Of a stretch of DNA of 64,000 bases, positions 1-64,000 are shown piece after piece. The number at the start of each line of letters is the position of its first letter. Within the stretch, counting starts at the first letter, position 1. Where the stretch lies: positions 3,328,535 through 3,392,534 of the forward strand of contig OY761144.1 in the NCBI GenBank assembly GCA_963664365.1, read 5' to 3'. The notes under the pieces are model-generated. The model did no database searches. It saw only the letters and a list, made by a program, of their open reading frames with translations, and was not told the DNA's origin. The position numbers and the translations under genes were made by a program. The stretch is from Dehalococcoidia bacterium (GTDB lineage Bacteria; Chloroflexota; Dehalococcoidia; Lucifugimonadales; UBA1123).

Positions 1-2
1 CC

Positions 3-551
3 GGCGTTCCATACGGTCGTCCCGCCTTTGGAGTAGAACAGAATGTGATCGAGGACGCGTCCGTAGCGCTTGGCGTCGTTGTGGGACGTGGCGCGCCTCC
101 ACACGATGTTGTTCAAGAAGTTGCCTGCGCCGAACAGCGCGTCCATTACCCCCTTGAGATAGTGGACCGCCGAGTCGTCGCAATGCAAGTATATGCTGCC
201 GGTTGACTTCAGGATGCGATGTAGCTCCAACAGTCTCACACTCATGAAGGTGAGATAGCCCGCCATGCTCTCGCCGCTCGCCAGCTTCGCGCCGTTGATG
301 ATGTAGAGCAAGGCGGGGAGGCGGATCTCGATCTCGTCGATCCACTCCTCTTTCACGTCTTCCAAAGTCCAGACGTCGTCGAACGTCGCGCCCCTTGCCT
401 CGCTGTCGAAAGGAGCGGCGTAGGTGCGGTCGGAGTTGAACGGAGGGTCGAGGTATATGAGATCCACGCACTCCGAGTTTATGCCGCGAAGGATGTCCAG
501 GTTGTCGCCGATGAAGATAGTGCGATTCCGCGCATTGCATACATTAGCCAT
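3..551 (-). CDS. Site-specific DNA methyltransferase (N6-A/N4-C), N-terminal part, runs off the window edge
   Basis: Manual translation from ATG 551: MANVCNARNRTIFIGDNLDILRGINSECVDLIYLDPPFNSDRTY...LHRILKSTGSIYLHCD; DPPF motif IV; not in the ORF track. Confidence 0.9.
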   Translation of the reverse strand, partial: MANVCNARNRTIFIGDNLDILRGINSECVDLIYLDPPFNSDRTYAAPFDSEARGATFDDVWTLEDVKEEWIDEIEIRLPALLYIINGAKLASGESMAGYLTFMSVRLLELHRILKSTGSIYLHCDDSAVHYLKGVMDALFGAGNFLNNIVWRRATSHNDAKRYGRVLDHILFYSKGGTTVWNA

Positions 552-667
552 TCGACCGGCTCCCGGCAACTTGTGTAGGTTCAATATACCACCCCAGCCC
601 CCAACAAACCCATCCTGCCAATCCTCCCCATCCCCTAAATCCTGATTCTGACAACATCCCGCCCCAT

Positions 668-763
668 CTGTCATTCCAAGCCCCCTCTCTCTGTCATTCC
701 AAGCCCCCTCTCTCTGTCATTCCAAGCCCCTCTCTCTGTCATTTCGAGCGCAGCGAGAAATCT
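668..763 (+). repeat. Three 22-23 bp tandem units (CTGTCATTCCAAGCCCCCTCTCT) ending in a REP-like palindrome GTCATTTCGAGCGCAGCGAGAAATCT
   Basis: Units start at 668, 691 and 714; a similar palindrome occurs at 26878-26903. Confidence 0.85.
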
Positions 764-810
764 AAAATCCCTGAAAATCCCCCAATCCCGTAAATCCTGC
801 TTCCGACCCC

Positions 811-839
811 TTGACACCAGCCCAAAGACCATGTATTCT
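811..839 (+). promoter_or_regulatory. sigma70-type promoter of paralog 1
   Basis: TTGACA-17-TATTCT preceded by ACCCC, as in the other two paralogs. Confidence 0.75.
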
Positions 840-885
840 AAACAGAACTGTCGTACACCCACTATCCACCATCCACTAACCACTA

Positions 886-1788
886 ATGACTACTTCAACC
901 CAACAGACACCATCAAACCCGGCCCTCGACTTCGCCAACGCCATCCGCGAGGAAACCGACAACGGTCTCGAACTCATCGAGATCCTACACGACATCGCCC
1001 AAGGCAACGACCAGAAGGCCACCGCCAACGACCGCATCACTGCCGCCAACATACTCGCCGACAGAGGATTCGGCAAATGCCCCAGGCAAATCGACCCCAA
1101 TCCGGCCCCAACCCCCAAATCCGACGCCAACGACGTAGGGGCGATTCGCGAATCGCCCTCGGTGCCCGCCGCCAACCCCCGCCCCGTAACACAAATCAAA
1201 GACTCCCTGGACCAGGCCCTAGGCCCTGCTCCAACTATCCACTCGCCAAAATCTACTAACCACTATTCACAATCCACCATCCACTTCACCATCCAACAAC
1301 ACATCATCGAAATCACCAACAACGGACAGACCATCCGAGACACACTCAAAGAAATCGCCCGGGCCAAAGACGACCCGAAAGTCACCCCCTACCACCGCGC
1401 AAGAGCCGCGCGTATCCTCCTCGACCGTCTCCTCGGAACCGACAGCGCCCTCGAAACGAGGACCAAACCCTACGTCCGCCCGGTCAGACAAATCGACCCC
1501 GACGACCTGGCCGAAATCGACGCCAAACTCCGGCGAATGGAGGACGAGGGCATACTCACACCCTACCCGGACGGTCACAGAGACAACATAACCGTGCCTG
1601 AGATACCCGAAGGCTTCGATCCGACACCCTATCTGAAAGAGGCAGCCGAAAAGTTCTGGGCAAACATCGATATGACGCTCGAACGACAGAAGGCATGGCC
1701 CGCCATCGAAGAACGAAGGCGGAAGAAACTCGCCAAAATCTACCCCTCACACTCCGAAGACCAACCGGAAGAACCTCCCGACACATAG
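886..1788 (+). CDS. Uncharacterised multicopy protein, paralog 1
   Basis: Two internal helical repeats (NDRITAANILADRGFGK / YHRARAARILLDRLLG) and C-terminal ERQKAWPAIEERRRKKLAKIYPSHSED shared with 32141-33151 and 49455-50576. Confidence 0.85.
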   Translation: MTTSTQQTPSNPALDFANAIREETDNGLELIEILHDIAQGNDQKATANDRITAANILADRGFGKCPRQIDPNPAPTPKSDANDVGAIRESPSVPAANPRPVTQIKDSLDQALGPAPTIHSPKSTNHYSQSTIHFTIQQHIIEITNNGQTIRDTLKEIARAKDDPKVTPYHRARAARILLDRLLGTDSALETRTKPYVRPVRQIDPDDLAEIDAKLRRMEDEGILTPYPDGHRDNITVPEIPEGFDPTPYLKEAAEKFWANIDMTLERQKAWPAIEERRRKKLAKIYPSHSEDQPEEPPDT

Positions 1789-1880
1789 GCATGTTCTTCT
1801 AACACGCGGCTGAGGGTGGAATGTTCCAACCTGCTATGCTGGTACGGCAAGCGCCAATCATCTGCGATATAATCTATCCC

Positions 1881-2579
1881 ATGATTGCATTCAGGCCACG
1901 ACTCGGACAGGCCGTTCTGTGCGCCGCGCTGCTCAGTGCGGCGTGGGTAATCGCCGCGTGCGCATCGGAACCTCCGCCCACCGCCACGCCGGTCCCGGCC
2001 CAGCCGACCGCGACCCACACACCGGTCCCGACGGCGGCTCCAACCGCTGCGCCGATACCTCCGACCGCCGCGCCGCGTCCCACGCCAATACCGACCCGCG
2101 AACCCGCGACGCCCGTCAGAACCGCGCCCCGCCCCGCCACTCAGCCGCCCGAGGCCGCCCACGATTTCGAGGTCGAAACGTTCGACGGCGAGACGCTGAG
2201 ACTGTCGGACCTCGAGGGAAAGGTCGTCGTGCTGAACTTCTGGGCCTCGTGGTGCCCCCCGTGCCGATGGGAGATGCCCGCGTTCGAGCGCATATCCCAA
2301 GAGTACGGCGACGAGGGGGTCGTCTTCGTGGGCATTGCTCTCACCGATACGCTCCGGGCCGCCAAAGAGTTCGCGGACAGCGCCGGCGTCACCTACCCGC
2401 TCGCCCTCGACAAAACCGGCGAGATTGCCCGCGCGTACAACGTCGTCGGGCTGCCAACCACCTTCTTCATAGACAGAGAGGGCATGATCCAGCGGCGGTT
2501 GACCAGCGTCGCCAACGAAGGCGTCCTGAAAATCTTCATAAGAGGCCAATTGAACCCAACTCCGAGCCGAGACCAATGA
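1881..2579 (+). CDS. TlpA/ResA-family thiol:disulfide oxidoreductase lipoprotein with Pro/Thr linker
   Basis: LNFWASWCPPC, GLPTTFFID cis-Pro motif, lipobox IAAC; start placed at ATG 1881. Confidence 0.9.
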   Translation: MIAFRPRLGQAVLCAALLSAAWVIAACASEPPPTATPVPAQPTATHTPVPTAAPTAAPIPPTAAPRPTPIPTREPATPVRTAPRPATQPPEAAHDFEVETFDGETLRLSDLEGKVVVLNFWASWCPPCRWEMPAFERISQEYGDEGVVFVGIALTDTLRAAKEFADSAGVTYPLALDKTGEIARAYNVVGLPTTFFIDREGMIQRRLTSVANEGVLKIFIRGQLNPTPSRDQ

Positions 2580-2604
2580 CCCACTCACTCTTGAGAGCGC
2601 TTCC

Positions 2605-4536
2605 ATGACCCGCCAACACGACAGACCAACCGACGAACAAGGAGCCGCGCAACTCCTCCTCTGGGCTGTGCGGACCGGAGTTCTCCTCGTCCTGCTCATG
2701 CCGCTGATCGTGAGTACCGGAACCTACTTCCCCTTTGTGGTCGGGAAGGCGGTTTACGCCCGGTCGATCATCGAGGTCACGTTCGGACTCTGGCTGCTGC
2801 TCATACTCTTCGACCCCCGGTACCGACTGGGCAGATCATGGGTCGTCGCGGCGTTCGGACTCTGGCTCCTGGTTGCGATACTCGCCGGACTTGCCGGAGT
2901 CAGCCCCATCCGAAGTATATGGTCCACCTACGAGCGGATGCAGGGCATCTTCGACCTCGCCCACTGGTTCTGCTTCGTCATTATGGCGGCATCGGTCTTC
3001 AGGTCATTCTCTAGCTGGCGGCTGCTGTTCTCCCTGAACCTGGCCGTGGGGACCGTCGTCGCTATCCTGGGACTCGGCCAGCATTTCGACTTCATCAACA
3101 TAGATTGGCTCGGCAGTTCCAGCCGAATCGAGTCCACCATCGGCAACGCGACCTACGTGGGCGCATACGCCGCCGTAAACGTGCTGCTGGCCGTCGGCCT
3201 GATCGCGCAGTCTTTCTCCCGTCAAGCGAGCGAGCCGCTGCAACGCCGGGGCCGCGGCAGAGCGGCCCGGCGCAGACGCCAATCATCCGCCCCCGCCTTC
3301 AGCATGGACTACTACGCCGCGCTCAGGGCCTTCTGGGCGCTTGCCGCCTTCCTCAACCTGCTGACCCTATGGCTGACCAGTACGCGCGGAGCCGTCGTCG
3401 GACTGGGAGCCGCTCTGTTCGTCTTCGCCGTCTGGTACGCAGGCTGGGGCAGCGTGAAAGCCGCTAGACGGGCCGGATACGTCATTCTGGTGGGATCCGT
3501 CATCGCCCTGGTATTTCTAATTGCGGCGCGCACGACGTCCGCCCTCGACCCGATCGTCGACTCCAGCGCCATGATAAAGCGGCTGTCAACTATGTCCCTC
3601 GAAGACTCCAGCATCAGAGGGCGAACCGTGTCCGTCGAAGCCGGATACCACGCCTTCCTGGAGAGACCCTTGCTCGGATGGGGGCCTGAGAACTACATAG
3701 TCGCCTGGGGAAGGCATTACCGGTCGGAGTCGCCGCCGAACGAACTCTTCGACCAAGCGCACAGCAAGCCCATCGAAGAACTGGCGACCAAGGGTGCCCT
3801 GGGGCTGATAACCTACCTGCTCATCTGGTGCGCGATGGCCCTCGCGATTCTACGCTCGTTCAGATCCGAGACCGGCTATCATCAGGTCTTCATTGCCATA
3901 TTCGGAGCGACGCTGTTCGCCTACTTCGTCCAGAACCTCTTCCTGTTCGACACTCCCACAACCGCGATGCTGTTCTGCGTGCTCGCCGCCTTCACGGTTG
4001 CGGAGGAGCGGCGATTGAACGCGGCCGCCGACCGGCCAAGCCGTCGCAGCCGAATCGACCTGTCCGGCTTCGCCAACGCATTGCGTACGCCGCTGGGAGG
4101 CGCCGCCCTCGCGGTCGTCATCGCGATTGCGGTCATAGCGTCGCTGTTCCTGTTCAGCTTCGATCCCTACTCTGCCGCCGAGGACATCGCCCAGGCCAAG
4201 AACTCCGCTTCTTGGGATTCGAGCCTGGAGCTTTTGGACCGATCCATAGAGGTCTTCCCCGGCTTGGCCAACTACCCACGCAGGGAACTTGTCGATACCG
4301 CCGCCCGGAGCGTCGGAGCGCTGTCGGAAGACGAGTTCCGAGTAGTTGCCGACAGAGTCGAGTTGGCGGCCGGCGAAATCCTGGAAGACGAGCCTGAAAA
4401 CTGGAGGCTCATGATCACCCTCGCCCGGTTCTACGAGGTGGCTTCCCAACTTGACCCGAGCTACATGCAAATCGCCGAAGAATACGTGAAAGACGCGGCG
4501 GAGAGAGCGCCAATGATAATAAAGCTGGACGAATGA
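2605..4536 (+). CDS. O-antigen ligase-like (Wzy_C) membrane protein with helical C-terminal domain
   Basis: Many TM segments, LTSTRGA, RPLLGWGPENY, FDQAHS motifs. Confidence 0.85.
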   Translation: MTRQHDRPTDEQGAAQLLLWAVRTGVLLVLLMPLIVSTGTYFPFVVGKAVYARSIIEVTFGLWLLLILFDPRYRLGRSWVVAAFGLWLLVAILAGLAGVSPIRSIWSTYERMQGIFDLAHWFCFVIMAASVFRSFSSWRLLFSLNLAVGTVVAILGLGQHFDFINIDWLGSSSRIESTIGNATYVGAYAAVNVLLAVGLIAQSFSRQASEPLQRRGRGRAARRRRQSSAPAFSMDYYAALRAFWALAAFLNLLTLWLTSTRGAVVGLGAALFVFAVWYAGWGSVKAARRAGYVILVGSVIALVFLIAARTTSALDPIVDSSAMIKRLSTMSLEDSSIRGRTVSVEAGYHAFLERPLLGWGPENYIVAWGRHYRSESPPNELFDQAHSKPIEELATKGALGLITYLLIWCAMALAILRSFRSETGYHQVFIAIFGATLFAYFVQNLFLFDTPTTAMLFCVLAAFTVAEERRLNAAADRPSRRSRIDLSGFANALRTPLGGAALAVVIAIAVIASLFLFSFDPYSAAEDIAQAKNSASWDSSLELLDRSIEVFPGLANYPRRELVDTAARSVGALSEDEFRVVADRVELAAGEILEDEPENWRLMITLARFYEVASQLDPSYMQIAEEYVKDAAERAPMIIKLDE

Positions 4537-4593
4537 GCCTCGGAGCGTTAGATGGACAACGAGCATAGCCGCATTCAGGGCCGGACCGAGCGA

Positions 4594-4668
4594 TGGTCGG
4601 GATGGGCGGGATCGAACCGCCGACCTCCTGTTCCCAAAACAGGCGCGCTGCCGCTGCGCCACACCCCG
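4594..4668 (-). tRNA. tRNA-Pro (TGG)
   Basis: Reverse complement CGGGGTGTGGCGCAGC...CCTGT-TTTGGGA-ACAGG...GGTTCGATCCC...CATCCCGACCA, encoded CCA. Confidence 0.95.
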
Positions 4669-4732
4669 ATCTCATGCTGCGCTCTAACATTACCGCCTTT
4701 GTCCACTCCCGGTAAAGTCGAAAACCCTTTCA

Positions 4733-4911
4733 GAGCCTGTCCCATATCAGTAGGCGCCGCACACGCGAGCGCGAAAATCCCCTCTCCCTTGATGGGCTGA
4801 CAGGGGTAGGTGAATGCAAAACAACCACGAATATCAGTAAACAGGCCCCCTCTCCCTTGAGGGAGAGGGTTGGGGTGAGGGTGACACCCGACCACCAACT
4901 TGGACGGTCTC
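4733..4911. mobile_element. MITE family A, long variant
   Basis: Imperfect TIR GAGCCTGTCCCA...TTGGACGGTCTC, internal CCCTCTCCC/GGGAGAGGG hairpin; inverted copy at about 62362-62518. Confidence 0.7.
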
Positions 4912-4972
4912 CAACCCCATCTCGTTTGATGGTACAATCCGACTGCCGAATCAACATAGGAGAAACAGCCCC

Positions 4973-5779
4973 ATGGACCTCAACGACAAAGTGGCAATCG
5001 TCACCGGCTCCGGAAGAGGAATCGGCAGGGCAATCGCCGAAGAGATGGCGCGATACGGCGCAAGCGTCGTCGTGTCCGACCTCGACGGCGACGCCGTCGC
5101 CCGGACAGCCGCCGAAATCCGCGCGGACTTTCCCCACGTCGCCGTCGACTCCTCCGCCCTCGACGTGACCGACGACGATTCCGTCGCCAACATGACCGCC
5201 CAGGTAATAGATCGGTTCGGGCGCATAGACATACTCGTCAACAACGCCGGCATCATCGGCGCCCCCGGCTGGGAGAATCGCGAGCAACCCGCTGAAATCG
5301 ACTGGGACCGGATATACGAGGTCAACGTGAAGGGCATAGCCAGAGTTTCAGACTGCGTGGCCGAGTCGATGAAGACCAAGCGATACGGCAAAATTGTCAA
5401 CATCGCCTCAGTCGCCGGACGGCAGGGCAGTATGCGCAACCCGCCATACAACGCCTCGAAATCCGGCGTCATCAGCCTGACCCAGGCTTACGCGCTGGGA
5501 CTCGCCCCGTTCAACATAAACGTCAACGCAATCTGCCCCGGCCTGCTCTGGACTCCCATGTGGGAGAGGATCGCGACCCGCACCATAAACCTCAACGACA
5601 GCATGGAAGGCATGACTCCGAGAGAGGCGTTCGAGCAGTTCGTGGCGCAGAGCATCCCCCTGGGCCGCGAGCAGACCCCGCGGGACATCGGACGGCTTGC
5701 CGTGTTCCTCGCCTCCGACCTTGCCATGAACATCACCGGACAGGCGATCAACGTCAACGGCGGCTCCGGCATGAACTGA
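4973..5779 (+). CDS. SDR-family oxidoreductase
   Basis: TGSGRGIG, NNAG, YNASK motifs. Confidence 0.95.
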   Translation: MDLNDKVAIVTGSGRGIGRAIAEEMARYGASVVVSDLDGDAVARTAAEIRADFPHVAVDSSALDVTDDDSVANMTAQVIDRFGRIDILVNNAGIIGAPGWENREQPAEIDWDRIYEVNVKGIARVSDCVAESMKTKRYGKIVNIASVAGRQGSMRNPPYNASKSGVISLTQAYALGLAPFNINVNAICPGLLWTPMWERIATRTINLNDSMEGMTPREAFEQFVAQSIPLGREQTPRDIGRLAVFLASDLAMNITGQAINVNGGSGMN

Positions 5780-5803
5780 CCCGAACCCAAAGCGCTGGCG
5801 CCA

Positions 5804-6352
5804 ATGACATTTCACCCAATCACATTCATCTACGACGCCGACTGCGGTATGTGTACCTCAGCCGTGAGACTGCTCAGCCGCCTGGATTGGCGCAATCGAG
5901 TCTCTTGGGTCTCGGCCCAGAGCTTAGACGCGCCTCCACGCGGACTGTCGTGGGAAAACCTCGAACGTTCCGCCTACCTCAAGACCCCGGCCGGAGACCT
6001 CCACGAGGGGTTCTTCGCCGTCAGAGCGCTGCTTCTCAGACTGCCCCTGACCCTACCCGTCGGCGCGCTGATGATGCTGCCCGGTGTCAGATTGGCCGGA
6101 GTCCCCGCCTATCGCTGGGTCGCCCGAAACCGGCATCGACTGTCGCGCGGGTGTCTCGGTACCGGCAGCAGGCCGCGGGCATCCTCCCCGGTCAGCCGGC
6201 GCGCGATGTGTGGGGCGGCGAGGCCGAGCAGCTCCCGAAATTCACCACCTAATACCCGGATGCTCGGTAGGAGCGCGGGCGTCTCGCCCGCACCCGCCGA
6301 CACCGCAATACCATCGCTAGGCGGTGGATCTGGGAACTCAGATGGCGGTTGA
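5804..6352 (+). CDS. DCC1-like (DUF393) thiol-disulfide oxidoreductase; C-terminus reads through a MITE
   Basis: YDADCGMC motif and YRWVARNR. Confidence 0.85.
   Translation: MTFHPITFIYDADCGMCTSAVRLLSRLDWRNRVSWVSAQSLDAPPRGLSWENLERSAYLKTPAGDLHEGFFAVRALLLRLPLTLPVGALMMLPGVRLAGVPAYRWVARNRHRLSRGCLGTGSRPRASSPVSRRAMCGAARPSSSRNSPPNTRMLGRSAGVSPAPADTAIPSLGGGSGNSDGG
6235..6334. mobile_element. MITE family C with REP core
   Basis: TIR CCGAAATTCACCACCTAA / CTAGGCGGTGGATCTGGG; related copies at 59843-59965, about 30763-30860 and about 12055-12154. Confidence 0.65.
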
Positions 6353-6482
6353 CAACATTATCAGGCGGTCATATAATCTGAGCCGTGCCTGCGCGGCGCG
6401 TCCGTCTATGCAGGAACCGGATTCCCTTCGGGAAATCGGCTCAAGAGGCAGAGCTTGGTCTCGGAAATGTCGGAGTAACGCG

Positions 6483-7307
6483 GTGATTCGGTTACCTATT
6501 CTTGTAGCTATCGTCTCGCTGGCGGTGTTCCCTCTCCTTGCCTGTGGCGCTGGCGCTGCTCCCGCCGAAGAATCACAGCCGGCCGCCAAGACCGAAGAGT
6601 CGGCAGCGACAACGGCAGACCCGGACGAAGCGGCGGCGGCGGGGGTGGCTCTCTTCCCAGACCCGTTCATTGAAGAAAGGGTACGGGAGGAATTGAATCA
6701 GCCTGAAGGACCTATCCTCATCTCAGATCTAAAACAAGTGACCGATTTTGGTTCGGCAGGGCGCCTCTATGTCGCCGACCTTACCGGATTAGAGCATCTT
6801 GTCAATATAACCGAATACGACGTCAGCCAGAACAAGGTAACCGACATCTCGCCGCTGGCTTCCCTCACCAATCTCACCAGACTCAACATCTCCCAGAACG
6901 ACATAACCGACATCTCACCACTGGCTCCGCTCACCAATCTAACCTTTCTTTGGTGTCAGGATAACCTGGTAAGCGACATCTCAGCGCTTGCCTCGCTCAC
7001 CAACCTAACCGAGATCAACATTCGGCAAAATGAGATAAGCGACATCTCAGCGCTGGCTTCGCTCACCAATCTAACCGTGCTCGACCTCAGGAATAACAAT
7101 ATCAGCGACCTCTCGCCATTGGCTTCGCTCTCTAAGCTCACCAATCTCTCACTCAGTAAGAACGACATAACCGACATCTCGCCACTACTGGATATTGGCC
7201 TCGGTGAGGGCGCCAAGATCACACTTTATGGCTTGCCTTTGGACACCAATTCGATAGAAGTGGTTATTCCCCAGCTCGAAGCGGCAGGGGTGAACGTCCT
7301 GTTCTAG
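6483..7307 (+). CDS. Internalin-like leucine-rich-repeat lipoprotein
   Basis: Lipobox LLAC, about six 22-aa LRRs (LTNLTxLxLxxNxISDISPLAS); GTG start with GGAG upstream. Confidence 0.9.
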   Translation: MIRLPILVAIVSLAVFPLLACGAGAAPAEESQPAAKTEESAATTADPDEAAAAGVALFPDPFIEERVREELNQPEGPILISDLKQVTDFGSAGRLYVADLTGLEHLVNITEYDVSQNKVTDISPLASLTNLTRLNISQNDITDISPLAPLTNLTFLWCQDNLVSDISALASLTNLTEINIRQNEISDISALASLTNLTVLDLRNNNISDLSPLASLSKLTNLSLSKNDITDISPLLDIGLGEGAKITLYGLPLDTNSIEVVIPQLEAAGVNVLF

Positions 7308-7319
7308 AGGTAACATGAG

Positions 7320-8285
7320 ATGAGTACTTATATACTAAGACGGTTGCTTCTGGTCATACCTACGATTTTGATAGTCACCGCTCTGACCACCGTCTCCACC
7401 CGCCTCATCCCGGGCGATGCGGTTGACATACTAATAGGTGAGATCGATGCCGGAGGGAATGAAGACCGGGAGGAGATGCGGGCCGCCATTGAGAAGCAAC
7501 TGGGGTTGGATGTGCCCGTCTATGTCCAATATGCGCGGTGGTGGAAGAATATAATCCTCCACGGCGACATGGGCCAGTCGATATTTATGAGCACCGATAT
7601 CAGAGACCAGATTATTCGAAGGCTTCCAATATCCATCGAACTTGGCATAATGGCCCTGATAATAGCATTGATAATCTCTTTTCCGGTCGCCATATATTCG
7701 GCAATACGGCAGGACTCTATCGGTGACTATGCGGCCCGAAGCGTCGCTATATTATTCATCAGCGTCCCCTCCTTCTGGGTGGGAATCATGGTAGTGGTCT
7801 TCCCCTCAATCTGGTGGGGTTGGTCACCCCCCATTGTTAACATTCCTCTTTGGGAAGACCCCTGGGGAAACTTAAAGATGTACATACTTCCAGCAGCCAT
7901 CCTGGGTATGGCTATCAATGGAGTCAACATGAGGTTGACGCGGACCATGATGCTGGAGGTGATAAGGGAGGACTACATCCGGACCGCCTATTCAAAGGGG
8001 CTGCGTGAGAGAGTAGTTGTGCTCAGGCATGCTCTCAAAAATGCGATGATCCCGGTGATCACCATAATAGGGGGGAGCGTGCCTATCGTCATTGGGGGCT
8101 CGGTTATTATCGAGCAGATATTTAACTTGCCTGGAATGGGTCGTCTGGCGGTAGGGGCTGCTTTTAACCGGGATTACCCGGTAATTGTTGGGGTAACAGT
8201 TGTTTATACGTTTTTCACCCTATTCATCATTTTGATAACTGATCTGAGCTATGCCTTCCTGGACCCCAGGATCCGCTACAAATAG
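7320..8285 (+). CDS. Peptide/nickel ABC transporter permease (OppB/DppB-like)
   Basis: YILRRLL, EDYIRTAYSKGL...HALKNA EAA loop, LDPRIRY. Confidence 0.95.
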   Translation: MSTYILRRLLLVIPTILIVTALTTVSTRLIPGDAVDILIGEIDAGGNEDREEMRAAIEKQLGLDVPVYVQYARWWKNIILHGDMGQSIFMSTDIRDQIIRRLPISIELGIMALIIALIISFPVAIYSAIRQDSIGDYAARSVAILFISVPSFWVGIMVVVFPSIWWGWSPPIVNIPLWEDPWGNLKMYILPAAILGMAINGVNMRLTRTMMLEVIREDYIRTAYSKGLRERVVVLRHALKNAMIPVITIIGGSVPIVIGGSVIIEQIFNLPGMGRLAVGAAFNRDYPVIVGVTVVYTFFTLFIILITDLSYAFLDPRIRYK

Positions 8286-8293
8286 AGGGAAGA

Positions 8294-9205
8294 ATGGTCG
8301 ATACTGACAGAGGGTTCAGCGTCCCTGAGGTAGCTCAGGCGAGAAGGCGTCGAAACCCACTGGCTGATTTCTTTATCAGGCTGGTCAAGACGAAGCCACT
8401 GGGTACCGCCTCCGCGGTTATTGTCCTGGTGTTCTTCATTACTGGCGTATTCGCCGGGTTCCTGGCCCCCTTCGGATTCAACGAACAGTTCCGGGGGGAC
8501 TTCCTAAAACCGCCATCACTCGATCACTGGCTAGGCACTGACCAGTTGGGGCGAGACCTCCTCAGCCGCATGATCTACGGGGCTCGTATTTCTATGCTCG
8601 TAGGTGTGGTTAGCAGTTTGATTTCTCTTGTTGTCTCCTGTTCCATAGGCCTTCCGTCGGGGTACTTTGGCGGCAAATTCGACCTGATCGTGCAAAGGTT
8701 CATTGACGCTTGGATTGTCTTTCCGGACCTGATCATTCTCTTACTGTTGGTGGCTATAGTCGGTCCAAGTCTCTGGACGTTGATATTCATTCTGGGAATA
8801 TCAGCTGGCCTCGGGGGGTCGAGGTCGGTAAGAGGCGCCGTTATCGGCATCAGACAGGATGCGTACATAGAATCCGTACAGGCTATTGGCGCCCCGACGA
8901 TGAGAATAATCTTGCGGCACGTGCTGCCTAACGTCGCCGCTTACCTGCTTGTCCTGGTCACTACGCGTATGCCGGGGTTGATGTTGGGGGAGGCCGGTCT
9001 GAGCTTTCTCGGGCTTGGTGTCCCTCCCCCAGAGCCTAGCTGGGGGGGTATGCTCGGTGGAGCCGGCGTCACCTACATGTATAGGGCTCCTCTGCTGGCG
9101 ATATGGCCTGGTCTTGCCCTGAGTATCGTCGTATATAGCACGAATATGTTCGGGGACGCATTGAGAGACCTGTTAGACCCTAGGCTCCGCGGCGCGGGCA
9201 GCTGA
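8294..9205 (+). CDS. Peptide/nickel ABC transporter permease (OppC/DppC-like)
   Basis: HWLGTDQLGRD, RHVLPN, GDALRDLLDPR. Confidence 0.95.
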   Translation: MVDTDRGFSVPEVAQARRRRNPLADFFIRLVKTKPLGTASAVIVLVFFITGVFAGFLAPFGFNEQFRGDFLKPPSLDHWLGTDQLGRDLLSRMIYGARISMLVGVVSSLISLVVSCSIGLPSGYFGGKFDLIVQRFIDAWIVFPDLIILLLLVAIVGPSLWTLIFILGISAGLGGSRSVRGAVIGIRQDAYIESVQAIGAPTMRIILRHVLPNVAAYLLVLVTTRMPGLMLGEAGLSFLGLGVPPPEPSWGGMLGGAGVTYMYRAPLLAIWPGLALSIVVYSTNMFGDALRDLLDPRLRGAGS

Positions 9206-9388
9206 AGCGGCGCATCCGGCTGATCACCAAAATCCCAGTTCAGGCACCCCCGCTAAAATCTACCCACTACCCACTATCCACTCACGCATAAAATCCTGTC
9301 CATCCCATAATCCCCAAGATCCTGCTTCAGACATCCCCTTACGCCTCACCCATTATCCATGACTATTTCCCCCTCGATTTCTCAACGC

Positions 9389-9460
9389 TTGACGGGGGGG
9401 GAGAAAATGGTATAACACCCACATCCCGTCACGGGGGCCGGTTTCGCGCCGTCGCGGACC
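9389..9460 (+). promoter_or_regulatory. Conserved SBP promoter + leader cassette, copy 1
   Basis: TTGACG-16 (G8 tract)-TATAAC with extended TG, then CCCGTCACGGG and GGTTTCGCGCCGTCGCGGACC. Confidence 0.65.
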
Positions 9461-9469
9461 GTCAAAATT

Positions 9470-9502
9470 CCCTCTCCCTGAGGGAGAGGGCTGGGGTGAG
9501 GA
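9470..9502. repeat. REP-like element (CCCTCTCCC-GGGAGAGGG-GGGTGAGG class)
   Basis: More than ten copies in the window, e.g. 4847, 24283, 27979, 32541, 49221, 51976, 52105, 59755, 60029, 62372. Confidence 0.85.
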
Positions 9503-9529
9503 TGACTCGCCCAACAAGGAGGCATCGTC

Positions 9530-11680
9530 ATGCTTACATCTAATTCACTGCGTTGGCTGGTCGTAGTTACAGGAGCCGCAATGCTGTTGGCGGTCGTCGC
9601 GGCCTGCGCCGGAGAGACCGTCGAGGTCCCCGGCGAGACCGTAGTAGTCGAGAAAGAGGTCATCAAGACCGTCGAGGTCCCCGGCGAGACCGTCGTCAAA
9701 GAGGTAGTCAAAGAGGTACAGGTGCCCGGCGAGACCGTGGTGGTCGAAAAAGTGGTAACGGAGACCGTCGAGGTCCCCGGCGAGACCGTCGTGGTAGAGA
9801 AAGAGGTCGTCAAGACCGTCGAGGTCCCCGGTGAGACCGTCACCGTAGAGGTGATCAAAGAGGTAGAGGTCCCCGGCGAGACCGTCGTGGTCGAAAAGGT
9901 GGTAACCGAGACCGTTGAGGTTCCGGGCGAGACGGTGGTGGTGGAGAAAGAGGTCGTGAAGGTTGTGGAGGTTGTCAAAGAGGTGGAGGTTGTCAAAGAG
10001 GTGGAGGTGCTCGTTCCCGCAAAGATAGGGGATGCGGCTATGGAGGTCAAAGCAACGGGCAAGCCAATCTTCGGCGGGACGTTGAGGTTAGCTCACCAAT
10101 GGGACTCGGGTGGAAAGTGGGACATGTGCGAGTTCAGAGAGCAGGGGTTGCTAGGCCATTCTGTTGAACATTTCTTGGTGGGAGACTTCCGTTTAGGTCC
10201 CTCTGGCGAAGGGCTAACCACATTCTCCCCGGTGAGGAGTCTCGGCACCGATCTAATCGCAAAGGGATCCCTGGCCGATTCGTGGGACCGACCTGATGCG
10301 TTGACCTATCGCTTTCATCTGCGGCCCGGTATCAAGTGGATGAACAAGTTCCCTACATTCGGTAGGCCGGTAGAGGCCCAGGAGATAGCGGACGAGCACG
10401 AACGCATCAGGGAGTGCCGCCACCCCAGGCACGACTTCCTGGATTCGGTAACTGCTGAAGACACAGATGACGACGGGACCCTTGATTCAGTTGTTTTCAA
10501 TGCCAATCAACCCATCTCCTTCTGGGGGTATGAGTTTGCCTGGGGACCGTACTTCCTCGCCGCCCCCCCTGAGACAATAGAAGCGGGTACGGATAACTGG
10601 GAAAATCAGTCCGGCACAGGACCCTGGATTCCGACTGGTTATACCCAATCAAGTACCATCACATTCGAGAAAAACCCGGATTGGTGGCAGACCTATACAC
10701 ACGATGGCGTGGAGTACAATATACCCTTCATCGATAATCTTCACTACACCATCATCCTGGAACAAGCGGTCCGACGGGCGGCGTTTCGAACGGCTAAGAT
10801 CGACAAATTGGACAGAGTGGGAGTGGTCGATAGGGCAGAGGTAGAAGCGACATTCCCAGACCTCAATTATAGGACTCTGGCTGCCTCCGAATCCTTTAAC
10901 TACTTCATGCCAATGAACAAGCCGCCGTTTGACGACCTACGCGTTCGAATAGCGATGAATAATGCTGTCGACCGTGACGTTTATACAAATACGCTGCTCG
11001 GAGGCGAATCCATACTGCTTGCCCACCCACTGACCCCTGAGTGGCCCCTCCATTACGAACCGCTAGAGGACATGGCACAAATGGTACAGGATTACTTCAA
11101 GTACGATCCGGAAAGGGCAGAAGCGCTTCTGGATGAAGCTGGGTTGCAGAGAGGCGCAGACGGGGTGCGCCTCGAGGTAGACATGATGATCGCCAATAAT
11201 AATCAGCTGGAAATAGACTTAGCGCAGATCTCGTTGGGCTTCTGGGATGATATCGGTGTCAAAGTTACCCTGGACCTTGTGGAACCCGCTGTTGTCAGGA
11301 CCAGGTTGTTCGAAAAACAGTTCGACCTGTACGCTGGTGGGGTTGGAGGGAGGCCCAATGCGTTGAACGACTTCAGGTTAGGACACCAATACAACAGGTC
11401 GAACCTGGCCGACCCTGAATTCCTTCAAAAGTGGGACGATGTCCTGGCCGCAACTGACTCAGGGGAGCAAGTGCGTCTGATCAGGGAAGCAGCGAGAATA
11501 TGGTTGGAATTGGCTCCAGCCGTCCAGGTGCCAGGCTTCTATGTGGCCGACTATTGGCAGCCGTGGCTGCTGAACCACAATGGAGAACGCTACCTGAAGT
11601 TTGGGGACAACTCTACTCACTGGGCATACGCCTGGATCGACCGAGATGCAAGGGCGGAGAGGACAGGCTTCAGGGACTAG
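9530..11680 (+). CDS. Family 5 ABC substrate-binding lipoprotein with VPGETVVVEK repeat stalk
   Basis: Lipobox VAAC, GGTL, GTGPW, PPFDDLRVRIAMN motifs. Confidence 0.92.
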   Translation: MLTSNSLRWLVVVTGAAMLLAVVAACAGETVEVPGETVVVEKEVIKTVEVPGETVVKEVVKEVQVPGETVVVEKVVTETVEVPGETVVVEKEVVKTVEVPGETVTVEVIKEVEVPGETVVVEKVVTETVEVPGETVVVEKEVVKVVEVVKEVEVVKEVEVLVPAKIGDAAMEVKATGKPIFGGTLRLAHQWDSGGKWDMCEFREQGLLGHSVEHFLVGDFRLGPSGEGLTTFSPVRSLGTDLIAKGSLADSWDRPDALTYRFHLRPGIKWMNKFPTFGRPVEAQEIADEHERIRECRHPRHDFLDSVTAEDTDDDGTLDSVVFNANQPISFWGYEFAWGPYFLAAPPETIEAGTDNWENQSGTGPWIPTGYTQSSTITFEKNPDWWQTYTHDGVEYNIPFIDNLHYTIILEQAVRRAAFRTAKIDKLDRVGVVDRAEVEATFPDLNYRTLAASESFNYFMPMNKPPFDDLRVRIAMNNAVDRDVYTNTLLGGESILLAHPLTPEWPLHYEPLEDMAQMVQDYFKYDPERAEALLDEAGLQRGADGVRLEVDMMIANNNQLEIDLAQISLGFWDDIGVKVTLDLVEPAVVRTRLFEKQFDLYAGGVGGRPNALNDFRLGHQYNRSNLADPEFLQKWDDVLAATDSGEQVRLIREAARIWLELAPAVQVPGFYVADYWQPWLLNHNGERYLKFGDNSTHWAYAWIDRDARAERTGFRD

Positions 11681-11713
11681 TTTCCCTGGCTGACAGCACA
11701 CGATAAGTGAGAC

Positions 11714-11751
11714 GGGGTGTGGCCCGCCTGAGGCGGACCACACCCCCTTTC
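11714..11751 (+). terminator. Intrinsic terminator
   Basis: GGGGTGTGGCCCGCC-TGA-GGCGGACCACACCCC followed by TTTT. Confidence 0.8.
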
Positions 11752-11831
11752 AATTCACTGGCGGCTCGGAGCCTCCGCTTCGGGAGCCATATGGAGACAG
11801 CAAATCGCAAGATCAGCCCTACCTGAGGATC

Positions 11832-11956
11832 CAGGGCAACCGCATTTAGAGTTAGTAGGCACACCATCAATCGTCACTCCGGCGAAGGCCGGAGTCCAGA
11901 GGAGTGGGGTGGGAGGCTCTACCAAAGCTGGCTCTGAGTGAAATGCGATTGCCCTG
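11832..11956. mobile_element. MITE family D with REP core
   Basis: TIR CAGGGCAACCGCATTT / AAATGCGATTGCCCTG enclosing GTCACTCCGGCGAAGGCCGGAGTCCAG; no clear TSD. Confidence 0.65.
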
Positions 11957-11975
11957 ACCCTCGATATCTCAACGC

Positions 11976-12048
11976 TTGACGGGGGGGGAGAAAGTGGTAT
12001 AACTCTCACATCCCGTCATGAGGACAGGTTCCGCGCCATTGCAGACCG
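11976..12048 (+). promoter_or_regulatory. SBP-type promoter + leader cassette, orphan copy
   Basis: Near-identical to 9389-9460 but no SBP gene follows. Confidence 0.6.
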
Positions 12049-12250
12049 TTTCGACTAGGGTGCCTCGTGTGGGCGCCCAGAACGTAGGGGCGTCCCTTGT
12101 GGGCGCCCGCGCCCGCCAGTGCCCCAATGCCATCGCTAGGCGGTGGATCTTTGGTACTCACCCCTCATTTGTTGCCGCTTTGCGCCCCGTGCTATAATCC
12201 GATTGATTTCCCCTCTCACATCTAGGAGATTTGGTTTGGCTTCACAGCGA

Positions 12251-12946
12251 ATGCGAGACTACGAGTTGGTCATGATCCTCAGTCCGGAGGCTACCGAGGC
12301 CGAGGCCGGGGCCACCGTCAAGAACATTTCCGATACCATTGTGGACAGCGGCGGCGCAATATCCCGACAGGACAACTGGGGCGTCAGGCGGCTGGCATAT
12401 CCCATCCGCCGCTTCATTGAAGGCAACTACTTCATTACCAGATGCGCAATGGACGCTCAGGCCGCCGTCGCGCTCAATGAGACCCTCAATTCCGCCCAAG
12501 ACGTGCTCAGGCACCTTGTCATCAAGCTCGAAAAGTCCGAGATAGCCGCCATGGAAGCCCAGGCCCAGCGTGAGCGCGTCGCCAGGGAGCAGGCGGAGGC
12601 GCGGGCCAGGGCCGAACGCGAGGCCAGAGAGCGGGAGGAAGCGCGCAGGGCCGCCGAAGCCGAGGCCGCGCTGACGCAGGATCCGGAAGGAGGAGAGTCT
12701 GACGACGAGGCAGACACGCCCGACCAGGCGGAAGCCGACGCCGTGACCTCCGAGCCTGCCGCCGAAGCCGAAGCCCCGGAGGCCGAGGCCCCGGAGCCTG
12801 TCGCCGCCGAAGCCGAAGCCCCGGAGCCTGCCGCCGCTGAAGTCAAAGCCCCGGAGGCCGAGACCCCGGAGCCTGTCGCCGCTGAAGCAGACGCCGAGCC
12901 TGAACCCGATTCCACCTCCGAGGCCAAAGCCAAAGAGGGCGATTAG
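12251..12946 (+). CDS. rpsF: 30S ribosomal protein S6 with long charged/acidic C-terminal extension
   Basis: MRDYELVMILSP, WGVRRLAYPI, VLRHLVIK; rpsF-ssb-rpsR synteny. Confidence 0.95.
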   Translation: MRDYELVMILSPEATEAEAGATVKNISDTIVDSGGAISRQDNWGVRRLAYPIRRFIEGNYFITRCAMDAQAAVALNETLNSAQDVLRHLVIKLEKSEIAAMEAQAQRERVAREQAEARARAEREAREREEARRAAEAEAALTQDPEGGESDDEADTPDQAEADAVTSEPAAEAEAPEAEAPEPVAAEAEAPEPAAAEVKAPEAETPEPVAAEADAEPEPDSTSEAKAKEGD

Positions 12947-12972
12947 TCAACACACTCACAGGAGTTTGAACC

Positions 12973-13374
12973 GTGACCCTCAATAAAATGCAGATCATCG
13001 GCAATCTGGGTCGAGATCCGGAGATGCGCTACACGCCCAGTGGAGACGCCGTAACCAACTTCTCCGTAGCGGTCGGCAGGCGCTATACGAACCGCGATGG
13101 ACAAGAAGTTGACGAGACTGAATGGTTCAATGTTTCCGCCTGGAGGCGCTTGGCTGAGACCACCAATCAGTACCTAAGCAAGGGGAGCAAAGTGTACGTT
13201 GAGGGCAGGCTCAAGACCAGGTCGTATGTAGGTCAAGACGGTCAGACCCGTTTTTCGAATGATATTAACGCTTTTGAAGTAGTATTCCTCGATAGGAGGG
13301 GCGAAACATCCGGCGACTCCGGCTTCTCCGGCGGTCCGCCGTCCGACGACGACGCGGACGATCTCCCTTGGTAG
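12973..13374 (+). CDS. ssb: Single-stranded DNA-binding protein
   Basis: IGNLGRDPEMRYT, KGSKVYVEGRL, acidic tail DDLPW. Confidence 0.97.
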   Translation: MTLNKMQIIGNLGRDPEMRYTPSGDAVTNFSVAVGRRYTNRDGQEVDETEWFNVSAWRRLAETTNQYLSKGSKVYVEGRLKTRSYVGQDGQTRFSNDINAFEVVFLDRRGETSGDSGFSGGPPSDDDADDLPW

Positions 13375-13478
13375 CCACTGGGAGCCAATTTATGGACGGC
13401 AGACTCACCCCGGCAGCAATTTCCCTGTCGGCCCAAGCATCCGGCACAATACATAGGACGTATCAAAGGTGAGTGGAC

Positions 13479-13973
13479 ATGACGACACAGACCAGCAGAC
13501 CCCCATCATCAGCGCCTAGACCGGGCGGCTCCGGACCCCCGGGGTCCAGGCCGGGCCCCGGCGGCCGTCCTAGCGGCGGCAGGCCCGGCGGCGGTGGAAG
13601 GCCGGGAGGAGGAGGCCGTTTCGGACGACGCGGCAGACCCAGGTACTACAGCCGCAGAAAGATTTGCGGCTTCTGCGTCGATCACATCGAGTACATAGAT
13701 TACAAAGACACCGAGCGTTTCCGACGCTACATGACCGACAGGTGGAGGATCGAGTCCCGACGCAAGACAGGCGTATGCTCCAAGCACCAGCGCGCCCTCG
13801 CCAACGCCATCAAGCGCGCCAGGCACCTGGCGCTCATACCTTTCAGCCCCGACCACGACGGACCGCCGATGCGATGGTCGCGCGACAGCGCTCCCTCGTA
13901 TAGTAGGGGTGGCCGCGACGGGACATCATCGTACAGAGGAGGCCGCGAAGGTTCCGGCGGCCGATACAGATAG
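13479..13973 (+). CDS. rpsR: 30S ribosomal protein S18 (Zn-binding form) with Gly/Arg-rich extensions
   Basis: CGFC, IDYKD, TGVCSKHQRALANAIKRARHLALIPF. Confidence 0.95.
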   Translation: MTTQTSRPPSSAPRPGGSGPPGSRPGPGGRPSGGRPGGGGRPGGGGRFGRRGRPRYYSRRKICGFCVDHIEYIDYKDTERFRRYMTDRWRIESRRKTGVCSKHQRALANAIKRARHLALIPFSPDHDGPPMRWSRDSAPSYSRGGRDGTSSYRGGREGSGGRYR

Positions 13974-13990
13974 CCATTCGAGGGTAGCAA

Positions 13991-15133
13991 GTGGTTGAAG
14001 AAGCGCACGAAGCCCCGACCAGGTCCGCCGCGAGGCGCGACAGGCGCAGGATTGTCGCCGAACTCTCTCCGGAAGAGCGACGACGGCGACGACTGGCCCT
14101 CATCATCATTGGGGCGCTCATTCTCACCGTCATCGGCATTGCCGTCGCCGGATACGTCATCATCTTCGTCCTGCCGCCGCAGCAGGTGATCGTCAGGGTG
14201 GGCGACGTCAGCTACACGCGCGGCGACATGGTCAAACTCCTACAACTCAGACAGAAGACGCTGGAGTTGACCCAGGCCCAGGGACTCAGAAATTCCGACG
14301 ACATCTTCCAAGCCCTCCAGTTGATCGTCGAGAACGAGATAATCTCCCAAGCGGCTCCGGGATACGGAATCTCCGTCTCCGAAGAAGAGGTGGACAACCG
14401 TATCCGCACGACTATGGCTCCATCCCAGTCCGAGTCGTTGGGCAAGTCCGACGCCCAGATCGAGCGCGAGTTCAATGAACGTTACCGACAGTTCCTCAAC
14501 ACGACCCAGGTCAGCAGAGAAGAGCACCGCGGCCTCGTCCGAAGGGCCATCCTGCGCGAGAAATTCAGACAGTACATCGGTGACCGGGTGCCCGCGTATG
14601 GCGAGCAGGTCTATCTCCACCGCATCGGCATGGCGCAGCACGACCAAGTGGACATCATGCAGACCAAGCTCGCAGACACCATCGGCGACGACAAGAGCCC
14701 CCAACGCATCCAGACCGCCGTCAGCTTGGTATCCCAGGAGTTCTCCAGCGACCAGATGACGGTCCAATCCGGCGGAGACCTCGGATGGGTCCCGCTCGGT
14801 ATCCACGAAGACTACGAGCGCATCTTCTGGGACCTGGAGATCGGGGAGATGTCCGAGCCGATACCCAACGTTGACAACCCGGAGATCTTCTACTTCTTCA
14901 TGGTGTCGGATCGCGACGGCAATCATGAGATCAGCCGCCGAAACAGGGACCAGCTAAAGACCCGAGCCCTCCAGACGTGGGTCAACGAAGAGCGCCAGAA
15001 CCACGACGTCCATGCCAGCTTCAATTCAGATATCTACGCCTGGTTCGTCGAGCAACTCCGTCTGACGATCGTAATCACGCCGACCCCCGAACCCAACGCC
15101 AACCCGCTGCAGAACATACTGGGCGGACGCTGA
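13991..15133 (+). CDS. Membrane-anchored SurA/PrsA-like parvulin foldase
   Basis: Basic N-terminus + TM, GISVSEEEVD, SGGDLGWV, GEMSEPI. Confidence 0.8.
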   Translation: MVEEAHEAPTRSAARRDRRRIVAELSPEERRRRRLALIIIGALILTVIGIAVAGYVIIFVLPPQQVIVRVGDVSYTRGDMVKLLQLRQKTLELTQAQGLRNSDDIFQALQLIVENEIISQAAPGYGISVSEEEVDNRIRTTMAPSQSESLGKSDAQIEREFNERYRQFLNTTQVSREEHRGLVRRAILREKFRQYIGDRVPAYGEQVYLHRIGMAQHDQVDIMQTKLADTIGDDKSPQRIQTAVSLVSQEFSSDQMTVQSGGDLGWVPLGIHEDYERIFWDLEIGEMSEPIPNVDNPEIFYFFMVSDRDGNHEISRRNRDQLKTRALQTWVNEERQNHDVHASFNSDIYAWFVEQLRLTIVITPTPEPNANPLQNILGGR

Positions 15134-15135
15134 TC

Positions 15136-16434
15136 GTGAGCGGAGATGCAGTCGGAGTCGGGTTGCTGGGAGCCGGTGTAGTTGGGACCGGCGTCGCCTC
15201 AGCCATCGCCGAAAAGCGCTCCCACCTGAAGGACATGATCGGGTGCCCGCTCGATCTGAAGGGCGTTCTGGTCCGCGACCCCGCAAAGCGAAGGGCCGAC
15301 GCCGTTCCGAAAAGTCTGATTGCCACCGATGTCGAGAGCATAATCTCCAACCCCGAAGTCAACGTGGTGGTCGAGTTGATGGGCGGCCAAGACCCCGCCC
15401 TTGACTACATCCTCCGCAGCGTCTCCGCCGGCAAGCACGTCGTGACCGCCAACAAGGAGGTCATGGCCCGCCACGGCCCGCGCATCCTCGGCATGGCCCG
15501 CGAAAATGGCGTACAGGTCCTGTTCGAGGCCGCCGTCGCGGGGGGCACCCCCATAATCGCCCCCATTCTCAGAGACCTCGTAGCCAACGACGTCCTCACC
15601 ATCCACGGCATCATCAACGGCACCACCAACTTCATCCTCACCAGCATGGACCAGGACGGCGCCGACTTCGGTGAAACGCTCGCCGAAGCGCAGCGTCTCG
15701 GCTACGCCGAGGCAGACCCCACCAACGACGTCGAGGGCATCGACGCCGCCTACAAGCTCGCCATCCTCGCCAGCCTCGGCTTCCGCGCCCACGTCAGAGA
15801 CACGGACGTCTATCACGAAGGCATTACACGGCTCACCGCCCGCGACTTCCAGTACGCCCGCGAATTGGGATACGCCATCAAGCTGCTCGGAATCGCGTCC
15901 ATAGACGGAGACGGCATACAGGTCAGGGTGCATCCCGCCCTCGTCCGCCAGGACGCCATGATCGCCAAGGTCAACGGCGTGCTGAACGCGGTCGAGATTC
16001 AGACCGACCTCGCGGGCAAGCTGCTGTTCCACGGAGCCGGAGCCGGTTCGATGCCGACCGCCAGCGCCGTCCTCGCCGACCTCGTTGACATCGCCCGAAA
16101 CCTGGCCGGCGACGTTGTGCCGCCGCCCATTCAGCCGCTCTCCGAAGACATCCGCGTCAGACCGATATCCGAACTTCAGACGCGATACTACGTCCGACTC
16201 ACCGCCGCCGACCGTCCCGGCGTGCTCGCGCAGGTCGGCAGCGTCCTCGCCGAGCGAAACATATCCATCGCATCCGCGATCCAGAAGGAGACCTACGAGG
16301 TATCGCAGCGCGCCGAGATCGTCCTCATGACACACAGAGCGAATGAAGAGGCGATGCGGCGCGCCGTCAGCGAGTTCGAATCGCTTGAGACCGTCGTAGA
16401 GGTCGGAAACGTCATTCGAGTCGAAGAGTGGTAG
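15136..16434 (+). CDS. hom: Homoserine dehydrogenase with ACT domain
   Basis: GLLGAGVVG, HVVTANK, GIINGTTN, AEADPTNDVEGIDAAYK, DRPGVLA; GTG start. Confidence 0.95.
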   Translation: MSGDAVGVGLLGAGVVGTGVASAIAEKRSHLKDMIGCPLDLKGVLVRDPAKRRADAVPKSLIATDVESIISNPEVNVVVELMGGQDPALDYILRSVSAGKHVVTANKEVMARHGPRILGMARENGVQVLFEAAVAGGTPIIAPILRDLVANDVLTIHGIINGTTNFILTSMDQDGADFGETLAEAQRLGYAEADPTNDVEGIDAAYKLAILASLGFRAHVRDTDVYHEGITRLTARDFQYARELGYAIKLLGIASIDGDGIQVRVHPALVRQDAMIAKVNGVLNAVEIQTDLAGKLLFHGAGAGSMPTASAVLADLVDIARNLAGDVVPPPIQPLSEDIRVRPISELQTRYYVRLTAADRPGVLAQVGSVLAERNISIASAIQKETYEVSQRAEIVLMTHRANEEAMRRAVSEFESLETVVEVGNVIRVEEW

Positions 16435-16448
16435 AGGAGGTCATACCG

Positions 16449-16796
16449 ATGTCCGTCACATACTACACCTGGACACGTTGAAGCGCCTGCCGCAAAGTGA
16501 AAGCGGAGCTTTCACAAGCCGGAATCGAGTTCAACGAACGCGACTTCTTCGCCGACCCATTCACGCCGGATGAGCTAAGGGACTTGATCGGAGAGCGGTC
16601 GCCGTCCGACTACTTCTCCTGGAGATCGCCCTCTTTCCGCAAGACGGGACTCAAACGCGATGAAATAAGCGATCAACAGATGCTCGATCTCATGGTCGGC
16701 GAGCCGCGCCTCATCCGCCGCCCGCTGATTCGGACCCCCGACGGAAACCTGATAGTCGGAACCGACAAGAAGGCAATGGCCGCGCTGATTGAGTAG
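16449..16796 (+). CDS. ArsC/Spx-family protein, probable selenoprotein (UxxC)
   Basis: AGGAGG RBS, ATG 16449 MSVTYYTWTR-TGA-SACRK in frame with the ORF ending EPRLIRRP...IVG. Confidence 0.85.
16497..16515 (+). promoter_or_regulatory. Candidate bacterial SECIS hairpin
   Basis: GTGAAAGC-GGA-GCTTTCAC, 8-bp perfect stem; loop starts 23 nt after the in-frame TGA. Confidence 0.6.
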
Positions 16797-16853
16797 AATC
16801 AGTGGTTCAACAACACCATCTCCCTTCAGGATGAGGGTGAAACCTCAATATCG

Positions 16854-18107
16854 TCAGATAACGCCCTCGGACTGAAGCTCCCCGATCTCTTCGTCGCTCA
16901 GGCCCAAGTCTCCGGCGTACACCTTCCGGTTGTGCTCGCCAATAAGCGGACTCCTGAACGTTCGCCACGGTGTCTTGTTCGATATGAAAGGCCGGCCCGC
17001 GTAGGTGTAGGTCTCACTAAGCTCCGGGTGCTCCACCTCTTCGAAGAACTCACGGTCCTCCCGGAAATGAGGGTCGTCCAGATTCTCGTCCGGAGAACGC
17101 ACGACTCCCCATGGGAACTTCCTCTCCTGCGCCCCTCGATATATCTCCTCCGCCGTGTGCGAGGCGATGAACTTCCTTATCACTTCGAAGGCATGGTCCA
17201 CCTCCGGGTTCGTCCGCTCCCTCATCCTGTCCATGTCCCGGTACTTCGAGTCCGTCAACCCCTCTGCCATCCCCTCCGAGTCCATCCACGTGACCAGCGA
17301 CCACCACTGGTTCAGGCTGTTGAGCACCGCGAATATATTGACGTATCCGCCGTCCCTCGTCGGATACATCGTCCTCGGAGTCGGGTCTGCCGAGTGGTGT
17401 CTTCCGGTCATTCGCCTAACGACACCGCCATGATAGACGTAGATCGGCACCGCCCACTCCGTCGTGCATGAACAGGCTTCGTGAATCGAGGCGTCCACGT
17501 GCTGGCCCTCGCCCGTCATGTCCCGCCAGTTGAGCGCGAGGAGCGTTCCGATGGCCGCGTAGTGCGCGCTGATCATGTATCCGTGCCCGCCGCTGGGACG
17601 GATGGGAGGCGACCCCGGAACGTCGTCGTACCCGCAGCTGTGCATGATCCCGCTCATGGCCAGCGCGACGATGTCCGACGTCTTGTAGTCTCTATAAGGC
17701 CCGTCCTGTCCGAACCCTGTGAGCGAGGTCATTATCAGCCGCGGGTTGATTCCGCTCAGGTCGTCGTACCCCAGACCCAGCGAGTCCAGGTAGCCGGGGT
17801 CGAAACTCTCCAATACTACGTCGGCATTGAGCGCCAACTTCTTCAGCAGACCCTGTCCCGCAGTCGTATCGAGGTCAAGGGTTATCGACTCCTTGGCGGT
17901 GTTGAACGCCCAGAAATTCAGGCTTTGGTTCGGGTCCGGCGTGTCGTTGCGGAACGGGCCGACCTTTCGAGCCTCGTCTCCGCCAGGCGGTTCGACCTTG
18001 ATGACCCGCGCGCCCATCTCGCCGAGCAGCTTGCCCATAAGCTGGCCCTTCTCGTCGCACAGGTCGAGGATGGTCAGGCCCGACAATGCCCCTCGTTCGG
18101 TGTTCAT
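16854..18107 (-). CDS. CoA-transferase family III (CaiB/BaiF), probable non-catalytic partner subunit
   Basis: GARVIKVEPPGGD, SLTGFGQDGPY, GEGQHVD; the usual catalytic Asp position reads HGYMIS. Confidence 0.9.
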   Translation of the reverse strand: MNTERGALSGLTILDLCDEKGQLMGKLLGEMGARVIKVEPPGGDEARKVGPFRNDTPDPNQSLNFWAFNTAKESITLDLDTTAGQGLLKKLALNADVVLESFDPGYLDSLGLGYDDLSGINPRLIMTSLTGFGQDGPYRDYKTSDIVALAMSGIMHSCGYDDVPGSPPIRPSGGHGYMISAHYAAIGTLLALNWRDMTGEGQHVDASIHEACSCTTEWAVPIYVYHGGVVRRMTGRHHSADPTPRTMYPTRDGGYVNIFAVLNSLNQWWSLVTWMDSEGMAEGLTDSKYRDMDRMRERTNPEVDHAFEVIRKFIASHTAEEIYRGAQERKFPWGVVRSPDENLDDPHFREDREFFEEVEHPELSETYTYAGRPFISNKTPWRTFRSPLIGEHNRKVYAGDLGLSDEEIGELQSEGVI

Positions 18108-18132
18108 CTGGTTGACTCCGCTCCTCTCAAAC

Positions 18133-19356
18133 CTATATCGCGCCCTCGGCCATTAGCTGCCCAATCTCCTCTGCATCGAGGCCCAGGATTTCGTTGCAGA
18201 CGAAATACGAGTGCTCGCCCAGCAACGGCGCCGCGCGCTTCATCTCCCAAGGCGACCGCGACAGGTGTATCGGCTCTCCCTCGAGCGGCTTCGACCCCAG
18301 TTCCGCGTGCTCGACCTCTTGCAGATAGCCGCGATGCCTAAGCTGCGGGTCGTCATCCACCTTCTCCTTCGGACTCTGGATCGCTCCGGCGATTACGCCC
18401 GCCGACTGGAGCTTATGCATCACCTCGTGCGGCGTATAGTTGACAGTCCAGGTCTCGATCAGCGCGTCCAGTTCATCCTGATTGGAAACCCGCCCCTCGT
18501 TGGTGGAGAATCGCGCGTCGCCCGTCCATTCGGGCGACCCTATGGCTTCCACGAACGCCGACCACTGCGTCTCGTCGAACACGGATATGGCGCACCACCT
18601 GTCATCGCCCTTGCATCGGTACGCGCCGTGCGGAGCCACGCCATACTCCGGCGCGCGGTTTCCGGGCGGGTTGCCCCCTCTGCGATACGTGCGGCCGTTC
18701 ACCGTCCTGTCCAGAATCGCCGTGCCCGAAAGCGTGATCCCCGACTCGACCTGTGACAGATCGACCCACTGGCCCTCGCCCGTCCGATTTCGGTGGTGCA
18801 GCGCGGTAACGCACGCAATCGCGCCGTGGTAGCCCGCGATGTGGTCCATGTACGAGAATCCCCATGCCGCGGGCGCCTCTCCCGGCAGTCCCGACATGTG
18901 CGACAGGCCGGAGATAGCCTGAGCCGTCGGCCCCCACGTCACGTTCTTCTTGTCCCGCCCCGAGTGCCCGAAACCGGACATGCTGACGTAGATGATGTCC
19001 GGCCGGATGGCGCGCTGAGCTTCATAGTCGAGTCCCCACCGCTCCAGGACGGTCGCGCTGAAGTTCTCTATCACTATGTCCGAGATCGAGATCAGCTCGT
19101 GCGCTATCTCCATCCCGCGCGGGTGCATCACGTTGAGCGTCACGCCGAGCTTGTTGCGATTCAGGTTGTTGAAGAAGCCGCTGCTGTTCGGGCTGTCGCC
19201 GGACGCGCCCGCGCCGCGAATGACGTCAAGCGTCTGGTCGTACTCGACGCGAATGACCTCCGCGCCGAAGTCGGCCAGAATCCGCGTACACGTCGGACCG
19301 GCCACGATCCACGAAAAATCTACGACCCGGACTCCTTCTAAGGCGTGTCTTCGCAT
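18133..19356 (-). CDS. CoA-transferase family III (CaiB/BaiF)
   Basis: LEGVRVVDFS, AGP, NRNK, YMDH catalytic Asp region, APLLGEH. Confidence 0.92.
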   Translation of the reverse strand: MRRHALEGVRVVDFSWIVAGPTCTRILADFGAEVIRVEYDQTLDVIRGAGASGDSPNSSGFFNNLNRNKLGVTLNVMHPRGMEIAHELISISDIVIENFSATVLERWGLDYEAQRAIRPDIIYVSMSGFGHSGRDKKNVTWGPTAQAISGLSHMSGLPGEAPAAWGFSYMDHIAGYHGAIACVTALHHRNRTGEGQWVDLSQVESGITLSGTAILDRTVNGRTYRRGGNPPGNRAPEYGVAPHGAYRCKGDDRWCAISVFDETQWSAFVEAIGSPEWTGDARFSTNEGRVSNQDELDALIETWTVNYTPHEVMHKLQSAGVIAGAIQSPKEKVDDDPQLRHRGYLQEVEHAELGSKPLEGEPIHLSRSPWEMKRAAPLLGEHSYFVCNEILGLDAEEIGQLMAEGAI

Positions 19357-19472
19357 ACGATGATCTCCCCATGCCACTCGGAGGGCTAACGAATCGTATA
19401 GCCGAGACCCCGCATAGTCAACTTGCATACAGGCGCGGATTCAGCGTCTGTCTTATGCCCGCATCCCAAGAG

Positions 19473-19547
19473 TTGACGGGAAAGGATTCGAGGTGGTATA
19501 AACCCCTCAGCCTGTCACAGGGTCGGTCTCACGCCGTTGCGGACCGT
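19473..19547 (+). promoter_or_regulatory. SBP promoter + leader cassette, copy 3
   Basis: TTGACG-18-TATAAA, CCTGTCACAGG, GGTCTCACGCCGTTGCGGACC. Confidence 0.65.
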
Positions 19548-19593
19548 TTCAACGTCAGCGCGTCCCTTGTGGACGCCCGGAAGGAGACATGAC

Positions 19594-21819
19594 ATGCGTA
19601 CATCTATTGCACTGCGTTGGCTGGTGGTCGCCGTATCCGCGGCCATGCTGTTGGCATTTGCCGCGGCCTGTACCGAAACGGTGGAGGTGCCGGGCGAGAC
19701 CGTCGTCGTCGAAAAGGTGGTGACCGAGACCATTGAGGTCCCCGGCGAGACCGTCGTCAAAGAGGTGGTCAAAGAGGTGCAGGTGCCCGGCGAGACCGTC
19801 GTCGTCGAGAAAGTGGTCAGGGAGACCGTCGAGGTGCCCGGTGAGACCGTCGTGGTCGAGAAAGAGGTCGTCAGGACCGTCGAGGTGCCCGGCGAGACTG
19901 TAACCGTCGAGGTGGTCAAGGAGGTGATGGTACCCGGCGAGACCGTCGTCGTGGAGAAGGAGGTCGTCAGGACCGTCGAGGTGCCCGGCGAGACCGTTGT
20001 GGTGGAGAAGCAGGTGCCTGTGGAGGTGGTCAAAGAGGTCCCGATACAGGTCGTCAAGACCGTCGAGATTCCCGGGCCTGTACGGGAAGTGGTGAAAGAG
20101 GTGCCGGGGAAGAAGTACGTGACCGACCCCGTCCATGGAAGGGTGTACACCGCGCCGGAGTACGGCGGCACGATTACCTTCGCCAGACAGAACGACAATA
20201 GCCAACGCGGCATCGACCACTATGGCAGGGGCGACACGGGTATGACCTCTCCCGTCAATGAGAAGGTGTCGAAGGCGAACTGGGTGCTGGACAGGAGTCT
20301 GTTCCCCTGGGCCGGAGGCGGCTTGACGCCGACATTTGCCCTGACAGGCGGCCTGGCCGAGAGCTGGGAGTGGACCGACGACCGGACCCTCGTGTTCAAT
20401 ATCCGCCCGGGCGTTAAGTGGCACAACAGGGCGCCGATGAACGGTCGCGCTCTGACCGCCGCCGACGTCGCGTTCACCTATCAACGCCTTATCGGAAACA
20501 TTGTGGCAGGGAACGAGTTCAGCGAGGCCGATCCTTCCCCCATAGTGGGATCCCTCGGAGCCTTTCCATGGGAGTCTATCGAGGCCACCGACGACAGCAC
20601 GCTCGTGATGAAGTTTAGTTCGCCGGCGCCCTTCGTCACCCTGGAGAACATCCTGGACTACCACTTCGTGGGCGTTCAGGCGCCTGAAATAATCCGGGAA
20701 AAGGGCGGCATCAAGGACTGGAGGGAAGACCTGATTGGCACCGGTCCATTCACAATGACCGAATGGACCTTTGGCGAAAACTTCGCATATGAGAAGAACC
20801 CAGACTACTGGGCCATGGACCCTAAGTACCCAGAAAACCCCCTTCCGTATATCGACACCCTGAGGGGTCTTGTCATCACCGATGGCGCCACGCGCCAAGC
20901 CGGCCTGCGCACAGCGAAGATCGACTACGTAGGTCAACCCGGCACCACACAGATGCAGAATATCGACCAGGTGCTGAACCTCGCGAGGACCAACCCCGAA
21001 CTGGTGCTGTACGAGTGGTCGAACCGGTCCAACAATAGCTTTGTCCTGAACGGGACCAGGCCTCCCTTCGACGACATCAGGGTGCGCCGCGCCATGCAGA
21101 TGGCGTTGAACCTCCCCGAGATGACCGCGGCCTATTTCTCGGGCTATGCGGACACGGAACCTCGGGGGCAGCTTGACAAGCAGTGGGCGAAGTCGGGTTA
21201 TGTTGTCCCATACGAGGAGTGGCCCGAAGAGATCAAGGGATACTACACCTACAACAAGGAGGGCGCCGAAGCGCTGTTAGATGAAGCCGGCCTTGAACGA
21301 GGAGACGACGGCTACAGATTCGAGGTAGAGTTCTCGCACTTCGATCGCTGGCCTGTGGCCTGGTCGGAGTTCGCGGTCTCTTACTGGGATAAGATCGGCG
21401 TAAAGATCAATCTCATTACACCGGCCGCGGCCGAACACAACGCCAAACTCCGGGCTCATGACTTTGGCATCGTTCCCACCGCTACCAGCAACAGGGGTAA
21501 CCCAATCTCCACCAGTCGACGGTTCTACTCGACGTTCAGAGGTAATATCTCCCATTCACACCCCGATTACGATGCCTGGTGGGAGAGGGTCCAGGTCTCC
21601 ACCGACCACGATGAGATAAAGGACCTGCTCAAGAAGATGGACTGGATGGTAATAGAGCAGGCCTGGATAGTCTGGGGATCGCTCTCTCCGCTCTTTAACG
21701 CGGCGCAGCCGTGGATCATGGGCTATGCCGGTGAAGGTATGATGGGAGCCGGCATGCCGCATTCGATCTTCCAGTGGCTCTGGGTTGACAGCGAGCTGAA
21801 GACAGGAATGGGTCACTAG
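19594..21819 (+). CDS. Family 5 ABC substrate-binding lipoprotein with repeat stalk (tandem paralog 1)
   Basis: AAAC lipobox, PEYGGT, GTGPF, PPFDDIRVRRAMQMA. Confidence 0.92.
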   Translation: MRTSIALRWLVVAVSAAMLLAFAAACTETVEVPGETVVVEKVVTETIEVPGETVVKEVVKEVQVPGETVVVEKVVRETVEVPGETVVVEKEVVRTVEVPGETVTVEVVKEVMVPGETVVVEKEVVRTVEVPGETVVVEKQVPVEVVKEVPIQVVKTVEIPGPVREVVKEVPGKKYVTDPVHGRVYTAPEYGGTITFARQNDNSQRGIDHYGRGDTGMTSPVNEKVSKANWVLDRSLFPWAGGGLTPTFALTGGLAESWEWTDDRTLVFNIRPGVKWHNRAPMNGRALTAADVAFTYQRLIGNIVAGNEFSEADPSPIVGSLGAFPWESIEATDDSTLVMKFSSPAPFVTLENILDYHFVGVQAPEIIREKGGIKDWREDLIGTGPFTMTEWTFGENFAYEKNPDYWAMDPKYPENPLPYIDTLRGLVITDGATRQAGLRTAKIDYVGQPGTTQMQNIDQVLNLARTNPELVLYEWSNRSNNSFVLNGTRPPFDDIRVRRAMQMALNLPEMTAAYFSGYADTEPRGQLDKQWAKSGYVVPYEEWPEEIKGYYTYNKEGAEALLDEAGLERGDDGYRFEVEFSHFDRWPVAWSEFAVSYWDKIGVKINLITPAAAEHNAKLRAHDFGIVPTATSNRGNPISTSRRFYSTFRGNISHSHPDYDAWWERVQVSTDHDEIKDLLKKMDWMVIEQAWIVWGSLSPLFNAAQPWIMGYAGEGMMGAGMPHSIFQWLWVDSELKTGMGH

Positions 21820-21857
21820 GGGATTTCGCCCCTCGGGGCTGACCTCGGGAAGAATAG

Positions 21858-21887
21858 GGAGCCGGGAGGCATGGGCCTCCTGGCTCT
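21858..21887 (+). terminator. Hairpin after SBP gene, without U tract
   Basis: GAGCCGGGAGGC-ATGG-GCCTCCTGGCTC; homologous hairpins at 24187-24224 and 26752-26786. Confidence 0.55.
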
Positions 21888-21929
21888 AATTGCTCACAGG
21901 GAAGTTAGTAGATATAAGGAGAAAACGAG

Positions 21930-24152
21930 ATGCAATCATTTACTTCACTGCGCTGGCTGGCGCTTGCCATTTCTGCGGCAATGCTGTTGGCGTTCGCCGC
22001 GGCCTGCACCGAAACGGTTGAGGTGCCCGGCGAGACCGTGGTGGTCGAGAAGGTGGTGACCGAGACCATCGAGGTGCCCGGTGAGACCGTCGTCAAAGAG
22101 GTGGTCAAAGAGGTACAGGTGCCCGGTGAGACCGTCGTTGTCGAGAAGGTGGTAAGGGAGACCGTAGAGGTGCCCGGAGAGACCGTCGTCGTCGAGAAAG
22201 AGGTCGTCAAGACCGTCGAAGTCCCCGGCGAGACCGTCACCGTTGAGGTCGTCAAAGAGGTGATGGTCCCCGGCGAGACCGTCGTCGTCGAGAAAGAGGT
22301 CGTCAAGACCGTCGAGGTCCCCGGCGAGACCATCGTGGTCGAGAAGCAGGTGCCTGTGGAGGTGATCAAGGAGGTCCCGGTACACGTCACCAAGACCGTC
22401 GAAGTCCCCGGACCGGATCGGATCGTGACGAAGGAAGTGCCGGGCAAGAAGTACGTGACCGACCCCGTCACCGGCAGGGTGTTCACCGCCCCGGAGTATG
22501 GCGGCACCATAACCTTCGCCAAGCAGAACGACTACAACAATCGCGGCGTCGACCTCTACGCCAGAGGCAACAGGGGCATGACCTCTCCGGTAATCGAGAA
22601 GATGTCGAAGGGTAACTGGGCGCTCGATAGGAACCTGTATTCCTTCAACACGGGGTTCGTAACGCCCGTATTTGCGCTGACTAATGCCCTGGCGGAGAGC
22701 TGGGAGCTGACCGACGACAGGACGTTCGTGTTCAAGGTTAGGCAAGGCGCCAAGTGGCACAACAATGCGCCGATGAACGGCAGAGCCGTAACCGCCGCCG
22801 ACATCGCTTTCAATTATCACCGCTGGATTGGAAACAAGCTGGCCGGGACCGAGTTCAGCGATGCCGATCCTTCTCCTACAGTGGGATCCCTCGGAGCTTT
22901 TCCGTGGGACTCGATCGAGGCTACCGATGACAGTACGCTCTTGATGAAGATGACTGAGCCGGCGCCCTTCATCGCCTTGCAGTGGATCCTGGACACCAAT
23001 GGCTTTGGCATACAGGCGCCTGAGATAATCCGCGAAAAAGGCGGCATCAAGGACTGGCGAGACCTGATTGGCACCGGGCCTTTCGAGATGACACAGTGGA
23101 CCTTTGGCGAAAACTTCACCTACGAAAAGAACCCTGACTACTGGGACGTCGACCGCAAGTACCCCGAAAACGAAACTCCGTATATCGACACCCTGAGGGG
23201 TCTGGTTATCGTGGACGGCGCGACACGCTTGGCCGGAATTCGAACGGCCAAGCTCGATTACATGGGTCATCCGGGCTCCAGTCAGATACAGAATATCGAC
23301 CAAGCGTTGAGACTCGCGCGGACCAACCCCGAACTCGTGATGTGGGAATGGCAGGAGCGATCCAACAACAGTTTCAATCTAAACAAGTCCAGGCCGCCTT
23401 TTGACGACATCAGGGTGCGACGGGCCATGCAGATGGCGCTCGACCTCGATACGATGACCGCGGCCTACTTCTCGGGCTATGCGGACACGGAACCTCGGGG
23501 GCACCTCGACAAGCAGTGGGCGAATCTGGGTTATGTTGTCCCATACGACGAGTGGCCCGAAGAGATCAAGGGATACTACGCCTACAACAAGGAGGGCGCC
23601 GAAGCGCTCCTCGATGAAGCCGGCCTCGAACGAGGGGACGACGGCTATAGATTCGAGGTCGAGTTCTCGCACTTCGATCGCTGGCCCGTGGCATGGTCGG
23701 AGCTCGTAGTATCTTACTGGGATAAGATTGGCGTAAAGATCAATCTCATTACACCCGCCGCGGCCGAACACAACGCTAGGGCAAGGGCCGGCGACTTTGA
23801 CATCGTTCCGACGGCAACGAGCAACAGGGCCGACCCGGTTATGAACGTGTGGCGGTTCGTTGGCGGTTCCCCCTGGAATCCCACGATTAGCCACCCGGAC
23901 TACGACGCCTGGTGGGAGGCGGCCCAAGTGGCTACCACCGAGGATGAGATAAAAGAACTGGTCAAGCAGATGGACTGGATGATAATTGAGCAGTCCTGGA
24001 TAGTCTGGGGCTCGCTTTCCCCAGTCTTCAACGTGTCTCAGCCGTGGATCATGGGGTACAATGGCGAAGGCGTATTTGGCGGATCCATGAATCACGCCGT
24101 CTTCGAGTACCTCTGGGTTGACAGCGAACTGAAGGAGGGAATGGGGCACTAG
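21930..24152 (+). CDS. Family 5 ABC substrate-binding lipoprotein with repeat stalk (tandem paralog 2)
   Basis: Highly similar to neighbours; AAGGAG RBS. Confidence 0.92.
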   Translation: MQSFTSLRWLALAISAAMLLAFAAACTETVEVPGETVVVEKVVTETIEVPGETVVKEVVKEVQVPGETVVVEKVVRETVEVPGETVVVEKEVVKTVEVPGETVTVEVVKEVMVPGETVVVEKEVVKTVEVPGETIVVEKQVPVEVIKEVPVHVTKTVEVPGPDRIVTKEVPGKKYVTDPVTGRVFTAPEYGGTITFAKQNDYNNRGVDLYARGNRGMTSPVIEKMSKGNWALDRNLYSFNTGFVTPVFALTNALAESWELTDDRTFVFKVRQGAKWHNNAPMNGRAVTAADIAFNYHRWIGNKLAGTEFSDADPSPTVGSLGAFPWDSIEATDDSTLLMKMTEPAPFIALQWILDTNGFGIQAPEIIREKGGIKDWRDLIGTGPFEMTQWTFGENFTYEKNPDYWDVDRKYPENETPYIDTLRGLVIVDGATRLAGIRTAKLDYMGHPGSSQIQNIDQALRLARTNPELVMWEWQERSNNSFNLNKSRPPFDDIRVRRAMQMALDLDTMTAAYFSGYADTEPRGHLDKQWANLGYVVPYDEWPEEIKGYYAYNKEGAEALLDEAGLERGDDGYRFEVEFSHFDRWPVAWSELVVSYWDKIGVKINLITPAAAEHNARARAGDFDIVPTATSNRADPVMNVWRFVGGSPWNPTISHPDYDAWWEAAQVATTEDEIKELVKQMDWMIIEQSWIVWGSLSPVFNVSQPWIMGYNGEGVFGGSMNHAVFEYLWVDSELKEGMGH

Positions 24153-24186
24153 GGGTTTCGGCCCCTAGTGGTTGACCTCCGAGGAA

Positions 24187-24224
24187 AAGGGGAGCCGGGA
24201 TGTCCATGCCTCCCGGCCCCCTTT
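24187..24224 (+). terminator. Terminator-like hairpin
   Basis: AAGGGGAGCCGGGA...TCCCGGCCCCCTTT. Confidence 0.6.
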
Positions 24225-24236
24225 ACTGTCTGCTTC

Positions 24237-24348
24237 GAACCTGTCCCGGATTAGTAGGCGCAGCACACGTGAGCGCGAAAATCCCCTCTCCCTTGGGAGA
24301 GGGTTAGGGTGAGGGTGATACGCCCGCCTACTAACTTGGGACAGTTTC
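24237..24348. mobile_element. MITE family A, short variant
   Basis: TIR GAACCTGTCCC...GGGACAGTTTC; flanks GTCTGCTTC / GTCTGCCTT (degenerate 9-bp TSD). Confidence 0.75.
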
Positions 24349-24366
24349 GTCTGCCTTCCCCAACAC

Positions 24367-24440
24367 TTGACGGGAAAGGATTCGAGGTGGTATAAACCCC
24401 TCAGCCCATCATAGGGTCGGTCTCGCCCCGTCGCGGATCT
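24367..24440 (+). promoter_or_regulatory. SBP promoter + leader cassette, copy 4
   Basis: Core identical to 19473 (TTGACGGGAAAGGATTCGAGGTGGTATAAACCCCTCAGCC). Confidence 0.65.
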
Positions 24441-24493
24441 TCTGGGCCCCGTTTCGTCGAGACGGGGACATACCTTGAGCTAAGGAGAGAAAT

Positions 24494-26716
24494 ATGCGCA
24501 CATCTACCTCGCTGCGTTGGCTGGCGGTCGCCGTATCCGCGGCGATGCTGTTGGCGTTTGTCGCGGCCTGTACCGAGACCGTAGAGGTCCCCGGCGAGAC
24601 CGTAGTCGTCGAGAAGGTCGTAACCGAGACCATCGAGGTCCCCGGCGAGACCGTAGTCCAAGAGGTCGTCAAAGAAGTGCAGGTGCCCGGCGAGACCGTC
24701 GTCGTTGAGAAGGTGGTAAGGGAGACCGTCGAGGTTCCCGGCGAGACCGTGGTGGTGGAGAAAGAGGTTGTCAGGACCGTGGAGGTTCCAGGCGAGACCG
24801 TCACCGTCGAGGTCGTCAAAGAGGTGATGGTGCCCGGCGAGACCGTCATCGTTGAGAAAGAGGTCGTCAAGACCGTCGAAGTGCCCGGCGAGACCATCGT
24901 GGTTGAGAAACAGGTGCCTGTGGAGGTGATCAAGGAGATCCCGGTACAGGTCACCAGGACCGTCGAGATCCCCGGACCGGAAACGGTCAAGACCGTCGAG
25001 GTGCCCGGGAAGAAGTACACCACAGACCCGGTCACAGGCAGGGTGTTCTCGGCGCCGGAGTATGGCGGGACGATAACCTTTGCCAAGTCGAACGACTACA
25101 ACAATCGCGGCGTCGATCTCCCCAATTTGGGCAACAGGGGCATGACCTCTCCCATGATCGAGAAGTTGTCCGCCGCGAACTGGGCGCTGGACAGGAGTCT
25201 GTTCCCCTGGGCCGGAGGAGGCATGACGCCCGTATTTGCCCTGACGGGCGGCCTGGCCGAGAGTTGGGAGTGGACCGACGACCGGACCCTCGTGTTCAAG
25301 ATGCGCCCGGGCGTCAATTGGCACAACAGCGCGCCGATGAATGGGCGGGCCGTGACCGCCGCCGATGCCGCATTCTCTTATCATCGGATGCTTGGGAACA
25401 AGGTGGCAGGGACCGATTTCAGCGGTGACGATCCGGCGCCGGGGGCGCGCGACCTCGCGAATTTTCCGTGGGAGTCGATCGAGGCCACCGATGACAGCAC
25501 GCTCGTGATGAAGATGAGCCAGACAGCGCCTTTCATTGCGTTGCAGGTCATCTTGGACTACAACCAATTGGGCGTTCAGTCCCCAGAGATAATCCGGGAG
25601 AAAGGAAGCATCGAGGACTGGAGGGACCTGGTTGGCACCGGGCCTTTCATGATGACCGAGTGGACCTTCGGCGAAAACTTCACCTACGAAAAGAACCCCG
25701 ACTACTGGGGCGTCGACCACAAGTACCCCGAAAACCCGGTCCCGTACATCGACACCCTGAGGGGCCTCGTCATCGTGGAAGGGGCGTCACGCCTGGCGGG
25801 GCTGCGCACGGGCAAGATCGATTACATAGGCCAGCCGGGCGCCTCTCAAATGCAGAGTATCGACCAGGCATTGAGCCTCGCGCGGACCAACCCCGAGCTG
25901 TCGCAGTACGAATGGTCCAACCGCTCCAACAATAGCTTTAATCTAAACAAGTCCAGGCCGCCCTTCGACAACATCGACGTGCGCCGGGCGATGCAGATGG
26001 CGTTGGACCTACCCACGATGACCGCGGCCTACTTCTCGGGTTACGCCGACACGACGCCTCGGGGAAATCTGGACATTCAGTGGGCGAATTCGGGATACAC
26101 TACCCCATTCGACGAGTGGCCCGAAGAGCTCCAAGGATACTACACGTATAACCCGGAGGGCGCCGAAGCGCTACTCGATGCAGCCGGTTATGAACGAGGG
26201 GAAGACGGCTATCGATTCAAGGTTGAGTTCTCGCACTTCGCTCGCTGGCCAGTGGCTTGGTCGGAGTTCGCTGTCTCCTACTGGGATGCCATCGGGATCG
26301 ACATCGACATGATAACTCCGTCCCAGGCGGAGCATAACGCCGCTCGAAGGGCCGGAAACTTTGACATCGTTCCGTTGCCTTCGAGCAACAAGGGTAACCC
26401 AATCTCCAATATGATCCGGTTCTATTCGACGTCTCCATGGAACCCCACTATCGGCCACCCGGACTACGACGCCTGGTGGGAGAGGATCCAAGTGTCAACC
26501 GACCCCGATGAGATCAAAGACCTGATCAAGAAGTTGGACTGGATGGTGATTGAGCAGTCCTGGTTAGTCTGGGGCTCTATATCGCCGCTCTTCAACATCA
26601 CCCAGCCGTGGATACAGGGTTACGGTGGCGAAGGTATCATGGGCGCGGGCATGAACCACGCCGTCTTCCAGTACCTCTGGGTTGACAGCCAGTTGAAGGC
26701 GGGAATGGGTCACTAG
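24494..26716 (+). CDS. Family 5 ABC substrate-binding lipoprotein with repeat stalk (tandem paralog 3)
   Basis: VAAC lipobox, same motifs as paralogs. Confidence 0.92.
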   Translation: MRTSTSLRWLAVAVSAAMLLAFVAACTETVEVPGETVVVEKVVTETIEVPGETVVQEVVKEVQVPGETVVVEKVVRETVEVPGETVVVEKEVVRTVEVPGETVTVEVVKEVMVPGETVIVEKEVVKTVEVPGETIVVEKQVPVEVIKEIPVQVTRTVEIPGPETVKTVEVPGKKYTTDPVTGRVFSAPEYGGTITFAKSNDYNNRGVDLPNLGNRGMTSPMIEKLSAANWALDRSLFPWAGGGMTPVFALTGGLAESWEWTDDRTLVFKMRPGVNWHNSAPMNGRAVTAADAAFSYHRMLGNKVAGTDFSGDDPAPGARDLANFPWESIEATDDSTLVMKMSQTAPFIALQVILDYNQLGVQSPEIIREKGSIEDWRDLVGTGPFMMTEWTFGENFTYEKNPDYWGVDHKYPENPVPYIDTLRGLVIVEGASRLAGLRTGKIDYIGQPGASQMQSIDQALSLARTNPELSQYEWSNRSNNSFNLNKSRPPFDNIDVRRAMQMALDLPTMTAAYFSGYADTTPRGNLDIQWANSGYTTPFDEWPEELQGYYTYNPEGAEALLDAAGYERGEDGYRFKVEFSHFARWPVAWSEFAVSYWDAIGIDIDMITPSQAEHNAARRAGNFDIVPLPSSNKGNPISNMIRFYSTSPWNPTIGHPDYDAWWERIQVSTDPDEIKDLIKKLDWMVIEQSWLVWGSISPLFNITQPWIQGYGGEGIMGAGMNHAVFQYLWVDSQLKAGMGH

Positions 26717-26841
26717 GGGTCTCAACCCCCAGGCAGCCGAACTAAGTGAAAAGGGAGCCGAGAGACGTGAGCCTCCCGGCTCCCTTACTCATTGAATAGT
26801 CGCCCGTCAACACTGAAAACGACAGACCATGATCTGATCAA

Positions 26842-26903
26842 TCGACCATACACACTGTCAAACCGACCGTACACACTGTCATTCCGAGCGAAGCGAGGAA
26901 TCT
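26842..26903 (+). repeat. Short tandem repeat (CGACCRTACACACTGTCA) ending in REP-like GTCATTCCGAGCGAAGCGAGGAATCT
   Basis: Same architecture as 668-763. Confidence 0.7.
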
Positions 26904-27015
26904 AAATTCCCCATATACTCACCCAACTCCAAGGACACACCAACACATTCCCTACACCTTACTCCTTATCCCTAATGATGCCGGAAACAGCCAGCCCAAT
27001 GAGGACGTATAGCAC

Positions 27016-27969
27016 ATGAGAGCCTATATAATCAGGCGGCTGTTGCTCGTACTCCCCACGCTGTTCATTCTGACCGTTCTGGTCTTTCTCTCCGTCCGCT
27101 TCATCCCCGGCGACGCGATCGACGTGCTGGTGTTGGAGTTGGAATACCAAATCGACGTCGACCGTGAAGCTATGGAGAAGCTCCTGGGACTGGACGTGCC
27201 GGTCTGGGTCCAGTATGGACGCTGGATCAGAGGGATTCTTCTCGAAGGCACGCTTGGCACACCGCTCTTCGGCGCTCTAACCATAGAGGACCGGATATTC
27301 CAGAGATTGCCTGTAACGATGCAGCTCGGCGCGATGGCCATAATAATCGGCCTGATAATCTCGTTGCCCATTGGCATCTACTCCGCCATGCGCCAGGATA
27401 CCGCCACAGACTATGTGGCGCGCACCTTCGCCGTTATCGGCATGGCGACTCCCAACTTCTGGCTGGGGATCATGGTCATGATATTCCCCGCGATCTGGTG
27501 GGGATGGTCGCCTTCCATGGAGCTAATCCGATTCAACGAAGACCCGATCGCCAATCTCAAGATGTTCATAATTCCCGCCACCATTCTGGGGACGGCCGGC
27601 GCTTGCAGCACCATGCGAATGACGCGCACCATGATGCTCGAGGTTCTCAGGCAGGACTACATAAGGACGGCCTGGTCCAAGGGTCTGAGGGAGCGGGTGG
27701 TCGTTATGAGACACGCCGTCAAGAATGCTCTCATCCCGATAGCTACACTGGTGGGCATGGAACTGCCCATGCTGGTAAGCGGCTCGGTAATCATGGAGAA
27801 CATCTTCGTGATGCCGGGGTTGGGCGCACTTCTGCTGGATGCGCTCTCCAATAGGGACTACCCGATGGTCTCGGGAATAAACCTCTTCTTTGCCACGGTG
27901 GTTATATTCATCAATCTATTCGTCGACCTGCTTTATCCGTACCTGGACCCCAGGGTCCGATACAGCTAA
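27016..27969 (+). CDS. Peptide/nickel ABC permease (OppB/DppB-like)
   Basis: YIIRRLL, QDYIRTAWSKGL, LDPRVRY. Confidence 0.95.
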   Translation: MRAYIIRRLLLVLPTLFILTVLVFLSVRFIPGDAIDVLVLELEYQIDVDREAMEKLLGLDVPVWVQYGRWIRGILLEGTLGTPLFGALTIEDRIFQRLPVTMQLGAMAIIIGLIISLPIGIYSAMRQDTATDYVARTFAVIGMATPNFWLGIMVMIFPAIWWGWSPSMELIRFNEDPIANLKMFIIPATILGTAGACSTMRMTRTMMLEVLRQDYIRTAWSKGLRERVVVMRHAVKNALIPIATLVGMELPMLVSGSVIMENIFVMPGLGALLLDALSNRDYPMVSGINLFFATVVIFINLFVDLLYPYLDPRVRYS

Positions 27970-28043
27970 ACATGAAAGCCCCCTCTCCCTTGACGGGAGA
28001 GGGTTGGGGTGAGGGTGACAAGAACCCCCGGAGTGGTCGGAAT

Positions 28044-37791: not shown

Positions 37792-38394
37792 TTATTCTCG
37801 AATATCGACCGCGGAGAAATCGTCCAAGCCGGATCGGGAGATGCCCAGAACCCTTACCACGTCGGGATGGCCGCGATTCAGCCGTATTGCCGTGACCGGG
37901 AATGTAGGCGCGTTCGGATTCGGCACTTTGCCGGTTAGTATCACGCCGTCCTCAATCGCCTCTCTGAGCGCCTCAGACCTCGATTCGTAGGTGTCCGCCC
38001 AAATCGTACCCACCGCCGGCATGACCTTGTCGCGGAACCACTTGAGCGACACGAAGCTATAACCCGGACGGCGTTCCGCGCCGTCGAGCGCTTCGATCAG
38101 GTTGCCCAAATTCGTCGGATGAGACATGTCCTCGTGGAAATGGTCGTCATCCTCCGGGTCATGTATCTGTGGCTCAACCACTGCCGTCGTGGTTGAAGGA
38201 CGGCCTACGAATCTGATCCGGATCTCTCCTATCTCGGGCCGCCAACTCTCACGCGCCGCATCGCTGCGCTTCTTGCGGTGGTTCTCTATGAGATCTACTT
38301 CGACATCATATCCGGTCACTTGGGGCAGGTACGCCTGCACCAACGCTCCAAAGACCTTTTCCAACTCCATCCGCGTATCCTGTATGGTAGTCAT
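37792..38394 (-). CDS. Hypothetical protein (winged-helix-like C-terminal domain), possibly slightly truncated
   Basis: 200-aa ORF, FVSLKWFRD, KVPNPNAPTFPVTAIRLNRGHP. Confidence 0.65.
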   Translation of the reverse strand: MTTIQDTRMELEKVFGALVQAYLPQVTGYDVEVDLIENHRKKRSDAARESWRPEIGEIRIRFVGRPSTTTAVVEPQIHDPEDDDHFHEDMSHPTNLGNLIEALDGAERRPGYSFVSLKWFRDKVMPAVGTIWADTYESRSEALREAIEDGVILTGKVPNPNAPTFPVTAIRLNRGHPDVVRVLGISRSGLDDFSAVDIRE

Positions 38395-38461
38395 CTATCG
38401 CGCCTCCATTTATGATATGTCTCTAACATTATAGAGGTGATTGCGCCGACGTGGGGTTCAT

Positions 38462-39604
38462 TCAAGGGCCTATCGTCACCCTTTCACTCAGGCCGTTCAG
38501 CACGGAGACGGTCTCGTCGATCAAATCGGCCATGATGTCGGCGGCGGGGCGGCTTTCGTTGATCATGCCGGCGGCCTGACCGGCCGGGTTGAAGACGAGG
38601 TCGAACCTGTTGGCGCGCTCGGCGGCGCGGTTGAACCCGGACATGAGAATGCCCTGCAGCGGCATCGGCAGAGGATCCAATCCGGCCTCTTCCCACGCTT
38701 GGACGATAGGCCCCTGGTACTGTCGCGCCGTCTTCCCTGTGAAGGTGCGCGAAATCATGAAGTCTTCGGACCGTCCCCTGATTATCGCCGCTCGCTGCAT
38801 ATCGTGAAGACCGCACTCCTTGGCCGCGAGGAATGCCGTGCCAAGCCATGCGCCCTCGGCCCCCAGCGCCAGCGAGGCCGCGATTCCGCGACCATTCGCT
38901 ATGCCGCCCGCCGCGACGACTGGCAAAGGCGATACGGTATCCACGATCTGCGGCACGAGCGGCAGCGTCGCGATCCGCCCCGTGTGACCTCCGGCTTCTG
39001 TTCCTTGCGCCACCACGATGTCCACGCCCGCTTGCGCCTGGCGCTGAGCGTTCCTGACGCTTCCGGCAAGGCCCATCACCTTCACGCCCTTCTCTCGCGC
39101 CTTCGGCACGACCCATGCCGGATCGCCGAGAGCGGCGGCGAAGACCGCGACGTCCTCCTCCAAGATCATGTCCACCTGGCTGCGGGCCAGCGCGATGCCG
39201 GTCTCGGCGGCAGGTGGAGGAGGCTCGACCTTATCCAGCCCAAACTCCGCGGCCAGAGTATCGACGAACTCAGCGTGCCTGGGGTACTGCCTCCGCACCG
39301 CCTCGTACTCCGACTCTCGACTTCCAGAGCCGCTTTGAGCTTCTACTTTCCCCGTCACGACGGGGAGAAGCAGGTCCACGCCGAACGGCTTGTCGGTCAA
39401 CTCGCGCACCCTCCGAATTCGCTTCCGCAGGTCCTCGACCGGAGTCCCGGTCCCTCCCATAACGCCGAGGCCGCCTGCCTCCGACACTGCGGCGACAAGC
39501 TCCGGGGGCGTCCATTTGCCGCCCATGCCGGCGAGGCATATCGGGTATTCGATTTCCAGAAGGTCGCACAACGCGGTTCTCAAGACTGGACGGGACATGG
39601 GCAT
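38462..39604 (-). CDS. Nitronate monooxygenase / FabK-like flavin oxidoreductase
   Basis: AVSEAGGLG, QGTEAGGHTG, VVAAGGI, PAGQAAG. Confidence 0.92.
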   Translation of the reverse strand: MPMSRPVLRTALCDLLEIEYPICLAGMGGKWTPPELVAAVSEAGGLGVMGGTGTPVEDLRKRIRRVRELTDKPFGVDLLLPVVTGKVEAQSGSGSRESEYEAVRRQYPRHAEFVDTLAAEFGLDKVEPPPPAAETGIALARSQVDMILEEDVAVFAAALGDPAWVVPKAREKGVKVMGLAGSVRNAQRQAQAGVDIVVAQGTEAGGHTGRIATLPLVPQIVDTVSPLPVVAAGGIANGRGIAASLALGAEGAWLGTAFLAAKECGLHDMQRAAIIRGRSEDFMISRTFTGKTARQYQGPIVQAWEEAGLDPLPMPLQGILMSGFNRAAERANRFDLVFNPAGQAAGMINESRPAADIMADLIDETVSVLNGLSERVTIGP

Positions 39605-39802
39605 ACCTCTCTTATTGATTATCCTCAAACCAGCGGGATTGTAGGTTCGGGCCGACGAAGTGTCAATTCGAGGGCGGAGTTGTGGAACTATCGGACGCAG
39701 TCGACCAATTCGACTCGCCCTCTTGGACAAGACCACCCGGCAACCCTATACTGTCCCAGTCCCGGTTGGGGCTGCGGCAGACTACCTCAAGCGAGTGTAA
39801 CC

Positions 39803-40765
39803 ATGTACCAGTTTACAGCAGACCCGGCGCGCATCCAACAGCTCGCCGCCGAGCTCCGAGAGAGCGTTCAGAAGGTCGTGGTCGGCAAGTCCGACGTGAT
39901 AGACCTCGCCATCATCGCGCTCATCTGCAAGGGCCACGTACTCGTCGAGGATGTTCCGGGCATTGGCAAGACCACGATGTCCAAGGCTCTCGCCCAGTCG
40001 CTGGGATGCACGTTCGGCCGAATCCAGTTCACGCCCGACCTGATGCCGACGGACGTCATCGGCGTCAACTTCTACAACCAGAAGTCCGGCGACTTCCAGT
40101 TCAGGGGCGGCCCCGTATTCAGCCAAGTTCTGCTGGCGGATGAGATCAACAGGGCCACTCCCAGAACGCAGTCAGCCCTCCTTGAAGCGATGCAGGAGCG
40201 GCAAGTCACCGTGGATGGCGTCACACGGCCCATTCGCGAGCCGTTCCTAGTGCTCGCCACGCAGAATCCGGTCGAACTGGAGGGCACCTTCCCTCTGCCC
40301 GAGGCGCAGCTCGATAGGTTCATGGTGCGGGTGAAACTGGGCTACCCTACGCCCGAGGAAGAGTCCGACATCCTGCTCAGGTTCGAGCGAGACACCGTGC
40401 TGCCGGACCTGGAGCCTGTGACCGCGGAAGAAGAACTGCGGGAGATGCAGACGGCGGTCACGGGTATCAGGGTGGACGATATCGTGCGCGACTACATAGT
40501 CCGGATAGTGCAGACTACGCGAAAGAACGAGGGGCTTGCGCTGGGCGCGAGTCCGCGCGCGGCCCTCTCGCTGTACAAGACATCCCAGGCCCACGCCGCG
40601 CTCGACGGCAGAGACTTCGTTACGCCGGACGACGTGAAGTCCATGGCCGAAACCGTGCTGGCGCACAGGCTGATATTGACATCGAACGCCAGACTCAGGG
40701 GCCGCCTGCCAGAGCAGATCGTGGCGGAGATAGTCAACTCGGTCCCAGTCCCAATCGAGAGGTAG
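39803..40765 (+). CDS. MoxR-family AAA+ ATPase
   Basis: EDVPGIGKT, RIQFTPDLMP, DEINRATPRTQSALLEAM, PLPEAQLDRF. Confidence 0.95.
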   Translation: MYQFTADPARIQQLAAELRESVQKVVVGKSDVIDLAIIALICKGHVLVEDVPGIGKTTMSKALAQSLGCTFGRIQFTPDLMPTDVIGVNFYNQKSGDFQFRGGPVFSQVLLADEINRATPRTQSALLEAMQERQVTVDGVTRPIREPFLVLATQNPVELEGTFPLPEAQLDRFMVRVKLGYPTPEEESDILLRFERDTVLPDLEPVTAEEELREMQTAVTGIRVDDIVRDYIVRIVQTTRKNEGLALGASPRAALSLYKTSQAHAALDGRDFVTPDDVKSMAETVLAHRLILTSNARLRGRLPEQIVAEIVNSVPVPIER

Positions 40766-40771
40766 CGGAGG

Positions 40772-42007
40772 TTGTTCAACCGGTTCTGGCACGACATTTG
40801 GACCCTCATGTTCGTGCTGCTCATCATCATCGGCGTCATTGCCGGTCAGGGACTCGTCATCGGGCTGGGAGCCATGGGACTGCTGGTCGCGGGCGTGTCT
40901 TGGCTGTGGAACCGACTGGCGCTTGAAGGACTCGAGTATCAGCGGTCGATCGAGCAGACCAGGATATTCTTGGGGGAGCAGACCAAGCTGACCATATCGG
41001 TCGCCAACCGCAAGCCCCTGCCGATAGCAAGGCTCGACGTCGAGGACGATTTCCCCGAAGAGATCGAGTTCACAGACTCTCAAGTAGATGCCAGTTCAAG
41101 TCCGATGATGTCCGCCCTGCGCCACCGCACGTCGCTCGCATGGTACGAACGGATTAAGTGGGACTACAACATCAGGTGCGGAACGCGCGGATTCCACAGA
41201 ATAGGCCCGGCCAGGATGGAGAGCGGCGACCTGTTCGGCTTCTTCTCCTGCCAGAAGTCGGAGCGCAAGAATGACTTCCTGCTGGTCTATCCTAGGGTAG
41301 TCCCACTTCCGGAGCTTGGAATGCCCGCCGTGCGCCCGCTGGGAGAGACGCGCGGAGGAATAACCATCTTCCAGGATCCGTCTCGCCCGTCGGGGCTGAG
41401 GGAGTACCAGATTGGCGACCCTCTGAAGATAGTGGACTGGAAGTCCACCGCGCGTATGCAGCAACTTCAGGTCCGCACATTCGAGCCGAGCTCGTCTTTC
41501 ACCGTGATACTGGTCGTAGTGGTGGAGACCTCCGAGCGCTCATGGGAGGGTTACTCTTCGGTCAACTTGGAGCGGGTCATAACGGCGTCCGCTTCGGTCG
41601 CGAGCTACGCTGCGTCCCAGCAGTACAGCGTCGGGCTGTTCTCGAATGGGACGCCGATACTGACAGACCGGCCTATGAAGCTGGAGCCGGCGAGCAGCCC
41701 GGAGCAGTTGACCGTGATCCTGGAGGCGCTCGCCACTGTCAGGCCGCTGCCCATAGGCCCGATGGCGCCGCAGCTTGCCCAAAACCTCAGACAGTTCCCC
41801 ATCGGCTCGACGCTGGTAGTCATCGCGGCCCTGCTGTCCGAAGACCTCGTCGCGACCATCGCCGACCTCAAACGGCAGGGTTACCAGGTCGTCCTCATAT
41901 TCGTCGGTGACGCGGAGCCGCCGGAGATGCCGGCGGGCGTCGTCCTTCACGACCTCAGAAGGTTCTTCGAGAACATGGAGCTAGCCGGTGAGTTCGGCCC
42001 AAGATAG
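40772..42007 (+). CDS. DUF58 family protein
   Basis: LVYPR, GLREYQIGDP, VDWKSTAR; follows MoxR. Confidence 0.92.
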   Translation: MFNRFWHDIWTLMFVLLIIIGVIAGQGLVIGLGAMGLLVAGVSWLWNRLALEGLEYQRSIEQTRIFLGEQTKLTISVANRKPLPIARLDVEDDFPEEIEFTDSQVDASSSPMMSALRHRTSLAWYERIKWDYNIRCGTRGFHRIGPARMESGDLFGFFSCQKSERKNDFLLVYPRVVPLPELGMPAVRPLGETRGGITIFQDPSRPSGLREYQIGDPLKIVDWKSTARMQQLQVRTFEPSSSFTVILVVVVETSERSWEGYSSVNLERVITASASVASYAASQQYSVGLFSNGTPILTDRPMKLEPASSPEQLTVILEALATVRPLPIGPMAPQLAQNLRQFPIGSTLVVIAALLSEDLVATIADLKRQGYQVVLIFVGDAEPPEMPAGVVLHDLRRFFENMELAGEFGPR

Positions 42008-43394
42008 GATTGTCCTAGCCGCGACAGTCGCCGTCGAGAGCGTATGGTTCTACGCGGCGTTCTCGATCCTCGCGCTTCTGATGTCCCTGCAGGGGAGTCC
42101 GATGTCATGGGTCGCCGCCGCCGCCATAATGGGCGTGTCCCTCACCGTGGCGCGAACGCTCTCGCTGGTAATCATGCCCGTCTGGATGCCATACGTCGTT
42201 CAGATGGCGCTCGGCGCATTGACGATCTACCTCACCCTCGGCACACAGTTGCAGTCGGCCGGGCAGGGTTTCGATCTTGGCTGGATCGCGTCCGTGCGCG
42301 CCGATGACGCTGCCGACCACTATACTCGTTCCGTCGCGCTTGCCGGACTATTCTCAGCCCTGATCTGGTGGAGGGGCGGGAGGGTGGCCGCGACGGAGTT
42401 CCTGCTGGATCAGCTATCGTTCACCTTCAGAATGGGCCTGATCGTGCTGTCGGTCGTGGCCGTGGTTGACGTGCTCCACCCGGCCGACCTGAAGATGTTC
42501 CCCCTCATGTTCGTTTACTTCGCATCGGGGCTGATCGGCCTCGGAATTGGCCACATCTTCCCGGCGGGCGGCTGGACTGGTCTCCGGCAGAAGTGGGGCC
42601 GCGTCATCGGCGCTGTCGTGGGCGCGGTCATGTTGGTTGGGCTGCTGTTCAGCCTCCTGCAGAAGGGAGCGTTGAGCTTCATCACGACGCCGCTGGGCTT
42701 CGTGGTGAATGCGCTGGCGATAGTCGTCTTCTACGTTGTGATCATCCCCATGGTGTACATAATCGAGTTCATCGTTAGCGGGTTCTTCTGGCTCATCGGC
42801 CAACTTGTAGGCGAGCAGCAGGGGCAGGAGATCGAATTCGAGGGGCGATTCGACGACATGCTAGAGGATATCCGGGAGGAAGTGATCGACTCAGGCCCTT
42901 CGATCTGGGCCGAGATACTGGAATGGACAGTCATAACGATCATCGTGCTCGTCGTTCTGATGGTCTTGGCGGTGGCGTTCCGGCGGACGATGCGGTGGCG
43001 GCGGACCGATGAGGATGGCGAGAGAGAATCGCTGATCGAGGGCGCCGACCCGGCGCTGGACATGGCCCGGCTCCTCTTCGACCTGCTCCCCGAACGCTTC
43101 AGGCGCAGAAAGGCGGACGATAGTCTCCGGCTGCCGGACGATGAGCAGAACATCGTGGACGTGTTCAGAGTCTATTTCGGGATGATAGACCACGCGGAGT
43201 CCAGGGGGCTAGTCCGCAGGGGAGAGCAGACGCCTTCGGAGTTCCAGGCGTCACTCGTAGAGATCTTCCCCGAGAGGCTGGTCAGCATGGCGACCGCCGC
43301 GTTCAATCGCGCTTGCTACGGTCGCCGGCCTGCCTCAGCCGACCAGATAGCGGAGATGCGCCGGATGTTGGAACAGACGATGGGGGCGAAGTGA
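41988..43394 (+). CDS. DUF4129-domain membrane protein
   Basis: Many TMs; C-terminal RRGEQTPSEF...FNRACYG. Confidence 0.85.
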   Translation: MSSAQDRIVLAATVAVESVWFYAAFSILALLMSLQGSPMSWVAAAAIMGVSLTVARTLSLVIMPVWMPYVVQMALGALTIYLTLGTQLQSAGQGFDLGWIASVRADDAADHYTRSVALAGLFSALIWWRGGRVAATEFLLDQLSFTFRMGLIVLSVVAVVDVLHPADLKMFPLMFVYFASGLIGLGIGHIFPAGGWTGLRQKWGRVIGAVVGAVMLVGLLFSLLQKGALSFITTPLGFVVNALAIVVFYVVIIPMVYIIEFIVSGFFWLIGQLVGEQQGQEIEFEGRFDDMLEDIREEVIDSGPSIWAEILEWTVITIIVLVVLMVLAVAFRRTMRWRRTDEDGERESLIEGADPALDMARLLFDLLPERFRRRKADDSLRLPDDEQNIVDVFRVYFGMIDHAESRGLVRRGEQTPSEFQASLVEIFPERLVSMATAAFNRACYGRRPASADQIAEMRRMLEQTMGAK

Positions 43395-44212
43395 GCGCGA
43401 TCGAGTCCAATCTGGTCCTCTGGCAGATGCTGATCTTGACCGCCGTGTCTTTTGGCGTGGGGATTTTGGGCGGATTCGTCGGGCTGGCGCTTGGCACGAT
43501 GCGATTGCCCGCAATGCTGCTGATGGGAATGCCCGCTGCCGCCGCGGGCGGCACCAACATACTGGTGTCCAGCCTCGCCTCGCTGAGCGGCGCGCTCAGA
43601 CACCTCCGAGAGGGGCGGGTGGACCGCCGGATCGTGCTGGTCATGGGAATCCCCGCCTTCGTCGGCGCGTTTCTTGGCGGCTTCGCCAGCGACTTCGTGT
43701 CAGAGCGGCTGCTGCTGGCCGCCGCCGGCGCGTTGGTGCTGTGGCAGGGCGTCGAGTTCCTTATTCTGGTGCGCAACCGCCGCAGGACCGGCGGGCCGCA
43801 CATGTTCGGCTCAGACCTGGAAGGGGCGGAGGGCGACTTCACCCCCAAGAGAATGTCTTTGGAAGCCGGAATCGGTTTCGGCGTCGGAGTCTTGGGCGGA
43901 GCTGTGGGGCTAATCTTGGGAAGCATACGACTGCCCGCGCTGGTACGCATACTGCGCGTGGAGCCGCGGACCGCCGCCGGGTCGAACCTTTTCATCGGAT
44001 TTTTCATGGGGTCGCTCGGCTGGGTGGGCCACGTCACGAGAGGCCATGTTGACTACCCGCTCCTCGTGATGATGGGAGTCGCGGCGATGATCGGCAGCTA
44101 CCTCGGCGCGCGCCTGACCGGCAAGGTGCAGCTAGACACTCTGATACTGGCAATGGGCTTCGTGCTGATGGTCGTGGGCGCACTGCTGATCTGGAGAGGA
44201 GCCGCGGGATAG
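43391..44212 (+). CDS. TauE/SafE sulfite exporter family protein
   Basis: Two repeats GILGGFVGL / GVLGGAVGL, multi-TM. Confidence 0.85.
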   Translation: MSAIESNLVLWQMLILTAVSFGVGILGGFVGLALGTMRLPAMLLMGMPAAAAGGTNILVSSLASLSGALRHLREGRVDRRIVLVMGIPAFVGAFLGGFASDFVSERLLLAAAGALVLWQGVEFLILVRNRRRTGGPHMFGSDLEGAEGDFTPKRMSLEAGIGFGVGVLGGAVGLILGSIRLPALVRILRVEPRTAAGSNLFIGFFMGSLGWVGHVTRGHVDYPLLVMMGVAAMIGSYLGARLTGKVQLDTLILAMGFVLMVVGALLIWRGAAG

Positions 44213-44218
44213 CACGTG

Positions 44219-44584
44219 TCAGATGGCCCGTCCCACTAGAATGCCCGCAAGGGCCGCAATCAAGCCGACCGCCATGCTGCCGACGATGTTCAGCGCGGCG
44301 CGCGCTATCTCGCCCGACTCGGCAAGCTGAACGGACGCGACGGTCAGCGTCGAGAAGGTGGTGTACGATCCCAGGAACCCGACGGCGATCAGCAGCCTTG
44401 TGGATGAGGGCCAGTCTTGACCGGCTGAGACAGCGACGAACACCCCAAGCAGAAAAGACCCGGTGACGTTGACGAGAAATATCCCAAGCGCTGTCGGGCC
44501 GATCGCGGCCTCGACAGCGCGATCGATGGCGTACCTGGAGACGGCGCCCGCCGCGCCGCCGACTGCCACTATGAGGAAGGGCAT
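44219..44584 (-). CDS. crcB: Fluoride channel Fluc/CrcB
   Basis: GGAAGAVSRY, VNVTGSF, GFLGSYTTFST. Confidence 0.93.
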   Translation of the reverse strand: MPFLIVAVGGAAGAVSRYAIDRAVEAAIGPTALGIFLVNVTGSFLLGVFVAVSAGQDWPSSTRLLIAVGFLGSYTTFSTLTVASVQLAESGEIARAALNIVGSMAVGLIAALAGILVGRAI

Positions 44585-44649
44585 GGCGGCTTAAGTATCC
44601 AGGGGTAAGAATCAGTCGGTGGTTTCACAGTTGAAGCCCTCACAAGCTC

Positions 44650-45297
44650 CTACCTACCACTAGGACTTGGTGTTACGGTTGCCAGTTGATTGTCCATAGC
44701 AAAGACAAGTTCTTCCACGGCATGACACAGGCGGCGAAAAGAGCGAGACCTGCTTTGCGCTAATGCAAAGTCAATGTGATAAGTCATGCTCTCTTGGTCG
44801 CCCGTCTCTCGGTAGGCGCGATTTGCGGGCATGTGGTTAGTAAGCCACCCTTTCGGGTCGCGAACGTCTTCGATGTTTTTGGGAGCCGTAACCGTCTCGG
44901 AAATCTCAAGTCGCTCCCTAATTTTCTGGCCGGTGTTCTCTGAAAGCATGCATATGAACCAAGTCTCGTACTCGTGCTTTGCACACGCGACCGCCACGGG
45001 GACATCGAGATTCAACGGAATCACCCTATTGACGATGGATACGGCAAGTTCAGTTGGGCATTCAGTATCGGCGTCTACCAGTACCAGAATCGCACTACAC
45101 TCCTCAATTAAGGCGTATCTCAAGAACATCTCCAGCTTCTTATTCAGATTTGACTTGCTTCCCAAGGCTTTGGCTTTGGCAACGGTGATGTCATATCTGT
45201 TGAGCCGTTCTCCTAGGATCCTCCGCAGCAGTCCGGGGACGGCGGTCCTGTCTCCCGGACCTTCCACTATCGCAATAAGCTTGGGGGGCGCAGTCAT
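44650..45297 (-). CDS. DUF4276 family (TOPRIM-like) protein
   Basis: IVEGPGD, LVDAD, HEYETWF, DPKGWL, SRSFRRL. Confidence 0.85.
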   Translation of the reverse strand: MTAPPKLIAIVEGPGDRTAVPGLLRRILGERLNRYDITVAKAKALGSKSNLNKKLEMFLRYALIEECSAILVLVDADTECPTELAVSIVNRVIPLNLDVPVAVACAKHEYETWFICMLSENTGQKIRERLEISETVTAPKNIEDVRDPKGWLTNHMPANRAYRETGDQESMTYHIDFALAQSRSRSFRRLCHAVEELVFAMDNQLATVTPSPSGR

Positions 45298-46544
45298 CAG
45301 TTCCTAAAGTCCGGTTCAAGTCCCTCCAGCCGGTGCAACTCACCCGGAGAGAATAGATTCCGCTTTACTGCTTCCGCCTGAGTTCGCAAGACGGATCCAA
45401 CTTCAGTACCGCCTTCTACCAACTTCACGACCCGCAGTTGATCGGTTGATAACCGGTCTATGAGGTCAGGGCTGTGAGTGGTGACCAATATCTGCGAACG
45501 TCTTGAAGCTTCCTGCAAGACGTCAGCGAGCGCCGCTAGCGCGCCTGGGTGAACTGTCAACTCAGGTTCTTCTATCCCAATGAAGCTAACATAGGGTTGC
45601 TGGTATAGGGCGACCAACAGTCCCAGTAACCTGAGAGTCCCATCGGACTCCTGGCTCAGATCAAACCAGGGATTGGCTCCCCTGTGCGATGTGTTGGTGT
45701 GCCTTAGCTGAGTTACTAAGTACCTTCCAGCCGGCGTCACTCGCAAATCCGTCACGCCCGGAACCAGCACCTTGAGGGCCTGTTTGATCGGTTCCACGTC
45801 TTCAGGCGATTTCTTTTGCATATCCCTTAGGACCGACGCCAAATTCTCTCCACCCTCGCTAAGAGGGTATGGGGACAACAGAGTTTGAGGTTGTCGAAGG
45901 GTGTTCGGGAATATGTGGTAGCAGCGAATCTCGGAGAGAACACGACGGAGACGTATCAAAGCGGAGCGCATCGCTAGACGGGGATCTTCGCGATCTCTAC
46001 CTAGAAGTCTGAAAGGGGGCAATCTGACCAGAGTCGGCATCGCTAGGCTGGTCGTCTCGAAGTCCTCCTCCTCTTCAAGGTTCTGATTGTCTGTCAGTAG
46101 CCATTTTGGAGAAACGACATTGCCGTTCTTGATTTGAAAATCTGAAGATACCTTGCTGTCGTGGAGTCCACTAATCTCGCCCCGTTCCTCCCTGACTCTG
46201 TAACCACGATCTGGGTCTCCGGCAACGATAAACTTGTAATCTGTGGAGTAAGTCTCGGATTTGACCTTCAACCCAATCTCGATATTGAACGGCCGACCGC
46301 CGCGTTGCCAGCGTCGGATTCCGCCTATACCGTCTCGGGAAGTGAGAGCGGAGTCCAGACTCACACGGACTGCTTCGCCGACGAACCTTAACGCGTCCAT
46401 CACGTTGCTCTTGCCGGAAGCGTTTGGTCCGACAAGCGCAGTGAGGGGGGTCAATCTGAGCGTAGCGTCGGCGACGCTACGAAAGTTTTTGACCCGTAAC
46501 TCCGTGATCGGTGATCTTCGTCTAGTTCTTGTTGGTCTATTCAT
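45297..46544 (-). CDS. ABC/SMC-type AAA_21 ATPase
   Basis: VKNFRS, GPNASGKSN, ESDGTLR, IEEPE, TTHS. Confidence 0.92.
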   Translation of the reverse strand: MNRPTRTRRRSPITELRVKNFRSVADATLRLTPLTALVGPNASGKSNVMDALRFVGEAVRVSLDSALTSRDGIGGIRRWQRGGRPFNIEIGLKVKSETYSTDYKFIVAGDPDRGYRVREERGEISGLHDSKVSSDFQIKNGNVVSPKWLLTDNQNLEEEEDFETTSLAMPTLVRLPPFRLLGRDREDPRLAMRSALIRLRRVLSEIRCYHIFPNTLRQPQTLLSPYPLSEGGENLASVLRDMQKKSPEDVEPIKQALKVLVPGVTDLRVTPAGRYLVTQLRHTNTSHRGANPWFDLSQESDGTLRLLGLLVALYQQPYVSFIGIEEPELTVHPGALAALADVLQEASRRSQILVTTHSPDLIDRLSTDQLRVVKLVEGGTEVGSVLRTQAEAVKRNLFSPGELHRLEGLEPDFRN

Positions 46545-46565
46545 AACAGCATCCTCGGTGCCTGC

Positions 46566-47897
46566 TCATATCATCCCCATCTCCCTGATCTCCCGCAGGG
46601 ACTGCTCATAGGCGTCCAGCGTGTGGGCGATGTCGTCCTCGGTGTGGGCGGCGGTTAGGACGAAGCGGTTTCCGGCCTGGACTCCGTGGTTCAGGAGCGA
46701 CAGGTTGAGTTGGCGCAGGCGTTCAGGCTCCATCGACTCCGCCATCTGCTCCGGCGTCAGAATGCAGTAGTCCGTATCTCCCTCGTAGTCCACTCCCAGG
46801 TGCAGGAACATGAGCGAGGAGATTCCGGCGGCGCAGCCCGGAATCTCCAGCCGTCCCAGTACCTCGTTCAGGCCGTCCTTGAGCTGCGACGCGCGGGCGT
46901 CCGCCGTGTCGTTGATCGGCTCGTTCGCCACGATCTTCAGCGCGGCGATGCCGGCAGCGGCGGAGATTGGGTTCGCGTTGAAGGTGCCGTTGTGGGCGAT
47001 TCGGCGGTCCCGGTTGAACTCCTCGTCGCCGGGCCGGGCCTCGATCATGTTGATTATATCGGCTCTGCCGCCCACCGCGCCTCCGGGAAGTCCGCCGCCC
47101 AGAATCTTGGCAAACGTGGTCATATCCGGCCTGATGCCGAAATACTCCTGTGCCCCGCCCCTGGAGACTCGGAACCCGGTCACCACCTCGTCGAAGATGA
47201 GCACGACGCCGTATCGCTCCGTCACCTCGCGCAACTGGCGCAGGAACTCCGGCAGAATAGGCTCAAGTCCCATGTGCGCGCCGGTAGGCTCTAGGATGAC
47301 CGCGGCGATGTCGTCGTTCTCTTGGAGCGTCTTCTCGAATGTCTCGATGTCGTTGGGCGGCAGCACGATCATCGTGCTGAGCGTCTCCCGCGGTATGCCT
47401 CCGATCCCCTCGGAACCGGCGACAAGGTAGTCGCTCCAGCCGTGGAAGTGATGATCGAATTTGATCACCTTCGACTTGCCGGTGTAGGCGCGCGCCATGC
47501 GAATCGCCATCATGTCGGCCTCGGTGCCGGAACTGTGGAACCGCACCTTCTCCGCGCTTGGGACCAGTTCCTTTACCCAGTTGGCCCACTCTATCTCCAA
47601 CTCGGTGGAGCCGGAGAAGTGCGTTCCTCTGCCCATCTGATCCTGGACCGCCTCGACGACCTCCGGCCTGGAGTGGCCGAGAATCAGCGCGCCGTGACCG
47701 GGGAAGTAGTCGAGTATGCGGTTGCCGTCCACGTCATACTTGGACGCGCCCTCCGCGTGGGTGTAGTACAGTTGGAACGGGTCCTGGCGACGGGTGTCGT
47801 GGGTTACGCCATTCGGGAAGATCGGCCGGGCGGAGTCGTGAAGCTCAGCCGACCTTGGGTGGATCTCGAAAAATCGCCGCTCGATTAGAGTGGTCAT
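46566..47897 (-). CDS. Class III PLP aminotransferase (GSA-aminomutase-like)
   Basis: SGTEA, FHGW, LIFDEVVTGFR, FAKILGGGLP, GTFNANP. Confidence 0.9.
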   Translation of the reverse strand: MTTLIERRFFEIHPRSAELHDSARPIFPNGVTHDTRRQDPFQLYYTHAEGASKYDVDGNRILDYFPGHGALILGHSRPEVVEAVQDQMGRGTHFSGSTELEIEWANWVKELVPSAEKVRFHSSGTEADMMAIRMARAYTGKSKVIKFDHHFHGWSDYLVAGSEGIGGIPRETLSTMIVLPPNDIETFEKTLQENDDIAAVILEPTGAHMGLEPILPEFLRQLREVTERYGVVLIFDEVVTGFRVSRGGAQEYFGIRPDMTTFAKILGGGLPGGAVGGRADIINMIEARPGDEEFNRDRRIAHNGTFNANPISAAAGIAALKIVANEPINDTADARASQLKDGLNEVLGRLEIPGCAAGISSLMFLHLGVDYEGDTDYCILTPEQMAESMEPERLRQLNLSLLNHGVQAGNRFVLTAAHTEDDIAHTLDAYEQSLREIREMGMI

Positions 47898-48060
47898 GAT
47901 TCTCACCTTCTCGAGGCCCGCATCGGTTCGGGCGCAGGTTGAGTGTATTATATCCTCTCGGTTCTCAGATGCAATTCATGGTGTTGACCCTCTTGCCCAC
48001 TTAGGATAGACTCGCAACGTTCATCCCGGCGATAGTTTTCCGATTCATTGGAGGCGCAAA

Positions 48061-48735
48061 TTGAACTTGCTAGTCCTGTCCGGTGGAAACCATCCATATA
48101 ACGAGAGTACGCCGCTTCTGATCGATTTCCTGCGTCAGGATGGACACGAGGTCCAGGTGACGGAAGACTCGAACATCCTCACTACGGACGCCATGGCGGA
48201 GTTTGACGCCCTCGTGTTCAACACCAGGCGCGAGTTGGAGTTGACCATGCCGCGAGAGGAGCAGGTGGCTCTCACACAGTACATAGGCAGCGGCGGCGGG
48301 TTCGTGTGCATCCACATCTCGGGATGCAGACCGGCGACTTGGGCGGAGTACCACGACGTCACCGGCGGCGGATGGAAGACGGGAGAGAGTTACCATCCTC
48401 CCTACGGGCAGTTCACCGTCAACGTGAGCGACTCGGACCATCCGTGCGCTGAGGGGATCACGGACTTCATCACCAACGACGAGCTTTACATGAACATCGG
48501 ATGGCGTCCTGATAACGAGGTGTTTCTGACTGCCGACGCCGAAGACGGCACGTTCATGTGGGGCGGTCAGCCAACTTTCATGCCCGGCGGCGCCTACCCA
48601 CTGGCGTGGACCAGAACCTACGGGAACGGGAAAGTCTTCAACACCACGCTCGGACACAACGGCCTCAGTTTCCGAACTCCGCAGTTCCAGCGTCTGATAC
48701 TCAACGGGGTGAACTGGGTCAAGGGGGAAAGCTGA
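48061..48735 (+). CDS. ThuA-like domain protein
   Basis: GGGFVCIH, HPPY, DELY, AWTRTYGNGKVFNTTLGH. Confidence 0.9.
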   Translation: MNLLVLSGGNHPYNESTPLLIDFLRQDGHEVQVTEDSNILTTDAMAEFDALVFNTRRELELTMPREEQVALTQYIGSGGGFVCIHISGCRPATWAEYHDVTGGGWKTGESYHPPYGQFTVNVSDSDHPCAEGITDFITNDELYMNIGWRPDNEVFLTADAEDGTFMWGGQPTFMPGGAYPLAWTRTYGNGKVFNTTLGHNGLSFRTPQFQRLILNGVNWVKGES

Positions 48736-48820
48736 GCTCAATCCGATCAAAAATGGGTCAGCGCATTGCGCCCGACGCGGCCCGTTTGCTATATTCTGCT
48801 CGTCCCGACGGCGGACTAGT

Positions 48821-48896
48821 GGGGCTGTAGCTCATCTGGGAGAGCGCTTCAATGGCATTGAAGAGGTAGGGGGTTCGAGTCCCCCCAGCTCCACCA
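48821..48896 (+). tRNA. tRNA-Ala (GGC)
   Basis: GGGGCTGTAGCTCA...CTTCA-ATGGCAT-TGAAG...GGTTCGAGTCC...AGCTCCACCA. Confidence 0.96.
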
Positions 48897-49126
48897 AATT
48901 TGACGAAAGCAAGAATTTTCATCTTGAGATTCGTTCTGGACCGCTAGTCACCGACCGCGCCTGCCGACTCTGATTCCGTTCCGCCTTTCCACCCGCCCGG
49001 CTTGCCGTCCGTGCAGCCGCTTCATCTTTCACCTGCTGGGTGAAAGGACGAAGTGTCGAAAATGGTCCAATTTAGCTACGAAACTCAACCGCATTGGCAA
49101 TTGGGTGGTGGATTTCGGGAACCTCC

Positions 49127-49172
49127 CCCATGACGGGATGTGCGGGTTGTATCATATTTATCCCCCCGTCAA
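49127..49172 (-). promoter_or_regulatory. Degenerate orphan copy of the SBP promoter cassette
   Basis: Reverse strand TTGACGGGGGGATAAATATGATACAACCCGCACATCCCGTCATGGG. Confidence 0.5.
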
Positions 49173-49188
49173 GTATTGGGGTATCGAG

Positions 49189-49326
49189 GAGACTGTCCCA
49201 AGTTGGTAGGCGGACATGTCACCCTCACCCCCGTATCGAGTACGGGGCAGGCTCTAGCCCTCTCCCTTGAGGGAGAGGGGATTTCCGCGCTCGCGTGTGC
49301 GGCGCCTACTAACCCGGGACAGTCTC
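49189..49326. mobile_element. MITE family A with perfect 9-bp TSD
   Basis: TIR GAGACTGTCCCAAGTTGGTAGGCG / CGCCTACTAACCCGGGACAGTCTC; GGTATCGAG at 49180-49188 and 49327-49335. Confidence 0.85.
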
Positions 49327-49454
49327 GGTATCGAGGATAGAGGCATTGTCTGAACTGTGATTTTTGGGATTATGGGATGGGCAGGATTATGGGCGGGTTT
49401 CAACCCGCCCATACCATAGGACGTGAACCCAGATACCCATACACGGCCTTGGCG

Positions 49455-50576
49455 CTATGTGTATGGCGGGTCAGGGTTGTCGCCATCAGCGGCGGGTTCG
49501 TCTTCTGAGTGTGAGGGGTACATTTGGGCGAGCTTCTTTCGCCTGCGTTCTTCGATGGCGGGCCACGCCTTCCGGCGTTCAATGCGAAGGTCGAGCTCTT
49601 CCTTGAACTTGGCGGCCTCTTCTCTGATGACCTCGATATTGTTGGCTACCCATTCCTTGGACGGCCTGGATATGGGCCAGTTTCTCTTTGGGGCGTTGGG
49701 GTCTGGCTTGATGCCGAGCTCGTCCTTCATCCGCTGGATCATCGCGCGTACTTTGGCCAGACCTTCGTGGTCGCGGCGATGCTCGCCTTCGTGTCCTTCG
49801 GGCATGTTGAGACTCTTGCTGCAGTAGATGCAGCTCTTTGTCGGGTCAAGGACATATCCGGGGGGATAGTCAGGGTAGTCCTCGTCACTTAGGATGGGCT
49901 CGGGAAGTGACCGGACAGCGGTTACGACGGGTGTGAGGTCCCTTCCGGCGGCGCGCTCCAGGAGCATCCTGGCGGCCCTGTTGCGGTGGAAGGGCCTGAC
50001 CTCTCGGTTTGGGTCTTCGGGCCAGGCTACCTCAATGAGGACGTCTATGAGGGTGTCGCCGTCGTTGGTGATGTCCATGACGTGGTCGCGGATAGTTTCT
50101 AGTAGTGAGTGGTTAGTGGATTGTGGCGAGTGGTTAGTTTCTGGTGGATAGTTTTTAGTTTCTAGTGGCGAGTGGGTAGTAGGAGCGGGGCCTATGGCCT
50201 CGCGCAGGGAGTCGTCTAGTTGGGTGACCCTTCGACTACGCTCCGCTGCGCTCAGGGCAGGCTCCCCACCGTCAGAGGGTGTGTCTGAACTGTGATTGGC
50301 GTGATTATCGGATTCCGCTGATTCGGGGTCCGGTTCCGGGTCGGTTGAGGGGGCAGGGTCGGTGATGGCCGGGGCCTGTCTGGGGGTTTTGCCGTAGCCT
50401 CTGTCGAAGAGGATGCCGGTTGCGGTTAGGCGGTCGTGCTCGGTGGCGTCGTGTTCACCCTGCGCGATTTCGTGGAGGAGGTCTAGGATGTCGCGCGTGT
50501 CGTTGGTCCTCGCGCGGATCTTTTGGGCGAGGCGTTGTTCCGGGGTCGGCGGCGTCTGTCGGATTGCTATGGTCAT
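49455..50576 (-). CDS. Uncharacterised multicopy protein, paralog 3 (with CxxC..H..H segment)
   Basis: HDRLTATGILFDRGYGK, FHRNRAARMLLER, ERRKAWPAIEERRRKKLAQMYPSHSED. Confidence 0.85.
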   Translation of the reverse strand: MTIAIRQTPPTPEQRLAQKIRARTNDTRDILDLLHEIAQGEHDATEHDRLTATGILFDRGYGKTPRQAPAITDPAPSTDPEPDPESAESDNHANHSSDTPSDGGEPALSAAERSRRVTQLDDSLREAIGPAPTTHSPLETKNYPPETNHSPQSTNHSLLETIRDHVMDITNDGDTLIDVLIEVAWPEDPNREVRPFHRNRAARMLLERAAGRDLTPVVTAVRSLPEPILSDEDYPDYPPGYVLDPTKSCIYCSKSLNMPEGHEGEHRRDHEGLAKVRAMIQRMKDELGIKPDPNAPKRNWPISRPSKEWVANNIEVIREEAAKFKEELDLRIERRKAWPAIEERRRKKLAQMYPSHSEDEPAADGDNPDPPYT

Positions 50577-50633
50577 TGGGTTTTGAGTGGTTAGTGGATG
50601 GTGGATAGTGGTTAGTGGACTGTTGTGCTGGAT

Positions 50634-50663
50634 AGTATATGGGAGCGTGAGAACGGATGTCAA
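50634..50663 (-). promoter_or_regulatory. sigma70-type promoter of paralog 3
   Basis: Reverse strand ACCCC-TTGACA-18-TATACT. Confidence 0.7.
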
Positions 50664-50768
50664 GGGGTGATAGTGATTAGTGGATAGTGGATAGTGGATA
50701 GTTTTTAGTGGTTGGCTGGTGGATGGGGTTTACAATGGAGGCGCATCCGGCTGAAACGGAGGTTGAAT

Positions 50769-51935
50769 ATGGCGAGCACGGCCGACGCGGTTATCATCGG
50801 CGGCGGGGTGATGGGGTGCAGCATCTTGTACAACCTGGCTGCGCGCGGCGTCACGGACGCGCTGCTTTTGGAGCGGGACGTTCTGGCGTCCGGGTCCACC
50901 AGCAGGTCACAAGCTATCCTGCGAATGCACTACTCGAACGAGGTGACGACGCGGCTATCGTGGGACAGCCTCTCGATCTTCAGGGACTTTCAGGAGATCA
51001 CGGGAATGCCGTCAGGCTACACCAAGACGGGGTACTTCATCATCGTGGGACCGGAAGACCGGCGGGCGATGGAGGAGAACGTCGCCATGCAGCGCTCGGT
51101 GGGGGTGGACACGTCGGTTGTCACGGCGGAAGACGTCCGGGAGATCGCGCCGATGGTGGAACCTGCTGAGGGCGAGTCGTTCGCCTACGAGCCGGAGTCG
51201 GGATACGCGGACCCCTACTCGGTAACGACGGGCTACGCCAACGCGGCGCGCGATCTGGGAGCGCGGGTGAGGTCGGGCTGTCCGGCGACCGGAGTCGAGA
51301 TCAGGGGCGGGCGGGTGTCGGCGGTACTGACTGAGGACGGGCGCATCGAGACTCGAATCGCGGTGGTGGCGACGGGGCCATGGTCGGGGCCGTTTCTTGG
51401 TTCTATCGGGGTGGATGTTCCGCTGCGCCCAATCCGTCACCAGGTCGTCATGCTGCGCAGGCCGCAGGACATCGTGCCGGACCATCCGATAATCGGCGAC
51501 GTGGCGCTTGACATGTCTCCGAGGCCGGACGTTGGAAACATCACGCTGATCGGAGTAGGAGAGGACGAGGAGGCGGAACCGGAGTCGTTCAACCAGGGCG
51601 TTGACATGCCGATGGTGGAGCGGACTTTCGAGAAGCTGGTGAAGCGTATGCCGGGCATGGCGAGCGCGTTGTTTCGAGGCGGCTGGAGCGGCCTTTTCAC
51701 GACGACCCCGGACTGGCACCCTGTCTTAGACCGGGTTGAGGGAATCGAGGGGTTGTACCTGGCCGTGGGTTTCAGCGGGCACGGTTTCAAGCTGGCGCCG
51801 ATGGTCGGCGTGGTGATGTCGGAGCTCATCACTGAGGGCCAAGCGGCCAGCGTGGATATATCCGAGTTGGACCTGAAGCGCTTCTATGAGGGCCGCCTGA
51901 TGAAGTCTCGCTACGGGATGCAGGTTCTGGCCTAG
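50769..51935 (+). CDS. FAD-dependent oxidoreductase (DAO / sarcosine oxidase beta-like)
   Basis: IIGGGVMG, TPDWHP, GFSGHGFKLAP. Confidence 0.92.
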   Translation: MASTADAVIIGGGVMGCSILYNLAARGVTDALLLERDVLASGSTSRSQAILRMHYSNEVTTRLSWDSLSIFRDFQEITGMPSGYTKTGYFIIVGPEDRRAMEENVAMQRSVGVDTSVVTAEDVREIAPMVEPAEGESFAYEPESGYADPYSVTTGYANAARDLGARVRSGCPATGVEIRGGRVSAVLTEDGRIETRIAVVATGPWSGPFLGSIGVDVPLRPIRHQVVMLRRPQDIVPDHPIIGDVALDMSPRPDVGNITLIGVGEDEEAEPESFNQGVDMPMVERTFEKLVKRMPGMASALFRGGWSGLFTTTPDWHPVLDRVEGIEGLYLAVGFSGHGFKLAPMVGVVMSELITEGQAASVDISELDLKRFYEGRLMKSRYGMQVLA

Positions 51936-52195
51936 TACCTTGTCAACGTGATTCCGGTAGATAGCTCTAAGGTTCACCCTCACCCTAGCCCTCTCCCTTG
52001 AGGGAGAGGGGATATGCTCGGAATACTTCGAGTGGATCATCAAAACTAAGTTGAAGCAGTACTAGTACTCTGTCAATATGATTATGATAGACAGTCTTAC
52101 GGTTCACCCTCACCCTAGCCCTCTCCCTCAAGGGAGAGGGGATATGCTCGGAATACTTCGAGTGGATCGTCAAAACTGAGTTGAAGCAGTACTAG
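51932..52195. mobile_element. Tandem pair of 126-bp MITEs (family B) bounded by CTAG
   Basis: CTAG at 51932, 52062, 52192 (130-bp period); TIR TACYYTGTCAA / TTGAAGCAGTA; internal REP hairpin. Confidence 0.8.
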
Positions 52196-52199
52196 GAAG

Positions 52200-52667
52200 T
52201 CAGTCCTCGACCTCGACTACCACTTCGATCTCGACGGGGATGTCGTTGGGCAGCGACACCATGCCGACGGCGGAGCGGGCGTGGCGGCCTCGCTCGCCGA
52301 AGACCTCCACGAGCAGGTCTGAGCAGCCGTTGACGACGGCGGGCTGCCGGTTGAAGTCGGGGGCGCTGTTGACCATGCCGAGCACCTTGACCACTCGGCG
52401 CACCTTATCCAGGTCTCCCACCACGCCCTTCAAGCGCGCCAGGATGTTGACGCCGGTGAGCCGCGCCGCCTCGTAGCCCTCCTCGGCGGTCAGGTCTTGT
52501 CCCACCTTGCCGGATGGGGTGGAACCGTCGGGCCGCGGCGCGGGTCCCAAGCCGGAGAGGAATAGGAGGTTGCCGGTTCTGACGCCGGGGACGTAGTTGG
52601 CGATGGGCACAGGCTCGTCGGGAAGCGAGATTCCCAGTTGCTCCAGTCTGGATTCTATTTCTGACAT
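52200..52667 (-). CDS. RidA/YjgF family protein
   Basis: ANYVP, NGCSDLL, GRHARSAVG, VEIE. Confidence 0.93.
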   Translation of the reverse strand: MSEIESRLEQLGISLPDEPVPIANYVPGVRTGNLLFLSGLGPAPRPDGSTPSGKVGQDLTAEEGYEAARLTGVNILARLKGVVGDLDKVRRVVKVLGMVNSAPDFNRQPAVVNGCSDLLVEVFGERGRHARSAVGMVSLPNDIPVEIEVVVEVED

Positions 52668-52802
52668 AATGGCCGCTCCTGAAACGGGTTGTGCGATAAC
52701 ATTCTATACGACGATGCGCCGTTTAGGGGCGGGCGCGACATCGGTATGCCTGATATGATGATGGCCGACGGTCACAAGATTGACGCTGGGAGGTCCGGAA
52801 CG

Positions 52803-53198
52803 ATGACAGGCATGATCGGAACCATCAGGCTGAGAAGGGTCAACCACCTGACGTATTGCGTGAAGGACATGGAGCGGGCGACGAGGTTCTGGGTGGACGT
52901 GCTCGGAGTCAAGGAGATACCGAAAGCGGTGGACTCGGACACGATCGTGTGGCTCCAGCTTCCGAGCGGTACGATGGTGCATCTAATCGAGGACGAGAAC
53001 GCGCCGTCGGAGCCGTCCCACCACGGGGCTTTCGAGGTGGAGGACATCGAGGCGGCGCAGGAGTACATGCACTCGCACAACGTGGAGACGACGGAGATCA
53101 ACACACGCCACGACGGCCAGCGGGTGTTCTTCATCGACGACACGGAGGGGAACCGGATCGAGATATGCACGAAGTCGGGTTTTGGGGTTTTAGTGTAG
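52803..53198 (+). CDS. VOC/glyoxalase family protein
   Basis: VNHL, HGAFEVED, DTEGNRIE; GGAGG RBS. Confidence 0.88.
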   Translation: MTGMIGTIRLRRVNHLTYCVKDMERATRFWVDVLGVKEIPKAVDSDTIVWLQLPSGTMVHLIEDENAPSEPSHHGAFEVEDIEAAQEYMHSHNVETTEINTRHDGQRVFFIDDTEGNRIEICTKSGFGVLV

Positions 53199-53216
53199 GG
53201 ATAAAGGAGTCATTTA

Positions 53217-53513
53217 TTGGAACACCACATCTGCAAAGTTACATCGGTGGAGCCGATTGGCCCGTACACGCTAAGGGTTGGCTTCGATGACAGCACATCG
53301 CAGATCATAGACTTCAGCCCCGTACTTCAAGGCGAGTTGTACGGCCCTCTGCGCGATCCCGACGTCTTCGCCCAAGTACACATAGACCCTGAGGTCCATA
53401 CGCTGGTGTGGCCGAACGGAGCGGATTTCGATCCGGCAACGCTTCATGACTGGTCAGAGTACGAGGAAGATATGGTGAAGATGGCCGGAGGCTGGTTGCC
53501 GGTGCATGCATGA
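53217..53513 (+). CDS. DUF2442 family protein
   Basis: [28 protein letters not shown]. Confidence 0.88.
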
Positions 53514-53989
53514 AAAAACGAGTGACGATCTACACCGACGGGGCCTGTTCGGGAAATCCGGGGCCAGGCGGATATGGGGTCGTCGTCCGAATGGGACGGC
53601 ACAGCAAGGAACTGAGCGGCGGATTCAGCAGGACGACGAACAACCGGATGGAGTTGATGGCGGTCATAGAGGGCCTGAAGGCGCTGACCGAGCCTTGCGC
53701 GGTGACGCTGTACAGCGACTCGAAGTATATTGTCGATGCGGTGAACAAGGGATGGGCCAAGCGGTGGAGAGCCAATGGCTGGCGTCGGAACCGCAAGGAG
53801 AAGGCGCTGAACCCCGATCTCTGGGGTCGGCTCCTGGAGTTGCTCGAACGCCATGACGTGGAAGTCCGCTGGGTCCGGGGACACGCGGGAAACCCGGGGA
53901 ACGAGCGGGCGGACAGGTTGGCGGTCGCGGCGTCGAGGGGAGATGACCTCGATGTAGATCGGGGCTACGAATCGGCGGTGATGTTTTGA
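53510..53989 (+). CDS. rnhA: Ribonuclease HI
   Basis: [34 protein letters not shown]. Confidence 0.97.
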
Positions 53990-54477
53990 CCGAGACCGGA
54001 GAACCCAAGCTCACGCACGTTGACCGGAGCGGCAAGGCGCAGATGGTGGACGTCGGATCGAAGCCCGATACGTTGCGAGAGGCAGTGGCGAGGGGTCGAG
54101 TCGTCATGCGGCGGGAGACTCTTGAGTTGATACGGGCCAACGCTTTCGACAAGGGGGACGTGCTGGGCGTGGCGCGGATCGCCGGAATCATGGGGGCGAA
54201 GAACACGTCTAATCTCATCCCGCTGTGTCACCCTCTTCCGCTGAGCAAGGTGGGCGTGGAGTTCGACCTTGACTCGGACTCTAGCGCGGTGGAGATAACC
54301 GGCACGGCCCGAACGACGGGCAAGACGGGCGTCGAGATGGAGGCGCTGACGGCGGTCAGCGTCGCCGCCTTGACGATCTATGACATGTGCAAGGCGGTCG
54401 ATAGGGGCATGAGGATCGAGGCGGTGCGGCTGGCGCGGAAGACAGGGGGGCAGAGTGGGGATGTGGTTTTGGAGTAG
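53986..54477 (+). CDS. moaC: Cyclic pyranopterin monophosphate synthase
   Basis: [35 protein letters not shown]. Confidence 0.97.
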
Positions 54478-54518
54478 TTCGCATAGATCTGCAGGATGGA
54501 CAGGATAAGAGGCATGGC

Positions 54519-54941
54519 ATGGACTTTGAAGACGTTCGACCATATTTGGAGACGCACCACCGGGGGGTGATCGCCACGAGGCGGCCCAACGGCGCGACGC
54601 ACTCCAGCATCGTGGTATGTGGAGCATACAAAGGTCACGCGGCCTTCGTATCGGTGTACCCACAATCACAGAAGATAAAGAACCTTCGGCGCGACTCAAA
54701 CTGCACGGTGCTATCGGTGTCTGAGGACTGGCGGCAATGGGTCTCGGTCGAAGGGCAGGCGACTCTGTTCGACTACGGCAACACGGAGCCGGAGGAGATG
54801 AGGGTGATGCTCCGAGAGGTGTACATGGCGTGCAGCGACACCGAGCATCCCGACTGGGACGAGTACGACCAAGCGATGATCGACCAGGAGGCCGTGATCG
54901 TTCTGGTGACGCCTGAGCGGGTGTACGGGCTGGTCAGGTAG
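54519..54941 (+). CDS. PPOX-class (probably F420-dependent) split-barrel protein
   Basis: IATRRPNG, KIKNLRRD, WVSVEG, EHPDWDEY. Confidence 0.85.
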   Translation: MDFEDVRPYLETHHRGVIATRRPNGATHSSIVVCGAYKGHAAFVSVYPQSQKIKNLRRDSNCTVLSVSEDWRQWVSVEGQATLFDYGNTEPEEMRVMLREVYMACSDTEHPDWDEYDQAMIDQEAVIVLVTPERVYGLVR

Positions 54942-54952
54942 GAATATTCCAG

Positions 54953-55573
54953 GTGCCTTTCCTAAAGAACCTGTTCAAGCGCAGTCGTCGGCTCAAGGGG
55001 TCGATTGAGATGCCGGACCTGATTATCGTGGGTCTTGGGAATCCGGAGCCTCAGTACCTTAGGACCCGGCACAACGCGGGCTGGTGGCTGGTCGATATGC
55101 TGGCGGAGCGGCACGGCACCGACATCAAGCGGGCGCACAGCACAACGAGGCTCGGCATCGGAAAGATCGAGGGCCACACGGTCGCGCTCGCCAAGCCGCG
55201 CACCTACGTCAATCGCAGTGGAGCAGCCGTCAACTACCTGCTCACCCGGTTCGGGGTTGGGCGGGAGAGGTTGCTGGTCGTGTACGACGAGATTGCGCTC
55301 GACGCGGGCAAGCTCCGGCTGAGGCCCAGGGGCAGCGCCGCCGGACACAACGGGATGAAGTCGATCATCGACGCCCTCGGCAGCCAGGAATTCAAGCGGC
55401 TGAGGATCGGCGTGGGACAGCCGCCTCCCGGGACGGATCGTGTCGGATGGGTGCTGGGCGAGATGTCTGAGGAGGACCAGCGCCTCGTGGATCAGGCGAT
55501 TCATCGTGCCGCCGATGCTATTGTCAGTTTGATGGAGGACGGCGTAGACACCGCGATGAGCAGGTTCAACTGA
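54953..55573 (+). CDS. pth: Peptidyl-tRNA hydrolase
   Basis: VGLGNP, TRHNAG, KPRTYVNRSG, GHNGMKS; start may be ATG 55010. Confidence 0.96.
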   Translation: MPFLKNLFKRSRRLKGSIEMPDLIIVGLGNPEPQYLRTRHNAGWWLVDMLAERHGTDIKRAHSTTRLGIGKIEGHTVALAKPRTYVNRSGAAVNYLLTRFGVGRERLLVVYDEIALDAGKLRLRPRGSAAGHNGMKSIIDALGSQEFKRLRIGVGQPPPGTDRVGWVLGEMSEEDQRLVDQAIHRAADAIVSLMEDGVDTAMSRFN

Positions 55574-55593
55574 CTGGCAGGAAGGGGGAGTCC

Positions 55594-56706
55594 CTAGGTC
55601 AGGCCCATCTGCTGAGCAAATGCTTCGACGTGGCCGGAGGAGGCGCCGTATTTAAGCTCGGCTACCTTGGCCCGGCGAGTCCATAGCTGGAGGTCGTACT
55701 CTTCCATGAAGCCTATGCCGCCGTGTATCTGCTGCGCGGTAAGGGTCGTCCACTTGTAGGCGTGGTTGGCGAGAGACTTGGCGAGAGCGACCTCTCTGTC
55801 GACTGGCTGACCATCCTCCATTCTGGTGATGGCCTCGTAGGTGGCGAGGCGCGCGGCGTCTATCGCCATCACCATGTCCGCGCAGTCGTGCTGAACCGAC
55901 TGGAAGGTGGCGATAGCACGGTCGAACTGGACCCTCTGCCTGGTGTAGTCGACGGTCATTTCGAGCACGCGCTGCGCCCCACCCACGCTCTGGGCACAGT
56001 GAAGTACGGTCGCTCGGTCCAGAAGGCGATTCAATGCCGCTTCGCCTCCTCCGAGAACTGCGCCGCCTTCCACCGTGACGTTATCGAAATGGACGACGTA
56101 CTGAGGGTCGCGGCTGATGCTCTCAAGCGGAGTGGTGGCGATGCCGTCTGCGGTCCTTGGGACCAGTACTAGAGACACCTCATCATCAGAGATCCTTGTC
56201 GGGACCAAAAGCAGGTCGGCTGAGTCGGCGTACTCGACGAACATCTTCGTGCCGTTCAGAACAATCCCTTCACCGCGCAGAGTCGCCGATAACTGGATCG
56301 ACTCCGGCCTGTAGCGCGCGTCCGACTCCAGCAGAGCGGCGGTGGCGATCAGGGAACCGTCGGCGATTCTCGGAAGTAGATCGACGCGTTGACTATTAGA
56401 GCCTGCGTCTAGGATGGCAAGACCCGTGACGGCAACGGAGTTGAAGAACGGCCCCGGCACGAGAGCGCGTCCGAACTCCTCCAGAAGCACGGCCAGATCG
56501 GTCAGCGAGCCGTCGGAGCCTCCGTACTCGGACGGGAACGGCAGCCCCATCCATCCGAGGCCGGCCATGCCCTCCCAGAGGTCTGTGGTGTAGCCGCGCG
56601 CGTCACCCTCCATAGCGCGGACGAGGGTGGTCGGGCATTCACGCTCGAAGAATTCCCTGGCGGTGTCTTTAAGCGTCTCCTGGCGGTCGGTTAGAGATAG
56701 GTCCAT
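55594..56706 (-). CDS. Acyl-CoA dehydrogenase, short (beta-type) subunit
   Basis: RVQFDRAIATFQSVQH, QIHGGIGF. Confidence 0.92.
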   Translation of the reverse strand: MDLSLTDRQETLKDTAREFFERECPTTLVRAMEGDARGYTTDLWEGMAGLGWMGLPFPSEYGGSDGSLTDLAVLLEEFGRALVPGPFFNSVAVTGLAILDAGSNSQRVDLLPRIADGSLIATAALLESDARYRPESIQLSATLRGEGIVLNGTKMFVEYADSADLLLVPTRISDDEVSLVLVPRTADGIATTPLESISRDPQYVVHFDNVTVEGGAVLGGGEAALNRLLDRATVLHCAQSVGGAQRVLEMTVDYTRQRVQFDRAIATFQSVQHDCADMVMAIDAARLATYEAITRMEDGQPVDREVALAKSLANHAYKWTTLTAQQIHGGIGFMEEYDLQLWTRRAKVAELKYGASSGHVEAFAQQMGLT

Positions 56707-56709
56707 CGC

Positions 56710-57942
56710 CTAAGTCCTTCCAGCGGCAGCCTGCGGGGAGCGCACGTCCTGGCGAGTCTCCCTGCCTTCTCTGGGCATTCCCAGACCTCGCTGCGCGATA
56801 ATGTTGCGCTGGACTTCGTTCGCCCCACCGCCAAATCGCAAGAAGATGCCGCTCCGGTACGCCCGCTCCATCTCGCCGTCCAGCAGAGTATACGGAGAAC
56901 TCCGGGTTAGCTGGCCGTACATTCCGAGAAGCTCGAAGCCGAAGTCGGCGACCTCCTGGATGAGGTCTGTCGCTACTATCTTTAGCGCGGAGCTTTCGTA
57001 GTTGGGTACGATTCCCTGGTCGATCATCCAAGCGGTGCGGTACGAAAAGAGGCGGACCGTCTCGAGCTTCATGCCGATCTCGGCGAACCGCGTGCGGACG
57101 TGGTGATCCCTGGACAGTGGAGCGCCGTCCACCTCGGTATCGTTTGCGAACTCGATGAGCCTGTTCACGCGGCGCAGCAGGTTGGTATAACGTGAGCCGA
57201 TGCTGACACGCTCGAAGTCGAGCGCCATGGCCACGTGATACCAGCCCCGATTCGGCTCTCCAATCAGGTTCTGGCGCGGTATGCGGACATTGTCAAAGAA
57301 AACCTCGTTGGTGCGTCCGCTGTCCATACGCCAGAGCGGACGGACGGTGATGCCGTCGGAGTCCATCGGCACCAGGAACGCCGATAGTCCTCGGTGCTTC
57401 CGGACCTCGGTGTCGGTACGCGCCAGCAGCCAGACGTGCGAGGAGAAGTGGGCCGCGCTGGTGAAAAGCTTCTGGCCGTTGATCACGTAGTCATCGCCGT
57501 CCACGACCGCGCGGGTCTGGAGTCCCGCTAGGTCGGTGCCCGCCCCGGGTTCGGTGTAGCCCAGAGCGCACTCGACCTCACCGCTGAGCATCTTCGGAAT
57601 CCACTCGGCCCGCTGCTCGTCGGTGCCGACGTTCAGAATAGTCGGGCCAACCATGTTGACGGCGGTGCCGTTGGTGTAGAGACTGCCGAAGTTTCCGATC
57701 TCCTCAGAGAATATGTACTGGTCCATCAGCGGACGTCCCAGGCCGCCGTACTCCTCGGGCCATGAGATGCCCAGCAGACCGCGACTGCCCAACTCCCGCA
57801 TGAAGGTCTTGTCGGCGGGACTGGGCCCCACGTCGTCCGAGACCTCCATCTCCTCCCGCAAGTCAGGAGTTATCAGAGACTCTATCGTGGAGCGGACGTA
57901 GCGTCGCCACTCCTCTTGTTCGGGCGTGAATCGGAAGTCCAT
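56710..57942 (-). CDS. Acyl-CoA dehydrogenase, long (alpha-type) subunit
   Basis: YTEPGAGTDLA, NGQKLFTS, GGGANEVQRNII. Confidence 0.93.
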   Translation of the reverse strand: MDFRFTPEQEEWRRYVRSTIESLITPDLREEMEVSDDVGPSPADKTFMRELGSRGLLGISWPEEYGGLGRPLMDQYIFSEEIGNFGSLYTNGTAVNMVGPTILNVGTDEQRAEWIPKMLSGEVECALGYTEPGAGTDLAGLQTRAVVDGDDYVINGQKLFTSAAHFSSHVWLLARTDTEVRKHRGLSAFLVPMDSDGITVRPLWRMDSGRTNEVFFDNVRIPRQNLIGEPNRGWYHVAMALDFERVSIGSRYTNLLRRVNRLIEFANDTEVDGAPLSRDHHVRTRFAEIGMKLETVRLFSYRTAWMIDQGIVPNYESSALKIVATDLIQEVADFGFELLGMYGQLTRSSPYTLLDGEMERAYRSGIFLRFGGGANEVQRNIIAQRGLGMPREGRETRQDVRSPQAAAGRT

Positions 57943-57952
57943 GCTGAATCCC

Positions 57953-64000: not shown

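What the first reader, a model, noticed from the sequence alone, without database searches (positions are those of the whole stretch)
790..1788. Uncharacterised gene cassette present three times in 64 kb, each with its own promoter: candidate new dispersed/selfish element
Seen: 886-1788 (+), 32141-33151 (+) and 49455-50576 (-) encode the same architecture. It has a duplicated helical unit (T[DN][ND]G/A...L.EIA...[DH]R..AA.IL.DR) and a nearly invariant C-terminal ER.KAWPAIEERRRKKLA..YPSHSED. Each sits alone in an unrelated neighbourhood behind ACCCC-TTGACA-17/18-TA.A/CT (811, 32068, 50663), has no SD site, and is flanked by the same short repeats. Recall, not verified: R.AA..LLDRG.GK resembles a motif of phage small-terminase-like proteins. 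Inference: this density implies a large genome-wide family that spreads as a promoter+gene unit, although no DDE, HUH, RT or recombinase motif is recognisable.
Basis: partly seen in the sequence, partly recalled or inferred. Interest (0 to 1): 0.85.

Follow-up and report, generated by a model that had tools for sequence, protein, structure and literature searches.

The report
Seventy dispersed small-terminase-like gene cassettes
The three genes belong to a 70-copy, unusually evenly spaced family of phage small-terminase-like genes in one bacterial chromosome, which may mark the places where the cell's own phage-derived machinery starts to package DNA.

Summary
The three ORFs, their shared architecture, the CCCCTTGACA promoters and the lack of an SD site are all there. 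The predicted large family exists: 70 loci in this 3.4 Mb genome (48 of subfamily A, 22 of subfamily B).

The family has no Pfam or NCBIfam match, but its context identifies it. Twelve A copies are followed directly by a phage terminase large subunit (TerL), and at least 13 more carry internally deleted TerL remnants. In relatives, a weak homologue sits in a TerS-TerL-portal row. The genes are therefore divergent small-terminase-like (TerS-like) genes, and the three window copies are solo survivors.

- **Selection:** 65 of 70 ORFs are intact, with dN/dS of 0.34-0.51 in the folded parts.
- **Regulation:** many promoters share an operator-like GAAC-N4-GT box with lexA and recA.
- **Binding:** a model supports binding of the C-terminal part to the N-terminus of TerL.
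- **Spacing:** the 70 loci are spaced far more evenly than chance (0 of 20,000 shuffles). This repeats in one relative and not in another.
- **Head genes:** a portal gene is kept in 29 of 30 genomes of the genus.

No transposase, inverted ends or near-identical copies were found. One empty site was seen in a relative. My best reading is SOS-type packaging-recognition modules, not a classical transposon. Their function is inferred.

The parts
781..807 (+). R1-type short repeat (9-nt periodic AATCC.. ending TTCCGAC) directly before the promoter of copy 1. A second copy lies at 626-652.
   Evidence: family D4. A repeat of this kind ends within 150 nt of the ATG in 32 of 70 loci.
811..856 (+). Promoter of copy 1: -35 TTGACA 811-816, -10 TATTCT 834-839, operator-like box GAACTGTCGTAC 845-856.
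   Evidence: sequence; 25 of 48 A copies have GAAC-N4-GTNY after the -10. lexA and recA have the same layout.
858..885 (+). Leader of copy 1 made of CCACTAW heptamers, with no SD site.
   Evidence: D2. Of 91 double heptamers in the genome, 72 lie within 300 nt of a family start.
886..1788 (+). Copy 1, a TerS-like gene of subfamily A (300 aa), solo with no TerL remnant. Two helical units (residues 12-62 and 129-184), disordered linkers, and a C-terminal helix (247-285) with the invariant block.
32025..32064 (+). Left copy of the 40-nt direct repeat (R1 type) that brackets cassette 2.
   Evidence: D1, spacing 1157 nt. The G017 site lacks it.
32068..32107 (+). Promoter of copy 2: -35 32068-32073, -10 TAAACT 32091-32096, variant box TAAC-TAAC-GTAC 32096-32107.
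32141..33151 (+). Copy 2, a TerS-like gene of subfamily A (336 aa), solo. Linker 1 holds the R-type core in frame (peptide NHSSD). Linker 2 holds an in-frame genome-wide hairpin repeat (about 32535-32585, peptide LSLEGEGWGEGEKS).
33182..33221 (+). Right copy of the 40-nt direct repeat after cassette 2, preceded and followed by CCACTAW heptamers.
49339..49378 (-). R2-type repeat (..AATCACAGTTCAGAC) downstream of copy 3.
   Evidence: D2
49455..50576 (-). Copy 3, a TerS-like gene of subfamily A (373 aa), solo and the most divergent of the three. An R2-type repeat lies in frame in linker 1 (50274-50313), and heptamer-type repeats lie in linker 2 (50087-50189).
50580..50711 (-). Leader with heptamers (50586-50625), the -10, the -35 TTGACA (50663-50658) and an upstream heptamer run (50672-50711) of copy 3.

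Best explanation
The three genes are solo members of a lineage-specific, very divergent small-terminase-like (TerS-like) family. The family descends from the terS gene of a phage-derived head module (terS-terL-portal) that this Dehalococcoidia genus keeps.

Shown:
- The genome holds 70 loci, each with its own TTGACA promoter.
- Twelve copies are followed directly, with overlapping stop and start codons, by a TerL gene. At least 13 more keep only deleted TerL stubs. The rest, including all three window copies, have none.
- The ORFs stay intact and are under purifying selection.
- The loci are spaced more evenly than chance.

Inferred:
- The two helical units recognise DNA or build the oligomer.
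- The nearly invariant C-terminal part binds the N-terminal extension of TerL made from the 12 intact copies, so solo copies work in trans.
- Transcription follows DNA damage through a LexA-type operator, GAAC-N4-GT(A/N)C.
- The short repeats in and around the genes (R repeats, leader heptamers) are the cognate sites.

On this reading each cassette is a recognition and initiation module that brings terminase to its own stretch of the chromosome.
For: Gene context in this genome:
- The ORF after 12 A copies matches Terminase_6N (8e-23) and Terminase_6C (1e-17).
- There are 12 full-length TerL copies, all right behind an A copy, and at least 13 remnants.

Gene context in relatives:
- A weak homologue lies just before TerL and portal at G019:C13 and G013:C2.
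- G008 has a 383-aa gene with the same two-unit build before TerL.

Likeness to small terminases:
- PHROG small-terminase family phrog_10899 is hit weakly (1.6e-3; 5 of 16 N-terminal units).
- For the unit model (pLDDT 81), the six best Foldseek rows are small terminases (E 1.4-2.5).
- The best of 48,161 chains by VIA-align is the NV1 small terminase (Z 5.2).

Binding model: score 0.77 against a best control of 0.48. That mark was reached by 58 of 80 solved complexes and 2 of 110 mismatched pairs. The runs share at least 78% of contacts and the partner pLDDT is at least 75. The interface is TerL residues 5-50 with copy-1 residues 198-278.

Selection:
- 46 of 48 A copies and 19 of 22 B copies are full length.
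- dN/dS is 0.51 and 0.44 in the two units and 0.34 in the C-terminal part, against 0.73-0.78 in the linkers.

Operator:
- lexA, recA and A promoters share the layout -10, then 5 nt, then GAAC-N4-GT.
- The box is kept in 4 of 4 G016 cassettes and in the G008 cassette, although the proteins are only 34-41% alike.

Candidate sites: leader heptamers differ between species (CCACTAW against CCTGAYA).

Head module:
- Portal scores 1e-74 and is found in 29 of 30 genus genomes.
- A protease, a major head protein and an adaptor are also present.

Spacing: gap CV is 0.57 against 0.98+-0.11, reached by 0 of 20,000 shuffles. In G016 it is 0.50, P 0.0008. Four other repeat families of the genome look random.
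Against: - No curated TerS family is matched, and no solved structure matches by sequence.
- All structural likenesses are below significance.
- The proteins are two to three times longer than usual small terminases. That comparison is from recall.
- The three window copies have no TerL beside them.
- No B copy has a TerL directly behind it. One orphan TerL remnant lies 4.5 kb from B copy 830861.
- No tail tape measure or sheath was found with PF10145 or PF04984, so a complete particle is not shown.
- In G000 the portal has no TerL next to it.
- Even spacing was not significant in G008 (CV 0.69, P 0.15, n 12).
- dN/dS of about 0.5 is high for a housekeeping role.
- Nothing is known about expression.
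- The LexA reading rests on a shared motif alone.
- The complex pass may lean on solved terminase complexes, and my own alignments were used for it.
Confidence: 0.5

Rival explanations
1. A selfish mobile cassette. The promoter-terS-terL unit multiplies for its own sake. It might spread by being packaged preferentially and then recombined into new genomes, or by recombination at the short R repeats. Solo genes would be its decaying, non-autonomous remains.
For: - An empty site exists in G017. There the flanks are 83% alike and about 95 nt stand where G000 has about 1215 nt of R repeat, promoter, gene and R repeat.
- Internal deletion derivatives of TerL keep both ends, as deleted transposons do.
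- Copies are mosaic.
- Expansions are lineage-specific.
- Copy 2 is bracketed by a 40-nt direct repeat.
- A same-strand R repeat lies within 400 nt downstream in 8 of 70 loci, against about 1 expected.
Against: - No transposase or recombinase was found in the cassette.
- The genome's only two tyrosine recombinases lie elsewhere.
- No inverted ends of 14 nt or more lie around the three window copies.
- No target duplication was seen by eye in the flanks; no dedicated search was run.
- The best pairs are only 96-98.6% alike.
- 65 of 70 ORFs are intact and dN/dS is below 1.
- TerS-like genes lie beside the same neighbouring genes in G016.
- Spacing is more even than random, whereas other repeats in the genome are random.
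- The cassette is at the same depth as its flanks in four runs.
Confidence: 0.2
2. A defence or interference family. The solo TerS-like proteins would be decoys that capture the terminase of invading phages, or redirect it, as satellite-encoded small terminases do. Many fast-evolving paralogues would then result from an arms race.
For: - There are many paralogues.
- dN/dS is 0.44-0.51 in the presumed recognition units.
- Sequences turn over quickly between species at kept places (34-41% identity).
- The promoters look damage-inducible.
- The nearest Atlas clusters are small viral proteins (score 0.88, a lead only).
Against: - The C-terminal TerL-binding part is nearly invariant and fits the cell's own TerL in the model.
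- Even spacing is not explained.
- No known defence genes were found beside the three window copies. The PADLOC library was not searched.
Confidence: 0.1
3. Domesticated DNA-binding proteins, such as regulators or nucleoid proteins, that no longer take part in packaging. The TerL links would be historical only.
For: - Up to 23 of 48 A copies and 22 of 22 B copies have no TerL directly behind them.
- The helical units are kept under selection.
- Regular spacing could suit a chromosome-structuring role.
Against: - The part that stays most constant is the one modelled to bind TerL.
- Twelve TerL genes stay intact and are 82-100% alike apart from one at 65%.
- The head genes are kept across the genus.
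Confidence: 0.1

Closest known systems
Small terminase subunits (TerS) of pac-type tailed phages, such as the SPP1-like G1P, PaP3 and NV1 small terminases
   Same: - In 12 copies, and in the terS-terL-portal row of relatives, the gene lies directly before terL with overlapping stop and start codons.
- It has a helical N-terminal unit, and its C-terminal part is modelled onto TerL.
- These small terminases are the top, though weak, structural matches.
- Short repeats lie inside and beside the gene. By recall, pac sites of such phages lie in or at terS.
   Different: - It is 300-373 aa long with a duplicated helical unit and long disordered linkers.
- It has no Pfam, NCBIfam or PDB sequence match.
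- There are 70 copies per genome, most without terL, each with its own promoter.
- The genes are not part of a prophage.
Gene transfer agents of the RcGTA type (Rhodobacter capsulatus)
   Same: - The phage-derived head genes are kept across a whole genus (portal in 29 of 30 genomes).
- The head genes are split over more than one locus.
- The terminase genes belong to the host chromosome.
- Control may be stress-linked (an inference).
   Different: - By recall, known agents have one terS and one terL and package DNA without sequence preference.
- Here there are 12 terL and 70 terS-like genes.
- No tail genes were found with the two families tried.
- No particles are known.
Satellite-encoded small terminases (SaPI/PICI) and lateral transduction from in-situ pac sites
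   Same: - Stand-alone terS-type genes in a chromosome could direct packaging of the DNA next to them. Papers PMC8575950 and PMC6687093 were seen as search listing and abstract start only.
- Induction by damage is plausible.
   Different: - There is no integrase, no island and no helper phage in view.
- The number of copies and their regular spacing are far beyond any satellite.
Insertion sequences with deleted, non-autonomous derivatives (MITE-like decay)
   Same: - The copies are dispersed.
- Internally deleted TerL genes keep both ends.
- One site is occupied in one species and empty in another.
   Different: - No transposase and no inverted ends were found, and no target duplication was seen by eye.
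- Copies differ by 1.4% to more than 50%.
- The ORFs are kept intact.

Membership tests
Phage small terminase (TerS) | Gene lies directly upstream of, and is co-expressed with, the large terminase gene | tested here: met
   Met for the family: 12 of 48 A copies have TerL right behind them, 11 of these with overlapping or abutting stop and start codons. Relatives have a terS-like-terL-portal row. Not met for the three window copies themselves, which are solo.
Phage small terminase (TerS) | Sequence membership in a curated TerS family | tested here: not met
   No Pfam or NCBIfam hit at E <= 1 above noise. There are only weak PHROG hits to phrog_10899 (1.6e-3; 5 of 16 units). The PDB profile search gave nothing below E 0.9.
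Phage small terminase (TerS) | TerS fold: helical DNA-binding or oligomerisation core forming a ring | tested here: inconclusive
   For the unit model, small terminases rank first in Foldseek (6w7t and 3zqp, E 1.4-2.5) and in VIA-align (7joq_I, Z 5.2, rmsd 8.7, 67 aligned). All are below significance. The oligomeric state was not tested.
Phage small terminase (TerS) | Binds the large terminase | tested here: inconclusive
   The model supports binding: score 0.77, best control 0.48. The mark was reached by 58 of 80 solved complexes and 2 of 110 mismatched pairs, contacts agree at 78% or more, and partner pLDDT is at least 75. This is a prediction, not a measurement.
Phage small terminase (TerS) | Recognises a pac or cos site | not testable with these tools
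   Candidate sites only. R repeats lie in frame in linker 1 in 31 of 70 copies and next to promoters in 32 of 70. Of 91 double heptamers, 72 lie within 300 nt of a start.
Transposable element (IS or transposon) | Encodes a transposase or recombinase | tested here: not met
   No such domain was found in the TerS-like proteins or in TerL beyond the terminase nuclease. Two tyrosine recombinases lie elsewhere in the genome.
Transposable element (IS or transposon) | Defined ends (inverted repeats) and target-site duplication | tested here: not met
   No inverted repeats of 14 nt or more lie around the three window copies. Homology between copies ends at the TerL stop codon, and a mosaic of genome-wide repeats follows. 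Only direct R repeats are present, and only at some loci. Target-site duplication was judged by eye only.
Transposable element (IS or transposon) | Presence/absence polymorphism at otherwise syntenic sites | tested here: met
   One clean case: cassette 2 is absent from G017:C202. The sites of copies 1 and 3 could not be judged in G017 because its contigs break there.
Gene transfer agent | Phage-like structural genes kept across a clade | tested here: inconclusive
   Head genes: portal is in 29 of 30 genus genomes, and G000 has a protease, a major head protein and an adaptor. Tail genes: nothing with PF10145 or PF04984. Other tail families were not searched.
Gene transfer agent | Particles that carry host DNA | not testable with these tools
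   There is no culture or particle data, and no RNA run was listed.

The most novel reading that the evidence does not exclude
The 70 cassettes form a chromosome-wide array of packaging origins. Each terS-like gene carries its own recognition repeats, so that after DNA damage the 12 TerL copies and the single conserved head module can start packaging every 11-128 kb (mean 48.5 kb). Every part of the genome would then be exported at a similar rate. That would be a gene transfer agent with distributed, sequence-specific initiation, kept evenly spaced by selection.
Probability: 0.3. Interest if true: 0.9.

Novelty: new variant of a known kind. Interest (0 to 1): 0.8.

Why it matters
Small terminases are known as single genes of phages, satellites and gene transfer agents. 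Here one chromosome of 3.4 Mb holds 70 intact, fast-evolving copies plus 12 large-terminase genes. They are regularly spaced and carry damage-type promoters, and a head module is conserved across the genus. I found no precedent in the four literature searches I ran.

If the cassettes start packaging, this would be a new way for a cell to make its whole genome transferable. It would also give a direct handle on how pac recognition evolves, with 70 natural variants in one cell. If they are selfish, they would be a mobile element without a known recombinase. Either way, the family gives a name and a testable role to 883 unnamed proteins in public metagenomes.

Tried and rejected
Searches and tests that gave nothing or were not significant:
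- **Curated families.** Pfam and NCBIfam on the three proteins gave only noise. Pfam on a B copy gave nothing.
- **Solved structures by sequence.** A profile of 44 family members against PDB sequences gave only E of about 0.9 to an unrelated protein.
- **Full-length model.** With the full-length model (pLDDT 67.6), Foldseek against pdb and viral libraries and VIA-align wide gave nothing significant. The long C-terminal helix filled the list.
- **Protein Atlas.** The best score was 0.88, which is a lead only.
- **Expression.** No RNA holder was listed.
- **Contigs laid on cassette 2.** A joint that skips 1156 nt (32064 to 33221) has only 24 letters on its shorter side, and both sides lie in the R repeat. 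I do not count it as an empty site. The unique parts of the cassette have the same depth as the flanks.
- **Empty-site tests for copies 1 and 3.** G017 contigs break at these places, and four other relatives are not syntenic there.
- **Even spacing in G008.** Not significant: CV 0.69, P 0.15 with 12 loci; CV 0.81, P 0.33 with 14.
- **Deletion between direct repeats as the cause of the missing short gaps.** Rejected, because neighbours in opposite orientation lack short gaps too: the smallest gap is 12 kb, against 11 kb for same-orientation pairs apart from one tandem pair.
- **Tail genes.** PF10145 and PF04984 were not found.
- **A universal 'R repeat - cassette - R repeat' structure.** Only 8 of 70 loci have a same-strand R within 400 nt downstream, and 17 of 70 within 1800 nt.
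- **Literature.** Four searches found no description of dispersed multi-copy terS/terL cassettes or of a gene transfer agent in Dehalococcoidia. I saw only listings and abstract starts and read no paper. Subscription journals and supplements were not seen.

The count is 12.
Full report
**1. The observation**

They align end to end at 67% and 46% identity to copy 1. They show a duplicated helical unit and an invariant C-terminal block, KAWPAIEERRRKKLA..YPSHSED.

Each has CCCCTTGACA, a 17-nt spacer and a TA-rich -10. None has an SD site. The neighbours are unrelated housekeeping genes: AhpC/TSA redoxin, Zn-ADH, MutS2, a DAO oxidoreductase and an aminotransferase. Pfam and NCBIfam give nothing.

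**2. Size of the family**

The window is part of a single 3,396,024-bp contig with 60.5% G+C. The three proteins find 70 loci in it (85 matches). These fall into two subfamilies:
- **Subfamily A:** 48 loci, starting MTT.QQTPSNPALDFA. All three window copies belong here.
- **Subfamily B:** 22 loci, starting M.SEIHTATINPVFAGHAA. B shares only the first 210 or so residues with A.

Forty-six of 48 A copies and 19 of 22 B copies are full length. The public protein collection holds 883 relatives. None has a name or a Pfam domain. A genome collection shows the family in a MAG titled Dehalococcoidia bacterium.

**3. What the gene is**

Twelve A copies are followed, mostly with overlapping stop and start codons (TGAacATG), by a 442-451 aa ORF. 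That ORF matches Terminase_6N (8e-23) and Terminase_6C (1e-17), and PHROG large-terminase families. These 12 are the only full-length TerL genes in the genome.

At least 13 further A copies carry TerL stubs. In these an N-terminal piece of 30-75 residues is joined to the last 20-90 residues, or only one end is left. The three window copies have no stub. The unit that multiplied was therefore promoter + TerS-like gene + TerL, and solo genes are what remains when TerL is lost.

In relatives, a weak homologue of the family lies directly before TerL and portal (G019:C13 and G013:C2). In G008 a 383-aa gene with the same two-unit build precedes a TerL.

**4. Direct likeness to small terminases is weak but points one way**

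- PHROG small-terminase family phrog_10899 is hit at 1.6e-3, and by 5 of 16 N-terminal units.
- The full model has two helical units with pLDDT near 90 (residues 12-62 and 129-184), disordered linkers and a long C-terminal helix.
- For a model of one unit (pLDDT 81), the six best Foldseek rows are the PaP3 and SPP1-like small terminases (E 1.4-2.5).
- The best of 48,161 chains by VIA-align is the NV1 small terminase (Z 5.2, rmsd 8.7, 67 aligned).
- None of these is significant alone.

A complex model of TerL with residues 190-300 of window copy 1 passes. The score is 0.77 against a best control of 0.48. That mark was reached by 58 of 80 solved complexes and 2 of 110 mismatched pairs. The runs agree in at least 78% of contacts and the partner pLDDT is at least 75. 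TerL residues 5-50 touch copy-1 residues 198-278. This supports binding but does not show it. It may also lean on known terminase complexes.

**5. Promoters and leaders**

All 70 loci have CC[CT]TTGACA.

- **B copies.** In all 22, the ATG lies exactly 31 nt after the -35, or 7 nt after the -10. These mRNAs should therefore be leaderless, which explains the missing SD site.
- **A copies.** Most have leaders of 58-94 nt built of CCACTAW heptamers. Seven A copies have short spacings of 31-40 nt instead.
- **Operator-like box.** Twenty-five of 48 A copies carry GAAC-N4-GTNY a few bases after the -10, against a chance of about 0.1% per such window. The copies are related, so this is not 25 independent events.
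- **Same layout at SOS genes.** The same layout stands at lexA (TAAGAT-attcg-GAACgttaGTGC) and at recA, whose whole promoter and leader copy the A type.
- **Conservation.** The box is kept in 4 of 4 G016 cassettes (aGAACATGCGTACt) and in the G008 cassette, while the leader heptamers differ (CCTGAYA in G016).

I read this as a LexA-type operator. That is an inference.

**6. Repeats**

A 9-nt periodic repeat comes in two types, R1 (..AAATCCTGCTTCTGAC) and R2 (..AATCACAGTTCAGAC).
- It ends within 150 nt of the ATG in 32 of 70 loci.
- It recurs on the same strand within 400 nt downstream in 8 of 70 loci, where about 1 is expected.
- It stands in frame inside linker 1 (peptide NHSSD) in 12 of 48 A and 19 of 22 B copies.

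Of 91 double heptamers in the genome, 72 lie within 300 nt of a family start. Ten A copies also have them inside linker 2.

By recall, pac sites of pac-type phages lie in or at terS. These repeats are candidates for such sites, or for recombination sites. Nothing here tests that.

**7. Is it mobile?**

For mobility:
- In G017 the flanks are 83% alike. The Zn-ADH gene and the gene after copy 2 are separated by about 95 nt, where G000 has about 1215 nt of R repeat, promoter, gene, heptamers and R repeat.
- Copies are mosaics. Identity between two copies can start exactly at the ATG, and TerL 3' halves are shared between otherwise different copies.
- One copy joins a B-type leaderless promoter to an A-type protein.

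Against a classical element:
- There is no transposase.
- No inverted repeats of 14 nt or more lie around the window copies.
- Homology ends at the TerL stop codon.
- The best pairs are 96-98.6% alike over 2.2-2.6 kb.

In G016, flanking orthologues are 70-86% identical as proteins. There a TerS-like gene lies before the aminotransferase orthologue in the same orientation and at a similar distance as copy 3. Others lie before the DAO and MutS2 orthologues in the other orientation. Yet these proteins are only 34-41% identical to G000 copies.

A tree shows clustering by genome, with a few old subfamilies such as that of copy 3. So places last longer than sequences. This points to fast divergence, gene conversion or repeated replacement.

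**8. Selection**

Nei-Gojobori dN/dS was computed over about 1000 pairs of 46 A copies.

| Region | dN/dS |
|---|---|
| Helical unit 1 | 0.51 |
| Helical unit 2 | 0.44 |
| C-terminal part | 0.34 |
| Linkers | 0.73-0.78 |

The folded parts are under purifying but loose selection. The part modelled onto TerL is the most constrained.

**9. Spacing**

In G000 the gaps between the 70 loci have a CV of 0.57. Random placement gives 0.98+-0.11, and 0 of 20,000 shuffles reach the observed value. The largest gap is 128 kb. Only one gap, a tandem pair, is under 11 kb, where about 14 would be expected (my estimate from an exponential gap distribution with a mean of 48.5 kb).

| Set | Loci | Gap CV | P or note |
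|---|---|---|---|
| G000, A and B together | 70 | 0.57 | 0 of 20,000 shuffles |
| G000, A alone | 48 | 0.71 | 0.008 |
| G000, B alone | 22 | 0.90 | not significant |
| G000, full-length TerL | 12 | 0.49 | 0.009 |
| G000, six other repeat or cassette families | 8-111 | 0.71-1.00 | all not significant |
| G016 | 20 | 0.50 | 0.0008 |
| G008 | 12 | 0.69 | 0.15 |

Short gaps are missing for neighbours in the same and in opposite orientation. The effect is therefore real in G000 and repeats once. It is not shown to be general.

**10. The rest of the machine**

G000 has one portal gene (1e-74), followed by a Dam-type methylase and two phage-associated ORFs. Thirteen kb away lie a head protease, a major head protein and a head-tail adaptor.

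Portal is found in 29 of 30 genomes of the genus, mostly once. In 17 of 29 relatives a TerL lies within about 1 kb before it, by my reading of the coordinates. This is not so in G000. Relatives have one to several TerL loci.

No tape measure or sheath was found.

**11. Reading**

I am confident, at about 0.85, that the family is a divergent small-terminase-type partner of TerL and that the window copies are solo survivors of terS-terL cassettes.

How they work is inferred. My preferred reading is damage-induced recognition modules that act with TerL in trans on repeats in and around the cassettes. The most novel form of this reading is an evenly spaced array of packaging origins for a head module that the genus keeps. 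Selfish spread, anti-phage interference and a pure DNA-binding role remain open.

Noticed in passing
G000:C1:2667210-2668340 (L041), outside the window: recA has a promoter and leader almost identical to the commonest A-type cassette promoter: CCCCTTGACACCAGCCCAAAGACCAT.TATTCT, a GAAC-N4-GT box and a CCACTA heptamer. It lies about 400 nt after the TerL remnant of cassette 2665654. Either recA took over a cassette promoter or the cassettes copied recA's.
   Followed up: partly
G000:C1, for example 761099, 2080950, 2376634 (16 places by promoter motif): This is a second multi-copy cassette (family C). It has CCCCTTGACA with a perfect CGAAC-N4-GTTC box between the -35 and -10, a 79-nt leader and a 134-aa ORF starting MLDPEIKSLL. 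The ORF has no Pfam hit and some copies are truncated. Its spacing looks random (CV 0.92).
   Followed up: partly
G000:C1, for example 809217, 821435, 1503688 (8 places by motif): This is a third cassette (family D). It has the same -35 context, a leaderless ATG 39 nt after the start of the CCCCTTGACA motif, and short ORFs of about 51 aa starting MSSRIDNTLNR. Function unknown.
   Followed up: no
window 32535-32585 (inside copy 2): A genome-wide hairpin repeat (core CCCTCTCCCTTGAGGGAGAGGG, 111 places in G000) sits in frame in linker 2 and gives the peptide LSLEGEGWGEGEKS. The same 40-47 nt match at 88-100% identity in most relatives of the genus searched. The disordered linkers seem to tolerate insertion of small repeats.
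   Followed up: partly
L012:167-1420 (G000:C1:719013-720266): A tandem array of 8.4 copies of a 149-nt unit (98% matches) lies before cassette 720347. Each unit holds an R1 repeat and a GTCATTCCGAGCGCAGCGAGGAATC hairpin. The last unit runs into the promoter at the R1 end.
   Followed up: no
G000:C1:3101404 (subfamily A copy): This is a hybrid. It has a B-type leaderless promoter and first codons (MQ) joined to an A-type protein, which is evidence of recombination between the two subfamilies.
   Followed up: no
G000:C1:1548294-1549720: A radical-SAM gene (448 aa; by recall, of the putative DNA-repair kind) lies about 300 nt after cassette 1546954. It has CCCCTTGACA and GAACATGAGTTC boxes. Cassettes also lie before mutS2 (window copy 2) and recA.
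   Followed up: no
G000:C1:159586-163827 (L050 9587-13828): The conserved portal gene is followed by a D12-class adenine methyltransferase and two ORFs that match phage families of unknown function (phrog_3694 at 1e-71, phrog_14650 at 1e-17). A small CxxC ORF precedes the portal where relatives have TerL.
   Followed up: partly
G000:C1:670182-672215: This is the only close pair of family loci. A truncated B copy (124 aa) lies 1 kb before a full one, inside a 6-kb stretch that matches itself with a 1-kb shift.
   Followed up: no
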